From Alphaproteobacteria bacterium (lineage in GTDB: Bacteria; Pseudomonadota; Alphaproteobacteria; SP197): 64,000 bases of DNA. The translations under genes were made by a program, and so were the position numbers. The DNA is taken from positions 3,264,001-3,328,000 of the forward strand of contig OZ219747.1 in NCBI GenBank assembly GCA_964291265.2, in the 5' to 3' direction. Below are positions 1-64,000 of the stretch, piece after piece. Position 1 is the stretch's first letter; each line of letters starts with the position of its first letter. The notes under the pieces were generated by a model that was given only the letters and a program-made list of their open reading frames with translations, was not told the DNA's origin and did not search any database.

Positions 1-203
1 TGACGGCCCATGAGAAGGGTGTGGCATCGACTCCCTCGGAGTGGCAGGGAGGGTGCCATGGCGGACCAAAAGATGAAACATGTGATAATGGACATACTTA
101 CCGTCACATGCCACGCGCAATCCGCGTCGAAACAACCGGAAACACAGGAAAACAGTGGATTTCCTGACGGGACCGATCTGCCTTCTCAGGAGACTAGGTC
201 AGG

Positions 204-1364
204 ATGTCTGAACATCAGCCGAAGGATCGTGGAACAATGGCCTCATCGGATGTCATCGATCTGCTTCGCACGCTCGTCAGGCAGGATACGTGCGATCCCC
301 CGGGAAGAGAAATCGAGATCGCCTCGCTGGTGCACGAACGGCTGCGTGGCGCGGGCATCGAGTGCAGTCTCGACGAGTTCGCACCCGGACGCGCCAATGT
401 CGTGGCAAGGGTCAGGGGCAGGGGATCAAGACCGGCGATCGTCTTCTCGGCCCACTTCGACACCGTACCCCTTGGCAAGGAGGCCTGGAGCCGCGATCCC
501 TTCGGTGGCGAGATTGTCGACGGAGCACTCTATGGCCGAGGCGCGGCCGACATGAAGAGCGGCATGGCAGCCATGATCGTTGCCGCCGAATTCCTGAACC
601 GCGAGTCCGGATGTCTGGCGGGCGACCTTGTCCTTGCCCTGACCGCTGGAGAGAGCTCGAACTGTCTCGGCGCCCGGCGTCTGGCGGAAACCGATGCGCT
701 GAAAGGTGCGGGCGCCCTGCTTGTGAGCGAGCCTTCGTCCATGGACGTCCTGCTGGCGGAGAAGGGGGCTCTCTGGTTGCGCCTGATCGCTTACGGGAAA
801 TCCGGACACTCCTCCGCAGGAGCCGACGGCGGCCACAGCGCCATCGAGCGCATGATGGACGCACTGGCCGATCTCAGAGACTTCGATTTTCATGCCCGAA
901 CGCACCCGCTGCTGGGTCTGCCGAGCGTGTCGGTGGGGCGCATCGAGGGTGGTACCGTGGTCAATCTGACGCCTGACAGGTGCCAAGCCGAGATTGATGT
1001 GCGCACACTGCCCGGCATGGACCCGGAGGCAGTCGAGAGCAAGCTGCTTTCCTGCCTTGGCCAGGATCTCGATATCGAGCGCATCGACTGCAAGCCGCCT
1101 GTCGAGACGCCTGCCGATCACCCCTTCGCCAAAGTCTGCCTCGAGACTGTGGCGGCCGGGCAGGGGTTCCCCGCCGCTCCCGGCGGAGCCGCCTACTACA
1201 GCGATGCCGCGGTCCTGGCGCCGGCGTTCGATCTTCCCATGGCCATCATCGGTCCGGGCAGGCTCGGAATGAGCGGCCAGACCGACGAGCATGTCATGAC
1301 GGCGGATGTGATCGGAGCGGCCGATCTCTATCGCAGGATTGCCTTGGCCTGGCTCGGGATCTGA
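204..1364 (+). CDS. M20 family metallopeptidase/deacylase (ArgE/DapE-like)
   Basis: Motifs SAHFDTVP, LYGRGAADMKSG, GESS, VSEP, GKSGHSS, C-terminal DEHV; the start may be ATG 237. Confidence 0.88.
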   Translation: MSEHQPKDRGTMASSDVIDLLRTLVRQDTCDPPGREIEIASLVHERLRGAGIECSLDEFAPGRANVVARVRGRGSRPAIVFSAHFDTVPLGKEAWSRDPFGGEIVDGALYGRGAADMKSGMAAMIVAAEFLNRESGCLAGDLVLALTAGESSNCLGARRLAETDALKGAGALLVSEPSSMDVLLAEKGALWLRLIAYGKSGHSSAGADGGHSAIERMMDALADLRDFDFHARTHPLLGLPSVSVGRIEGGTVVNLTPDRCQAEIDVRTLPGMDPEAVESKLLSCLGQDLDIERIDCKPPVETPADHPFAKVCLETVAAGQGFPAAPGGAAYYSDAAVLAPAFDLPMAIIGPGRLGMSGQTDEHVMTADVIGAADLYRRIALAWLGI

Positions 1365-2402
1365 CCTCCGTCCCGTTGTCGGAATACCGGCCATGGGCGC
1401 CGACGCCATGGGGCTCGGTGGCTGACGTGACTTCGAACATCCGGTGTTCTGTCGAGTCGGGTGGTCCGCCACTGCCCCATGGCCGGCTTTCGATGCCCCT
1501 GGCCGCAGGCGCCAGCGCGATCACCCGGCCCGGGCCGCTGCCTCTACCGGTGACCGCTACGGTAGTGTTGTCCGAGTTCCCGGTGTACCGTCACAGGCTC
1601 CCCTTGAGAGAGTCCGGATCAGTATCCGTGGACCGGACCCGTTGCATCGACAAGCTGTTCACAGCGCATGAAGCGCTTCGGATTGTCCAAAGACCTTGAT
1701 GGTCCCTGCGAACATGGTTGTCCCGGGTCGGCACGATGTCGCAATGAGGCGTGACATCGACGTTCTCCATCCCCCGGAGTGGATGGCTTGCAGGCAAGGG
1801 CTCAGGTTTCGCAGACGTTCAGAGGGGCCGCCCGGACATGTTCAGACTCGAGTGCGCTGATGAGCTGCGGTCTCATCGATGACACCGCTCCGCGACATGT
1901 CGTGAAGCAAGACCCCGGGTCTCGTGGAGGCAATGGCTGCCGATCAGGCCTCGTGCTTCTTCGGTCAGAGGTGTCACGATGATCACCTGGTCCGATTGCT
2001 GAGAGAACCTCGTGCGCGTCATCGGGACCGACCACCTTCTCCGCTCGGGACTTCAGGACGGGTCGCTTGCCGAAGACCGTCATGCCGAGCGCCCTGGCGA
2101 TGCGTGCTCAGGCCCCACAGGTCCTGCCCGCAACGGCCGACCGAAGAGGGTTTCGCGAGAGAGTCGGATCGAAGCGTTCCGTACAGCCGACATGCGGATT
2201 GATTTCGGCCGTGTCGGCCGGACCGTCCTGGCCGCCGGTTGCCGCGACCTCAGGCCCGGGAAAGCGCCGGTCAACCTCGGCGATGACAGTGCTGGGAACT
2301 TCTGCAAGAACAAAAATGCGATGTTGTCGCGACCGGATCGTTCTCATCCGGTCTTGACGTGTGGCAGACGCCGGGGAACGAGCCCCGTCATATCCCCGGA
2401 CC

Positions 2403-3851
2403 TCAGTAGCCCGGCGGTGGCTGGAATCCACCGAATTCGCGTTCGATCAGGCGGGCCGCTCCGATTGTCGTGAGATCCCCCAGCCACGGCCCGGTGATCT
2501 GGATGCCACCCGGCAGTCCGTCGCGGCTGATGCCGGCCGGAGCCACGGTTCCCGGAAGTAGGGCCATGAGACCAAATCCGGCCCAGAACATCTGGTCGGT
2601 GGTGGGAACCTCGTGGCCGTTGACCGGAATCGTGCGCTCATGCCTTTCGCCGGCGTGATCATGGGGAAAGGCCGTGGAGGCGGCGGCGGGCGAGAGCAGG
2701 ATGTCCCAGTCCTCGAAGAAATGGTGCCAGGCCCAGCGAATGTGTTCACGCCGTTCATTGAGCGCCAACCACTCGCGGTGGGTCATTGTGTTGCCGCGGA
2801 TCATCAAGGCAAGGTAGCCTGCGTCATCAGGGTCGAGCCGTGCGCGTGCCGCCTGGAATTCCTCCAGCTTCGCCTGTGGCAATCGACCACTGGTGGCGGC
2901 ACGAAGCAGCTGAATGTAGATCTCGTGGGCGACGCGCATGTCAACATCAGGCCGCGCCCTGTCGCTGACGGTGGCGCCCGTGCGGGCGACGCCGTCGACC
3001 ATGTCCTGGAGCATGTCAAGGTAGGCGCCGTCCACCTCCGACAATCCGCTTTCAAGCATCACGGCGACACGCAGGTCGCCGAATGTCCGGGCGCGAGGGG
3101 CGGGAAGGTCGAGTCGCCAGCCGTCGGCATCGAGGGTATCCGGCCCGGCCATGGCCTTGAGTGCCACCTCGAGATCGCCCGCCGAACGCGCCAGCGGCCC
3201 TATGACCGCCATGTCGGCCCCTGTCAGGATTCCCGGCAGGGCCTGTCCCCGGGGCGGGCAGATTCCGAAGCTCGGCTTGTGACCGAAGACACCGCAGTAA
3301 TGGGCAGGATTGCGTATCGACGCACCGATATCGCTGCCGGTCTCGATGCCGGTCAATCCGGCGGCCAGGGCGGCGGCGGAACCTCCGGAGGAACCTCCGG
3401 GTGTCCGCCCGGTGTCCCAGGGATTCGACGTGACTCCGTAGATGTCGTTGAAACTCTGCCAGTCGGCAAGATTGAGCGGGACATTCGTCTTGCCGAAGAG
3501 AGTCACGCCGGCGCGTTCCAGACGTTCCACCACAACGCAATCATGTCTGGCGATGTTGTTCCGGAAGGCGGGGTCTCCCCATGTGGTCGGGGCACCGGCG
3601 ACATCAAAGCTCTCCTTGATCGTCATGGGCACGCCGTGCAGTGGCGGCAGGTCACCGCCGGCGACGGTGCGTGAATCCGCCACTCTCGCTGCTTCCAGCG
3701 CTCTCTCGCGATCCTGCCAGATCACGGCGTTGATGGCCGCATCATGGGCGTCGATGCGGCTCAGGTAGAGTTCCAGAAGTTCCACTGCGCCGATTTCCCG
3801 GCGCCGGATCATGCCGGCGAGGTCTTCCGCCGACCGGAATGCCACGGTCAT
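2403..3851 (-). CDS. Amidase signature family enzyme
   Basis: PLHGVPMTIKE, TPGGSSGGSAAALAAG, GSDIGASIRNPAHYCG. Confidence 0.93.
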   Translation of the reverse strand: MTVAFRSAEDLAGMIRRREIGAVELLELYLSRIDAHDAAINAVIWQDRERALEAARVADSRTVAGGDLPPLHGVPMTIKESFDVAGAPTTWGDPAFRNNIARHDCVVVERLERAGVTLFGKTNVPLNLADWQSFNDIYGVTSNPWDTGRTPGGSSGGSAAALAAGLTGIETGSDIGASIRNPAHYCGVFGHKPSFGICPPRGQALPGILTGADMAVIGPLARSAGDLEVALKAMAGPDTLDADGWRLDLPAPRARTFGDLRVAVMLESGLSEVDGAYLDMLQDMVDGVARTGATVSDRARPDVDMRVAHEIYIQLLRAATSGRLPQAKLEEFQAARARLDPDDAGYLALMIRGNTMTHREWLALNERREHIRWAWHHFFEDWDILLSPAAASTAFPHDHAGERHERTIPVNGHEVPTTDQMFWAGFGLMALLPGTVAPAGISRDGLPGGIQITGPWLGDLTTIGAARLIEREFGGFQPPPGY

Positions 3852-3863
3852 AACGATGGCCTC

Positions 3864-5498
3864 TCAGGTGTCATTCGCCAGGAGCCAGGGGGCGCCCTCC
3901 TCAACAGCGATGATGGTTGGTCTCGGTGCCCCGAGAGCCTGAATGACGGCACCTTCGAAATCGGCAAGACTATTCGGGCGCACGGCATGAACATGGCAGG
4001 CGCGGGCCAGCATCAGAAAGTCCGGATTGCTTCCCTCCACCCCCACCCGGTGGATGCCGCGGCTGTCGAGATCATCCTGGATCTGCTTGAGACCGCCGTT
4101 TTCCCAGATGATCACGGGCAACGAAAGGCCAAGATCACTGGCGACCATGAGCTCGGGCATGGTGAACATGAACCCGCCGTCGCCTGCGATGGCGACAACC
4201 GGACGCTCGCCGGGTACCCGCATGGCACCGATTGCATTGGGGAGCGCACAGCCCAGAGCACAATACCCGGCAGGGTAGAACCACTGGCGGGGCGCGAAGA
4301 CCGGAAAGGCAAACGCCCCGGTGTAGACCAGCTGGCAGGCATCGCCGGCAAACACCGTGTCGCGCGGCGTGACGGACCGCAAACGTTCCAGAAGTCTGAC
4401 ATGTTGCCGTTCGGAGGCAGTCAGGTTGGCCATCACGTCGGATCGGATGTGCCTGACGACGTTTTCGGTGCTCTGGCACAACGTGGCGCCATCATGGTCC
4501 CCAAGCAGGGAGGCAAGCCGTTCCATCACCGGAGCGGCGTCGGCAATGACGGCAAGATCAGCAGGATAGAGATCATTCATCTTGCCTGGATCGATGTCGA
4601 CCCTGATGAGACGGCCGCCGATGTCGAGGCGTTCGACAAAACTGTCGGTCTCGGATAGTTCCGTGCCGACCGCGAGGACGACGTCAGCCAGGCTGATGAA
4701 GTGGCGGACCTCCTCGCGGACCGTGCTGCCGGAGAGACTCAAGGGATGGTCATCCGGAACGATGCCCTTGCCGGCGGTACTGGCGATGACGGCGGCACCG
4801 AGAGATTCGGCGATCCTGATGAGACCGGACCCCGCTTCGGCCGCGCCGCCCCCGACCATGATGACGGGCCGCGTGGCGGAACGCAGCATTGCCGCCGCCT
4901 CGTCCACCAGACCCGCCGCCGGGCCGGGTCTCGAGGGCAGGGACACCGGTTGCCACTCATACCCGATCTCCTGGCCGAGAACATCGATCGGGATCGACAA
5001 GTGGACCGGCCGGGGCCTTTCGCCGGCGAAGATGGAAAAAGCCTGGGCCATCAGTTCCGGAACATCCTGTGGTCGGTGCGCCGTGGCACTCAGGGCCGTC
5101 AGGGGCCGCGTGACCTCCTTCTGTTCGGTGATCTCGTGAAGCACTCCCCAACCCTTTCCGATGGTCTCGCTGGATGCCTCCGCCGAAAGCAGGAGAAGGG
5201 GCAGTGAATCGGCCCAGGCCTGGCCGACAGCGGTGGCGGCATTCGTCACACCCGGTCCCGAGATGACCAGTGCGACTCCGGGCTTGCCGGTGGCCCGGGC
5301 ATACCCCTCTGCCATGAACCCCGCTCCCTGCTCATTGCGGGACTGGATGTGCCGGACCTCACCGGTCTCGAGGCCCCGGCAGAAATCAAGGGTATGGACG
5401 CCCGGAATGCCGAAGACCTCCCGGACACCGTAACGGGCCAGGAGGCGGATCGTCGCTTCACCGCACGTCAACCGGTTCGTCATGGGCTCCTTCTCCAT
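3864..5498 (-). CDS. Thiamine-pyrophosphate enzyme, 5-guanidino-2-oxopentanoate decarboxylase (AruI)-like
   Basis: VFGIPGVHTL, RNEQGAGFMAEGYAR, GPGVTN, GDGGFMFT...EN TPP motif; start at ATG 5498 (overlaps upstream stop) or 5483. Confidence 0.8.
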   Translation of the reverse strand: MEKEPMTNRLTCGEATIRLLARYGVREVFGIPGVHTLDFCRGLETGEVRHIQSRNEQGAGFMAEGYARATGKPGVALVISGPGVTNAATAVGQAWADSLPLLLLSAEASSETIGKGWGVLHEITEQKEVTRPLTALSATAHRPQDVPELMAQAFSIFAGERPRPVHLSIPIDVLGQEIGYEWQPVSLPSRPGPAAGLVDEAAAMLRSATRPVIMVGGGAAEAGSGLIRIAESLGAAVIASTAGKGIVPDDHPLSLSGSTVREEVRHFISLADVVLAVGTELSETDSFVERLDIGGRLIRVDIDPGKMNDLYPADLAVIADAAPVMERLASLLGDHDGATLCQSTENVVRHIRSDVMANLTASERQHVRLLERLRSVTPRDTVFAGDACQLVYTGAFAFPVFAPRQWFYPAGYCALGCALPNAIGAMRVPGERPVVAIAGDGGFMFTMPELMVASDLGLSLPVIIWENGGLKQIQDDLDSRGIHRVGVEGSNPDFLMLARACHVHAVRPNSLADFEGAVIQALGAPRPTIIAVEEGAPWLLANDT

Positions 5499-6601
5499 CA
5501 GGCATCGAGTTGTGCGAGAACGGCGTCGGTCATGGCCTCGCTTGTGAGCCTGCCTCCAAGATCGGGGGTTCGGGCCCCTTCTTCGAGAGCTGCCGTCACG
5601 GCCCTTTCCATGTTCCCGGCGATGTCCGTGCGGCCGAAGGCGTAGTCGAACATCATGGCGGCCGAAAGTATGGCGCCGACGGGATTGGCGATGCCCTTGC
5701 CGGTGATGTCGGGTGCGGACCCGTGAACCGGTTCGAAGATGCCGCGGATTCGCGTGGCGCCTTCGGGAAGTCCGACAAGGCACGCCGACGGCAGCATGCC
5801 GAGACTTGCGACAATGACGCCGGCCTGGTCGCTCAGCATGTCGCCGAACAGGTTGTCGGCCATGATGACGTCGAATCGTTGCGGATCCCGGGCAAGTTGA
5901 TAACTGGCGTTGTCGGCATAGAGATGTTCAAGTGTGATCCTGGGGTAGTCCAGGGCGATTTCCGATACGACCTCGCGCCACAGGACATGCATTTCCATGA
6001 CGTTGGACTTGTCGGCCGAAACAAGATGCCGGCGCCGTCTTCCGGCAAGTCGGAAACCGACATGGGCGAGGCGAGCTATCTGGTGTTCGTCGTAGACCCC
6101 CAGATCGTATCCCCTCCGGGGCGCCTGCGGCGGCCGGTCGACTCCCCTCTCGGCGGCAAAGAAGTTGCCGCCGGTCATTTCCCGCAGCACAAGCACATCG
6201 GCTCCGCCCGTCAGACCCGGTCGGTAGGGGGTCAGGGGTTCGAGACAGGCAATTGCGCGCGCCGGACGCAGGCCGGCGTAGGCGTCGAGTTCCATGCGCA
6301 GCTGCATCAGGCCATCCGACACAACCGTTTCCCCGGCAGGGCGGATACTGTCCCACCGGGGGCCTCCCGTGGCGCCGACGAGAACGGCATCAGCCCTTCT
6401 GGCATGGTCGAGCGTCGTCTCCTCGAGGAAGGTTCCGGTTTTCTCGTAACAGGCCCCGTGCAGGAGGCCCTCTGTGACGTCGACGCGAATGTCGCTGTCG
6501 CAAGCCCTCTCGATCACCTTGAGTGCGCACCCGATCACTTCCGGGCCGATGCCATCACCGCCCAGGGCGAGCAGATCGAAGGTTTCCGGCATGTCGGTCA
6601 C
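5498..6601 (-). CDS. Isocitrate/isopropylmalate/tartrate dehydrogenase family (LeuB-like)
   Basis: GDGIGPEV, DKSNVM, NLFGDMLSD, EPVHGSAPDITGKGIANP; no leuCD nearby. Confidence 0.88.
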   Translation of the reverse strand: MTDMPETFDLLALGGDGIGPEVIGCALKVIERACDSDIRVDVTEGLLHGACYEKTGTFLEETTLDHARRADAVLVGATGGPRWDSIRPAGETVVSDGLMQLRMELDAYAGLRPARAIACLEPLTPYRPGLTGGADVLVLREMTGGNFFAAERGVDRPPQAPRRGYDLGVYDEHQIARLAHVGFRLAGRRRRHLVSADKSNVMEMHVLWREVVSEIALDYPRITLEHLYADNASYQLARDPQRFDVIMADNLFGDMLSDQAGVIVASLGMLPSACLVGLPEGATRIRGIFEPVHGSAPDITGKGIANPVGAILSAAMMFDYAFGRTDIAGNMERAVTAALEEGARTPDLGGRLTSEAMTDAVLAQLDA

Positions 6602-7040
6602 GTCCTGAACTGTTCACTCTTATTGTTAGCAGACCGTCCGCACTGCAGACAGCCTTCCGGGAGTCACCTGCATTCACCAGGTCCCATGCCGTGGATGCCA
6701 CGCCTCATCGGGTTTGGGAGATTCCGGAAACGAAGCCGGTGCATGTTCGGCGATGTAAGCACTCCGCATGGGACCCCGCCTGCGCCAGCAGATCTCGCTG
6801 TGGCTTGCCGGCGCGTACTTCGGGCGGTACCGGCCGGGCCAGCCACGCGAGTGAAGGAGAGGGACCCCGGCCTCAACTGCCGTTCGCACGTACGCGTCCC
6901 TCAAGCGGGCCTTGCCGTGACATCCCCGGGAAACGGCCTCTGCCGCCGCATCGTCCAGAGTGCCGACGGTCTGACCGGACACTGCGGCGACACCTTCTCG
7001 AGTCCTGCTTGGCGGGCCGTCGGTTGACCACGGATGACGT

Positions 7041-7069
7041 CTTGAAAGGTCCTTCCCTGCATCCCATAT
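7041..7069 (+). promoter_or_regulatory. RpoH (sigma32) heat-shock promoter
   Basis: CTTGAA (7041-7046), 16-bp spacer, CCCATAT (7063-7069), upstream of a small heat-shock gene. Confidence 0.8.
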
Positions 7070-7080
7070 CACTGGTTGCG

Positions 7081-7182
7081 ACCGTCCCTTGCCTCTTCGT
7101 GGAAGACCAGACGGGAGCAACGGGGTCCTGCCCTTGGGGGGACCGATCACACATACCGCTCAACCGGAGGATATGTACCATG
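7081..7182 (+). promoter_or_regulatory. ROSE-like RNA thermometer in the ibpA 5' UTR
   Basis: Several hairpins. The last (7151-7176, ACATA-C-C-G-CTC-loop-GAG-G-A-TATGT) sequesters the GGAGG SD with a bulged G opposite it. Confidence 0.6.
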
Positions 7183-7641
7183 ACACGCTTCGATTTCTCT
7201 CCCCTGTTTCGTTCGACTGTCGGCTTCGACCGCATGATGAATCTGCTCGAAGCCAGTTCCCGCAACGGCGATGAGGGGTATCCGCCCTACAACATCGAGA
7301 AGAAGGGCGACAACGATTATCGCATCACAATGGCCGTCGCCGGTTTCGGCGAAAACGATCTCGCGATCGAGGTGAAGGACGGGACCGTGACGATTTCCGG
7401 TTCGGTCAATGCCGATGGTGACAAGGAGCGCACCTATCTCTACCGCGGCATCGCCGGCCGGAGCTTCAAGCGCGCCTTCCAGCTGGCGGACCATGTCCAC
7501 GTGTCGGGAGCGGCCATGGAGAACGGACTGCTTCACATCGACCTCGTGCGAGAGGTGCCGGAGGCGTTGAAGCCGCGGACGATCAGGATTTCGACGGGTG
7601 AGGACCCGCGCCAGATCGACAATCCGCGCAAGGCAGCCTGA
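7180..7641 (+). CDS. ibpA: Small heat shock protein Hsp20
   Basis: MTRFDFSPLFRSTVGFDR, YPPYNIEK, YLYRGIAGRSF, ENGLLHIDL. Confidence 0.93.
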   Translation: MTRFDFSPLFRSTVGFDRMMNLLEASSRNGDEGYPPYNIEKKGDNDYRITMAVAGFGENDLAIEVKDGTVTISGSVNADGDKERTYLYRGIAGRSFKRAFQLADHVHVSGAAMENGLLHIDLVREVPEALKPRTIRISTGEDPRQIDNPRKAA

Positions 7642-7660
7642 TACCACCACTCCAACATGC

Positions 7661-7695
7661 GTCAGGGCGCCAGGCACCACGCTCGGCGCCCTGAC
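7661..7695. terminator. Hairpin between convergent ibpA and dinB
   Basis: 11-bp perfect inverted repeat GTCAGGGCGCC / GGCGCCCTGAC; no U-tract. Confidence 0.45.
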
Positions 7696-7698
7696 TGC

Positions 7699-8970
7699 CT
7701 AGTGTTCCGAAGGATCGTCCAGGGTACGCCCCCTGACGAGGGAGTCCTTGCCGAATCGCTGGCGGACGGCGTCAAGCGCCTCGTCGACCCGAGCGTTGGA
7801 CTGCCTCGTGGCATGATCGAAGAGATCGCCGAACTCGACATGCCCGGAATCGACCAGGTCGTGAACGCCGACTCCGATCAGACGGAATGTGCGGCCATCG
7901 GTTTCGCGGGCCAGCAGTCCTTCACCGACAAAAAAGATTTCCTCGGCAGACTGGGTCGGGTGCTGAAGATGGCGGTTGCGGGTCATGACACGGAAATCCG
8001 CGGTCTTCAGTTTGAGCGTCACGCCCCGTGCGGCCAGCCCGGCCTTTTTCGTGCGTTCGGAGACGCTCTCCGAGAGTTGCCAGAGTACCCGGCGCAGTTT
8101 CGGAAAGTCCGCGGTATCGTCATGAAGTGTGGTTTCGGAGGAGATACTTCGGGTTTCGCCTTCCGGTTCCACCGCCCGATCATCCTCGCCCCGGCTGAAC
8201 TGGAAGAAGCGGTGGCCAATCTTGCCGTAGCGTGAGGTCAACTCGGCTTCATCGATGCGGGCAAGGTCGCCGATCAGGGTAATGCCGTCGCGGGCAAGGC
8301 GGCGTCGGGTCGCTTCACCCACGCCCCAGAGCAGACTGACCGGCTTGTCGGCGAGAAAGTGCCGCGCCTCGCTGCGGCCTATGACCGCAAACCCGAAAGG
8401 CTTGTCCAGATCGGAAGCGATCTTGGCGAGAAACTTGTTGTAACTCAGCCCGATGGAAACCGTGATCCCCAGCTCCTCGCGAATCTGGCTGGCAAGGCGG
8501 GCCAGGGTCCGGGCCGGCGAGCCACCATGCAAGGCACTGGTTCCGGAGAGATCCATGAACGCCTCGTCGATGGAGAGTGTCTCGACCAGCGGTGTCACGT
8601 TCCGCATCATGATGCGGACTTCATTGCCCGTGGCGACGTACTTCTTCATGTCGGGAGGGATGACATGGGCTTCGGGGCACAGCTTGAGGGCGCGGAACAT
8701 CGGCATGGCCGAACGCACACCGAAGGAGCGGGCAATGTAGCAGCAGGCGGCGACAACCCCGCGATGGCGGCCTCCGACGATCACCGGCACACCCGCAAGT
8801 TCCGGCCGGTCCCGCTTCTCGATGGCCGCATAGAAGGCGTCACAATCGAGATGGGCGATGGCGAGATCGTCAAGTTCCGGATGGCACACGATGCGTCGCG
8901 ACCCGCAGGCATCACAGGCCTCGAAACCGGATTGCGGCCGATGGCCGCAGGTGCGGCAAAGGGTCTTCAC
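7699..8970 (-). CDS. dinB: DNA polymerase IV with N-terminal Zn ribbon
   Basis: IAHLDCDAFYAAIE, CCYIARSFGVRSAMP, SIDEAFMD, NKFLAKIASD. Confidence 0.95.
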   Translation of the reverse strand: MKTLCRTCGHRPQSGFEACDACGSRRIVCHPELDDLAIAHLDCDAFYAAIEKRDRPELAGVPVIVGGRHRGVVAACCYIARSFGVRSAMPMFRALKLCPEAHVIPPDMKKYVATGNEVRIMMRNVTPLVETLSIDEAFMDLSGTSALHGGSPARTLARLASQIREELGITVSIGLSYNKFLAKIASDLDKPFGFAVIGRSEARHFLADKPVSLLWGVGEATRRRLARDGITLIGDLARIDEAELTSRYGKIGHRFFQFSRGEDDRAVEPEGETRSISSETTLHDDTADFPKLRRVLWQLSESVSERTKKAGLAARGVTLKLKTADFRVMTRNRHLQHPTQSAEEIFFVGEGLLARETDGRTFRLIGVGVHDLVDSGHVEFGDLFDHATRQSNARVDEALDAVRQRFGKDSLVRGRTLDDPSEH

Positions 8971-9070
8971 GCCTCGACCTTACGTCCCTTCATCGCCGTT
9001 GTCGCGCCTTGCCGATATCCGTGCCGTGGCTAACATGACGCAGTGTTCGGCGAAAGAGGTCACCCCAACC

Positions 9071-10747
9071 GTGTCCTACCAGTATGTCTACGTCATGAAG
9101 GGCCTCACCAAGACCTGGCCCGGAGGCAGAACCGTTCTGCGAAACATCTGGCTGTCATTCCTTCCGGGCGCTAAGATCGGTGTGCTCGGACCCAATGGCG
9201 CCGGGAAATCCACGCTCCTCAGAGTCATGGCCGGCGTCGAACGGGACTTCGATGGCGAAGCTTGGGCGGCTGCCCAGGCAACGGTCGGATACCTGCCGCA
9301 GGAACCGGAACTCGATCCTTCGAAGGACGTCATGGGCAATGTCATGGAAGCAATGACGGAGACGAGCACCCTGCTGGAGCGATTCAACGAGATCTCGGCG
9401 CGCTTCGCCGAACCCCTTGATGACAATGAGATGAATGCGCTGATCGAGGAACAGGGCGCGATACAGCAACAGATCGATGCCGCAGACGGTTGGGATCTCG
9501 AACGTACGCTCGAGATCGCCATGAATGCACTACGCCTGCCGCCGGGAGATGCCGATGTCAGGCATCTTTCAGGTGGCGAGAAGCGACGGGTGGCGCTGTG
9601 CCGCCTGCTCCTGCAGAAACCCGATCTTCTTCTTCTCGACGAACCGACCAATCACCTCGATGCCGAATGCGTGGCGTGGCTGGAACGACATCTCGCAGCT
9701 TACGAGGGAACCGTCGTGGCGGTAACGCACGATCGCTACTTCCTTGAAAACGTAGCCGGATGGATTCTCGAACTCGATCGTGGCGAGGGCATTCCCTTCG
9801 AGGGAAACTACTCGGGCTGGCTGGAAAGCAAGCAGGAACGGCTGCGAAGGCAGGGCAGAGAGGAGAAGGCGCGTCGACAGGCTCTTGAACGCGAACTTGA
9901 GTGGGTGCGCTCGTCACCTGGAGCGAGGCGCACGAAGGGGAGGGCGCGCCTCGGCGCCTATGAGGAGCTTCTTGCCGAGAGCCGAGACAGGGCAGAAGGA
10001 CCGGCAAGGGGTCGTATCGCCATCCCACCGGGGCCACGTCTCGGTGACCTGGTGATTCGTGCCGAGGCGCTGTCGAAGGCTTTCGGGAACCGGCTGCTCA
10101 TGGACGGGCTCGATTTCACCCTGCCCCAGTCCGGGGTCGTCGGCATCATCGGCGCCAACGGCGCCGGAAAGTCGACACTGGTGAAGATGCTGACCGCTCG
10201 CGAGGAGCCTGACGGAGGATCCATCGCCGTTGGCGACACGGTGGTCACCGGATATGTCGACCAGAGTCGCGACGACCTCGATCCCGGAGCGACAGTGTGG
10301 GAGCAGATCACGGGCGGTGCCGAGACGCTGGCGATGGGCGCCCGGGACGTGTCGAGCCGCGCCTACGTCGGAGCGTTCGGGTTTCGAGGTCCCGATCAAC
10401 AGAAGAAGGTCGGCGAACTGTCGGGAGGTGAACGCAATCGCGTGCACCTCGCCACCATGCTGAAGTCCGGGGCCAACGTGCTCTTTCTCGACGAGCCGTC
10501 CAACGATCTCGATGTCGATACCTTGCGGGCCCTCGAGGAGGCATTGATGGGCTTCGCCGGATGTATCGTGATCATCAGTCATGACCGCTGGTTCCTCGAT
10601 CGCCTCGCCACCCATATCCTCGCCTTCGAGGGTGACAGCCACGTCGAGTGGTTCGAAGGCAACTATGAAGCCTATGAAGAGGACAGGACCAGGCGAATGG
10701 GGACTCGCGAACCCCACCGGATCAGGTACAGGCCGCTGACACGGTGA
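9071..10747 (+). CDS. ettA: Energy-dependent translational throttle ABC-F ATPase
   Basis: QYVYVMKGLTK N-terminus, FLPGAKIGVLGPNGAGKST, two ABC cassettes, ILAFEGDSHVEWFEGNY; GTG start. Confidence 0.93.
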   Translation: MSYQYVYVMKGLTKTWPGGRTVLRNIWLSFLPGAKIGVLGPNGAGKSTLLRVMAGVERDFDGEAWAAAQATVGYLPQEPELDPSKDVMGNVMEAMTETSTLLERFNEISARFAEPLDDNEMNALIEEQGAIQQQIDAADGWDLERTLEIAMNALRLPPGDADVRHLSGGEKRRVALCRLLLQKPDLLLLDEPTNHLDAECVAWLERHLAAYEGTVVAVTHDRYFLENVAGWILELDRGEGIPFEGNYSGWLESKQERLRRQGREEKARRQALERELEWVRSSPGARRTKGRARLGAYEELLAESRDRAEGPARGRIAIPPGPRLGDLVIRAEALSKAFGNRLLMDGLDFTLPQSGVVGIIGANGAGKSTLVKMLTAREEPDGGSIAVGDTVVTGYVDQSRDDLDPGATVWEQITGGAETLAMGARDVSSRAYVGAFGFRGPDQQKKVGELSGGERNRVHLATMLKSGANVLFLDEPSNDLDVDTLRALEEALMGFAGCIVIISHDRWFLDRLATHILAFEGDSHVEWFEGNYEAYEEDRTRRMGTREPHRIRYRPLTR

Positions 10748-11661
10748 CAGGACCTGCCAGGCCGACAACGGACAATGGGCGTCCTTGCCGCGTCATCGAG
10801 GTGCATGGAATTCTCGTCACCGTGGAACTCGACGGTGATCCCGTGCGCTGTGCCCTGCGCCAGGGCATCGATCCCTATCCCGTGGTCGGCGACCGGGTGC
10901 ATGTCACGACGGGGATGACGCCGCCAAGGATAGAATCAGTCCTTGAGAGACATGGGGTGCTGGCCCGTTGGCGACGCGATGCCAGCAGGCGCGTGTCGGG
11001 GAGTGCCACGGAACAGGTTCTCGCTGCCAACATCGACCGCGCCCTTGTCGTCGTCTCGCTGGCCAGTCCCCCGTTTCATCCCCGTATCATCGATCGCTAC
11101 GCGGTCATCGCCGCCAGGGGCGGCGTCGATGTGACGGTCGTGCTCAACAAGATCGACCTCGAAATGCCGCGTCCGGACCTTGTCGACCACTGCAGGGAGG
11201 GGATGGTGATCGTCGAGGTGTCGGCCAGGACAGGGCAGGGACTCGACCGGTTGCTCGACTGCATCAAGGAGCAGACTGTTGTCCTCACCGGGCCGAGCGG
11301 TGTCGGGAAGTCCTCCCTCGTCAATGCCCTCACCGGCACTCAGAGCGCCCGTGTCGGTGGTCTCGGCGGCCGGCGGCGGCAGGGAAGGCACACGACTGCC
11401 CGTTCATCACTCTATGATCTCGGCGGGAGCACTTCCCTCATCGACACTCCCGGGATTCGCTCGCTGGGTCTCGCGGGCATCTCCCGTGATGAACTCTCCG
11501 CACTGTTCCCCGACATCGATGAGGCGGGCCGCCGCTGCCGGTTCCGCGATTGCACCCATGATCACGAACCTGGGTGCGCCGTGCGTGTGGCAGTCCGGTC
11601 GGGCGCCATTCCGACAGGCCGCCTTGATGTCTACCTGCGTCTGCTGCGTGAAGAGGAGTAG
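10744..11661 (+). CDS. rsgA: Ribosome small subunit-dependent GTPase
   Basis: Circularly permuted GTPase NKID, GPSGVGKSS, GRHTT, DTPGIR; Zn finger CRFRDCTHDHEPGC. Confidence 0.92.
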   Translation: MTGPARPTTDNGRPCRVIEVHGILVTVELDGDPVRCALRQGIDPYPVVGDRVHVTTGMTPPRIESVLERHGVLARWRRDASRRVSGSATEQVLAANIDRALVVVSLASPPFHPRIIDRYAVIAARGGVDVTVVLNKIDLEMPRPDLVDHCREGMVIVEVSARTGQGLDRLLDCIKEQTVVLTGPSGVGKSSLVNALTGTQSARVGGLGGRRRQGRHTTARSSLYDLGGSTSLIDTPGIRSLGLAGISRDELSALFPDIDEAGRRCRFRDCTHDHEPGCAVRVAVRSGAIPTGRLDVYLRLLREEE

Positions 11662-11922
11662 GGACGAGTGACAATCGGTACGCTGCCGATGAAACCGAGC
11701 GGCGCGTATGGGGATCCCGGAAGATCCACGGCCAGGACTGGGCTGCTTGAGGTGAGACGGATGCGCACTGAGCGCAGACCTTGTCACGAATCAACGCCTG
11801 GAGTTGTGCATCGTATTCCTCGACGGTCCCGCTGCAGAGGAGCGATGCCCGGTCGAATCCCCGGCGTTCCGCGAAATCGCGCGGACCACACGGTCGCCTG
11901 CCACGTGCGCTGAGCGGCGGGG

Positions 11923-12525
11923 CTACGATTTCGGAGACCGGAGAAGGTGGGCGACGTCGCGCCACAGTTTGGCGAACGAGGGAGAATTTCGCCGCGCTTC
12001 AGCCATATCGAAGGTCGCAGTGAGCGCAGCCTGGTCGAGTGTCTCGCGGTAACGCCGACCACGTGGCATCCTTGCGCTGAGCCAACCCTTGGCGTCCTGG
12101 ATGGTTTCGGGATGATCCGGCGATGCAAGCGCCTTGTCGAGGCCGCGTCGTCCGGCGATCGAGCTCGCCGCCGCCAGGAACCAGGCTTCGTATTCCGCCT
12201 TGGCCAGGACCACGCGGATCTCCCGTCCAGGACTTGTCTCAACAGCGCGGGCGAGAAGTTGCGGGGCAAGTTCCGCCGGGCAATCGCGGTCTGCGTCAAG
12301 CAGTACCAGCACACTCCCGCTCGTCCCCGCCAGATGCGAGGCCAATGCTGCGGCGCGTTCCAATTCACCTTGCTTCATGAGCTTGTTGCGTGGCACAGGG
12401 ATTGGCCGGGGTGTCTCGACAACAATGTCCGGCGAAATCTCTCCGGCGATGCGGCGGAGCAACTCCGGCAACGCCGTTACCTCGCCATGCCCTTCCACAA
12501 TCGCCAGGATGGTCCTGCGCATCAT
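11923..12525 (-). CDS. DUF4276-like TOPRIM-fold protein
   Basis: IVEGHGE, LLDADRDCPAE, EYEAWFLA, SPSF; 4-bp overlap with the upstream ATPase. Confidence 0.75.
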   Translation of the reverse strand: MMRRTILAIVEGHGEVTALPELLRRIAGEISPDIVVETPRPIPVPRNKLMKQGELERAAALASHLAGTSGSVLVLLDADRDCPAELAPQLLARAVETSPGREIRVVLAKAEYEAWFLAAASSIAGRRGLDKALASPDHPETIQDAKGWLSARMPRGRRYRETLDQAALTATFDMAEARRNSPSFAKLWRDVAHLLRSPKS

Positions 12526-13733
12526 TCTGTGACCGGGCCGAACAGGTCCAGTTGACGGTCGATTGGATTGGAACGCGACGGGTCCGGGTCAAGCTGGTTC
12601 ATCCTGAGCAATTCGCCGGCCGTGTAGAGGTGATCCCTTAGCGCCAACCGTCCGGGCTCATTCAACGGGCCTATGCGGCTTTCGCCACTTTCCGCCGTGA
12701 CGGCAATGATCTGGTTCGGCGAGATATCCGGATCGTCGAGCAGTTCCGGGCTGTGGCTTGTGACAAGAACCTGCGTGTGCTCGGCTGCGTCCCGGAGGCT
12801 GTCCACCAGCACACCGGCGGCCGCGGGGTGCAGTGCAATTTCCGGCTCCTCAATGCCGACGAGCCAGCGTCTCCGGTCGTCTTGGGCATAGCTCTGGAAC
12901 AGCGCCACCAGGACCCCGAGCGCGCGCAGCGTACCGTCCGACATGTTCCCGGCGAGGAACTGCCACGGGTGTCGCGCACCTCGAACCCTCTGGCGGAACG
13001 CCAGGGTTTCCCTTGGCCCGATGGCACGGCGATCGACGCCGGCAATCCCGGGCACCACCTGGCCGAGATAGTCTTCGATTCTTCGCTTGAAGGCCGGCGC
13101 GTTCTCCGAAAGGTTGTGCAGGACGCTGGCCATGTTCCAGCCGTCCCGTGCCAGGAGCATTCCCGGATCGGGCGGCTGGAGATCCCGGATCTCTTCTGGG
13201 TTCAGATTGTAGAAGCCCGTTGTCGCCAGGGCATCGTAAACGGCGCGGAACGGCTCCAGGCCCGAAGCCGTGACGAGATACAGTCGGTCGGCGGCGGCGA
13301 CGGGAGGATGCGTGATCGTGCTTTCGACAACAGCGCCCCGCTCTACCTTGTAACGATGCTCGCCAAGCTCGTTTCGTGGCGCGACGAGGCACTCTTCCTT
13401 CCGGACTTCGTAGCCGCCCCTTTTTGTGGCTCCGACCGTGAAGGCGTGGTAGCCGACCCATTCCTCGAGCGTGAACTCGAGCCGAATGCTGAAATGGGTC
13501 GGGTGGCCGCCGGAGCGTCGGCGGACCTCGCCGATGCCGCCGCGGTCGCGCAACGCATGGTCCATGGAGTAACGGAGCGATTCGGCGGTGAATCTGAGCG
13601 CATCGAGAAAATTGCTCTTGCCCGAGCCATTCGGCCCGACGAGAAAGGAAAGCTGCGCCGGCCTCACATCGCAGGCGACGATGCTCTTGTAGTTTCGCAA
13701 GACGATGCGCGTCAGCAGGCGACGGTCGGACAT
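12522..13733 (-). CDS. ABC-type AAA_21/AAA_15 ATPase
   Basis: LRNYKSI, Walker A GPNGSGKSN, signature MSDGTLR, Walker B IEEPE, H-loop VTSHSP. Confidence 0.88.
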   Translation of the reverse strand: MSDRRLLTRIVLRNYKSIVACDVRPAQLSFLVGPNGSGKSNFLDALRFTAESLRYSMDHALRDRGGIGEVRRRSGGHPTHFSIRLEFTLEEWVGYHAFTVGATKRGGYEVRKEECLVAPRNELGEHRYKVERGAVVESTITHPPVAAADRLYLVTASGLEPFRAVYDALATTGFYNLNPEEIRDLQPPDPGMLLARDGWNMASVLHNLSENAPAFKRRIEDYLGQVVPGIAGVDRRAIGPRETLAFRQRVRGARHPWQFLAGNMSDGTLRALGVLVALFQSYAQDDRRRWLVGIEEPEIALHPAAAGVLVDSLRDAAEHTQVLVTSHSPELLDDPDISPNQIIAVTAESGESRIGPLNEPGRLALRDHLYTAGELLRMNQLDPDPSRSNPIDRQLDLFGPVTE

Positions 13734-13990
13734 TGAAGGTCTCTCGCTGGCGAGGCGGCGCGGCTCCGAGGTCAGTCTATCAGATCAGACACCCGACCCG
13801 CAGGAACACCTTGCCGTGAACATCACCGGGAATCAGGCCCCGTAAAACCCTGGATCGCCTGACACCACAACATCCGCGTCCTCAGCGGTCAGATCCGGAC
13901 GTGACGGGGTGGAATGACGGGTGCACCGCAGACATGAAGCCGCAGATGCTGTGGAGGCCCGCTTCGGTCATGGCCCTTGCAGCATGTGCT

Positions 13991-14605
13991 TCATGTGTCG
14001 TCGAGCAGGGCATCCATGATGCGCCTGGTGTCGGAATAGGCCGCAGCGCTCGTGGTGCGGCGGGGGCCGGCGACATTGAGGATCTGCACGTCATGCCGCT
14101 CGACCCAGTTTCGGCAGACAGCGAACGCATCTGGTGTCTCGTCGGGATGAACCACGAGGCAGGGTTTGCCGCAGGCCAGCGCCAGCCTTTCGGTGAGCGC
14201 TGTGCCCCCGGTCAGTGGTCGTCGCGCCACAATGAGCGTGGCATCCGAATCGCGCACGTTGAAGCGTGTGCGCTGGGCATGGTCACTCAGTGGTGTTTCC
14301 GCCAGCGGGTAACGCTCATCGATGATGCCATTGTCAGCCAGCCGACCCCTGGGACACCACCCGCCGGCCGTTCGGCCCCTGGCCAGCGCGGCATCGAGTG
14401 CCGCCCTGTCGGCGCCGGCCTGGCCCCCGGAGATGATCTTCAAAGGAGATAAACGGCAAGCAGCACCAGAACAACAATACACGATACCGTCGACACCACG
14501 GTCAGGCGCATGACCCGCTTGTAGGTGGAAAGGTGCTCGCTGTCGGCACGCTGCCAGTCGGCGATGACTTCGGCCATGGATGATCCCCGGTCGGACTGTC
14601 TTCAC
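13991..14605 (-). CDS. Putative molybdenum carrier / circularly permuted YpsA SLOG protein (true start probably near 14450-14500)
   Basis: KIISGGQAGADRAALDAA, GGWCPRGR, RTRFNVRDSDATL, GGTALT, LNVAGPR. Confidence 0.8.
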   Translation of the reverse strand: MKTVRPGIIHGRSHRRLAACRQRAPFHLQAGHAPDRGVDGIVYCCSGAACRLSPLKIISGGQAGADRAALDAALARGRTAGGWCPRGRLADNGIIDERYPLAETPLSDHAQRTRFNVRDSDATLIVARRPLTGGTALTERLALACGKPCLVVHPDETPDAFAVCRNWVERHDVQILNVAGPRRTTSAAAYSDTRRIMDALLDDT

Positions 14606-15134
14606 TGTCGGGCACGGACTGTATCGGCAGGAAGACCTTCACTCAAGCACGGGGAATCACGCCGTCCTGATCGCGACGATCCGCCCGGCCTGAGGGCGCC
14701 GCAGCACAGCTCCCATGTCAGAAGTCGCGGTGTCCTGACGGGCGAAGCACGACGTGACGTGTCACGTCAATCGGTCGCCCGGCATGCACTCGAAGGCCTG
14801 TTGACGACGGCAAGGATATCATGGCGGGCGCCGCCATCGATGAGCGCTTCAGGTGTCATGAGCAAGGCCGTGCGGTTCAGCGATATCGGTGGGAAGTCGA
14901 TGGAACGCCGCAAGGTTGTCCGGGATAGGTACGATCTGCGAACCCCGGGACATGCCATGCCATGCCACGCATGAAGCCATGCGGCCCGTAGCACATGCAC
15001 TCCGCGATCGAGGAGATCCGGGGGCGGTTCACGTGGCCGCAGCCATTCTTGACGACATGGACCGGCAAGAGCGCGATACTGTTCGACAACTTTCAGAGTG
15101 TGAATGATAACACATTGATAATAATATGTTTATT

Positions 15135-15545
15135 GATTCATGTGCCACCCGTTGCATGAGAAGACGGTACGCCGCCAGCCTGGCCCGGGCCAGGGAACTT
15201 GCCTCGGTGCGCTCGTAGTCCCTGGCCCATCGACGGCACCGGCCCGTCCAGGCACTGGTCCTCTCCGCAATCCGACGGCGGGGACGAACGGCGAACTCCC
15301 TGACATCCCTGGGTTTCTCGACAATCACGGTCGAGTCCGGCAAGCCCCTGGGGGCAGTGCGTCACGCAACCTGTGACCCCGTAGCCGCCGTCAGCAAACA
15401 CCCGGGAGGCCTCCGGGGCCTTGCGCGGAAGGTCCACAAGCCGTGTCCCGATCCTGGATGTCGGCCGCATGAACCCTTCACGGACAATCGGTGCCTCCTC
15501 GGTGTCCGCCGTCAGATGACTCTTCCTGCCCGCATCATGAGCAGA
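15135..15545 (-). pseudogene. IS5 family transposase remnant
   Basis: Frameshifted fragments GRKSHLTADT, VFADGGYG, RRRIAERTSAWTGRCRRWARDYER. Confidence 0.75.
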
Positions 15546-15796
15546 GGGACCGCCGCATTCCTCGATGGAGCCGTTGCGACGGGTTCCTCGCCTGCATCCC
15601 TGGCAGGACAGTCCTGCAATGGACACGCAGGCAAACGGCATGTATGGCAAGGTGGCGTGAGGTTCACGGCTCTGTGAGCGTGGTCCACGATGCCGGCAGA
15701 GCAGTCCGCCGCCCATGATTCGAGACCGCCCTGACGGCTGGATTGCCGATCCGGCATCGCTACACTCACATGACCCAGCATTCGGGATGCCAGTTC

Positions 15797-17926
15797 ATGT
15801 TGACCGTGCTGTACCGTCTGCCGCTTGCCGGGCTGCTCGTCCTCTGGATGATCGCTGCACCCCTTGTGCCTGTTGCTGCACAGGAGACGATCGACACCAT
15901 CCCCGGGCTCGTGTCTGTCCTTGAGGATCCCGTCAAACGTCAGCAGTTGATCGACAGACTCAATGCACTGGCATCGGCCGCAGACGAGGCCATCGAACAG
16001 GAGACTGCCTCCGGCATCTCCGGATTGGACCAGAGGCTGAAGGGTCTCCTGGAGAATCTCGATGACGGCAGGCAGTTGACGGGCTGGATCATCGACGAGG
16101 TGTCGCATCAGGACTTCGGTTCCGGGCTTCTCCGCATCGCAGGGCAGGCCGGACTGGCCCTTGTTGCTGGCATCCTCGCCTGGCTGGCGGTCGTCGGTCT
16201 CACGGCCGCTCAGCGAAGGAAGCTGCAGGAGGACGGAGGCGCAAGTGTGATGGGGCGGCTGATCGATGCCGGCTCCCGATTCCTGCTCGCCATGGCGCCC
16301 GTCACCGGATTCCTCCTGGCGACCTGGCTTGCCGCCTTCGTTCTGAACCCCGATGCCGTCGCGTTGGCCGTCCTCTACACGACCGCCATGCTCGTCGGGC
16401 TCTACGCCGTCGCCGTCATTCTGGTTCGCGTCATCATGTCGCCCCTGCGCCCCGCCACCCGACTGCTGCCGGTCGCCGATCGCGAGGCAGCCTACCTCGT
16501 GGTCTGGTTCAACCGTTTCTGGGCGATCGGACTTGCGGGCTTCCTGGCCACGGATCTGCTGCTGGCACTGGGCGCCCCCGAAGCGAGCGCCGGTTCCCTG
16601 GTGCGCGTCGTCGGACTGGTGCTCGCCATCATGGCGATTGTCGTCATCCTGCAGAATCGGGTTGCGGTTGCCTCCTGGATTGGCGATGCGGCGGATGGCC
16701 GGGCGCACTTCATGCGCTCGCGCCTCGGCGATGTCTGGCATGTGGTGGCCATCCTTGCTGTCGTCATCACGTTCATCGTGTGGGTCTTCGAGGCGCGCTC
16801 GGGCACGGTGTTCATTCTTCGCGGCCTCGCCTTCACGTTTCTTGCCGGGCTGGCCGGGGCGCTTGCCAGCACCCTGGCGCAACGGTCCCTGTCGAGACTC
16901 TTTCGCATCGGTGCTGACCTGCAGGAGCGGTTTCCGGACCTCGAACGGCGCAGCAACCGCTATCTCCCGCTTGTCGGCGCTTTCACCAATGTGGTGATCT
17001 GGACCGTCGCCATCGTCACGGCACTGGAAAGCTGGGGCGTCGAGGCGACGCACATCTTCCTGTCGCCCGATGGACTCGATCTTCTCGGGCGGCTGATGGC
17101 CGTTGTCGTGGTTGTCATCGTTGCCATCCTGATCTGGGAAATCGGCGATGGTGTCATTGCCAGCCAGCTCAGACGCAGTCGCGGAGAAGGGGCCAACCCG
17201 CGTGTCCTCACCCTGCTCCCGCTGGCGAGAAACATCCTCCTCGTCGTGATCGGGGGCGTGGCGGCCATGACGATCCTGGGCGAGCTCGGGCTCGATGTCA
17301 CGCCGTTGCTCGCAGGTGCCGGCGTCGTCGGGCTCGCCATCGGGTTCGGCGCCCAGTCTCTCATCAAGGACATCATCACCGGAACGTTCATCCTGTTCGA
17401 GAACCAGTTCACGGTGGGTGACTGGATCGAGGTCGGCGGCAAGATGGGAGGAGTCGAGAGCGTGACCGTGCGTACTGTGCAGTTGCGCGATCTGAATGGC
17501 TACGTCCATACGATTCCCTTCGGTGACATCTCCTCCGTCACCAACATGATGCGGGACTTCGGGTTCGCGGTGATCGACATCGGTGTCGCTTATCAGGAGA
17601 ACACGGACAAGGTGATCGATGTGGTGCGGCGGATCGACGAGGAGGCGCGCGGTGACGAGACGCTGAATGAGCGCCTTGCCGGGGATCTCGAGGTGCTGGG
17701 CGTCAATGACCTGGGCGACTCGGCCGTCACCCTCAGGTTCCGCATTCGCACCCTTGCCGGCTATCAGTGGGGCGTGCGCCGCGAGTATCTGAGACGTCTC
17801 AAGCTCGGATTCGACGAGGCCGGTATCGAGATACCCTATCCGCACATGACGGTCTATTTCGGTGAAGTCCGTGGGGGTCGGACCTCACCGGCCTACGTCC
17901 GTCTCGACGCCACGGGAGAGACCTGA
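15797..17926 (+). CDS. MscS family mechanosensitive channel with extended membrane N-terminus
   Basis: Many TM helices; LLAGAGVVGLAIGFGAQSLIKDIITG, GDWIEVGGKMGGVE, GIEIPYPH. Confidence 0.9.
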   Translation: MLTVLYRLPLAGLLVLWMIAAPLVPVAAQETIDTIPGLVSVLEDPVKRQQLIDRLNALASAADEAIEQETASGISGLDQRLKGLLENLDDGRQLTGWIIDEVSHQDFGSGLLRIAGQAGLALVAGILAWLAVVGLTAAQRRKLQEDGGASVMGRLIDAGSRFLLAMAPVTGFLLATWLAAFVLNPDAVALAVLYTTAMLVGLYAVAVILVRVIMSPLRPATRLLPVADREAAYLVVWFNRFWAIGLAGFLATDLLLALGAPEASAGSLVRVVGLVLAIMAIVVILQNRVAVASWIGDAADGRAHFMRSRLGDVWHVVAILAVVITFIVWVFEARSGTVFILRGLAFTFLAGLAGALASTLAQRSLSRLFRIGADLQERFPDLERRSNRYLPLVGAFTNVVIWTVAIVTALESWGVEATHIFLSPDGLDLLGRLMAVVVVVIVAILIWEIGDGVIASQLRRSRGEGANPRVLTLLPLARNILLVVIGGVAAMTILGELGLDVTPLLAGAGVVGLAIGFGAQSLIKDIITGTFILFENQFTVGDWIEVGGKMGGVESVTVRTVQLRDLNGYVHTIPFGDISSVTNMMRDFGFAVIDIGVAYQENTDKVIDVVRRIDEEARGDETLNERLAGDLEVLGVNDLGDSAVTLRFRIRTLAGYQWGVRREYLRRLKLGFDEAGIEIPYPHMTVYFGEVRGGRTSPAYVRLDATGET

Positions 17927-18940
17927 GTGCCTGGTTTGACAACCCTGGCCTCGACCCGCAGGCCTCGGGATGCCCGACACGTTCCAGGGGCCGTGGAGGT
18001 GAGATCCTTCACGTTTCTCCTGATCCCGGAGTTCTCGATGATGGCCTTCGCCGCCGCCGTCGAACCGTTGCGCTCGGCCAACCGAATGAGCGGCGCCACG
18101 CACTATCGCTGGATGATCATTTCGAGCGATGGCCGGCCGGTGCGGGCGAGCAACGGAATGGAGGTCGTACCCCATCATGCGATGAGCGAGGTCGCTGCTT
18201 GCGAGACACTGTTCGTCTGTTCCGGGATCGATGCCCATGCCTTCGCCGACAGGTCTGTCATGGCGTGGCTGCGCAAGCTGGCGCGCCAGGGAACCATCAT
18301 GGGAAGCCTGTGTACAGGAACGCACATCCTTGCCCGCGCCGGCCTGATCCGGGGCCATCGCTGCACCATTCACTGGGAAGATCATGAGAGCTTCAGCGAA
18401 CAGTATCCGGACATCGCGGTGACCGACGATCTCTTCGAGATCGACCGCAACATGATCACCTGTTCCGGCGGAACGGCCTCGCTCGATCTCATGCTTCATC
18501 TCATCGGGCTTGATCACGGCGTCGAACTTGCCGGCAGGGTTTCCGAACAGTTCATTCACGAGAGGATCCGGCAATCCGATGATCGACAGCGGATGGCGCT
18601 TCACTCGCGCACCGGAGTCAGTGATGCGAAGGTTCTGGCCGCCATCGATGTCATGGAACACAACCTCGAGGAGCCCATGACGATTCCCGACATCGCCAGC
18701 GGCGTCGGTCTGTCGACCCGACAACTCGAGCGCCTGTTCATCAGGCACCTGAAGCGGTCCCCTTCACGGTACTACCGTGAAATCCGACTGCATCATGCCC
18801 GCCTGATGTTGTTGCAGGGATCAACATCGATCCTGTCGATTGCCCTTTCTGCAGGATTCGTGTCCGCCTCGCATTTCAGTCACCGCTACCGCGAACTGTT
18901 CGGTCGCCCGCCCCGCGAGGAACGGCGCGGTGTTGTCTGA
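17927..18940 (+). CDS. GlxA-family AraC transcriptional regulator
   Basis: FSMMAFAAAVEPLRSAN, LCTGTHILARAGL, TCSGGTASLDLM, LSTRQLERLF, GFVSASHFS. Confidence 0.92.
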   Translation: MPGLTTLASTRRPRDARHVPGAVEVRSFTFLLIPEFSMMAFAAAVEPLRSANRMSGATHYRWMIISSDGRPVRASNGMEVVPHHAMSEVAACETLFVCSGIDAHAFADRSVMAWLRKLARQGTIMGSLCTGTHILARAGLIRGHRCTIHWEDHESFSEQYPDIAVTDDLFEIDRNMITCSGGTASLDLMLHLIGLDHGVELAGRVSEQFIHERIRQSDDRQRMALHSRTGVSDAKVLAAIDVMEHNLEEPMTIPDIASGVGLSTRQLERLFIRHLKRSPSRYYREIRLHHARLMLLQGSTSILSIALSAGFVSASHFSHRYRELFGRPPREERRGVV

Positions 18941-19901
18941 TCCGCGTCGACTGCCGGGAGTGGCGCTGACCTGCAGCGTTCTCTTCCTGACTGCCCTCCC
19001 TTCGGCCGCGGACTCCGGATGGGACGAGTTTCTCGCCGGCGTGCGCACCGAGGCAGCTGCAGCCGGTGTCGGTCAGCAGACCCTCGATGCGGCGCTCACC
19101 GGACTCGAGCCGATCGCGCGGGTGATCGAACTCGACCGCCACCAGCCCGAAAGCGTGCTGACCTTCGATGAATACATGGAAAGCAGGGTGCCGGAGTCCC
19201 TGATCGACAAGGCGGAGGAGAAGTATGCCGAACACCGGCCGCTTCTGGAGGCGATCGCCGCCCACTATGGTTTCGACGCCGAGTACATCGTCGCCATCTG
19301 GGCTGTTGAAACCAGGTTCGGGAGCTACACCGGCGGCTTCGACGTGATTGCCGCCCTCGCGACCCTCGCCTTCGATGGCCGGCGCGGTGCCTTTTTCCGC
19401 AATGAACTCCTGCACGCCCTCACGATTCTCGATGAAGGACACATCTCCCGCAACGACATGACGGGATCGTGGGCGGGAGCCATGGGTCAGAGCCAGTTCA
19501 TGCCGTCGAGTTTCAACCGGTTCGCGGTGGACTGGGATCTCGACCGGCGTCGCGACATCTGGCAGAACCGTGGAGATGTCTTTGCATCGATTGCCAACTA
19601 CCTGGCGCGTTCGGGATGGCAACGCGGCATGCCATGGGGGCGCGCGGTCACCGTGCCAGGGGAGCCTGGCCTCGCGCCGGACGGAATCGAGCCCCTTGAA
19701 ACGTGGTTCTCGCGCGGCGTGACGTGGCAGGGTGAGGTTTCCGACCTGCCCCTGAATGCCGCGGCGTCGCTCGTTCTGCCTGCCGGCGCCGATGGCCCCG
19801 CCTTCCTCGTGTTCGACAACTACAGGGCGATTCTCAAATGGAACCGGTCCGACTACTTCGCGATGTCTGTGACTGCCATAGCCGACGCGCTTTCCCGATG
19901 A
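18933..19901 (+). CDS. Lytic murein transglycosylase (MltB/SLT_2)
   Basis: IVAIWAVETRFG, GSWAGAMGQSQFMPSSF, WNRSDYFA; start approximate. Confidence 0.9.
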   Translation: MSDPRRLPGVALTCSVLFLTALPSAADSGWDEFLAGVRTEAAAAGVGQQTLDAALTGLEPIARVIELDRHQPESVLTFDEYMESRVPESLIDKAEEKYAEHRPLLEAIAAHYGFDAEYIVAIWAVETRFGSYTGGFDVIAALATLAFDGRRGAFFRNELLHALTILDEGHISRNDMTGSWAGAMGQSQFMPSSFNRFAVDWDLDRRRDIWQNRGDVFASIANYLARSGWQRGMPWGRAVTVPGEPGLAPDGIEPLETWFSRGVTWQGEVSDLPLNAAASLVLPAGADGPAFLVFDNYRAILKWNRSDYFAMSVTAIADALSR

Positions 19902-20701
19902 TCACGACGACGGCGCGTACCGCCGGCGTGGTGCTGCTCGGCCTTCTTCTGGCGGCCTGTGCCGGGATCGATTCTGCCACCACGGTGATGAAGTCCGGCG
20001 ACCAGGAGCCACGGGGTCATTACAAGGTCGGGCAACCCTATGAAATCAAGGGAGTCTGGTACCATCCCGAAGAAAATCCCTTCTACGACGAGGAGGGTAT
20101 CGCGTCCTGGTATGGTGAACCCTTTCACGGACAGCTGACCGCCAACGGTGAAGTCTATGACATGAACGAACTGACGGCGGCCCACAAGACGCTGCCCATG
20201 CCTGTCTACGTCAGGGTCACCAACCTGGAGAATGGGCGAAGTCTTGTCCTCAGGGTGAATGACCGCGGTCCGTTCATTGCCGGGCGCATCATCGACGTGT
20301 CACGCCGCGGCGCCCAGCTGCTCGGATTCGAAGGTCAGGGAACGGCCCGGGTCAGGGTTCAGGTCGTCGATCAGGAGAGCGGCAGGACCTGGGCCGAACT
20401 CGGCCGCGAGCCGGCGGGAACGGACAGTGCATCGGCGCCGGCCATCGATCTGACCCACGAGGATCCCGGTGGCGGCCTGTTCGTCCAGGCAGGCGCCTTC
20501 ACGAACGCGGCAAACGCCTTCGTGGTGAGCCATGCACTTGTCGGTACCGGTGACGTCCACGTCATCCGCGCCGTGGTCGAGAATCGGGTCTTCTACCGCG
20601 TCCGCGTCGGTCCCTTCCTCGCTCGTGGCCAGGCCGACCGCATACGCGAACAGGTCATGGGTCTCGGCTTTCACGAGGCCATTGTCGTCACCGTCATGTG
20701 A
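19898..20701 (+). CDS. rlpA: Septal ring lytic transglycosylase lipoprotein with SPOR domain
   Basis: Lipobox LLAAC, GIASWYG, TANGEVYD, AAHKTLPMP, VNDRGPF, VQAGAF. Confidence 0.93.
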   Translation: MITTTARTAGVVLLGLLLAACAGIDSATTVMKSGDQEPRGHYKVGQPYEIKGVWYHPEENPFYDEEGIASWYGEPFHGQLTANGEVYDMNELTAAHKTLPMPVYVRVTNLENGRSLVLRVNDRGPFIAGRIIDVSRRGAQLLGFEGQGTARVRVQVVDQESGRTWAELGREPAGTDSASAPAIDLTHEDPGGGLFVQAGAFTNAANAFVVSHALVGTGDVHVIRAVVENRVFYRVRVGPFLARGQADRIREQVMGLGFHEAIVVTVM

Positions 20702-21032
20702 CGCGTCCGCGTGCGCATGTGCAGGCGCGGCAGAGAATTCAGCGTCGGTGTCTCATGTCGCGGACCCGCTCCTCCTCCACGCCGAGCGTCACCGAACCTG
20801 CCCGGGCTGTTGTCCTGAAGGGGCCGCCGGTCGGTCTGCCTGAATTTCCCGTGAGCATCCCGTCTGTCATCCGGCAGGACCGTGAGGAGACACCTCGAGG
20901 GTTTCCGTCACGAAAATGCCGCGCCGTGATGCCATCAGTGTTCGTGGTATCGACGAGTGGTGGGGGAAAGCGGTATCCTCGGGCGCCGAACCCGAGTACA
21001 TGCGCATTGCGGTGGTGAGCGGAAGGACATTC

Positions 21033-22166
21033 ATGAGCTGGCGAATTCTGATCGGTCTGGTTGCCACTGTCTTGCTGTCCGCGCCGCTAGCGGCATTCGA
21101 GATCTCGGCGCGTGAGGCCATCCTCGTCGACGAGACGACCAACACCGTTCTCTTCCAGAAGAATGCCGACGTTCCGACCGAACCCTCCTCGATGACCAAG
21201 CTGATGACGGTGTACCTTCTGTTGGAGAAGCTGGCGTCGGGATCGCTCGCTCTCGACGATACCCTGCCCGTCAGCGAGAAGGCGTGGCGCAAGGGTGGGT
21301 CGAAGATGTTTGTCGAGGTTGGCGACAGCGTGATGGTCGAAGACCTGTTGCGGGGGATCGTTGTCCAGTCAGGCAATGATGCGTCGATCGTGGTTGCAGA
21401 GGGACTTTCCGGATCCGAAACCGCGTTCAGCGAACTCATGACGCAACGCGCCCGGGAACTCGGCATGAACGACAGCACGTTCCGCAACTCTTCCGGCTGG
21501 CCCGAAGAGGGGCATGTGACAACCGTGACCGATCTAGCCCTCCTGGCAAGCCGGACGATCAGGGATTTTCCTCAATACTATCACTACTACTCCGAGACGG
21601 AATTCACCTACAACGACATCCAGCAGACCAACCGGAACCCGCTGCTTTACACCGGAATCGGCGCTGACGGTCTCAAGACCGGCTACACCCGCGCGGCCGG
21701 ATACGGCCTCACGGCCTCCGCGGTGCGAGGAGACCGTCGACTGATCCTCGCCGTCAACGGATTCGGGAGTGCCGCGGCCCGGTCGCAGGAGTCCGAGGCC
21801 ATCATCGAGTGGGGATTCAGGGAGTACGATACCTTCCATCTCCTTGATTCCGGTGTCGAAGTGGGTCGGGCCAGGGTCTGGCTCGGCGATTCTGACTCGG
21901 TGCCGCTTGTTCTGGCAGACAATCTGGTTGTCACGCTGCCTCGAGCAGCGCGGGACTCGCTCGATGCCCGCATCGTCTACGAAGGACCGGTGCCGGCACC
22001 GATCGCGGAAGGTCGAGAGGTCGCCCGCCTCGTGATCGAGGCGCCGGGAGTGGAGAGCATCGACAAGCCTCTGCTGGCCGGCAGTGACGTCGGGAAACCC
22101 TCCCTGCTGCTGAGAATGGCGACGGTTCTGGGTTATCTGCTCTTCGGCGATGCGGGCGCTCCTTGA
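21033..22166 (+). CDS. dacA: D-alanyl-D-alanine carboxypeptidase (PBP5/6)
   Basis: SMTK, SGN and KTG motifs; signal peptide. Confidence 0.9.
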   Translation: MSWRILIGLVATVLLSAPLAAFEISAREAILVDETTNTVLFQKNADVPTEPSSMTKLMTVYLLLEKLASGSLALDDTLPVSEKAWRKGGSKMFVEVGDSVMVEDLLRGIVVQSGNDASIVVAEGLSGSETAFSELMTQRARELGMNDSTFRNSSGWPEEGHVTTVTDLALLASRTIRDFPQYYHYYSETEFTYNDIQQTNRNPLLYTGIGADGLKTGYTRAAGYGLTASAVRGDRRLILAVNGFGSAAARSQESEAIIEWGFREYDTFHLLDSGVEVGRARVWLGDSDSVPLVLADNLVVTLPRAARDSLDARIVYEGPVPAPIAEGREVARLVIEAPGVESIDKPLLAGSDVGKPSLLLRMATVLGYLLFGDAGAP

Positions 22167-22795
22167 GGCGGGGCCGGCTGATCACCCTTGAAGGCGGAGA
22201 AGGAACCGGCAAGTCGACCCAGGCCCGGCGTCTGGCATCATGGGTTTCCGTGAGATACGAGGTCGAGGTTGTGGTGACGCGTGAACCTGGTGGCGCCCCA
22301 GGCGCCGAGGCAATCAGGGAGTTGCTGATTGCCGGGGCTGCCGATCGATGGGATCCGGGAACGGAGGCTCTTCTTCATGTTGCGGCCCGGCGTGAGCATG
22401 TTCTCCGAACGGTCCGCCCGGCCCTTGCGGAGGGTCGCTGGGTGGTCAGCGATCGGTTCCTTGATTCAACGAGGGCCTACCAGGGCGTGGCGCAGGGCGC
22501 TGGCCTCGACTTCGTTGACAGTATCGGTCGTCTCGCCATTGGCATGTTGCGTCCGGATCTCACGTTCATACTCGATCTCCCGGTCGGGACGGGACTCGCG
22601 AGAGCCAGGACCCGTGGGCACACCAACCGCTATGAGCGCATGGGGGAAGCCTTCCACGAACGGTTGCGCAGGGCTTTCCTTGCCATCGCCTGCAAGGAGA
22701 CCGACCGCATCAAGGTGGTCGATGCATCGGGGAGCGAGGATGACGTGGCCGGCCGTCTCGAATCGGAGATATCGCTGAGATGGCCGATACCATGA
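22163..22795 (+). CDS. tmk: Thymidylate kinase
   Basis: ITLEGGEGTGKSTQ, TREPGG, DRFLDSTRAYQG. Confidence 0.95.
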   Translation: MRRGRLITLEGGEGTGKSTQARRLASWVSVRYEVEVVVTREPGGAPGAEAIRELLIAGAADRWDPGTEALLHVAARREHVLRTVRPALAEGRWVVSDRFLDSTRAYQGVAQGAGLDFVDSIGRLAIGMLRPDLTFILDLPVGTGLARARTRGHTNRYERMGEAFHERLRRAFLAIACKETDRIKVVDASGSEDDVAGRLESEISLRWPIP

Positions 22796-22850
22796 CGAGA
22801 GGCCGGAGTGACAGGGGAGGAGGCTCCTGCGAGTTCGGTCGCCAGATGTC

Positions 22851-23963
22851 ATGACGGACGATCCGGTCGACATCCGCAAGCATCCGGACTTCCCTGAACT
22901 CGAGGTTCCTGCTCCCTGGGCGAACGAAGGACTCATCGGACACGAGGCGGCCGAGCGCGAGCTTGCCGCTCGGGTGGCTGACGAGCGCATCGCTGGCGCC
23001 TGGATCATCGGTGGCAAGGCTGGCATCGGCAAGGCGACACTCGCCTGGCGCCTGGCCCGGCACCTCATGTGCGGTACGGGCGAGGACCTGTTCGGCGAAC
23101 CTTCGGCCACCCTGGATTTCGATGCAGGAGACCCCGCTGCAGCCTGGATTTCAGCGCGTTCACACGGTGACGTCCTTGCTGTCGGACCGTCCATGAATGA
23201 GCGGGGAAGACGCCGCCGGGAGGTCGTCATCGACGACGTACGCCGTGTCGGGCCCTTCTTCGCCCGGACGGCCGGCAACGATGGCTGGCGTGTCGTCATC
23301 ATCGACGACGCCGACCTGATGAACACGAATGCGGCCAACGCGGTTCTCAAGGTGGTGGAAGAACCTCCCCGTCGCGCGGTCGTGCTGCTCGTCTCCGCGA
23401 TACCGTCCTCGTTGTTGGCCACCATCAGATCCCGGTGCAGGAAGATCACGCTTTCCCCACTTTTGCGTGAACAGGTAAGTCTGTTGCTTGAACAATATCT
23501 GCCGAACCTGGCGGTTGAGGAAAGAGACGCCCTGGCGCAACTGTCAGGTGGCAGCCCAGGGCGCGCCCTGCTTCTGGCCGAGAAGGACGGTCTCGCACTC
23601 TATCGCGAGGTGATCAGCCTGATTGCCACGGCCCCGGACATCGATCCGGCGGCACTTCATCGTCTTGCGGAGCGTCTTGCCCGGCCCGGCGGCGAAGCAT
23701 CCTGGAACCTGGCGTTCGACTTCATCATGGACTGGTCCGCAGCGATCATTCGCAAGGCAACCACGGGCGAGGCCGCGCCTCCCGTTCTGCCGGAAGAGGC
23801 CGAGGCCATGGCGCGCATCGCCGATGACCCTGCCCTTGAACGCTGGATGGCCGTGTGGGAAAAGGTCGCGCACCTGCGCCTGACAGTTCAATCCTTCAAC
23901 CTGGATCGCAGGCAGTCCATCCTGTCGGTATTCGGTACCCTGCAGGCGGCTGTCAGGACCTGA
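22851..23963 (+). CDS. holB: DNA polymerase III subunit delta'
   Basis: GKAGIGKATLA, NAANAVLKVVEEPP, TIRSRC; tmk-holB-metG synteny. Confidence 0.92.
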   Translation: MTDDPVDIRKHPDFPELEVPAPWANEGLIGHEAAERELAARVADERIAGAWIIGGKAGIGKATLAWRLARHLMCGTGEDLFGEPSATLDFDAGDPAAAWISARSHGDVLAVGPSMNERGRRRREVVIDDVRRVGPFFARTAGNDGWRVVIIDDADLMNTNAANAVLKVVEEPPRRAVVLLVSAIPSSLLATIRSRCRKITLSPLLREQVSLLLEQYLPNLAVEERDALAQLSGGSPGRALLLAEKDGLALYREVISLIATAPDIDPAALHRLAERLARPGGEASWNLAFDFIMDWSAAIIRKATTGEAAPPVLPEEAEAMARIADDPALERWMAVWEKVAHLRLTVQSFNLDRRQSILSVFGTLQAAVRT

Positions 23964-24001
23964 GACGCCGTCATCCGTCAGGCGAGGGGAGCCATTGAGG
24001 C

Positions 24002-25543
24002 ATGCGCGACAAGTTCTACATCACGACACCGATTTACTACGTCAACGACAATCCCCACATCGGGCATGCCTACACCACGCTCGCCTGCGACGTGATGGCC
24101 CGCTTCAAGCGTCTCGACGGGTATGACGTGCTGTTTCTGACAGGGACCGACGAGCACGGCCAGAAGGTCGAGAGGGCGGCACGGGAGGCCGGCACCGATC
24201 CGGCGACATTCTGTGACGAGGTTTCGGAGAATTTCCGCAACCTTGCCCGGGAATGGAACTTCTCGAATGACCAGTTCATCCGGACGACCGAGCAGCGCCA
24301 CATCCGCTCTGTCCAGACGTTGTGGCGGCGCCTTGAAGAGGCCGGCGAAATCTATCTCGGAACCTACGAGGGCTGGTATGCCATCCGCGATGAGGCGTTC
24401 TATACGGAGGACGAGCTTGGCGTGGATGGCGCAGGCCGCAAGGTGGCGCCATCGGGCGCTCCGGTGGAGTGGGTGAAGGAGCCGAGTTACTTCTTTCGCC
24501 TGTCAGCCTGGCAGGACCGCCTGCTGAAGCTCTACGCGGACCGTCCCGACTTCATCATGCCCGAAGCGCGACGCAACGAGGTGGTGAGTTTCGTCCGCGG
24601 CGGACTCGACGACTTGTCGATTTCCCGTACGGGCTTCACCTGGGGAATCCCCGTTCCAGGCGATCCCCGGCATGTCATGTACGTGTGGATCGATGCTCTG
24701 GCAAACTACATCACGGCGGCCGGATATCCAGATGATTCGGGCGGGTCATTCGGGTCCTGGTGGCCCGCCATGCACATGGTCGGCAAGGACATCCTTCGAT
24801 TCCACGCGGTGTACTGGCCGGCCTTTCTCATGGCTGCAGGAATCGACGTGCCATGCCGAGTCTTTGCCCATGGATGGTGGACCAGCGAGGGCAGGAAGAT
24901 CTCCAAGTCCCTGGGCAATGTCATCGTGCCCTCCGAGATCGTCGCCCGCTACGGACTTGACCAGGTCCGCTACACGCTGATGCGTGAGGTGAGTTTCGGC
25001 AATGACGGTGACTTCTCGCATCGCGGCGCCATGTTGAGGTGCAACCATGACCTGGCCAATGACTATGGCAACCTGGCACAGCGGGTGCTGAAGATGATCG
25101 CCCGAAACTGCAAGGGAAAGGTGCCGTCGCCAGGCACGCTTCACGATCAGGACCGCGAGCTCCTTGCACGGGGAAGGGGCCTCGTCACGCGCCTGCGCCG
25201 GCACGTGGACGTTCAGGCTTTCCAGTTGATGCTGCGGGATATCTGGGAGGTCATCGGCGCTGCCAACCGCTACATTGATGGCGAGGCGCCATGGAAACTG
25301 AAAGATGCGGATCCGCAACGCATGGAGACCGTGCTCTACTGCACCGCCGAACTGATCCGCATCCTTGCCCTGCTGACCCAGCCCGTGATGCCGGGCTCAT
25401 CGGCCCGGCTCCTCGACCAGCTCGCCGTTCCCGGCGACGGGCGCGACTTTGCCTCGATCGACGAGGCACACAGCCTGCGGCCCGGCTGTCCGTTGCCGGA
25501 ACCCGAGGGTGTGTTTCCGCGTCTCGCCGAGGATGTCCCATGA
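24002..25543 (+). CDS. metG: Methionyl-tRNA synthetase
   Basis: FYITTPIYYVNDNPHIGHAY, GKDILRFH, KISKSLGN. Confidence 0.96.
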   Translation: MRDKFYITTPIYYVNDNPHIGHAYTTLACDVMARFKRLDGYDVLFLTGTDEHGQKVERAAREAGTDPATFCDEVSENFRNLAREWNFSNDQFIRTTEQRHIRSVQTLWRRLEEAGEIYLGTYEGWYAIRDEAFYTEDELGVDGAGRKVAPSGAPVEWVKEPSYFFRLSAWQDRLLKLYADRPDFIMPEARRNEVVSFVRGGLDDLSISRTGFTWGIPVPGDPRHVMYVWIDALANYITAAGYPDDSGGSFGSWWPAMHMVGKDILRFHAVYWPAFLMAAGIDVPCRVFAHGWWTSEGRKISKSLGNVIVPSEIVARYGLDQVRYTLMREVSFGNDGDFSHRGAMLRCNHDLANDYGNLAQRVLKMIARNCKGKVPSPGTLHDQDRELLARGRGLVTRLRRHVDVQAFQLMLRDIWEVIGAANRYIDGEAPWKLKDADPQRMETVLYCTAELIRILALLTQPVMPGSSARLLDQLAVPGDGRDFASIDEAHSLRPGCPLPEPEGVFPRLAEDVP

Positions 25544-26325
25544 TGCTTGTCGACAGCCACTGCCATCTCGATTTCCCCGACTTCGCCGATGAGCTCGACG
25601 ATGTCGTCGACCGGGCCCGGGACGCCGGCGTTTCGGTCATGCAGACGATCTCGACGCGCCTCAGCCGCTTCCCGGAGGTGAGGGCGATCGCCGAGAACCA
25701 TGACGGCATCCACTGTTCAGCCGGAGTCCATCCCCACCATGTTGCCGAGGAAGGGATCTGGCCGGCATGCGAGATCGCGGCTCTCGCCGATTGTCCGCAC
25801 GTCATCGGCATCGGCGAGACCGGACTTGACTACCACTATGACAACAGCCCGCGCGAGGCTCAGCGACAGAGCTTCAGGGAACATGTCCGGGCGTCACGCA
25901 GCACGGGTTTGCCGCTCATCGTCCACACCCGGTCGGCCGACGAGGACACCATGGCGATCCTCGAGGAAGAAACGGAAACGGGCGGTTCCTTTCCGGGTCT
26001 CATTCACTCATTCAGCGCCAGCCGGGATCTCGCGGTGCGCAGTCTCAGGCTGGGCTTCTCCATCTCGATTTCAGGGATCGTGACATTCAGGAACGCTTCG
26101 GACCTGCGCGACATCGTCAGGGACATTCCTGGGGAGCGCCTCCTGGTGGAGACTGATGCACCGTTCCTGGCTCCCGTGCCGAAACGCGGCAAGCGCAACG
26201 AACCGGCACTGGTCGTTCACACGGCCCGCTGCCTTGCCGGGCTGAAGGGTGTTTCCGAAGGCGATCTTGCCGCCATCACGACCGACAACTTCTTCCGCCT
26301 GTTCCGCGCCGCACACCGGCCATAA
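25540..26325 (+). CDS. tatD: TatD family deoxyribonuclease
   Basis: DSHCHLD, GVHPH, IGETGLDY, VHTR, ETDAPFLAP; ATGA overlap with metG. Confidence 0.93.
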   Translation: MMLVDSHCHLDFPDFADELDDVVDRARDAGVSVMQTISTRLSRFPEVRAIAENHDGIHCSAGVHPHHVAEEGIWPACEIAALADCPHVIGIGETGLDYHYDNSPREAQRQSFREHVRASRSTGLPLIVHTRSADEDTMAILEEETETGGSFPGLIHSFSASRDLAVRSLRLGFSISISGIVTFRNASDLRDIVRDIPGERLLVETDAPFLAPVPKRGKRNEPALVVHTARCLAGLKGVSEGDLAAITTDNFFRLFRAAHRP

Positions 26326-26352
26326 TGTTCCATAATATACCTTATGCGACTT
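26325..26352 (-). other. dif-like XerCD chromosome dimer resolution site
   Basis: Minus strand AAGTCGCATAA-GGTATA-TTATGGAACAT: 11-6-11 layout with CGCATAA / TTATG arms, resembling alphaproteobacterial dif. Confidence 0.78.
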
Positions 26353-27816
26353 TTATTCGACCGTTACCGCACAGTCTCCTCGGATCGAGGCCGTCGTCGA
26401 GGCTGCCTCGCACTGTTGAACGGCGCGTTGTGGTGTTGTCGTCGGTGCAGGTGAGAGCCATTGCTGAAGAGTCGAAAGCGGAGCCATTTCTTCACGTACT
26501 CAAAGTGAGCTCGCCTTGCTGCACGGGGCACAGCACTTCCATACAAGGTGCGCCAGCCACAAGGGTCAGGTTGGGTGCGAGACAAGCGAAGTCCACAGAC
26601 ACGCTGTTTGACTGCATGTTGGAAGGGTTATGAACGATACAACGGACCATGACGTGCCAACGCATACCTTGCGTTGGAGCGTCGATGGGGAAGTTGGGGA
26701 ATGTGAGTGACCCGCCGCCATCGTCATCGTGCGCTGCGGCGGAGTAAGCGTTCGGCCGTGCGGTGATGGCTGATTTTGGTTGGTTTGGGGCTTGCTGACT
26801 ATTGTCTGAGAAAGGGCTGGTAAATCGGTCTGGTCTCGATTATGGTCGGGGCCATGGAGACTTTCGACGAGACGTGCGGAGAGGCACAGCAGCTGACGGG
26901 AGGTGGCGACGGCCTATGTCTGTCGCCAGCGGCCTTGTCATGCGAGGCGCCTGACTGGCGTGCGCTCTATGAGGCGGAGCGGGTTCGTGCGGATGCGGCG
27001 GAAGCGAGCATGCGTGACCTGCGCTGTGCGGAGATTGACGCCCGTGCCCGTGCGGACACATTGCAGTTTGATCTCGACCACACTCGTGATGAGCTGGAGG
27101 CGGCTCGTGCGGACCTGGAGGCGGCTCGTACGGAGGTGCAGCAGGGACAGGACCTGGTGGAGGCGCTGGAGCAGGAAAGGGACGCTCTGAAGAGCCAGAA
27201 CGCTAAACAGAAGAGCGAGCTGAGGAAGCTGCGCGGGACGCGTGACAAGCACGCGAAGGCGCGCTTCGGGTCGAAGAGCGAGAAGCGGAAGAAGAAAGGC
27301 ACCGGGAACAAGCGGGGTCAGCAACCTGGCAAGAGCGGCCACGGGCGCACCCCGCGTCCGAAGCTTGAGGAGAAGCACGAGCGCCATGATCCACCGGCAT
27401 CGCAGCGCACGTGCCCGTGTTGCGGCGAGCCCTATGTGGCCAACGGCAGCCACGAGACCTCGATCATGGAGGTCCATGTCAAGGCTCATGTCCGGCGGAT
27501 TGACCGTGGGCGTTGGCGCCGTGGTTGTCAGTGTTCGTCGGCGCCTGGGGAGATCATCGCGCCGCCACCTTTGCGCTTGTTTGCGAATACCCCCTACGGC
27601 AACAGTGTCTGGGCATGCGTGCTCTATGAGCGCTTCGCCTGCTTGCGTCCCCTGCGCCGGGTCTCGCGATGGCTCAAGGACCAGGGACTGCCGATGGCGC
27701 CGGGAACAATCGCTGGCGGCATGAAGAAGATGACGCCGATGTTCGCGCCTCTCGCTCAGGCCATCCTCGATCATCAGAACCGGCTGACGGTGCGCCACGG
27801 CGACGAGGCCAGCTGG

Positions 27817-29735
27817 GTCGCGGTAGGGATGCGCATTGCTGCGCACCCCCCGCACAGATCCGGACATGGACGTTAATCCATCCGGCTCCTACCTCGGGTG
27901 CTTGACGGTAAACCGCTGGTCCGGCCATGGGTGGCGGATGGAGACGCGCGGCCAAAGAAGCTCGGTCATGCGCTCCAATCGCTTCCAGTCAAAGCAGTGG
28001 CGCTGGGAGCGGCGGCGGATCGCTCGCAGCCATAGGCGTTGCAGCCTTTGGCGGAACGTGCGCAGCCATCGGGTCGACCCCGGAACGGCGAAGTAGTTGG
28101 ACCAGCCATTGACAACTCGCCCAAGCCACATGCCGACCTCCCATATGTCGTGATGCCGTCGATTGCGAAGCACCTCCTCGATGCGCGCCAGGGTCCTTGC
28201 GACCCGTTTTGCGACCGGCTTGCGACCAAGCCTGAAGCGTCCTCTCCGGGTCTCCGTGCAAAAGTGCGTGAAGCCCAGGAAGTCGAACGTCTCCGGCCTG
28301 CCCGCCCCGCGAGATCGCCGGTTCGCCTTGGCAAACCGTCCAAACTCAACGAGACGGGTCTTGTCCGGGTGAAGGGTGAGACCAAAGCGGTCCAGCCTCT
28401 CCCGAACGTCGCGAAGGTATGTCTCCGCATCCCGCTTATGCTGGAACCCGACCACAATATCGTCCGCGTAGCGGACAATGATCGCTTCACCGTTCGGAAC
28501 CTTCGGACGCCATGCCTTGTGAAACCACAGATCGAGCACGTAGTGCAGAACCACGTTCGCCAGGCAGGGGCTGACAATGGCGCCCTGAGGCGTGCCCGCA
28601 CCGGTGTCGCTCCATGATCCGTCGGTCATGACGCCAGCGTTCAGCCACTTGCGGATCAGACGGATCACCCGCCTGTCGCCAATGCGATGCTCCAGGAACT
28701 TGATCAACCAATCCCTCGGGATTGTGTCGAAGTACCCCTGAATGTCCGCGTCGACTATCCAGTTGACCTTGCGCCGCTCGATCCCGAACGCCAGGGCGTC
28801 GAGAGCGTCATGCGCCCCTCGGCCCGGTCGGAACCCGTAGCTGAAGCCAAGGAACTCCACCTCATAAATCGGTGTCAGGATCACATCCACAACCGCCTTC
28901 TGGACGATCTTGTCCTCCAGTGCGGCAATCCCGAGCGGTCGTGTCCCGCCGTCCGGCTTGGGTATCTCAACCCGCCGAACCGGCGGCGCCCGGTACGCTC
29001 CCCCACGATGCAGGCGCGAGTGCAGATCAAGCAAGCGCTCGTCCAGACCCTCGCCATACGCCGCCCACGTCACGCCGTCGACACCTGCCGAGGCTTCCTT
29101 CTTCAAACCGAAGTAGGCCGCCCGGAGCGCGTCCGGCGTAATGTGATGGAAGAGTGCAGTGAGACGCTCCTTCGGGTTCCTCTCTGCAGCTTCCCGTATC
29201 CGGTCCGCCGCCTGTGGCACACTTGCCCGACACTGCGTTCGGTGCGTGCTTTGGCGTCCCGGATTCCCCTTGGTTGAGGCCCTTTCCTCCAGCGACTCCG
29301 CAGAAGCTGACGCTCCCTTGTTCGCCGCCTTCACCGGTCTTACGGCCCCATCCGACTTCTTCAAACCGTTCCTCATAGGCTTCGGCTTTCTCCTTTCCCT
29401 ACACGGTCCCGCCACGACAGGCGGGATAGTTCGAAGACCTCCCAGGGTCCCAACAGAAGGCGTGCGGACGTGCATGGGTTCTCCGACACCGCGGGGCTCG
29501 CCGACATCTCACCAAATCGATGCCTGCGATGTTGCCTTCGACCGATGCGAAAGCCTCGGCACCCCGAACAACGGACTTTTCGGTGCTCATTAGCCCTGCC
29601 CATCCGTACCGCTACCGACGCTTCGCCTGCCCCCTCGCGGGAACCGACGCACGGCTCGCGGAGAAACGTGGTTTGGTTACTCCTTCGTTTCAGGGGACTT
29701 TCACCCCCTGCCTTCCGCCAGTTCGCCTGGCACAC
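27817..29735 (-). mobile_element. Group II intron (1919 bp), antisense to tnpC
   Basis: 5' end GTGTGCC at 29735; DV GAGCCGGATG...CATGTCCGG; DVI ending CCCTACCGCGAC at 27817; removal restores DEASWR. Confidence 0.92.
27889..29376 (-). CDS. ltrA: Group II intron reverse transcriptase/maturase lacking an endonuclease domain
   Basis: GVDG, IPKPDGGTRPLGI, SYGFRPGR, ADIQGYFD, GTPQG, RYADD, FDFLGF, domain X. Confidence 0.95.
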   Translation of the reverse strand: MRNGLKKSDGAVRPVKAANKGASASAESLEERASTKGNPGRQSTHRTQCRASVPQAADRIREAAERNPKERLTALFHHITPDALRAAYFGLKKEASAGVDGVTWAAYGEGLDERLLDLHSRLHRGGAYRAPPVRRVEIPKPDGGTRPLGIAALEDKIVQKAVVDVILTPIYEVEFLGFSYGFRPGRGAHDALDALAFGIERRKVNWIVDADIQGYFDTIPRDWLIKFLEHRIGDRRVIRLIRKWLNAGVMTDGSWSDTGAGTPQGAIVSPCLANVVLHYVLDLWFHKAWRPKVPNGEAIIVRYADDIVVGFQHKRDAETYLRDVRERLDRFGLTLHPDKTRLVEFGRFAKANRRSRGAGRPETFDFLGFTHFCTETRRGRFRLGRKPVAKRVARTLARIEEVLRNRRHHDIWEVGMWLGRVVNGWSNYFAVPGSTRWLRTFRQRLQRLWLRAIRRRSQRHCFDWKRLERMTELLWPRVSIRHPWPDQRFTVKHPR

Positions 29736-31364
29736 CGCATCCCCCTCCCTCAAGGCCTCGGGGCGCTCGCAGAAGGCCTGGCTGTGGACCGCGGTCAGCG
29801 CCAACTCCGTCTTCTTCCTCATCGATCCGTCACGCAGCGCCCGGGTGGCCATGGTGCTGTTCGCCTCCACCAAAGGTGTCGTCTTCCTTGTCGTCGACCG
29901 TCACGCGGCCTACAAGAAACTGGAGCGCGTGCTCGATGGCAAGGTGATCCTCTGCTTTTGCTGGGCGCACTCCAGGCGCGATGTGATCGAGGCTGCGGCA
30001 GGCCAGGAGGGGCTGGAAGAGTGGTGCGACAGGTGGCTCGACAGGATCGCGCTGATCTACACACTGAATGGGCAACGGCTGAAGCACTACGATCCCGCAC
30101 GGAAGCGTCAGTCAGCGAGGTTCAATGCCCTGCAGAAGGACCTCCGTGCGGCCGTCGAGGCGCTGTTCAGGCAGGCTCAGGAGGAACTCGACGCCTTGCC
30201 CGAGTGCGTCTTTGTCGACCATCCCCAGGTGCCCATGGACAACAACCTGGCCGAGAGAACCCTCCGGGGTGCGGTGACCGCGAGAAAGCTGAACTTCGGC
30301 TCCGACAGCGAGGAGGGCGCCGCCTTCACCGCCATCATGTACTCGGTCATCGGCACCCTTGCCATGAACAACATCAATGTTCGGCGCTGGCTTCATGAGT
30401 GGCTTGAGGCCTGCGCGCAGAACGGCGGCAAGCCGCCGGATGACCTCGACCCGTGGCTGCCATGGTCGATGAGCCCGGAGCGCCGACGGGACCTCACGGA
30501 ACCGGGGTGATCGAGTGCCGTTACTACGGCCGTGACTTCACCGCGCACGAGATGGAGCTGTTGCGCTCCCTGATCACCCAGCACCCCACCCGTGCGGCCA
30601 TCGCCCGCGCCTTCTGCCGCGAGACCGGCTGGTACAAGCCCGACGGCGGCCTCAAGAACATGATGGCGAGTGTCACCTTCCTGGCCATGCACCGCGACGG
30701 CCTCATCACCCTGCCGCCACCCAAGCACCCGCCGGTCCGGCCCAAGCCCATCGTCTTCGGACCCGACAGCGAACCGCCACGCAGCGCGCCTCCCACAACC
30801 CTCGACGAGGTCCGCCCCCTTGCCGTCTCCATCGTCACAGGCGGCACCCGGGAAGGAAAGCTGTGGAACGAGTTCGTCGCCCGCTACCATTATCTCGGCT
30901 ACACGAGACTGGTCGGAGCCCAGATGCGCTACGCCTTCCATGATCGCAACGGAGCGCCCGTCGCCATGCTCGGCTTCTCCACCGCCGCCTGGAAAATCGC
31001 CCCGCGCGACACCTTCATCGGATGGACACCCGAACAGCGGCAGAAGAACCTGCCGCTGGTGGTCGATAATCCAAGGTTCTTGATCATGCCGTAGATGCCA
31101 TCATAACACCCCATCTCGCTTCAGGGTTGATTTATAACGATTTTCCATTTCGCCTCCTGTGTCAACGGCGTTTTGCCCCGCGTTTTTGCCCCGGTTCGCG
31201 GAGAATCGTCCTTCCCGATGTCTGTCGGCCCCCATGTCTGGCAAGGTTTTTGCGGGTATTCGGGATGATGTGTTCTGTGGTTGTCCACGTGCGGTCCGGG
31301 GTTCTGCCTTGCCGATGTCCTTGCCCTGCGAGCGAGGCGACATGCAGCCTGTGCTTCCGGTGGT

Positions 31365-31619
31365 ATGAGCGGGTTGCCGTCCATTGACCACGGTAACGTT
31401 ACCGGTGAATGCGGTCGCTTTGCCGCCAGCGCTCCCGGACATGGTAACGTTACCGTGTTCAATGGGGTTCCAGGTGTCATGGGTCCCGGCGGCATGAGCG
31501 GGTTGCCGTCCATTGACTACGGTAACGTTACCGATGAGCGCGGCCACCTCGCCGCCCAGCGTCCCCGGGCATGGTAACGTTACCGTGTCCAAGGGGGTTC
31601 CAGGTGTCATGGGTCCCGT
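31365..31619. repeat. Two tandem ~129-bp units, each a long inverted repeat built on the palindrome GGTAACGTTACC
   Basis: Palindrome at 31392, 31443, 31521, 31573; unit starts ATGAGCGGGTTGCCGTCCATTGAC at 31365 and 31494. Confidence 0.92.
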
Positions 31620-31934
31620 CCACAAGCCGCGCGGCGGTTCGATGTCCTTGAGGGCCTCGATGTCGGCCTCGACGATGATCTGCAGACGTTCTCCACAAGC
31701 CGTGTCGCGCAGGGAGTCGGGGAGACTGTCGAGACAGTCCTGATCATGCTCCTGCCATGCACCGAGCTCGGCCGCCGCATCGCGCCAGCGTTGCGCACGG
31801 GAGCGGCACTCGCAGGACTTTCGCTGGTGGACGGCAGGGATGCCGTATCTCTCGGCCTGCTCCGGATCACGGGGATGGAACCCGGTCATGCAAGCCGCTG
31901 CACGGACGGCCATGCAGCCTCGCCGGGCGGTCAC
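31607..31934 (-). pseudogene. Small accessory protein of the recombinase element, probably frameshifted near its end
   Basis: RSRAQRWRDAAAEL...LDSLPDSL...IEPPRG then GRDP* in another frame; GTGA overlap with the recombinase stop. Confidence 0.55.
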
Positions 31935-33985
31935 AACTCGAACTCGCCCTGGTTCGGGTCCGCGTCGGCGACGCTCCGGCAGCCGGACAGCGCCGCGACG
32001 ACCCGAGGGGCCTCCAGGTCCGCCGCTGCGATGGCCCAGGGCGCCCCGGTGCAGACCTGCCGTGCGGGCAGGATGCCCGTCCGGATCAGCCGGCGCACGA
32101 CCGAGGGATCGACGCCGAGCTGCGCCGAGGCCTCGCTGAGGGACAGTTCGCCGCGCTCCTGGCGTTCGCCCTCACGGTATACCGGAATGCCGCGACGGGA
32201 ACGGAAGACGCGCACCCGAACCCGGTTCCAGCCGTTGCCCTTGGTCGTCTTGCGGCCCATGAGGTTGAGAAGCCGGGCCATCTGCTCGTCGGGCAGCTGC
32301 CGGGCCAGTCCGGCGACCAGGTCCTCGACCTCCTTGTCGGACGTATAGCGATGCTCGCCGGTACGGAAGCGCTTCACCTCGATCTCGGTATGGTCGCCGC
32401 CGCGCCAGTGCAGAAGCAGGTGCACCGTGTCCTGTCGCATGCTGGCGGTGATATCCACCAGGGTCGCGCGCAGGATGTTCTTGCGCAGCTGCGGCGTTGC
32501 GGCCTCATGGGACCATGCGCGCTCCAGGTCGGCCCCCAGAGCCAGAAAGGCGTCACGGTCTGCGCACCCCGCTTCTCGCGCCTCGCGGGTCGCCTCGAGC
32601 GCCCGAAGCTGCTCTTCGCGCTCGCAGACCTCGGCCAGGCAGGCCTCCCACCGCGCCGCCAGGTTGTGGAGAATGTTGTGGTTGCCGGGATCAACCGCGT
32701 CAAACTGTGCCTGCGCACGACCGGCCTTGTACCGGGCTTCCTCCAGCGCCGAGGCGGCGAGGCGGATCCGCGCCGACGTATCGTCGCCGCGCCGCTCGAA
32801 CGCCTCCAGCGCGGCAGCCACGCCAAGGGGTTGCGCCGCAGCGAGAACGGCCGCGCTCACGGCCCCGTCGACCCGCACGCCGCCGAAGCCAATGCAGGTG
32901 CTGCCCCCCGTGACGACGTCACCCGGACATTGGTAGCGGTGCGACGTGCCGTTGTCCGCAATCTGCATCCGCCGGCCGCAGCAGCCGCAGCGCACAAGGC
33001 CGGCCAGAAGCGCCTTGCCGGCCCGCGGCGCCCCCCGGTTCCCCACGGTGTTCGCCTCGATCACCCTCCGGTTCCTCTCGTACTCGTCCCAGCCGATGTA
33101 GCCCTCGTGGCGGTCGCGCAACAGAACCGACCATGCGGCCTCGGGCTTCATGATCCCTCGGCGTACCTTCCTGGTCCCGCCAGCGTCAACCGTCACCTCC
33201 TGGCGCCGGCGCCCGTACACATAGGCGCCGGCGTAGAGCGGGTTGCTGAGCATCAAGGCCAGCGTCGAGTTCTGCGGCACCCGCCACGCGATCCCGCCAC
33301 CCTTGGGGTCGCGAACCGGGATCCTGATGTCGCGCTTGCGGAACCAGAGATGGACCTGACGGATGCTGCGCAGTTCGCGGAACTTCCGGAACACCAGGTC
33401 GATCGCGTCGCGCTGGTGCTGGTCCGGCGTCTTCTCGATGCCGTGACGGTCGACCTTCTCGAAGCCGGCCGGCAGGTGCAGGAACAACTCCCCGCGCTCG
33501 GCCAGCGCCTGGCGGCTCTCCAGGGACCGCTGGCGGAACACCGCAAGCTCCATGTCCGCAAACTGGCCCTTGAGACCCAGAAAGGCCCGGTCGTCGACCA
33601 TCGCTGGATCGTGGATCCGCTCGCGGTCGCCGACCAGGCAGCCGACGACGGCGCAGATCTCCAGAAGCGCGTGCCAGTCCCGACCATTGCGCGCCAGACG
33701 CGAGGCCTCAAGGGCCAGGACAAGGCCGACCGTGCCGCTGCACACGGCCTGCAGAAGGCGCTCGAAGCCCGGACGCCTCACCCCGCCGCCCGAGACGCCA
33801 AGATCGTCGTCGATCACCTCGACCCTCGCAAAGCCCAGCCCCCGGGCATGGTCCTCGAGGGCGTACTGCAGCTTGCGCCGCTCGACGTGGTTGCGCACCT
33901 GCATCTCGCTCGACTGGCGGATGTACACGATCGCCGAGCGCGCCAGGTGGCCGGCGGTCAGCCGCGCGTCACGCATCACCGTCAT
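31931..33985 (-). CDS. Large serine recombinase (resolvase + recombinase + Zn ribbon + C-terminal HTH)
   Basis: YIRQSS catalytic Ser, DDDLGVSG, EASRLARN, NPLYAGAYVYG, HEGYIGW, LAGLVRCGCCG. Confidence 0.93.
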   Translation of the reverse strand: MTVMRDARLTAGHLARSAIVYIRQSSEMQVRNHVERRKLQYALEDHARGLGFARVEVIDDDLGVSGGGVRRPGFERLLQAVCSGTVGLVLALEASRLARNGRDWHALLEICAVVGCLVGDRERIHDPAMVDDRAFLGLKGQFADMELAVFRQRSLESRQALAERGELFLHLPAGFEKVDRHGIEKTPDQHQRDAIDLVFRKFRELRSIRQVHLWFRKRDIRIPVRDPKGGGIAWRVPQNSTLALMLSNPLYAGAYVYGRRRQEVTVDAGGTRKVRRGIMKPEAAWSVLLRDRHEGYIGWDEYERNRRVIEANTVGNRGAPRAGKALLAGLVRCGCCGRRMQIADNGTSHRYQCPGDVVTGGSTCIGFGGVRVDGAVSAAVLAAAQPLGVAAALEAFERRGDDTSARIRLAASALEEARYKAGRAQAQFDAVDPGNHNILHNLAARWEACLAEVCEREEQLRALEATREAREAGCADRDAFLALGADLERAWSHEAATPQLRKNILRATLVDITASMRQDTVHLLLHWRGGDHTEIEVKRFRTGEHRYTSDKEVEDLVAGLARQLPDEQMARLLNLMGRKTTKGNGWNRVRVRVFRSRRGIPVYREGERQERGELSLSEASAQLGVDPSVVRRLIRTGILPARQVCTGAPWAIAAADLEAPRVVAALSGCRSVADADPNQGEFEL

Positions 33986-34398
33986 CGCCCGCCCCCTCCC
34001 GCAACGCCGCCATCACATGCTCGATCAGCGCCGCGACTGCCGGCTGCAGGGCCCGCCTCAGGTGCGGCCTGTGCCAGACCAATGGCGTCTTCTGGAACAG
34101 GTCCGTCCGGAACACCAGCGGTTCCGCGAGATTGTCCTTCATCGAGTTCCTCCTCTGTCTTCCGCAAGGAACCCAGGAAGGATGTCGCGAGATCATGCAG
34201 GTCCGCCAGCGCATCCAGGGACAGCCTCGGTGCCGCGCGAAGCTCGTAGCGCGCGGACTCCGGCAATATCATCCATTCCGCAAGCCGGTGCCGCTTACCT
34301 TGGGAATCAACGACTACGAGAACCGGACGACCGTGAAGCGACCGCCTCACCCGGCATGTCACGCGCTGCCCGGCCAGAGGATGAAAGCGGTAATGCAC
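33982..34398 (-). CDS. Small hypothetical protein upstream of the recombinase (Y4bD/DUF5372-like)
   Basis: HYRFHPLAG...LAEWM...PRLSLDALADL; overlaps the recombinase start. Confidence 0.55.
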   Translation of the reverse strand: MHYRFHPLAGQRVTCRVRRSLHGRPVLVVVDSQGKRHRLAEWMILPESARYELRAAPRLSLDALADLHDLATSFLGSLRKTEEELDEGQSRGTAGVPDGPVPEDAIGLAQAAPEAGPAAGSRGADRACDGGVAGGGGR

Positions 34399-35301
34399 CG
34401 TGATCTCCGCGCCAGGCGCAATGTGGGGATTCGCCGGGTAGCCAGCCCTGGATTTCTATCGCCAACCTTGGGTCCCACATCCTCGCCGTCATGCGACGCC
34501 GACTGTCCGATGACTGGACCAGACGCTACAACACCACACCGGTCCTCATCGAAACCTTCGTCCAGACACCGCGCTACACAGGCACCGTCTACAAGGCGTC
34601 AGGATGGATCCATGTCGGCACCACCAAAGGACGCGGACGCTACGATACGCACAAGAAATTCGACAAGCCCAAAAAGGACATCTGGCTGAGGCCTCTCCGC
34701 AAGGACTGGAAACGCATCCTCAACCGGTGAATATCACCAACAATCACCGCGCGACCGAACGCTTACGCGGCGGACGCTTCAACGACATGCCAAGGCCAAC
34801 AGGCATGACGCCGCCCGCGCCCAGAACACACGCGACGAGACCCTTGTCCCGCCCGGCGGATGGACCGTCGCTCTTCACCCCCGCGCGATGCGCAGGGAAC
34901 GTTCCGCCGAACGACGCAACAGGGCAGCCGTGCCCGAATACTCCGAAAAGCGTGCCTGAACAGGCATGATGCACCAGCAGTGGTCACTGAAACCGGCACG
35001 TTGAGAACCCGGGTCGCCTCAAGCATGCTCGGCCCCTGCCACATCGGCACTCCAAGCCCGAAATGGTCCTGGGGTCCGGGCGCGTATGTTGAACCAGGCC
35101 TCCGGATGGGTTATGGGTTGGTCTGTCAGGTTCCAGGTTCGCTGGGGCTTGGCCTTGCGGGCGCGGTGGCGGTCCGGATTCGCGACGGGAGAAGGGTCAT
35201 GATGGGGGCATTGGGCGAAGTCCAGGTGCATGACTTGTCGCTGCTGACCGGGACGGGTGTGAGTGCGAGTGCTTCGCGTGCGCGAACTCACAGGCTTTGT
35301 A

Positions 35302-35316
35302 CCCCCCCCCCCCCCC
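35302..35316 (+). repeat. Poly-C homopolymer (15 nt)
   Basis: Directly visible. Confidence 0.9.
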
Positions 35317-35329
35317 GGACGAGCCCGGG

Positions 35330-35633
35330 GACTGAGCCGGAGGGCGCCTTCGGGAAGACCGCCCGCCCCCTGATCGCGGCATTCGCCACCTTCGCCGAAT
35401 TCGGGAGCGGCCTGAAAAATCCGCACCCGCGGGGGCATGGCGCCGTCCGCGCGAAGGGGAAACTTCGCAGCAGGAAGCCGAAGCTCTCGGACCGGCAGGT
35501 CCGGCAACTGCGACGCCTGCACGACACTGACGACTGCAACGTGAACGGCCTCGGCGAGGTGTTTCCTGTCTCCCGGCCTGCCGTATGTCGTACTCTTCAG
35601 CGAGCAACTGTTCCTGCTCGACCGGACCTTTGA
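35330..35633 (+). pseudogene. Small serine resolvase/invertase C-terminal remnant
   Basis: FATFAEF, RAKGKLRSRKPKLSDRQ, degenerate HTH_7 FPVSRPAVCRTL; catalytic N-terminus absent. Confidence 0.7.
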
Positions 35634-35647
35634 ACGGAGAACCACAT

Positions 35648-36763
35648 ATGCTGCGCTTCTGGACGACCTTCCTCATGCTTCTCCTCGCTCCGCTCGCGTC
35701 GACCGGGGCCGAGGTGCTGAAGCCGAAATTCGGCGACATCGACGGCGTCTTCTACGCGGATGTCTCCGGGGACCGCGAAGCCTGTCGACAGACGGTCAAG
35801 AGGATGGTGGTGCACTGTCTCCAGAACACGACCTTCATCAGCAACACGCTGAACCGGGAGTACCCGGAGTGCCTGCCGATCTTCACGGAGCAGTCGCAAT
35901 GGTGCGCGGACCATTTTCGTAACCAGACGTTCAAATGCGATGGTTCCGGCGAGGTTCGCATCGACGGCTTCACCGACTTTGCCTGCACGGTGACGGTCGT
36001 GGAGGAGGGCGAGGAGCCGGAGGACACACCCGGCATTGCCCCGGCCGACCGCTGGATGCAGGCGCGGACCCGGACGAATGTGCGCAGCGGCCCCGGCACC
36101 GACCACGCCCGTGTCGGGCTGCTGGAGGTCGGCGAGCGGGTCCATGTCACGGGCGAGGCCGGCGAGTGGCTGCGCATCGAGGTTCCGGACGGCAGTATGG
36201 CCTTCGTTCACGGCTCGCTGTTGACGGAGATGGCACCCGAGGCGGCGGATCAGGCGGAGGTCAAGGCCACGCCGGAGAGTCGGGACGCGACCGCCGCCCT
36301 ATCGCCGAAATGCGTCGGGATGAGCGAGGGCGCCGAATGCTGGATTGAACTCGCCGACCGGCCCGGCTGTTTTGTTTTCAGTCTCTACTACTCTCCCCCC
36401 GAGACGGCGACCTGGTCCGGCGAATGCCAGGACGGCCTCGCCGTTGGGCAGGGAACCTTGGGGCGGGAGTGGGAGTCCGCCTCCAGATCCGTCCAGGCCA
36501 CGGGCACGTTGGTGCGGGGCAAGGAGCACGGACACTGGGTCTTGCGCTGGGCTGACGAAGGCTGGGCTGACGGAGACATCTGGGAAGGTCCTTTTGTGGA
36601 CGGCAAGCTGCACGGCCACTGGGTCTTGCGCTACGCTGACGGAGGCGGCCAGGAAGGCCCTTATGTGGACAGCAAGCGGCACGGCCACTGGATCATGCGC
36701 TACGCTGACGGGTCCTCTGAGGAATGGGAGTATCGCAACGGCGAGCTTCTTCCACGTAACTGA
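35648..36763 (+). CDS. Secreted protein: Cys-rich N-domain + bacterial SH3 + MORN/YwqK-like repeats (paralog 1)
   Basis: GGAGA RBS, signal peptide, NVRSGPGTDH, WSGECQDGLAVGQG, repeats GPxVDxKxHGHW. Confidence 0.8.
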   Translation: MLRFWTTFLMLLLAPLASTGAEVLKPKFGDIDGVFYADVSGDREACRQTVKRMVVHCLQNTTFISNTLNREYPECLPIFTEQSQWCADHFRNQTFKCDGSGEVRIDGFTDFACTVTVVEEGEEPEDTPGIAPADRWMQARTRTNVRSGPGTDHARVGLLEVGERVHVTGEAGEWLRIEVPDGSMAFVHGSLLTEMAPEAADQAEVKATPESRDATAALSPKCVGMSEGAECWIELADRPGCFVFSLYYSPPETATWSGECQDGLAVGQGTLGREWESASRSVQATGTLVRGKEHGHWVLRWADEGWADGDIWEGPFVDGKLHGHWVLRYADGGGQEGPYVDSKRHGHWIMRYADGSSEEWEYRNGELLPRN

Positions 36764-36885
36764 TGATGCCCTTGATCAGGCAATTTGCTGTGAAACATTT
36801 CTGATCCCTCCGCCACCTTTTGTTGAACAGGGCGCGAGCGACCTGTCGGTCAGGTGCATGCCTGACCGCCTGCATGCCTGGCTGT

Positions 36886-36923
36886 TGCGGGGGGTGCGCA
36901 GCAATGCGCATCCCTACCGCGAC
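36886..36923 (+). mobile_element. Group II intron domain VI scar
   Basis: 38 bp identical to the 3' end of the intron at 27817-27854 (TGCGGGGGGTGCGCAGCAATGCGCATCCCTACCGCGAC). Confidence 0.88.
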
Positions 36924-37775
36924 GTCTTCCGGCCACAAGTCGTTCGTTGTCCTGAACAACCGGCACGGTTCCTCGAAACGCCGGACGCTGGGTCCCGTGA
37001 CACGCATGTCTGTCGAGGAAGCGCGCTCCCGGTGTCTCGCCATCCAGTCCGGCGACATGGAACCGCTGGTGGACACTCCCCTGGTTCCCGTACCTCTCTT
37101 CGGCGACTTTGTTGCAGATGTCTGGCGGCCCGAGTGTTTCGACCGCTTCAAGCCGTCCGCCCCCGGTGGCCCATAAGGAGCCAACTCAAGACTCAACTTC
37201 TGCCAGCCTTCGGTGCCATGCCGCTTGATCGAATCACACGCAAGGAAGTGATGGCATGGTTCGACCACTACAGCAGGACGGCGCCAGGCGGCGCCAACCA
37301 TGCTCTCGATACGTTGGGCCAGATCCTCAATCATGCCAAGGTCCACGGCCATAGGTGGTCCGAAGTCGGCGCCGACACCCTCGATCTTGCCGACAGCAAG
37401 ACCGGACCACGGAAAGTCTACCTCAACAGCAAGGCCAGCCGGATCATCGCTCGTCAGCCCAGGAAAGGCAGCGATCATGTCTTCCCGTCACCCTGCGATC
37501 CGACCGTACCCACATCGAGCGTGCGGCAACTGTGGTACACCCTTCGCAAACGGGTCGGCATCGAGGATGTACGTCTGCATGACCTGCGACACAACTTCGC
37601 CAGTCAGGCTGTGCTGAACGGTGTGCCGCTTCCGACAGTGGCGAGACTCCTCGGTCATCGCCAGGTTTCGATGACCCTGCGCTATGCCCACGTTGCGGAC
37701 AGGGATGTCGAGACTGCGGCGGAACGGGTCGGGAATGCGATCACACAGATCATGACTTCAGGCGTTGCATCCTGA
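36924..37775 (+). pseudogene. Tyrosine integrase, 5' truncated, frameshifted and internally deleted
   Basis: Arm-binding SGHKSFV...RRTLG, DSKTGPR, RLHDLRHNFAS, LLGHRQVSMTLRYAH. Confidence 0.85.
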
Positions 37776-37924
37776 GAGCTCGCTCAGGGCCGGTCCAACC
37801 CGGTTTCGTTCGACCACGATGCGTGCTGGACACCGGTGCGCGATCCGGCCCTCGGGCAAGGCTGCCTCGAAGGTGACACACACCTCAGGTCGTCGTCGAG
37901 TCTGCCCGGCCCGGCGTTCTCCGC

Positions 37925-38450
37925 TCAACTTGGCAGTCTCACGGGAACGTTCTGGTCCGGCTTCACGCCGAGCGGCTGGAAAGCTCGTTTCTGGACCGGG
38001 GTCGGCGCGATTACGACGGACAGCAGGCTTTCGCCGTGGACCGGCAGGCGCGGCTGGTTCAGCGCCATGCCCGAGAGACCGTCAAGCAGGGTGCGGAAGC
38101 TGTGCACGGACAGCCCGTCGGGGGTGAGCCTGGTGTTGGCCCTGACCTTCGCACTCTTCGAGACCGTGGCCCACCTTTCCACCGACGAGTTCCACCGCGC
38201 CCGAGCACCTTCGCGGTCGTCGTCCTCGGACAGCATCGGCGCGAGGCGCTGAGCGCATGTGCCATTCACCATGCCGGGCCAGCATGCACAGGACCATGTG
38301 GGCACGGACGTGATCCGGCGAACAGACGTAGACCGGACGGATCCGGAGGTGGCTCCTGGCGTTCCGGAACGCGCGCTCCACGCCTGCGAGGCTCTTGGTG
38401 AACCTCCACCGCCTCATCGCGGCCGATCGTCTCCGGACCGAGACTGAGCA
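37925..38450 (-). pseudogene. IS1634 family transposase C-terminal remnant
   Basis: KSLAGVERAFR, IRPVY...HVRAH, VHSFRTLL, PTPVQKRAFQPLGV. Confidence 0.8.
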
Positions 38451-38538
38451 GGGATGCGCATTGTCTCGATGGCAGGTAAACTCTTCGTTCGGACATGGAG
38501 ACCGCCCACCGGGTGGGGCAGCCCAAGACAGGGGAGAT

Positions 38539-40197
38539 ATGAGAATGCGAGTGATGTTGATCGTCGGGGCGCTGACCTTCGCGACAGTGGCCGGGAGCAC
38601 GGCTGCGGAGGCAGACGAGGCGTGGATCGATAGCTTCGCGTTCGCCTGCACGACGCCGGAGGGCGAGACCCTGAAGCCGAAGTTTGGAGACATCGACGGG
38701 ATCTTCTACCCGGACCTCCCGGCGCAGCGGGAGCAGTGCCTGGAGACGATCCAGCGCAAGATCGTGCACTGTCGCGATAACGTGGACTTCGGATCCAACA
38801 CGAAGAACGAGACGTATGCGCCCTGCCTGCCGATCTTCGCCGAGCAGGCCGAGGCCTGCGTCGGGCACTTCACCTTCGAGCGGAGCAAGTGCGACGCCGG
38901 CGGGTACGGCACGGAGGCGGCGGGTCAGGCGGAAGACGAGGCGGCGCCGGAGGAGTCCCATTCGGTGGCGACGCTGGATGAGACGATGGAAGTGACGACA
39001 CGCGCCAACGTGCGTTCAGGTCCCGGTACCGGCTACGACGTGCTCGGCACGCTGGATGCGGGCGTCGGCGTACGGGTGACGGGCGTTGTCGAGGGCGGCA
39101 AGTGGATGCGCGTGGACCTGCGCGAGGACGGAGGGCCAGCCTTCATCCACACCTCGTTGCTGAAGGAGGTGGCGCCCGAGGCGGTGGATCAGGCGGAGGT
39201 CGTGGACACGCCGGAGAGTCAGGACGCGACCGCCGCCCTATCGCCAAAATGCACCGGGTCAGTACTCCCGGTCTACGGATGCTGGTTTGAATTCGACGAC
39301 CCGCCCGGCTGTTATGCCTTCACTCCCTATTATACTCCCGAGGAGACGGGGACCTGGTCCGGCGTATGCCAAGACGGCCTCGCCGTCGGGCAGGGAACTT
39401 GGGAGGAGACGACGGGTTACTATTCTAATGGCCAGGCTACGGGTACGCTGGTGCGGGGCAAGATGCACGGCCCCTGGGTTTGGCGCTCCGATTCAGTCGT
39501 TCAGGAAGGCCCTTATGTCGATGGCAAGATGCACGGCTGCTGGGTCATTCGCTGGCTTTATGGTGACAAATCCGTCGAGGAAGGTCCTTTTGTTGACGAC
39601 AAGAGGCACGGCCGCTGGGTCTTTCGCTTTCCTGATGGCTTCAATGGAATCTTCCGCGATGACAATGATGATGGCTACTTCGATGACCATGAAAGGTACT
39701 ACCGCAACGGTAAGGAGGTCGCGTGGAATGCGTTATCTTCGGATGGTGCCGGATGCGACGATGTTCGGATGGCGCCGCCAGATGCGACGATGGAGGAAAC
39801 GGCACCCGAGGCGTCGGACGCACCGCTCGAGCCCGTCGGGCCGAACTGGATTGTCGCGGAAAACCAGCCCTGCCAACTCCGGAATCCTTATCCCGTGCCT
39901 GACGAGACCGTGACATGGACGGGACCTTGCGTGGATGGCAAGGCTTCGGGTCAAGGGCGGTTTGTCTGGCGCCACAGCGACGGCGTGGACACGTACGAGG
40001 GCAGCATGCGCGACGGTGCGCCCCACGGCCACGGGACCTATACCCAAGGGTTCAACGGCTTCCGTTACGAGGGCGAATGGCGCGATTTCAAGAGGCACGG
40101 CCAAGTGATCCTTACCCTGCCCGACGGCGAAGCCCAGACCTGTGAATGGCGCGATGACGAGAGGGTCGACGGGACCTGCGAATGGCATAGCCGCTGA
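38539..40197 (+). CDS. Secreted protein: Cys-rich N-domain + SH3 + two MORN-like blocks (paralog 2)
   Basis: GGAG RBS, signal peptide, LKPKFGDIDG, NVRSGPGTGY, WSGVCQDG, WTGPCVDGKASGQG, YEGEWRD. Confidence 0.8.
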   Translation: MRMRVMLIVGALTFATVAGSTAAEADEAWIDSFAFACTTPEGETLKPKFGDIDGIFYPDLPAQREQCLETIQRKIVHCRDNVDFGSNTKNETYAPCLPIFAEQAEACVGHFTFERSKCDAGGYGTEAAGQAEDEAAPEESHSVATLDETMEVTTRANVRSGPGTGYDVLGTLDAGVGVRVTGVVEGGKWMRVDLREDGGPAFIHTSLLKEVAPEAVDQAEVVDTPESQDATAALSPKCTGSVLPVYGCWFEFDDPPGCYAFTPYYTPEETGTWSGVCQDGLAVGQGTWEETTGYYSNGQATGTLVRGKMHGPWVWRSDSVVQEGPYVDGKMHGCWVIRWLYGDKSVEEGPFVDDKRHGRWVFRFPDGFNGIFRDDNDDGYFDDHERYYRNGKEVAWNALSSDGAGCDDVRMAPPDATMEETAPEASDAPLEPVGPNWIVAENQPCQLRNPYPVPDETVTWTGPCVDGKASGQGRFVWRHSDGVDTYEGSMRDGAPHGHGTYTQGFNGFRYEGEWRDFKRHGQVILTLPDGEAQTCEWRDDERVDGTCEWHSR

Positions 40198-40239
40198 ATG
40201 GCCGGGCTGCAGCTTGCCGAGCGACACGCCGCGTTCCCG

Positions 40240-40690
40240 CTCGACCTGTGATTTCTGCTGCCGAGCGCTCAGGCGGAAGCTTGTTCCCGGATGGACGGTC
40301 CTGGTCCGGTTGAGTTCGTCGATCAGCGCCAGCAGTGCTCTTGTCGTTGCGTTGTTGGCCAGGCCCGAGGATGCCGACCCTGAGGATGCCCTTCCTGTGG
40401 TCCGGCTCGATGCCAGCATCGGTGGTCATCGGGCGGCGATGAGGGTGCGGACGGTGTCGGGTCGCGCCCTTCCCCGGATCACAGGGGTCATCATGCGGGT
40501 TTCGGCTTGTCGTTGTCGGCGAGCTCGCCGACACGGACATGGCTGGCCAGGGTCGAGCGGCGCTCCTCGAGTTCGGCGAGGGTCTCCTCGACGGTGACGG
40601 CGTCGAAGGCGAGGTACGTGAACTCATCGTCGGCGCAGTCGAGCCAGCGATCCTTGATCCGGGTCCCGATCTTCAACGTCAGCGCATACT
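40240..40690 (-). pseudogene. Degraded transposase/mobile-element fragments
   Basis: IEPDHRKGILRVGILG / LIDELNRTRTVHPGT resembles a transposase C-terminus; frameshifted. Confidence 0.4.
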
Positions 40691-40699
40691 CACCCAGTG

Positions 40700-42268
40700 G
40701 CCTGCGGGTTGTCCTCCTCATCGTGGCCTTCAGCGTCTGCATGATCGCTTCCGGCGCCTTCGACGCATTTGCGGAAACAGGCGACGATGGATCGGCGGGT
40801 GGCGCGTCACCCTCCTGCGCGGAGTGGAACACCTTCGGTTTCTTCGAACACGCCGAGATAATGGATGTCTCCCGCTGCCTCGACGTCGGCGCCGACCCGA
40901 ATGAGCGGGATGAGGATGGATGGATGCCCCTGCACTACGCGGTGGCGTACATTGACACTCCGGCGATTGTCGAGGTGTTGCTCAACGCCGGCGCCGACCT
41001 GAATGCGCGGGGTGGCTTAGGTGGATGGACGCCCCTGCACGGGGCGGCGGCATTAGGCCGAAGTTCCAGGGCTGATCAGGCGCAAGTATATGATAGGAAT
41101 GACATTCGATGGATCTCAGAGGCGTCTGACTGGGTACACTACGGCTTTACGCCGAGGAGTTTGAGTGTTCTTCTCTGGAGCGGCGTGGGCCGCGTAGTGA
41201 CCTTGAAGGGCCCGGCGCCCGGCGAAGTGGAGCGCCACGGTGTTGCGGGTGATGGTGCGCTTCTTGACCTTTCCGACTTCGCGCCGGGGGCTCGTGGAGC
41301 ATGATGACGGGTGGGGGGGACTGGTTGAGGAGGGCTTTGATGCACATGGCTACCGTGCATGGGCGTACCGTGGACGTATGTCAAGCACAAGGTGCATTCA
41401 TACATGGGTACACTGTGAAGCCTGATGAATCAAACAAAGAACGCAAAATCAGTGAGTTGTTGTGAAGATCAGCAGGAAATCGTCCGGAACTTCGGATTAG
41501 GTGACACCCCGGCGGTTGTCGAGGCGCTCCTCGCTGCCGGCGCCGACCTGAATGCGCGGAATGAGGATGGATGGACGCCCCTGCACGGGGCGGCGGCCAA
41601 CAACGACACCCCGGCGGTCGCCGCTGCACCACGCGACGGCAAGATTCATTCGTCGAGACCGCGACATCGACCTCGACACTCCGGCGGTCGTCGAGGTATT
41701 GCTCAACGCGGGCGCCGACCCGAATGCGAGGGATGATGAGGGATGGACGCCTCTGCACAGGGCGGTATTCAACGGCATCCCGGTGGTTGTCGAAGTGTTC
41801 ATCAATGCAGGTGCCGATCTGAATGCGCAGGACCAGTTCGAATTCACGCCTCTGCACAGGGCGGTATTTGAAGTCGGCTACCTATCGGAAACCGCCGAGC
41901 ACTTGGCGGCTATCGAGCTGTTGCTCGACGCCGGCGCCGACCCGAATGTGCGGGATTATGAGGCATCGACGCCCCTGTACATCGCGGCAGGAGACCAAGG
42001 CGACGACAGCTTGGCGGCTCTCGAGCTGTTGCTCAACGCCGGTGCCGACCCGAATGCGCGGGGTAGGAAAGGATGGACGCCCCTGCACGCGGCGGGAATC
42101 CAAAACAACCCGGCGGCTTTCGCCCCGTTGCTAAACGCCAGTGCCGACCCAAATGCGCCGGATGATAAGGGAAATCTTCCCTGGGCGTCGTTCGACAACC
42201 GCCCGACGATTGCCGAGCTGTTGTGCAACGCTGGCTCCGAACATGTCCTTTGCGAGGCTCAACACTAA
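40700..42268 (+). pseudogene. Ankyrin-repeat protein disrupted by an IS1634 miniature and a deletion near 41620
   Basis: CAEWNTFGFF cap, repeated GADPNARDxxGWTPLH and DTPAVVEVLL units. Confidence 0.88.
41058..41495 (-). mobile_element. Internally deleted IS1634 derivative (438 bp)
   Basis: TIR CCGAAGTTCC / GGAACTTCGG; 6-bp TSD ATTAGG (41052-41057, 41496-41501); residual TRPTPLQRRTLKLLGV. Confidence 0.88.
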
Positions 42269-42277
42269 TGTCACTAA

Positions 42278-43939
42278 GGGTGCAGTTCTCGTATGGCGAA
42301 GCCAAGTCATTGATTTATCGCGGTTGTACGGTCGCGATGGAGCGGCGAAAACGGGGTTTCGTGACAATTGCCCGTTTCAGGACCGGATTTTGTCACGATG
42401 GCAGGGCTTGGCGGTGGATGCGGGAACGCTCCGCACCGCAAGATGCGATATGATGCTAGCTTGAAACCACAACATCAGGAGCGCTCCCATGTCAGTGTCA
42501 CAGCTTCGGCCTTCCGCGTCCATCGATCTTTCCGGCTTGCCGCCTCGGGTTGTCGAAGCGGTCACGCAAGTGACCGCGGTGTGTCATCGACAGCTTGGTT
42601 CAGAGCGCTCTGCCGAGGCCTTCGAGGAAGCGGAGCGGCGGGTGCTTGAGAGCGTGCACGCGCTTGGCTGCGAGATCCTGGGTGCCTGTGCCGAGGCTCG
42701 GGACGACGGTGCGCCCCGGATCGAGCGGGACGGGCAGAACTGGTTCCGTGTGGCGCCGACGCCGAAGACGATCATGACCTCGCTCGGCCCGGTGACCTTT
42801 CGGCGTGCGCGCTACCGCACCGGCGGGCACCGCCGGTCGCTGATGCCGGTGGACGAAAGCCTGGGCCTCGTCGACGACTACCTGACACGGCCGGCGGCTC
42901 AGCTTGGGCTGATGATGATGGTCCACTGCACGGCGCGGGAAGCGGAGGCGTTCTTCGGCAAGCTCGGCGCCATGACGCCGTCTGTGAGCACCTTGCAGCG
43001 CTTGAGCCTGACCATGCAGGAGCGCTGGGAACGTCTCGGCCCGCAGGCCCTGGATGGCATCCGGGAAGCCGAGGACATTCCGCAGGACGCGGTCACCGCC
43101 TCGGTCTCGCTCGACGGCGTCATGGTGGCGCTGCGGGCCGGCGAGGACGGCCGTAGCGAGGCCTGCTGGCGCGAGGCGGCCTGTGGCACAGTCTCCTTCC
43201 ACGATGCCGACGGTGAGCGCCTGAAGACCGTCTATCTCGGCCGCATGCCCGAGCGCGGCAAGTGCACGCTGAAGGCGCAGCTGGCAAGCGAGGTCGCGCA
43301 TATCAGGCGCGAGCGTCCCGAGATCAGGATCAGCGCCATCGCCGACGCCGCCGCTGACAACTGGACCTTCCTCTCTGATCTTGATCCCGAAACCGAGGTG
43401 ATCGACTTCTGGCATGCCTGCGAGCATCTGCGCGTGGCGGCCGATCATGCAGCGGCGCCCCACTGGTTCGAGAAGTACCGCGAGATCCTGCGTCACGACC
43501 CCCGCGGCATCGACAGGGTGATCCGGGCGCTGCGCCACCTTCGCGACACCGCCAAGCCGGCGGGCCGAGCCGACATCGACAGGGAACTGGCCTTCTTCCG
43601 CAAGCATCGCCACCGCATGCGCTACCACGCACTGAAGCAACAGGGGATCGCCATCGGCTCGGGAGTTGTCGAGGCAGCCAACAAGACCCTCGTCACACAG
43701 CGCATGAAGCGCTCCGGCATGCGCTGGCGCATCGTCGGCGGACAAGCCGTTCTCACCTTCCGCGCCCTCATCAAATCCGGCCGCTTCGAAAGCGCGTGGA
43801 CAGCCATGATCGGGGCAGACGACGCACCAGCCAACGACAACATCAACCCACATCACACCCAGGCGCTGGCAGCATAAGATGAAACAATGGAATTAAGCCC
43901 ATAACTTAAAAGCATAACTGCCATACTAGACTCACACCC
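42278..43939 (+). mobile_element. ISKra4-family insertion sequence
   Basis: Imperfect 20-bp TIRs GGGTG...GTATGGC; 6-bp TSD CACTAA (42272-42277, 43940-43945). Confidence 0.85.
42489..43877 (+). CDS. ISKra4 family DDE transposase
   Basis: SLDGVMV, IADAAADNW, DFWHACEHL, IGSGVVEAANKTLVTQRMKRSGMRW; intact frame. Confidence 0.88.
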   Translation: MSVSQLRPSASIDLSGLPPRVVEAVTQVTAVCHRQLGSERSAEAFEEAERRVLESVHALGCEILGACAEARDDGAPRIERDGQNWFRVAPTPKTIMTSLGPVTFRRARYRTGGHRRSLMPVDESLGLVDDYLTRPAAQLGLMMMVHCTAREAEAFFGKLGAMTPSVSTLQRLSLTMQERWERLGPQALDGIREAEDIPQDAVTASVSLDGVMVALRAGEDGRSEACWREAACGTVSFHDADGERLKTVYLGRMPERGKCTLKAQLASEVAHIRRERPEIRISAIADAAADNWTFLSDLDPETEVIDFWHACEHLRVAADHAAAPHWFEKYREILRHDPRGIDRVIRALRHLRDTAKPAGRADIDRELAFFRKHRHRMRYHALKQQGIAIGSGVVEAANKTLVTQRMKRSGMRWRIVGGQAVLTFRALIKSGRFESAWTAMIGADDAPANDNINPHHTQALAA

Positions 43940-44094
43940 CACTAATGAGGCTATGCCTCAGACCGACGAGAGACGTCGCGGAAGGGAAAGGACTCCGCCC
44001 GCTGTTCCGCTCTGCGGTGACCCGCCTGATACAGCCCGAGGGCTGGGTTGGTTATGATAACCATGTGGGGAACCCATCGTTCGGAGTCCAGAAG

Positions 44095-45832
44095 ATGACG
44101 ATAGCACGGTCTGTTGGCGAGGTCCTTGAGAATCACGTGACGCTGGAGCTTGAGTGTCTGGACCGGCTGTATCTCAACGCCTATGTGCCAATGCTGCAGA
44201 CGGGTGGTGGCGCGGCCTGGTTCTTTCGGGAGGTCCGGGGCAATCCTGTTCCGTCATCGGCTCTGATGGCGCCGATGACGCGGCGCTTTGTGACGCGCCT
44301 GGAGCGGTTTGCCCGGGACCAGGGTGTCGACCTTGTCAGCTTCAGGAAGGGGGAGCGCAAGGATGATGTGACACAGAAGTATCTTCGCCTGTGGTCTGGC
44401 GGTGAAGGTGTCCTTTACGTCGGCAAGGCCCAGGAGAAGGCCCGTGTCCTGCGTACGCAGAAGCGCGTTGATCCGGCGACCGGCAGAGCGTCCTGCGAAT
44501 TGGTTCACAGCACGGCGATGGTCAATGCCTGGTACATCTACATCGTGGACGACGACTTCGGTCCCTGCTTCATCAAGTTCTGTTCCTACTTCCCGTACAA
44601 CGCCAAGCTGTGCCTCAACGGTCACGAATACCTGAAGCGTCAGCTGAGCAAGCGCGGGGTGGCCTTCGAGGCTCTCGACAACGGCATCTGGAGTTGTGCC
44701 GATCCTCGGATCATGCAGGCCGTGGCCGGGGAGATCGATGCCTCACGGATCGACGCGCTGTTCCGCAAGTGGACGGCATGTCTTCCCCATCCCTTCACCG
44801 ACGAGGACGCGATGAGGGGCATCCGCTACGACCTGTCGATTCTCCAGGCGGAGTGTGCGCTCACACAGGTGTTTGACCGTCCTCTTCACGGCCGGATTCT
44901 GTTCGAGGAGATCATGCGCGAGAACCTCGACATCGGCCGTCCTGACCATGTGCAGTTGATCTTCAACCGCCGTATCACACGGCGGACCACCTCGCGGTTC
45001 AGAACCCGCGTCATCACCGACGGCGTGCAGCCGTCGCTGCATGTGGATTACAAGCATTCGCGTATCAAGCAGTACTTCAAGGAAGGCCGTGCCCTGCGAA
45101 CGCAGAAGGTGATCAACAACACGTATGACTTCGGCATCAAGCGCAGACTGATCAACCTCGATGACCTCAAAGCCGTCGCTGCATGTGGATGACAAGCATT
45201 CGCGTATCAAGCAGTACTTCAAGGAAGGCCGTGCCCTGCGAACGCAGAAGGTGATCAACAACACGTATGACTTCGGCATCAAGCGCAGACTGATCAACCT
45301 CGATGACCTCAAGGAGGTCGGCTTCGACGCCACCCGACGTCTTCTCGACGTCCAACGCATCAGTCACGACTGTCCGATCGGAGCAGCCACTTTCGATGCC
45401 CTGCATCAACCTGTCGTCGTCGACGAACGTCGGGTATCCGCCCTGCGCTTCGGTGATCCACGCATCCAGGCAGTCCTCGCAGCCATCCTGCTGCATGTCT
45501 TCCTCCCCATGGGCTTCAACAACCGCCAGATGAGACAAGGCCGTTGCCGATCTCCTGTCGACCGATACCTATGGCTCACGTCAGGCCACCTATGATCTGC
45601 GGCGCCTGCGCCTGCGGGGCCTCATCGAGAGGATACCGTCATCCCATCGCTATCGTCTGACGCAAGAGGGCAGAGGATCGCTCTTGCCTATTGCCGCATC
45701 CACCGGCGGACACTCAGCCCTGCCCTGGCGGCGGCCTTCGATGACAAGGCGCCATCCAGGCTCGGACGCATCCTCCACTCGCTCGATGACGAGGTCAGCA
45801 AACTCTGGGAGGGACAGACCCTTGCCGCCTGA
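44095..45832 (+). pseudogene. Unclassified IS-like ORF (about 500 aa when repaired) with a C-terminal winged helix; frameshifted
   Basis: DRLYLNAYVP, FIKFCSYFPY, LNGHEY, YKHSRIKQYFKEGRALR, TYDLRRLRLRGLIERIPSSHRYRLT. Confidence 0.7.
45029..45312 (+). repeat. 142-bp tandem duplication
   Basis: 45029-45170 and 45171-45312 differ only at GATTAC/GATGAC by eye; causes a frameshift. Confidence 0.9.
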
Positions 45833-46022
45833 ATATGTCCGTGATGAAAACTTGGCTCATCTGTGCACTATTGCCTTCATTCAAGGAATCTAGTGTGGTA
45901 GACTCTACTCTTCAGTCAATGGCCTGCTACGGAGGTAACGATGGCCGGTAACACCAAAGAACTGCAGTTTTGTTCATGCGCGCCCATAAGCAACTCCACA
46001 TTCTGGTGATCGAGACAACGCC

Positions 46023-46478
46023 ATGACCAGCATCGCCGAACACTACTGTGGCAAAATTCCTACTGGGTGTGTTGGAGGTCCGCCGAAGTGTCCGACGCCA
46101 GGCATGGACGTAGAGTTCTCGAATGTTTGCCACAGACATGTCCGAATTCCACAATGGACAATCATAACCTGTTCAGCAGCATCTATTTTTATTGGTTTCG
46201 TGATGAGCGTATTGTTGTTCTGGGTCACCTACGCGGAACAACAGAACATTGACAAAAAATGGGTGTTTTTTAGCCAGAGATTTGAAGCGTTTTTGTCGGA
46301 TACTGGAAATTTCCCAATTTTACTTCTTGTTGTGTTCGTTGTCATTTGGCATTTGGCAACAGTGGTTGCATGCCATAGAAAATATACATCTATTTCAGAC
46401 TATATTGTCGTCACTTTCGCTGTTCCCATGACAGGCATGACGGTTTTCGCAACGGTAGTACGGAGCATTATTGAGTAA
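46023..46478 (+). CDS. Low-GC hypothetical membrane protein (about 3 TM)
   Basis: Three hydrophobic stretches; visibly AT-rich; start uncertain. Confidence 0.5.
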   Translation: MTSIAEHYCGKIPTGCVGGPPKCPTPGMDVEFSNVCHRHVRIPQWTIITCSAASIFIGFVMSVLLFWVTYAEQQNIDKKWVFFSQRFEAFLSDTGNFPILLLVVFVVIWHLATVVACHRKYTSISDYIVVTFAVPMTGMTVFATVVRSIIE

Positions 46479-46530
46479 AACGATACGAAGTACTATTGAA
46501 TACAGCGTAAATAATGTAAGGAGGTTTGCA

Positions 46531-47091
46531 ATGCGCACAAGACATCTGACATTGGCTTTGCTATTCGGAATGGCAAGCGGCAGCAGTGCTGTCGTTGGTC
46601 AAGATTGCGTGTATGTCGAACCACACAATTGGAGGAGTGAAATGAAATTGGGCTTCGCCTATATTTTTAACCCTAAGCTTGCAGCAGAGGCAGAGGTTTT
46701 TCACATCTACAGTAATGAGAGTATATCCGGTCTATTTAAATCGGACGGTTCCCAGCTTAGTGAGCAGGACGGCTATGATGGCAATGAGGGACCGAATTTG
46801 ATGGTTTCGTGGGTGAATCCAGATACCGAACACGCTCTGATCTTGAGCGACCCCGCTTCACGTGGTGTCGCCAATGGCAACGAGATGGAACATGGAACAT
46901 GGGATGGTACTCTAGGTGGCCCTGAGGCGACGCAGTTCAGCGAGTGGCCGGTGTACTGGGCAGCTCAGGAAGAGTTGGAAGGAACCAATGTAGTGCCAGA
47001 GTACATGCTGATTCACTGGCCTGATGAGCATTCAATATCAACGACGGACTGGGACGAACTGATCGAAAAAGTTTGTAGTGCGTCGGAGTAA
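46531..47091 (+). CDS. Low-GC hypothetical secreted protein
   Basis: AGGAGG RBS, signal peptide MRTRHLTLALLFGMASG, acidic mature part with terminal Cys pair. Confidence 0.65.
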   Translation: MRTRHLTLALLFGMASGSSAVVGQDCVYVEPHNWRSEMKLGFAYIFNPKLAAEAEVFHIYSNESISGLFKSDGSQLSEQDGYDGNEGPNLMVSWVNPDTEHALILSDPASRGVANGNEMEHGTWDGTLGGPEATQFSEWPVYWAAQEELEGTNVVPEYMLIHWPDEHSISTTDWDELIEKVCSASE

Positions 47092-47282
47092 CTTCACAAC
47101 TTCGATTTGGACGAAGGCCGCTTCGCGGCCATGGGTGCTTGTGATCGAGCACTGTGCTGAGCGATCGATGTGAGTGGTTGTGTTGAGAGATCGCCGTTCC
47201 TGATGTTTCGATGATCTGATCGAGGCACCACACTTCCTGGTCTCCCGACTGTTCGGGAGGACCATCAACCAGGGAGTGAGAG

Positions 47283-48141
47283 ATGAAGGCAAAGGAAGTT
47301 TCGCCTCTGCGCCAGAAGACGATCGATGTGATGACGATGAAGGGTCTGTCGTCTGGCACGCAGGAGAACTATCTGCGTGAGATGACGATGTTCGACCTCC
47401 ATACCGGACATCAGCTGGAGAGTCAGACGGGCGAGGCGATCGGGGCCTGGATCCTGGAGCGGATTGGCAAGGGTCTGGCGCCGCGCACGACCAACGTCAC
47501 GGTGACGGCGATCCGCCTGTTCTATGATAGTGTGCTCGGTCAGCCCGAGAAGGTCGAACATCTGCGTTGTCGCCGGGTTCCCGACCGCCTGCCGCGGACG
47601 ATCCCTTCAAGAGGATGTCGAGCACCTGATCCAGGCGTTCACCGACGTACGCTACCGCACGGCAACCGTTGTTGCCTACGGCGCGGCGCTGCGCATCTCG
47701 GAAGTGGTGTCGCTGCAGGTCACGGACATCCGCCGTGAGCAAGGTCTCCTGCACATCCGCGAGAGCAAGGGCCACCACGAGCGCATGGCCTACCTGCCCG
47801 ACGCCGTGCTCAAGGAACTGGAGCGCTACTGGAAGACCACCTGGCCACGTCCCCAAAGCTGGCTCTTCTACAGCCACACGCCCGATACGCCGATCACCGT
47901 GAAAGGACTGCAGGCCGCCTTCCGAAGGGCCCGTGACCAAGTCGGCCTCGATCACGGGGTCACCTTTCACAGTCTGCGGCACGCGGCCGCAACACATCTT
48001 CTCGAAAGAGGTGCGCCGCAGAGTGTCGTGCAGGACGTCCTGGGACACAAGTCTCCGGAGACAACAAGGGTCTATGCCCGCACCACGGGCATCATGTTCC
48101 GCAAGCTCGACCACCCGGTGAAGGGGTTCCTGGCCGCCTGA
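47283..48141 (+). pseudogene. Tyrosine recombinase (IS91-associated type), frameshift near 47605
   Basis: SPLRQKTID N-terminus, LRISEVV, FHSLRHAAATHLLE, LGHKSPETTRVY. Confidence 0.85.
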
Positions 48142-48145
48142 TCCC

Positions 48146-48376
48146 TTGACCCGTCCCACCCCCGGCGTGGCGGACATCATTCGCCACGCCGGACCCGGCT
48201 TCCGCGTCACCCACGCCGGACGGCTGAACGCGCTCTCGTGCGAGGTGCTTGACCGCATCGCATCCTGCCGCACGGCGGAACTCGGCGGTCACCTCTACCA
48301 GTGCACCCGCTGCGAGCGCTTCCATGTCGCACCCGAAAGTTCTCTCCGTTCCGCCTCGTCCAGGGTCACCACGTAG
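48146..48376 (+). pseudogene. IS91-family transposase zinc-binding N-terminal fragment
   Basis: VADIIRHAG, IASCRTAELGGHLYQCTRC; truncated. Confidence 0.8.
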
Positions 48377-48879
48377 CGTTTCATACTCCGGCCTCCGTCC
48401 CGAATGGACGGACAGTCTAGCACCAAATATACGACATATCATTATTGACATGACACTAGCGCTGCCATGTCATGATAAATCAGGTCTGAACGTGCTGCTT
48501 GGTCTGCGCTGGCTTGCCGCCATGATGGCACGATCCAGCATTCTTCACACTCTGCGCGAGGACGGGGCTGGGCTCGCGTTGCTGCCATCCTGTGGCAGGA
48601 GCAGCACTCCGGCCGTCGGACTGCGAGCCGCCGGGTCTGCGAGGAGTTTTCGTTCCGGGACGCGGCGGGGCGTTGGCAGATGTCGAGTTGTCTGAAGGCC
48701 CTGACCACGTTGGCATTGTCGTATCCGACAGATCCGGCTTCCGGCGGCGCAGGCTGCTGCCGTGGACAACTCTCCGCGTCTTCTTGACGGAGAAGTGCCG
48801 CTGCCGGTCGGGGTGCCGTCCCGTCTGTCCGGGATGGCGCAGGTGCGGTTGTCGGTGGTGACCGGGGTTTCGGAGGATG

Positions 48880-49330
48880 CGGTATGGAACACCATCACCC
48901 GGGACAGGCTCGATCTTGCGGATGATCTCCTGCGTCCATGCAAGGGGAATGTCCTTTCTGAACTCATGGCGACGATCCTGCCAATCCGGCCTTCCTCGAT
49001 GGTCTGTTTCGCCATGCGGTAACGCGGATTGCAAAGGCAGACATGCCCCACTTGCAGGATGCCCCGGCCAGAACGCGCTGCATCGGGACTCCGTCTGCAT
49101 TCGCCAAGGTCCATGGCCATCGGCCTTGAACACGTGCTTGCCGGCTTCAAGTGCTGCGCACGCAGGCGCCACTGGGTGACGATGGAAATGGCGTCGATGG
49201 ACGGGTCAGAGATGATCTCGCGACAGTCCGTTGCCGTTATCCCGACGCCGAACTTCTCCGATGTCTCCTGCAGGCGTTCCGGACGCCTGGTGCAAGGGCA
49301 TTCGGAGTCCCTGCGATGATCTCGCAGTGA
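48880..49330 (-). pseudogene. Gfo/Idh/MocA oxidoreductase remnant
   Basis: DPSIDAISIVT, ALEAGKHVF, LQVGH, IEEGRIG across several frames. Confidence 0.7.
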
Positions 49331-49509
49331 ACGTCGCCAGGTCAGCCGGGTCCGATCACCGCAGTCTTCAGTCCATTCTTCACGAACCCCTCCCCTGTTC
49401 TCGCGGATGCAGACTGCCGCCTCGCCTCGCCTCGCACTCCGTCGCCGCCGTTGGCGGCGTGGTTCACAGTTGGTAGTCTGTTGCTGGAAACCTCTGGGGA
49501 GAGTGTCCG

Positions 49510-51087
49510 ATGAAGCAACCGGAACTCGACCGTCGCACACTCATGGGAGCGACCGCGGCAGTGTCGGCGACGGCGTTGGTACAATCGTGGATGGCGCCGG
49601 CACAGGCTTCGGTGACACCTGATCGAGTGCTGCGCATGCGCACCAACCGCACGATCGTGTCGACGGATCCAGGCTACATGGTCGGCGGCATGGAAACCGT
49701 TCTGCAGTACGCCTGCCTGGCTCAGTTGGCGACCCTGAACGAAGGACCGGACTGGTCCTGGTCGCCCAGCGAATTTGTTGCGCATGTCGAGCAGGTTGAT
49801 GCCCGGACCATCGTTTTCGAACTCAAGGCGGGCATCCAGTGGCACGACGGCGCGACACACGAGGTCATCAGTGAACTTGATGCCGAAGACGTCAAGTTTT
49901 CACTCGAACGGATCAAGGAGTCGGAGTGGAAGGACAAGGCGGCTGCGCTTGATCATGTCGAGGTCACGGGTTCTCACTCGGGAGTCATCCACCTCAACCA
50001 GCCATTTGCCCCGGTCTGGTACACGTGGCTGGCCTCCGGTACCGGCACCATCCTGTGCCGAAAGGCGGTGGAGGCGTCCGGCGGCAAGTACGATGGCATG
50101 TTCGGTTTCTACATCGGTCCCTTCCGCATCAAGGACTGGTCGCCCAAGCAGTTCTATGAACTCGAAGCCAATCCGTTCTGGACCGGAACTCCCGCCGGCA
50201 TCAACACCGTGCGGTTCATCGTCATCGAGGACGAGAAGACGGCAGAAATCGCCTATGAGGCCGGCGACGTCGACTTCACCCACATCAGCACCGACACGCT
50301 GGCCCGCTATCAGAGCGACGGGGCGCCGGACAGCACCGTTCTCGAGGTCTACCCGGGACTGTTGTGGACATGGATGGGAATCAATACCGATCATCCCAAA
50401 CTTCGGGACGTCCGCGTGCGCAAGGCCATCCAGCGGGCCATCGATGTCGATACCATCCTCGAGGCCGCTTATGCCGGTGTGGCGCCGAAGTCCCACGGCA
50501 TCGTGCCTCCCGGTGTCCTGGGGCATCGCACGACCAGCCACTACAGCTATGCGCCGGACGAGGCGCGGTCCCTGATCGCCGAGGCTGGCGCCGAGGGCCT
50601 TCAGCTGGAACTCAAGACGATCAACCGTACGGACCGCATGGCAGCCGCCACGGTCATCCAGGCCAACCTGGCGGACGTGGGTATCGAGCTTGATGTCATT
50701 CCGCTGGATCCGGGGCCGTTCTGGAACCTCGGACTGGAATCTTCGGGCGACGACTGGAAGGACCTGCAGTTGTGGATCATGCGTTACGGCGATGCTCCGG
50801 ACCCCAGCCAGATGGCACAGTGGTATGTCGAAGCCCAGGTCGGCGTGTGGAACTGGGAACGCTGGAAGGATGCCGAATTCGACGCGCTGTTCCTCGAAGG
50901 CCTCGGTGAAACCGACGAGGGGCGGCGCGAGGAAATCTATCTGCGCATGCAGGACATCATGGAAGATACCGGCGCCTATGTGTGGATCACGCACGAGCCG
51001 GTCGGCATCATCCATCGTGAAGAACTCTCACCGTCGATCCGGCCGAATGGCTGGCAGTTCTACATGCAGAGGTTCGCCTGGACATGA
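49510..51087 (+). CDS. ABC transporter substrate-binding protein family 5, Tat-exported
   Basis: DRRTLM Tat signal, AEDVKFS, GPFRIKDW, DVRVRKAIQRAID. Confidence 0.9.
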   Translation: MKQPELDRRTLMGATAAVSATALVQSWMAPAQASVTPDRVLRMRTNRTIVSTDPGYMVGGMETVLQYACLAQLATLNEGPDWSWSPSEFVAHVEQVDARTIVFELKAGIQWHDGATHEVISELDAEDVKFSLERIKESEWKDKAAALDHVEVTGSHSGVIHLNQPFAPVWYTWLASGTGTILCRKAVEASGGKYDGMFGFYIGPFRIKDWSPKQFYELEANPFWTGTPAGINTVRFIVIEDEKTAEIAYEAGDVDFTHISTDTLARYQSDGAPDSTVLEVYPGLLWTWMGINTDHPKLRDVRVRKAIQRAIDVDTILEAAYAGVAPKSHGIVPPGVLGHRTTSHYSYAPDEARSLIAEAGAEGLQLELKTINRTDRMAAATVIQANLADVGIELDVIPLDPGPFWNLGLESSGDDWKDLQLWIMRYGDAPDPSQMAQWYVEAQVGVWNWERWKDAEFDALFLEGLGETDEGRREEIYLRMQDIMEDTGAYVWITHEPVGIIHREELSPSIRPNGWQFYMQRFAWT

Positions 51088-51107
51088 TGCAGGAGGGTTG
51101 ACCGGCG

Positions 51108-51917
51108 ATGACTGGCGCAGGCTCCATCACCCGGTTGCACGACATCATGGCGCGTCTGCGTGACCCCGCCAACGGTTGCCCCTGGGACATCGAACAGTCC
51201 TTCGCCTCGATCGCTCCCTACACCATCGAGGAAGCCTATGAGGTGGTCGATGCCATCGACAGGGAAGACTGGCCGGGGCTCAAGACGGAACTCGGCGACC
51301 TTCTCTTCCAGGTGGTGTTTCATGCCCGCATGGCGTGCGAACAGGGCCTCTTCGGGTTTGACGACGTGGTCGAGGCGATCTCGGAGAAGATGGTGCGCCG
51401 TCATCCCCATGTCTTCGCGGATGGAGCGGAAGCCGTCTCGGCGACCGAACAGGCGGTGACATGGGAAGAACTGAAGGCGCAGGAGCGTCAGGACCGGTCC
51501 CGGATCAGCGATATGTCCGCACTCGATGGAATCAGCGCCAATCTTCCGGCCCTCACCCTCACCCGCAAGATCCACGAACGGGCGGCAGGTCAGGGATTCG
51601 GCCTCGCTTCGACAGGCGACGCACTCGAGGACATGATCTCCGAAGTCGATGAGCTTTCACGGGAAATCACAGACGGCTCACCCGAACGCGTTGCCGATGA
51701 ACTCGGCGATGTGCTGTTTGCCGCCGTCAATCTCGCCCGTCATCTCGACGTCGACCCCGAGCGGGCATTGCGCCGCAGCGCCGCCCGGTTCGAGACGCGA
51801 TACCGTTTCATTGAACGCTGCCTCAGCCGCGACAACCGGACGATCAGTGACTGTTCGGTCGAAGAACTCGACGCCCTGTGGACCTCCGCCGAGAACGAGG
51901 AAGCCGCCACCACGTAA
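51108..51917 (+). CDS. mazG: Nucleoside triphosphate pyrophosphohydrolase
   Basis: LRDPANGCPWD, YTIEEAYEV, ELGDLLFQVVFH, RRHPHVF. Confidence 0.95.
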   Translation: MTGAGSITRLHDIMARLRDPANGCPWDIEQSFASIAPYTIEEAYEVVDAIDREDWPGLKTELGDLLFQVVFHARMACEQGLFGFDDVVEAISEKMVRRHPHVFADGAEAVSATEQAVTWEELKAQERQDRSRISDMSALDGISANLPALTLTRKIHERAAGQGFGLASTGDALEDMISEVDELSREITDGSPERVADELGDVLFAAVNLARHLDVDPERALRRSAARFETRYRFIERCLSRDNRTISDCSVEELDALWTSAENEEAATT

Positions 51918-52094
51918 CGCTTGGCACCTTCACCATCACCTGTTGCGCCCGTGCATCCTCCGGCCGGGAGTCACTGATTCCCGGACTTCCCCTTCCTGTT
52001 GGTCACGCTGCACCTGATCAGCCGAAAAGTCAGATCCAACACAACGACATGGGAGATCATTCCGTGGTCGCGGCCAGGTGATTCCTGGCGCACG

Positions 52095-53417
52095 TCAGTT
52101 GCCGGCAGGGCATCGGGACGCGGCATGTGGGAAGCGCTTGTGGAACCGGCCGAGATCGCTGTCCTGGATGCGGACCCTGAGACGGATGTCGTGGTCACCA
52201 TCAATGCGTTCGACGATCTCGGCGCAGCGGTAGAGAAAGCCCATGGCAGCGCCGTCCCTGACGGGTACGCTGAGTTCGACGAGGCGTTGTCTGCCGCCCA
52301 GGCGGCAGGTGATGAGACCGACAAGATCGTCGAGCCCCTCTCCAGTCCGGGCCGAGATGGCGGCTGCATCATCCTGGCGCTCGACGATGGCCCGCAGCCG
52401 CGAGGCGGCGTCGTCATCGAGCAGGTCGAGCTTGTTGTAGACGGTGACCACCCTCTCGGACGCATCGAGCTCGTCGATGCCGAGGTTCTCCAGAACAGCC
52501 ATCACATCGCTGGCCTGAAGTTCATGATCGGGGTGGTGCGCATCGCGCACGTGAACGATGAGCGACGCCTCGGTGACCTCTTCGAGGGTGGCGCGAAACG
52601 CGGCAACGAGAGTCTCGGGAAGGTCCGATACGAATCCGACGGTATCGGAGAGAATGGCGCGCTTTCCGCCCTTGAGGTCGACAGCCCGCATGGTCGGGTC
52701 AAGGGTGGCGAACAACCTGTCATCGGCGTAGACGCCAGCTCCGGTCAGCCGATTGAAGAGCGTTGACTTGCCGGCGTTGGTGTACCCCACCAGGGCGACG
52801 GTGGGCCACGGCGCCCTGCGCCGGGCGCTGCGGTGCTGGCCTCGCATGGCGACGACACCATCGAGTTCACGACGAAGTCGGGCAATGCGCTGACCGATCA
52901 GGCGGCGATCGATCTCCAGCTGGGACTCTCCCGGACCACCAACGAATCCCAGTCCACCGCGCTGACGTTCCAGATGGGTCCAGCTCCGCACCAGACGGCT
53001 GCGCTGGTAGGTGAGTGCCGCCATCTCCACCTGCAGCACACCTTCGCGGGTGGCGGCACGGGCACCGAAGATATCAAGAATCAGTCCGGTGCGGTCGATG
53101 ACCTTGGTCTGAAGCTGCTGTTCCAGATTGCGCTGTTGTACCGGCGACAGGGCCGTGTCGACAAAGACAAGATCGATCGCCGACAAGGCGACCTGGAGCC
53201 TGAGCTCCTCGACCTGCCCCCTGCCCAGGAATGTACCCGCCCGGGGGCGCTTCACGGGAAGAACGCGGGCGTCCCGGACTTCGAGATCGATGGCCCTTGC
53301 CAGGCTGACCGCCTCATCCAGGGCTCCAGGGCCCTTGCGTCTGCCCTGTGCGCCACCAAGCGAAGGATGAATGACGCTGGTTCGCGTGGCGGCGGCTTCG
53401 CGCGATGCGTCAGGCAT
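52095..53417 (-). CDS. hflX: GTPase HflX (start ATG 53417 or TTG 53444)
   Basis: [41 protein letters not shown]. Confidence 0.95.
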
Positions 53418-53673
53418 CGTCGGGGGCGTCTCCTTCTCGTTCAACGGCGATCTGCAGATTCACCATGCCCTCCGGCATGACAGTCGACACGGCGTGCTTG
53501 TAGATGAGCTGCGAATGGCCGTCCCGGCGCAGGAGCAGGCAGAAACTGTCGAACCAGGTGATGATGCCCTGCAGTTTCACACCGTTCACGAGATAGACCG
53601 TCACCGGTACCTTCGATTTGCGGATCGCATTGAGGAACGTGTCCTGGAGGCTTTGCTGTCTCGCCTGCGCCAT
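53410..53673 (-). CDS. hfq: RNA chaperone Hfq
   Basis: [27 protein letters not shown]. Confidence 0.96.
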
Positions 53674-53742
53674 GATAACGCTATCCCGTATGCTGAGCCT
53701 TGGCACGTGCACCGATCCCGGAAGGGCGCGGCATCTTGCTGT

Positions 53743-54636
53743 TCACTCCAAGACTACACGCGAATGACCGCCAGGAAACCCCGCCTGACGGCGTGCGAAG
53801 TCGAGGTAGGCGTCGAGCAGAAGGCAGGTTACGTGCCCCGGCTGGCCGTTTCCGATGACCGTCTCATCGATGCGCGAGACGGCCTTGACGAGGGAGGTGG
53901 TGCTGGTCAGGAAGGCTTCACGGGCCCGCTTCGCCTCGGTCACGCTGAAAGGACGTTCGACGACCTCGATGGACAACTCGCGTGCCAGGGCCATTACCCG
54001 TTCACGGGTGATGCCCCGCAGGATCCCGTCGGCAACCGGCCGTGTCACGAGACGTCCACCGGAATCGACAATCCAGGCGTTGGAGGCGGCGCATTCGGTC
54101 ACAAGGTCTTCCCTGTCAACGAGCCAGGCCTCGTAAGCCCCCTCGCCTGCCGCCCTCGTGCGCGCCAGGACATTGGGAAGAAGGGAGACGCTCTTGATGT
54201 CGACACGCGTCCATCGCGTGTCGGGCAGCGTGATGACCTCGACCCCTGAAACGTCGCGCGACGTTGCGGGCACGTTCAAACGCCGTGCCGTGCAGACAAC
54301 GCCCGGTGTCAGGGACGCGTTGTCGAAGACGTGGTTGCGGGGCGCCGCACCCCGACTGATCTGGAGATAGACGATGCCGTCCACCACCCTGTTCAGGTGA
54401 ATCGTCCGGTTCAGGATGTGGGTGAGAACGCGCCCGGTCATCGGTCGGGGAATGTCGAGTTCGCAGAGCGAGCGATCCAGACGCCGGAAGTGATCGTCAA
54501 GGTCGACCATGTTGCGGTTGACCACAAGAATGACCTCGTAAACTCCATCGGCAAAGGTATGGGCGCGGTCATCGATGTGAACACTGGCACAGGAATGAGC
54601 GCTGTACCGTCCATTGACATAGGCGATGCGGGACAT
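53743..54636 (-). CDS. dat: D-amino-acid transaminase (class IV)
   Basis: FADGVYEV, RVDIKSVSLLPN, ILRGITR, EAFLTSTT. Confidence 0.9.
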   Translation of the reverse strand: MSRIAYVNGRYSAHSCASVHIDDRAHTFADGVYEVILVVNRNMVDLDDHFRRLDRSLCELDIPRPMTGRVLTHILNRTIHLNRVVDGIVYLQISRGAAPRNHVFDNASLTPGVVCTARRLNVPATSRDVSGVEVITLPDTRWTRVDIKSVSLLPNVLARTRAAGEGAYEAWLVDREDLVTECAASNAWIVDSGGRLVTRPVADGILRGITRERVMALARELSIEVVERPFSVTEAKRAREAFLTSTTSLVKAVSRIDETVIGNGQPGHVTCLLLDAYLDFARRQAGFPGGHSRVVLE

Positions 54637-54637
54637 G

Positions 54638-56014
54638 TCAGAAGAACTCCAGACCCACCGACAGGAGTTTTTCGACCTTGCTCATCAGGTTGGCGCTGGT
54701 GAAGAGAACCACCCGGTCACCGACCTGGATTCGGGAATCGCCGTCGGGAACGATGACCTCGTGGCCGCGAATGATGGAGCCAATGAGGATGCCCTTGGCG
54801 AGGTGAATGTCTCGTATTCTCCGGTTCGTGATCCGGGTCGTCTCGAGAGCTTCGGCCTCGATGAACTCACCAGCTCCCTCGTGAATGCTGTAGACGCTGC
54901 GAACGCGGCCACGGCGTATGTGCTGGAGGATCGTCGAGACCGTGGATCCCCTCGGGTTGACGACCGAATCGACCCCAAGGTCCTCGAGCAGCGGGTCGTA
55001 GCTCTCCGAATTGACCAGCGTGATGGCCCGCTTGGCGCCCAGTCGCTTGGCAAGGAGTGACGAGAGAATGTTGACTTCGTCGTCGTTGGAAACGGCAACC
55101 ACTGTCTCGACGTCTCCGGCGCCTGCCTCTTCGAGGAGCTTGCGTTCCAGTGCATCGCCGAGCAGGACCGTGGTCCGTGTCAGCTGGTCGGCGATCTCCC
55201 GGGCCCGGCCTTCATTGATCTCGATGACCTTGCAGCGCACGTCGGCATGGTGTCTTTCGATCTCGCGGGCAACGTAGAGGCCGATGTTTCCGCCGCCGAT
55301 GATGATGACCCGACGGGCTTCGGGTTCCTCATGTCCCAGGACGGACATCGACCGGTGCATGTGATCGGTCGACGTGACAAAGTAGACAACGTCCCCTGCC
55401 AGCATCTCCGTGCGGCCCGTCGGGATGAACAGTTCGCCGTGGCGCACGATGCCGACCACGAAGACCTTGAGGTTGGGAAAGAGTTCCGCGAGTTCTTCCA
55501 GGGGCGTATCAAGGACCGGGCAATCGGCAAGGCACCGCACGGCAATGGCGCGCACCCGGTCATCGGCCATGGGCACGATATCGAGGGCGCCTGGCACCTC
55601 GAGGCGCCTGACGATGGCGCGGGCCACCTCGATTTCCGGCGAGATGATGACATTGATCGGCATGTGGTCCCGGCTGTAGAGATTGCTCCATGCGAGATCG
55701 AGATAGGACTGGTGGCGCACCCTGGCGATTTTCGTGGGCACGTCGAAGATGGAATGTGCCACCTGGCAGGCGATCATGTTGACCTCGTCGGCATAGGTGA
55801 CGGCAATCAGCATGTCGGCATCTTCGGCGCCGGCACGCTGGAGCACCGGCGGATGGGCGGCGAATCCCACCAGCCCCTTCGCGTCAATGTTCGCCGTCAC
55901 CCTGGCAATGCACGACGCGTCGTTGTCGATCACCGTGACATCGTTGGATTCTGCCGCGAGTCTGCGGGCAATGTTGTAGCCCACCTGCCCGGCTCCACAG
56001 ACAATGACACGCAT
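54638..56014 (-). CDS. trkA: Trk potassium transporter NAD-binding subunit
   Basis: GAGQVG and GGGNIG RCK domains. Confidence 0.95.
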   Translation of the reverse strand: MRVIVCGAGQVGYNIARRLAAESNDVTVIDNDASCIARVTANIDAKGLVGFAAHPPVLQRAGAEDADMLIAVTYADEVNMIACQVAHSIFDVPTKIARVRHQSYLDLAWSNLYSRDHMPINVIISPEIEVARAIVRRLEVPGALDIVPMADDRVRAIAVRCLADCPVLDTPLEELAELFPNLKVFVVGIVRHGELFIPTGRTEMLAGDVVYFVTSTDHMHRSMSVLGHEEPEARRVIIIGGGNIGLYVAREIERHHADVRCKVIEINEGRAREIADQLTRTTVLLGDALERKLLEEAGAGDVETVVAVSNDDEVNILSSLLAKRLGAKRAITLVNSESYDPLLEDLGVDSVVNPRGSTVSTILQHIRRGRVRSVYSIHEGAGEFIEAEALETTRITNRRIRDIHLAKGILIGSIIRGHEVIVPDGDSRIQVGDRVVLFTSANLMSKVEKLLSVGLEFF

Positions 56015-56019
56015 GGCAT

Positions 56020-57411
56020 TCAGCCTCCGGAGTCGCGTTCCGTGACGCTCACACCCAGCGCTCTCAGTTTCCGGTGCAATGCGGACCGCTCCATGCCGAC
56101 TGCCGCGGCCGTCCGCGAAATGTTGTTGCCGAAACGCGCCAGCTGGGTCAACAGGTACGTGCGCTCGAAGGCCGCCCGCGCCTCGCGCATTCCGAGGGAC
56201 ATCACATCGCTGGAATCGTGAAACAGGACCGGAGCCAGGCTAGCCTGCCTCAATTCACCGGGCAGCATGTCTGCCGTGATGGCTCCGTTCTCGCCTTCCG
56301 GCGTCATGATCAGCAGGGATTCGATGACGTTGCGCAACTGCCGAACGTTGCCCGGCCAGTTGGCCATCAGCAGAGCCATCTCGGCGTCTCCCGTCAGTGT
56401 CCGGGCACTGAGACCCTGCTGGCACACGGCGCGCCTGATGAAGTACTGAGACAGTGACGCCACGTCCTCGCGCCTTTCCGAGAGTGCCGGGACATTGATC
56501 GACACGACATTCAGGCGGTAGTAGAGATCCTCACGGAAATGACCCGACCGCACTGCTGCGGCGATGTTGCCGCTTGCGGATGTAAGGACCCGCACATCGG
56601 CCCTGACCGACGTGTCGCCACCCAGTCTCGTGAAGACCTGTTCCTGCAGCGCTCTCAGGATCTTGCCCTGTGTGGCCAGAGGCATGTCCGGAACGTTGTC
56701 GAGGAACAACGTGCCTTCGTTGGCGCGCTCGAACACTCCGTGGGTGATGGCTGGCGATGTCCGGGTCTCCCGCCCGAACAGTTCCTCCTCCACTCTTTCG
56801 GGTTCCATGGTGGCGGCATTGATGGCCACGAAAGGACCGCTGGCGCGCGGCGACTGCTGGTGAATGTGCCGCGCCACCAGTTCCTTGCCCGAACCTGCCG
56901 GACCGGTGATGAGGACCCTGCTCCCAGTGGGCGCAACCCTTGAAATGGCTTCGCGCAGTTGCACCATCGCGCGCGACTCGCCGACGAGATCGTCGAGGAC
57001 ATGGGTAGAACGGCGCAGTTCCGCGTTCTCGCGTCGCAGTCTTGCCTCGTCGAGAGCCCGCTTGACCACCAGGAGCACCTTGTCTGTCTGAAGCGGTTTC
57101 TCGATGAAGTCATAGGCACCGATCCTGGTGCACTTGACTGCCGTGGTGATGGTGCCGTGACCGCTGATCATGATGATGGGCATGAACGGATGATGGACAA
57201 CATAGTCGCACAACAGATCGACGCCATCGCGTCGTGCCCCGCGAAACCAGATATCGAGGATCATCAGGGACGGCACCTGTGCGGCCATGGCTGCATCGGC
57301 GGACTCGGGGTCGGATGCCGTGCGCGCCCGGTAGCCCTCGTCCTCGAGAACATCGGCCAGGGCGCGGCGGATGTCGCGCTCGTCATCGACGATGAGGATG
57401 TCGTGCTGCAT
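56020..57411 (-). CDS. ntrX: NtrX response regulator
   Basis: REC with LDIW, AAA+ GPAGSGKE lacking GAFTGA, Fis HTH MERSALHRKL. Confidence 0.93.
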   Translation of the reverse strand: MQHDILIVDDERDIRRALADVLEDEGYRARTASDPESADAAMAAQVPSLMILDIWFRGARRDGVDLLCDYVVHHPFMPIIMISGHGTITTAVKCTRIGAYDFIEKPLQTDKVLLVVKRALDEARLRRENAELRRSTHVLDDLVGESRAMVQLREAISRVAPTGSRVLITGPAGSGKELVARHIHQQSPRASGPFVAINAATMEPERVEEELFGRETRTSPAITHGVFERANEGTLFLDNVPDMPLATQGKILRALQEQVFTRLGGDTSVRADVRVLTSASGNIAAAVRSGHFREDLYYRLNVVSINVPALSERREDVASLSQYFIRRAVCQQGLSARTLTGDAEMALLMANWPGNVRQLRNVIESLLIMTPEGENGAITADMLPGELRQASLAPVLFHDSSDVMSLGMREARAAFERTYLLTQLARFGNNISRTAAAVGMERSALHRKLRALGVSVTERDSGG

Positions 57412-59678
57412 CAGCCGTCTCTCCGTTCCAGGGGCAGTGACAGGATCACCGATGCACCGCCTTCCTTCCTGTTCCGCAGCGCAAGGTCTCCACCGTGGTC
57501 CCGGATCGTCGATCGGGCAATCGTCAGACCGAGGCCGTATCCGTCATCCTTGCCATGGGATTCATGCGGTTCGAAGAATGTCTCGGGACGCTCTACGGGA
57601 AAGCCCGGGCCATTGTCCTCGATCCTGACAACACACCATGCACCCTCCTCCGCAACGGTTGCCCTCACGATGTCGCCTTCCGCTCTCTCGACATCGTCCA
57701 TGCGAAAGGCCTCCGCTGCGTTCTTGACGATATTGAAGATGGCGGCGCAGATCATGTCGCCATCACAGCGAATCACCGGCGGAACCTCGGGATAGATGCG
57801 CTCGAAAACGACGCGCGCATCGGAGATCTCCTGAAGCCGGATGGCCTTCTCGACAATGTCGACGGCACTTTCCGGAGACATGCTGAACGTCGGCATCCTC
57901 GCGTGGCGGGAAAACTCGTCGACCACGTGGGTCATGTGCATCGCCTGCCGCTTGATGGTGTCGGTGAGTTCCCGGAAGACCTCGGGCGACTCCCTGATGG
58001 CGCCCGCGAACTTGCGCTCCAGCCGCTCGGCGGAAAGCGTGATGGGTGTCAGGGGGTTCTTGATTTCATGGGCCACCCGCAAGGCCACGTCACTCCACGC
58101 GGCCTTGCGCTGCGCGAGCACGAGTGGCGTGACGTCATCGATGGTCATCACGAAACCGCCGCGCTGCGCGGGTCCTCCCCTGCCACTCTCGACCTTGCCG
58201 ATGCGCACGAAGAGACGACGCAACCCGGCCTCGCTGTCCAGGTCGACGCTGCCTGACGCCGCGCGTGCCTTCATGGCCTGCCCGAGAATTCCGGAAGCTT
58301 CGGGCATGGTGTCGACGAGGTGCTCGCCGACAAGGTCGTTCTCGGTCACATTGAGCAGTTCCAGCGCCCGACGGTTCACCAGTTCGACGATCCCGGCGTC
58401 ATCGAGTCCGATGACGCCGGCACTGACGCCGGAAAGGACCGATTCGGTGAAGCGCCGCCGTCCTTCGAGATCCTCGTTGGCTTCAACCAGGGCATGGCGC
58501 TGTTCGGCAATCCGGTCGGCCATGCGGTTGAAGGCCTGACCGAGCAGGGAGAGCTCATCGGACCGTCCGCTCAGCGACACGCGCACCGACAGATCATCCT
58601 GCCGGATCTTCTCGGCGGCACTGGCCAGGGCCACGACCGGACCCACCAGGCGCGATGCGAGTTGCAGGGCGAACCACACGGCGACAAACAGCAGAAGAAG
58701 GGCAGCGACGGCATAGAAAAGGGAAAAGGTCAGTTGCAGGCTGGTGCGTTCGAGAGCGAGTTTTCTGTAGGACGATGCGGCTACGGAGACCCTTCTGGTG
58801 CTCTCGATGACGTCAGGGTCGACACTGCTTCCCGCCAGGAGGTACGTGCTGCCCCGGTTGAGACTGACGAGTGCGCGCACCCTGTCCCTGGCGCTTGACA
58901 TCAGAATGACGGCATCACCGGCATCGGCACGTTCGACCTCGCGTGCCGTGAGAGTCTCCATGCCGAGACCGGTTGAAAGGGTGCCCTGCATGATGATCTG
59001 ACCAAGACTGCTCATCACGACCCACTCCGAGATACCCCTCACACCCGCCCGGTCCTCGAGGTAGGCCGTGAACTCCTCCATGCTTCCCCCTGATTTCGGC
59101 ACGTAGAGTTGAAAGTCGCGGGCGAGTGCCAGGGCGCTGGAGCCAAGGGCAATGCGATGCTCTTCCAGGTAGGCATCGGCAATCCTGGTTGACTGGGCAA
59201 TGGCCGTCTGGACCCGTTGATTGAACCAGGAGTCAATGCCCATGTTGAAGAAGACAGCGGACGACACGCCGATGAGAACAGCGGGGATGGTCGCCGCCAG
59301 ACCGAAGGTGGCAACCAGCCTTGCCTGCAGCCTAGAACCTGCCATTCCCTCCCGGCGCTGCGACCACATGTCGGCAAGGCGGCGGATGATGATCACGGCA
59401 AAGGCAAGCAGGAGGGCGAGGTCGATGTTCAGGAGAACAATGAGGGTGTTCTGGTCCGGTTCGAACGGTCCCGAGCCCGTGAGCGCCCCGTAGGTCGCAA
59501 GGCCGGACAGCACCGCCGCCACCGCGAGAACCACGTTCACGACCCGGCTGCGCGACCATCGTCCGGTCGGCTTGCGGAACCAGCCGAAAGGCCTGGTCAG
59601 CATCGTCCTGACCGGGTTGCCCGGGGAGTGCACCGCTTCCGGTCGTGGAGCATGGACGCCGGTCGTCTCGAGACTCAT
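57411..59678 (-). CDS. ntrY: NtrY sensor histidine kinase
   Basis: TM region, HAMP, PAS, AWSDVALRVAHEIKNPLTPI, DNGPG, GLGL. Confidence 0.93.
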   Translation of the reverse strand: MSLETTGVHAPRPEAVHSPGNPVRTMLTRPFGWFRKPTGRWSRSRVVNVVLAVAAVLSGLATYGALTGSGPFEPDQNTLIVLLNIDLALLLAFAVIIIRRLADMWSQRREGMAGSRLQARLVATFGLAATIPAVLIGVSSAVFFNMGIDSWFNQRVQTAIAQSTRIADAYLEEHRIALGSSALALARDFQLYVPKSGGSMEEFTAYLEDRAGVRGISEWVVMSSLGQIIMQGTLSTGLGMETLTAREVERADAGDAVILMSSARDRVRALVSLNRGSTYLLAGSSVDPDVIESTRRVSVAASSYRKLALERTSLQLTFSLFYAVAALLLLFVAVWFALQLASRLVGPVVALASAAEKIRQDDLSVRVSLSGRSDELSLLGQAFNRMADRIAEQRHALVEANEDLEGRRRFTESVLSGVSAGVIGLDDAGIVELVNRRALELLNVTENDLVGEHLVDTMPEASGILGQAMKARAASGSVDLDSEAGLRRLFVRIGKVESGRGGPAQRGGFVMTIDDVTPLVLAQRKAAWSDVALRVAHEIKNPLTPITLSAERLERKFAGAIRESPEVFRELTDTIKRQAMHMTHVVDEFSRHARMPTFSMSPESAVDIVEKAIRLQEISDARVVFERIYPEVPPVIRCDGDMICAAIFNIVKNAAEAFRMDDVERAEGDIVRATVAEEGAWCVVRIEDNGPGFPVERPETFFEPHESHGKDDGYGLGLTIARSTIRDHGGDLALRNRKEGGASVILSLPLERRDG

Positions 59679-59750
59679 GGATTGAGGTAGAGCTCCCGAA
59701 ATCCGCCCTGAGCCATCATACAGACGCCACCCGGAACATGCACCCTGCTA

Positions 59751-59828
59751 GTAAGCGTTCGGTCACCCGGTGATGGGGACGATGACAGCACTGAGCGAAT
59801 AATCTCCACCCTCTGACCGAATGCTCAC
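59751..59828. mobile_element. 78-bp IS66-derived miniature/scar
   Basis: GTAAGCGTTCGGTCACCCGGTGATGG at 59751 and inverted TGACCGAATGCTCAC at 59814-59828, similar to the IS66 TIRs; no TSD. Confidence 0.65.
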
Positions 59829-59870
59829 ACTTCGGATGAGCGCCGTGTTGAAGACCTTAACGCGCCTCTC

Positions 59871-62800
59871 CTACCAGTTGAGGGCGCCGCGCAGCATGAG
59901 GCTGTCTTCGCTGACCGGCCCCGGCCGGTGCGCGCCCTCGAGGCCGAGGGAGAGTCCCGCGCCGAGGCGGTAGCGGGCGCCGAGCCGCAGGGTGCGCCCG
60001 CCGGTCTCCGCCAGGCTCAAGCCCGCCCAGGGGGTGAGCACCGCGAGAGGCCCCGGACCGGCAAGGCCGAAGCCGTGGCCCACCTCCGCCTCCAGGCGGC
60101 CCTCTGCCGATGTCGTGTCGGAGACGGCCGCGGGCAGGCCGTGGTCGAACAGTTCTCCCAGATCGCTCTCGGTGCGCCCGTGCGCGGGACCGAAGGCGAG
60201 GAAGGTTCCAAGCCCGTCGGCCCCGGGGGCGAGGCGCACCAGGGCGCTCACACCCCACTCGTCACGGTCCGCCTCGTGGGCCGCCAGGAGCCGCGTGCGC
60301 AGCTCCGCCGTCAGACCCTCCGCCGGGTCCCGCCATGTCACGCTCGCCCCGGCCTCGAGGCCCGCCCCCTCGGCGGCGTCGCCCGCGTCATGGCGCACCC
60401 CCGCCTCCAGGGCCGGGGTCAGCGTCGCACCGCTTGCCAGCGCATGCTCGTGCGACCCCTCCAGCAGCAGCCGCAGGCGGGTCGTCCTCGCCGTCAGTCC
60501 CGCCAGGCCGTCATCGGCCTCCGTGCGCAGGCGCGCCAGCGCGCCCTCGCCCTTGACCGCAAGGCGCGTCATGCCGCCCTCGATGAGGTCCGCATGCTCG
60601 ATGAGGACGCTGCGGGCGCCCGCCGCCGCGCTCCACTGCGCCAGGTCCGTGCTGCGCACCGGCGCCCCCTCCTCGGCAATCCGCACCTCGCCGGTCCCGT
60701 AGCCGAGGCTCGCCCACAGGGTCGAGCCGTCCGCCAGCAACCACGCCGCATAGGGATGCACCGACGTGATCGTGGTCTCGTGGACGCCCTTCACCTGGTC
60801 CGTCTGCGTGTCCAGCTCGCCCCGCACATGGGAGAGCGCCGCCCCGGCCAGAAGGTCGGGGCGCAGGCGCACGTCCGCCCCCAGCTGCGCCGACCACAGG
60901 CCGCCGTCCCACGACACGCCGCCTTGCGAACCCGACAGCGACAGCCACGCGCCCCGGCCCCACACGGCCAGCGGCGGCGCGGAGGCCTCGCCCTCGGCGC
61001 CCGCCGCCAGGGTGAAGGAGGCGCCGTCCAGCACCTCGGCCATGCTCGGGCCGGGCTCCTCCGGGTGCGGCGACGCCCACGCGTCCTCCACCGGTGACGG
61101 CAGGGCGCCGAACTGCACCGTGCCGCCCCCCTCGCCGGAGGCCACCGCCTCGATGCGACCCGTCACCGCCCCCAGGGTCTGCGACATCGCCGCCGCCGCC
61201 ACGTGCGGCAGCACCGCCGCATTCACCCGGTTCGACCTTGCCATGGACCCCGCCGCCCGGTCGCGCAGAACGCCAAGCGCCGTGGCGTCGTTCCCCACCA
61301 CGTAGTCCGCCGCATCGTTCAGCGTGATGCGGTAGGCTTCCGCGCCTTCCGCATCCGCATCGGCCGCCGTCGGGATCGTCACCACGCCCGTTCGCCGCCC
61401 CGCGGCGCCGAACACCGCATCGAACGAACGCGGACCCAGGCCGCCTGGAACGTCCCCGGCATCGAAGCCGCCGCCGTCCCGGGACGCCAGGGTCAGGCTC
61501 ACCCTCAGGCTGCCCGTCAGCGCCCGGTCGGCGCTCACCACGAGGCGGATGGCCTCGCCCTCGGTCACCGCCGCCGGATCCTGCGCCAGGGTCAGCACCG
61601 GCAAGAGCGTTGTGTCCGTCACCGTCACCGCCACCGAATCGATGGTCACCGAAGCGTAGCCGCCGCCGCTCGCACCATGGGTCAGCGTCGCCGTGTCGTC
61701 GGTCGTGTCCTCGTCACGGGCCGCGCGCACCGTCACCCGTTGCGCCGTGTCCCAGTTGGCCGTGGTGAAGGTCAGGCTCGCCGGTTCCACCGTCACCTCG
61801 CCCGAGGCGCCGCCCACCGTCACCGTGACCTCGCCCGAGGGCTCGGTGTCCAGCACCACCGTGTAGGCCGCACTGCTCCCCTCCGCCACCGTCAGCGCGG
61901 TCGGCGTCACCGTCACGCTTGCGTCTGCGGTGGGCGTCGTGCCGCCTCCGCCACCGCCACCGCCGCCTCCGCCGGGCGCCACCGGCGCCGCCGGCGTCGC
62001 CGTCACCGGCGCATCCGGACCGGCGCCGTTGCCGGCCCCGTTCACCGCGCGCACCTCGAACTGGTAGGCAGTGCCGTTCGTCAGACCGCTCACCTCGTAG
62101 CTGGTGGTGCCCGCAGCGGAGCCGGGAATGTCCTCCCACGCGCCCCAGTCGTCGCTGCCGGCCTTCCGCCGCACCTGCCACTTGGTGATGGTCGGATTGT
62201 CCGGGGCGGTCCAGCTCAGCGTCACCGAACCGTTGCCCGCCGCGCCGGCAAGGCCTGTCGGTTTCCCGGGCGCCACATCCTTCTCCGCCACGCTCACCAC
62301 CACAGAGGCGATGGTCACCGAGGCGTAGCCGCCGCCAGACGCGCTGTGGGTCAGCGTTACGGCGGCGTCCGTCGTCGTGTCCGTGTCCGTGCCTGCGTTC
62401 ACCGTCACCGTCTGCGGCTGGTTCCAGTTGGCTCTGGTGAAGGTCAGCGACGCGCCCGTCACCGTCACGTCCCCCGACGCGCCCGCCACCGTGATCGTCA
62501 CATCCGATGTCGGCGGCGTGTTCAGCCGCATCGTGTACGTCCTGCTGCCGCCTTCCGCCACCGTCAGCGCCGCCGTCGACACTGTCACCCCCGGCGTATC
62601 GGCCACCGTCACGTCCACCGTGCCCGCATCGGGAATCGCATCCGCAGAAGCCCCCGTCAGCCGGAAGGCGTGGTTGATCACCGCCGTGCCGTTCGCCACA
62701 CCGGTCACCGTCACCGTCCGCGCCGTGCTGTAGTTGGTGGTGGTGAAGGTCAGGCTCGCCGGACTGACCCGCGCCGCCGCCGTGGCGTCGCTCGTCACCC

Positions 62801-64000
62801 GCAGCGTCCCCGCATAGGCCTTCGTCAGCGCCACCGTGTAGGTCGCCGTGGAACCGGGCGCCACCGTCACCGGCGTCCCGGTCAGCGTGAGCGCCGCCGT
62901 GGTGTCGTCCTTGAAGGTCACCGTACGGATGTTCGACCAGGGACCCTGAAGGTTACCCGTTCCCCCGGCGACCCCCGCCATGCGATAGCCCGTCGCCCGA
63001 ACCCGGACCTCGACCGATGCCCCGTCAGGATAGTTCAGCAGAAGCCGATTGTTGCGAGAGCCCGGATTCTGTCTGGCACTCGCCTGGTTGAGACTGTGAT
63101 CCGTCCAGGTGCTTGCCCCCTTCAGCCGGGTCTGCGCTCTCCACCAATGGAACTTGGCCGCGTCTTTCACATAGTCGTCCGCATCCGATAACTCGTTCGA
63201 GCCGCCGGCATGGGTCCAGGTCAGGTCGATCTGCCCGTTCGTCGTCGAAGTCGCCGCCGTCAGCACCGGGGCCGCCGGATCGGTCTTCGCCGTCACCTGA
63301 TCCGACCACACCGACTGCACACCGGGACTGACCGCCGCGAACAGGCGGAACGTGTAGTCCGTGCCCTTCGTCAGACCCGTCACCCGGACGCTCGTCCTGC
63401 TTGCGCCCGTGAGCGTCGTGGTCGTGTTCCAGCCGCCCGTGCTCTTGTACTGATAGCCCCAGCTCGTGATCGGAATGCCCGTCAAGGCGCTCCAGCTCAG
63501 GGTGACCGAGGCATCGCCCCCCGCCGCCGTCAGAACCGGCTTGGGAACCGTATTCGTCGGCGTCGCCTTCACCTGGTCCGACCACACCGACTGCACCCCG
63601 GGACTGACTGCCGCAAACAGCCGGAACGTGTATTCCGTGCCGATCGTCAGTCCCGTCACCGTGGTGCTCGTCGTGCTGGCGCCCGTGACCGTCCGGGTCC
63701 TGATCCAGCTGCCGCCCGCGGGCTTGTACTGATAGCCCCAGCTCGCTACCGTCACACCCGACAGCGCGCTCCAGCTCAGGGTGACCCTGGCGTAACCCGC
63801 TTCGGCGCTCAGCACCGGCTTGGGAACCGCCGCCGACGCCGACGGCGTCGCCTCCACCACCGCCGACGCGGCGCCGTTGCCGCCGCTGTTCCGCGCCCGG
63901 ATGCGGAAGCGGTACTCGCTGTCGTTGTCCAGACCCGTCACCGTGTGGGTCGTGGTGTCGGCGTCCGAATCGGGAATCGCGGTCCAACTGCCCCAGGCGG
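59871..64000 (-). CDS. Large autotransporter adhesin with fibronectin type III and Calx-beta-like repeats (5' end outside the window)
   Basis: FN3 motifs VTLSW...VTGLT.GT.Y.F, two near-identical FN3 units 276 bp apart, poly-Gly linker, C-terminal beta-barrel ending in W. Confidence 0.88.
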   Translation of the reverse strand, partial: AWGSWTAIPDSDADTTTHTVTGLDNDSEYRFRIRARNSGGNGAASAVVEATPSASAAVPKPVLSAEAGYARVTLSWSALSGVTVASWGYQYKPAGGSWIRTRTVTGASTTSTTVTGLTIGTEYTFRLFAAVSPGVQSVWSDQVKATPTNTVPKPVLTAAGGDASVTLSWSALTGIPITSWGYQYKSTGGWNTTTTLTGASRTSVRVTGLTKGTDYTFRLFAAVSPGVQSVWSDQVTAKTDPAAPVLTAATSTTNGQIDLTWTHAGGSNELSDADDYVKDAAKFHWWRAQTRLKGASTWTDHSLNQASARQNPGSRNNRLLLNYPDGASVEVRVRATGYRMAGVAGGTGNLQGPWSNIRTVTFKDDTTAALTLTGTPVTVAPGSTATYTVALTKAYAGTLRVTSDATAAARVSPASLTFTTTNYSTARTVTVTGVANGTAVINHAFRLTGASADAIPDAGTVDVTVADTPGVTVSTAALTVAEGGSRTYTMRLNTPPTSDVTITVAGASGDVTVTGASLTFTRANWNQPQTVTVNAGTDTDTTTDAAVTLTHSASGGGYASVTIASVVVSVAEKDVAPGKPTGLAGAAGNGSVTLSWTAPDNPTITKWQVRRKAGSDDWGAWEDIPGSAAGTTSYEVSGLTNGTAYQFEVRAVNGAGNGAGPDAPVTATPAAPVAPGGGGGGGGGGGTTPTADASVTVTPTALTVAEGSSAAYTVVLDTEPSGEVTVTVGGASGEVTVEPASLTFTTANWDTAQRVTVRAARDEDTTDDTATLTHGASGGGYASVTIDSVAVTVTDTTLLPVLTLAQDPAAVTEGEAIRLVVSADRALTGSLRVSLTLASRDGGGFDAGDVPGGLGPRSFDAVFGAAGRRTGVVTIPTAADADAEGAEAYRITLNDAADYVVGNDATALGVLRDRAAGSMARSNRVNAAVLPHVAAAAMSQTLGAVTGRIEAVASGEGGGTVQFGALPSPVEDAWASPHPEEPGPSMAEVLDGASFTLAAGAEGEASAPPLAVWGRGAWLSLSGSQGGVSWDGGLWSAQLGADVRLRPDLLAGAALSHVRGELDTQTDQVKGVHETTITSVHPYAAWLLADGSTLWASLGYGTGEVRIAEEGAPVRSTDLAQWSAAAGARSVLIEHADLIEGGMTRLAVKGEGALARLRTEADDGLAGLTARTTRLRLLLEGSHEHALASGATLTPALEAGVRHDAGDAAEGAGLEAGASVTWRDPAEGLTAELRTRLLAAHEADRDEWGVSALVRLAPGADGLGTFLAFGPAHGRTESDLGELFDHGLPAAVSDTTSAEGRLEAEVGHGFGLAGPGPLAVLTPWAGLSLAETGGRTLRLGARYRLGAGLSLGLEGAHRPGPVSEDSLMLRGALNW

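Follow-up and report, generated by a model that had tools for sequence, protein, structure and literature searches.

REP/REPIN doublets consist of two palindromes about 40 nt apart that form a hairpin, arranged in tandem units and present as many dispersed extragenic copies. Insertion sequences (IS) carrying transporters or other passengers, together with MITE-like IS derivatives, constitute another general class. As for proteins reading short palindromes, the EPEC defence-island repressor RptR is described as a 79-residue, 9-kDa, all-helical homodimer (PDB 9R2Z) that represses its own promoter via a series of short palindromes, with the authors calling it bZIP-like (PMC12255303). Pap1 contacts DNA containing TTACGTAA through N86, Q90 and R94 (PDB 1GD2; PMC3111461), and within the IS110 group bridge RNAs are mostly located in the left end (PMC11208160).

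The window analyzed here, i.e. the whole stretch of 64 kb, contains two tandem units with four short palindromes between them. We found that these units lie in a deleted IS110 remnant inside a recombinase element, with the four palindromes being likely duplex operators of a 96-residue, basic-helix-containing putative repressor that is predicted to form a homodimer; we put the probability of this reading at roughly 0.7. An operator array for the small proteins was one of the options raised in a first-pass annotation of the window, and sequence comparison leads us to the same suggestion, with the 96-residue product of an IS110 passenger gene as the candidate protein.

The repeat units and the nested elements that hold them

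The hairpin arms were located as the first-pass annotation had claimed, at 31381-31403/31443-31465 with 1 mismatch and a 39-nt loop, and at 31510-31532/31573-31595 with 4 mismatches and a 40-nt loop. Its statement that the four palindromes GGTAACGTTACC are invariant was also confirmed, with 24 of 24 palindrome positions identical between units that agree in 114 of 130 positions overall, an outcome that by our own arithmetic, and taken alone, has a likelihood of ~0.03 by chance. The inner GCGG...CCGC stem that it described was present in both window loops, but was not kept in relatives. Besides the four copies of GGTAACGTTACC the window has no sites of the family motif GTNACGTNAC introduced below. 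Across the 4.8-Mb genome the 12-mer GGTAACGTTACC occurs 23 times versus 0.024 expected under a 4th-order Markov model, and these repeats are thus not due to chance; all 23 are found in six loci, each with the 96-residue gene or its remnant. An open frame running through the units from an ATGA overlap was considered and rejected as a gene, the 52-, 21- and 130-nt indels seen in relatives being mostly not multiples of three. The features of the locus are as follows.

30453..31090, plus strand: 5' half of a DruA/DUF4338-like gene (PF14236), split by the recombinase element
31089..34447, minus strand: large-serine-recombinase element, 3357 bp plus one CC core (CC at 31089-31090 and 34446-34447), hosting the insert
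31228..31889, minus strand: mini-IS110 insert, 662 bp, of which 607 bp match at 90% the right part of a 1971-bp IS110
31228..31355, minus strand: IS110 right end, last few bases differing from the core-proximal sequence of the parent
31356..31487, minus strand: second unit, 129 bp, a tandem duplicate (most relatives have one unit only)
31392..31403, unstranded: palindrome GGTAACGTTACC, likely operator
31443..31454, unstranded: palindrome GGTAACGTTACC, likely operator (start 31443)
31486..31617, minus strand: gene-proximal unit, 130 bp, starting within the last codons of the 96-residue gene
31521..31532, unstranded: palindrome GGTAACGTTACC, likely operator
31573..31584, unstranded: palindrome GGTAACGTTACC, likely operator, the first past the stop-codon position
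31607..31844, minus strand: dead copy of the 96-residue passenger gene, first 18 codons lost and a 1-nt insertion near the 3' end
31838..31873, minus strand: IS110 transposase gene fragment, 36 bp, between two deletions, 33/36 identity to the parent
31866..31889, minus strand: IS110 left-end remnant, 20/24 nt matching (read from printed sequences), shortened by a deletion at CCCGTGAT microhomology
31931..33985, minus strand: large serine recombinase, 684 residues (Pfam Resolvase, Recombinase, Zn ribbon and HTH_17)
33982..34398, minus strand: small upstream ORF, DUF5372-like (PF17342, E 1.2e-4, 22.5 bits, below the Pfam cut-off of 25)
34448..34730, plus strand: 3' half of the DruA/DUF4338-like gene (PF14236 on 34491-34730), frame restored across the CC core

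The borders of the recombinase element were clear from three observations: joining its flanks restores the interrupted reading frame of the DruA/DUF4338-like gene, identical CC ends are found on the second copy in the genome, and contigs from runs X1 and X3 jump over precisely these 3357 bp (X1, X2 and X3 being three runs of one study). The insert within it was delimited by one contig of run X2 that skips exactly 31228-31889, with a 2-nt overlap, one side of this contig being 34 nt and its match, at 85% likeness, possibly stemming from a related organism. This 662-bp insert is a twice-deleted IS110 derivative, having both ends and a piece of the transposase gene of IS110; it consists of the left end, the transposase fragment and the 607-bp right part, and the repeats belong to this remnant. 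In the dead passenger gene, start and basic helix were removed by a deletion at GGCATCC, and the base inserted at 31624 is missing from other contigs. On its own the remnant can probably not move, as its right-end bases differ from those of the parent; at its joint the 2-nt overlap reads GC where the parent core is CT, the junction bases differ and the site is unlike the targets of the parent. A joint dropping about one unit was seen in all three runs, with a side of only 26 nt that may stem from IS110 relatives.

The first-pass annotation had regarded the repeats as the best candidate for an undescribed component of the recombinase element. For the units to be a native, functional part of that element one could point to both of its genomic copies carrying the insert (3 palindromes in the second copy, 4 in the window), which means that it was carried through at least one transposition, and to other recombinase elements of the genus in which a family gene is intact and, in some (L039 and L045), preceded by a site. 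Homologous elements, however, lack the palindromes: no GTNACGTNAC site was found in any of the ten loci with a recombinase that were retrieved from other genomes (0/10, two of these loci having <900 nt flank and three partial genes), and in the four closest (L001-L004, from one genome, 86-87% at the nucleotide level) all of 31228-31889 was absent, with the recombinase stop region joined directly to the terminal 143 bp. This absence is what that annotation had itself named as refuting its proposal, and together with the insert-free form in run X2 and the IS110 ends and transposase fragment of the insert it makes a native role hardly credible. The repeats are thus not native to the recombinase element.

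Several further features of the surroundings were seen. The mini-IS110 is the innermost of a nest of four elements, comprising an IS66 unit, a group II intron, the recombinase element and the mini-IS110 itself; the IS66-type transposase (window 26842-30510) is interrupted by the group II intron with an intact RT (27817-29701), this intron being the sole Rfam match over 26-36 kb, and multiple copies of the IS66-DruA-like unit exist in the genome. The second copy of the recombinase element (G000:C2:2534769-2548593, L013) is split by a 10.5-kb insertion including an IS21 element, and its array has 3 palindromes owing to a deletion. At 35585-36763 and 38395-40197 the window encodes two paralogous SH3-domain proteins that look secreted and have MORN-like repeats; next to them a tyrosine-integrase remnant holds a 38-bp intron-end piece (36886-36923). 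The GC content drops sharply at 46001-47000 (0.47), and 60001-64000 at the window end is a GC-rich (0.70-0.76), skewed stretch.

The 96-residue passenger family and its linked site

The parent IS110, 1971 bp in size as taken from the empty site and present in 4 copies in the genome, encodes a transposase with DEDD_Tnp_IS110 and Transposase_20 domains, and has a CT core, a left non-coding end of ~310 nt and a 2-nt overlap at the empty site. It holds the same repeat units directly behind its 96-residue gene, starting in the last codons thereof, with the array ~170-360 bp from the right end. In three of the four intact copies (G000:C2:2594629-2596600, 2668813-2670790 and 3032848-3034820) the left end occupies an identical site, where a group II intron copy terminates, and two copies (2591488-2593465 and 2594629-) are inverted, 1.2 kb apart. 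A variation in unit number, for which the first-pass annotation had suggested to look, was evident among the IS110 relatives, with 1 to 4 palindromes per element: in most of them a single unit holds two palindromes spaced by 52 bp, in some there is just one palindrome, in one relative the loop contains a degenerate third copy, and the parent and the window copy have four each.

Elsewhere in the genome we found 36 full-length copies of the 96-residue gene, of which the IS110 accounts for 4 (one intact gene lying at G000:C2:2669202-2669492, minus strand) and an IS21 family for 32. Homologues of the protein numbered 1415 when clustered at 90%; at 50% identity and E up to 1e-10 there were 859 clusters. 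No named family was found in Pfam (also at E 0.1), NCBIfam or PHROGs; the profile phrog_10506, of unknown function, matches 25 of 43 members, covering in the first of them the N-terminal 29 residues. ESM Atlas gave hypothetical-protein clusters only, at a recognition of 2272, i.e. below the 2300 mark, and a tblastn search of the plasmid collection with the protein gave no match. In a class-wide search only 2 of 400 other genomes had matches, so the family is patchy among the genomes searched. A second domain architecture among longer homologues was considered and dropped, the 20 that we inspected out of 150 looking like mis-called starts or chance fusions. We found no description of the family in the literature covered, with most subscription journals and ISfinder being outside that coverage.

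The AF2 model of the protein (mean pLDDT 85.4) has helices at residues 5-17, 34-57, 61-64, 67-77 and 81-84, with 16 residues linking helix 5-17 to the dimer domain. A homodimer was predicted, from our own alignment, with a score of 0.61 versus 0.00 for the best control; solved homodimers reach the mark applied in 20 of 30 cases and single chains in 1 of 23. The runs agree in at least 77% of contacts, with partner pLDDT of at least 70. The predicted interface comprises residues 34-93 only, leaving the basic helix 5-17 free, and its closest pairs (48 with 34, 41 with 41) indicate an antiparallel arrangement. The protein is thus predicted to be a two-fold symmetric homodimer with two free basic helices. 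The consensus of the basic helix is T-x-A-E-[KR]-Q-x-R-Y-R, and the C-terminal dimer domain ends in PPRG[YF]GRD. A PDB sequence search gave nothing at E 10, and Foldseek gave no match to PDB or BFVD at E 0.001.

The gene was closely linked to a palindrome. The exact motif GTNACGTNAC, which was derived from the very loci used for the count, lies within 100 nt of the gene in 74 of 91 loci (upstream in 61, downstream in 14 and both in 1), as compared to 1 among 137 windows taken at a distance and to 0.2 on average after shuffling (max 3); the 91 loci were what remained of 130 full-length matches after dereplication to 93 and removal of 2 with short flanks. It is absent in the other 17, approximately ten of which show, in the printed flank, a site with one mismatch. 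For 56 of the 61 upstream sites the distance to the start codon is 8-22 nt, and the site usually abuts the ribosome-binding site; a TATAAT-like hexamer directly precedes it in 7 of 61 (controls 0, 0 and 1). In the clade of the host genus the site is mostly found 29 nt past the stop codon. Among held-out loci from two more distant genomes, 1 of 13 had an exact site; ten further G297 copies have versions with 1-2 mismatches at the same place, as read by eye, and look decayed. Genome G297 (L188-L208) has at least 11 decayed gene copies, each with a degenerate palindrome of the C..G type ~25 nt past the gene end, and from these degenerate palindromes it follows that the downstream position arose in an R-type lineage too (K- and R-types being defined by residue 8, see below).

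We further asked which elements carry the linked gene. The neighbour scan covered 72 of 96 extracted ORFs, 63 of them upstream, and these 63 comprised 23 IS21, 20 IS110, 3 serine recombinase, 2 IS3, 1 IS66, 6 other and 8 without match; since the linkage holds across such unrelated element types, the site follows the 96-residue gene and not any transposase. This bears on whether the array is instead bound by a host factor, the transposase or the recombinase, which would make it an architectural or end-binding site. In IS families it is common for transposases to bind sub-terminal repeats, and the array does lie near the IS110 right end, at the distance given above. An association with the gene in IS21, IS110, IS3, IS66 and serine-recombinase elements, as well as in phage contigs with unrelated enzymes, argues against such a binder, as does the finding of GTAACGTTAC at no other place in the host genome, and we consider it very improbable.

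In the 5.3-kb IS21 family, home to 32 of the 36 full-length copies, the site is present solely as a variant with 2 extra central bases (72 occurrences). The heavily amplified element (G000:C2:1520514-1525839, L012, and ~35 further copies) encodes IstA, IstB, a DUF3991-Toprim gene and the 96-residue gene, in addition to an upstream cysteine-rich ORF ending in a similar basic helix. It also has its own, independent tandem duplication of 346-370 bp comprising the 3' half of the 96-residue gene, at the same place as the units of the IS110.

Probable duplex sites, hairpins and a proposed mode of regulation

Selection on structure or binding had been suggested from the invariance of the palindromes in the two units of the window, and a wider alignment bore this out for the palindromes: over 16 distinct units the column conservation was 0.95 in the palindromes, 0.79-0.85 in the outer arms and 0.73 in the loop. 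The first-pass annotation had also offered a repeated non-coding RNA or a cruciform signal. A structured RNA or ssDNA hairpin at the right end of the IS110, modulating transposase expression or recombination with the palindromes acting as its stem, would be in line with the fold of the array minus strand (z = -2.97), with outer-arm columns (0.79 and 0.85) above the loop, with pairing in 87.4% of cells over the 23 pairs of the arms, and with 9 cells changed on both sides versus 4.6 when shuffled (6/500), a value from 16 related units only and, according to the note of the tool, of a kind that related sequences reach in 5-25% of unconstrained sets. Within the IS110 group an element with a small RNA gene behind the transposase gene is on record (PMC12288879), and the Ssr9 RNA downstream of the ISPpu9 transposase reportedly modulates transposase expression or recombination.

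The covariation was marginal, however, and open to explanation by kinship: in the RNAalifold consensus the covariation term was 0.04, none of the 14 pairs was compensatory and the inner stem was absent. There was no Rfam match to the array, and single-palindrome versions without the long hairpin persist, one such allele being present in 8 copies in genome G009. A check for loop complementarity, also proposed in the first-pass annotation, gave no match to att, donor or target beyond shuffles (longest 5-6 nt), and we rejected a bridge or guide RNA on the same grounds, its loop matches to target and donor being equal to those of shuffled sequences. The long hairpin needs no RNA function, since a palindrome copied in tandem is itself an inverted repeat; quasi-palindromes also homogenize through template switching. 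The parent IS110, moreover, has its long left non-coding end together with the CT core, and the bridge RNAs of the IS110 group are mostly left-end features (PMC11208160). An RNA or ssDNA function is for these reasons unlikely. The best reading is that the hairpin is a by-product of duplicated duplex sites, with an RNA stem leaving the single-palindrome and upstream forms unexplained.

A reading of half-sites in duplex DNA is expected from the finding that the two N positions of the motif vary independently, with 30 of 80 sites being asymmetric and 21 of these unable to pair even as G-U. We also analyzed phage contigs picked solely by the peptide pattern T-x-A-E-K/R-Q-R-R-Y-R (31 K-type and 62 R-type, dereplicated to 20 and 44, with a few chance non-coding matches left in), whose proteins share the basic helix only and differ from the 96-residue family beyond it. 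Within 250 nt upstream in the 20 K-type loci the half-site GTNAC was found 81 times versus 15.3±3.6 (other side 31 versus 11.7), and in the 44 R-type loci 82 times upstream versus 29.4±5.7 and 144 times downstream versus 37.6±5.5, numbers that could partly reflect peptide repeats as many of these half-sites are within coding sequence. The full GTNACGTNAC had 4, 0, 15 and 15 sites in these sets, as compared to ~0.1 each, and the phage contig L231 has the identical 12-mer. Contigs L231, L228, L249, L059 and L060 contain small basic-helix genes with one or two GTNACGTNAC just upstream, at promoter-like spacing, and phage genes of replication type have runs of the half-site inside the gene directly after the helix.

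Residue 8 of the protein correlated with the outer base pair of the site, which was G..C in 15 of 17 cases with Lys (K-type) and C..G in 57 of 61 with Arg (R-type), although the match was not clean in the phage set. The tally was made on a quick tree, and the AU test on a tree of 35 of the 91 rows with residue 8 masked. We did not accept the match as proof of co-evolution, as a single origin of K was not rejected (AU p 0.267). We nonetheless predict from these sequence patterns that residue 8 would set the outer base-pair preference, K for G..C and R for C..G.

Taken together, the 96-residue protein likely binds GTNACGTNAC palindromes as a bZIP-like autoregulator. Each free basic helix would enter the major groove at one GTNAC half-site, in the fashion of bZIP proteins, and in most relatives, having a single upstream site that abuts the ribosome-binding site, binding would give plain autorepression. 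In the host-genus clade the site lies 29 nt after the stop codon, is doubled at a distance of 52 bp and is doubled again in the window. No sigma-70 promoter or terminator was found at the window array. Bound dimers there may act as a roadblock that damps transcription of the transposase-passenger operon into the right end; this is the weakest step of the mechanism and a tentative one, with the odds against it. The window array itself would be a hitch-hiking relic, bindable only in trans through the 36 full-length gene copies elsewhere, and our best guess as to why IS elements keep the gene is that it may damp element transcription.

The downstream arrays could alternatively be neutral products of slippage or duplication, even in the intact IS110, with the palindrome being a real operator in the family at large. 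The freely varying number of palindromes would fit with this, as would the inclusion of the last codons of the gene in the duplication, the independent duplication of 346-370 bp at the same place in the IS21 family, and the loss of the gene in the window copy. The high conservation of both palindromes of the unit (0.95, with the loop at 0.73) speaks against it, and so do the 14 clade loci that keep the site 15-81 nt after the stop codon; since an exact upstream site is missing from 13 of these 14, it is apparently the downstream one that works. We accordingly consider a neutral origin improbable and prefer the view of the palindromes as operators also in the clade arrays.

Comparison with known systems

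The analyses correct the assignment of the repeats, which are neither a part of the recombinase nor a guide RNA, and provide an unannotated family of IS passengers with a concrete candidate function, in the form of a 96-residue protein, a 10-bp site and a specificity prediction for one residue. Should the binding prove true, a widespread bacterial basic-helix reader of bZIP-type palindromes would join the very few described, such as RptR, raising the question of why unrelated insertion sequences repeatedly capture one small regulator near their right end. A bolder and rather unlikely extension would be that this bZIP-like dimer family serves insertion sequences in common as an exchangeable control module whose copies in one cell cross-regulate in trans, since IS110, IS21, IS3, IS66 and recombinase elements have reader and site in common, with arrays as sinks or roadblocks tuning the genome-wide transposition load, and with a basic helix that reads CRE/PAR-type sites using Pap1-like residues and may be a bacterial root of, or a parallel to, the bZIP basic region.

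With regards to the elements, the parent resembles IS621-type IS110 elements (PMC11208160) in its DEDD and Tnp20 domains, its CT core, the length of its left non-coding end and the overlap of 2 nt at its empty site, but unlike these it has the extra 96-residue gene and the palindrome array in its right end, and the window copy is non-autonomous, having neither the left non-coding end nor the transposase. As in passenger-carrying and MITE-like IS, a passenger gene lies between transposase and end, and an internally deleted derivative is nested in another element; the difference lies in one passenger family, with its own site, being common to at least five unrelated element types. Two palindromes ~40 nt apart that form a hairpin, in tandem units, are also the hallmark of REP/REPIN. 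That assignment was rejected, as the 23 copies are found in six loci, always behind one gene, and not dispersed intergenically; no RAYT was seen near the array among the ORFs scanned.

RptR and the 96-residue protein are alike in their size (~9-11 kDa), as helical homodimers (here predicted) and in the short palindromes beside their own genes, and two splayed basic helices on one short palindrome are described for RptR, in which the C-terminal helix 4 reads TAGCTA and which controls restriction-modification islands (PMC12255303). The 96-residue protein has, by contrast, an N-terminal basic helix, a C-terminal dimer domain, a site of 10-12 bp and an insertion-sequence setting. Membership in the RptR family was rejected based upon the position of the recognition helix, the TAGCTA site and the linkage to restriction systems.

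The likeness to eukaryotic bZIP proteins of the Pap1/Yap type concerns a dimer on adjacent half-sites (here inferred), the basic helix and the N/Q(+4)/R(+8) spacing. In R-type members, with N-A-E-R-Q-x-x-Y-R, the +4/+8 spacing is the same as that of the Pap1 contacts and the commonest site contains TTACGTAA; Pap1 has Phe at +7. The N-x3-Q-x3-R spacing of bZIP proteins and a TTACGTAA-type site are thus found in the 96-residue family, but the Asn is not conserved, its position being variable and occupied by Pro in the host clade, and there is no leucine zipper continuous with the basic helix. We did not assign the family to bZIP, given the lack of a continuous parallel zipper, of a Pfam match at E 0.1 and of a PDB sequence match at E 10, and its likeness to Pap1 concerns the spacing of residues in the basic helix and the type of site that this helix is predicted to read.
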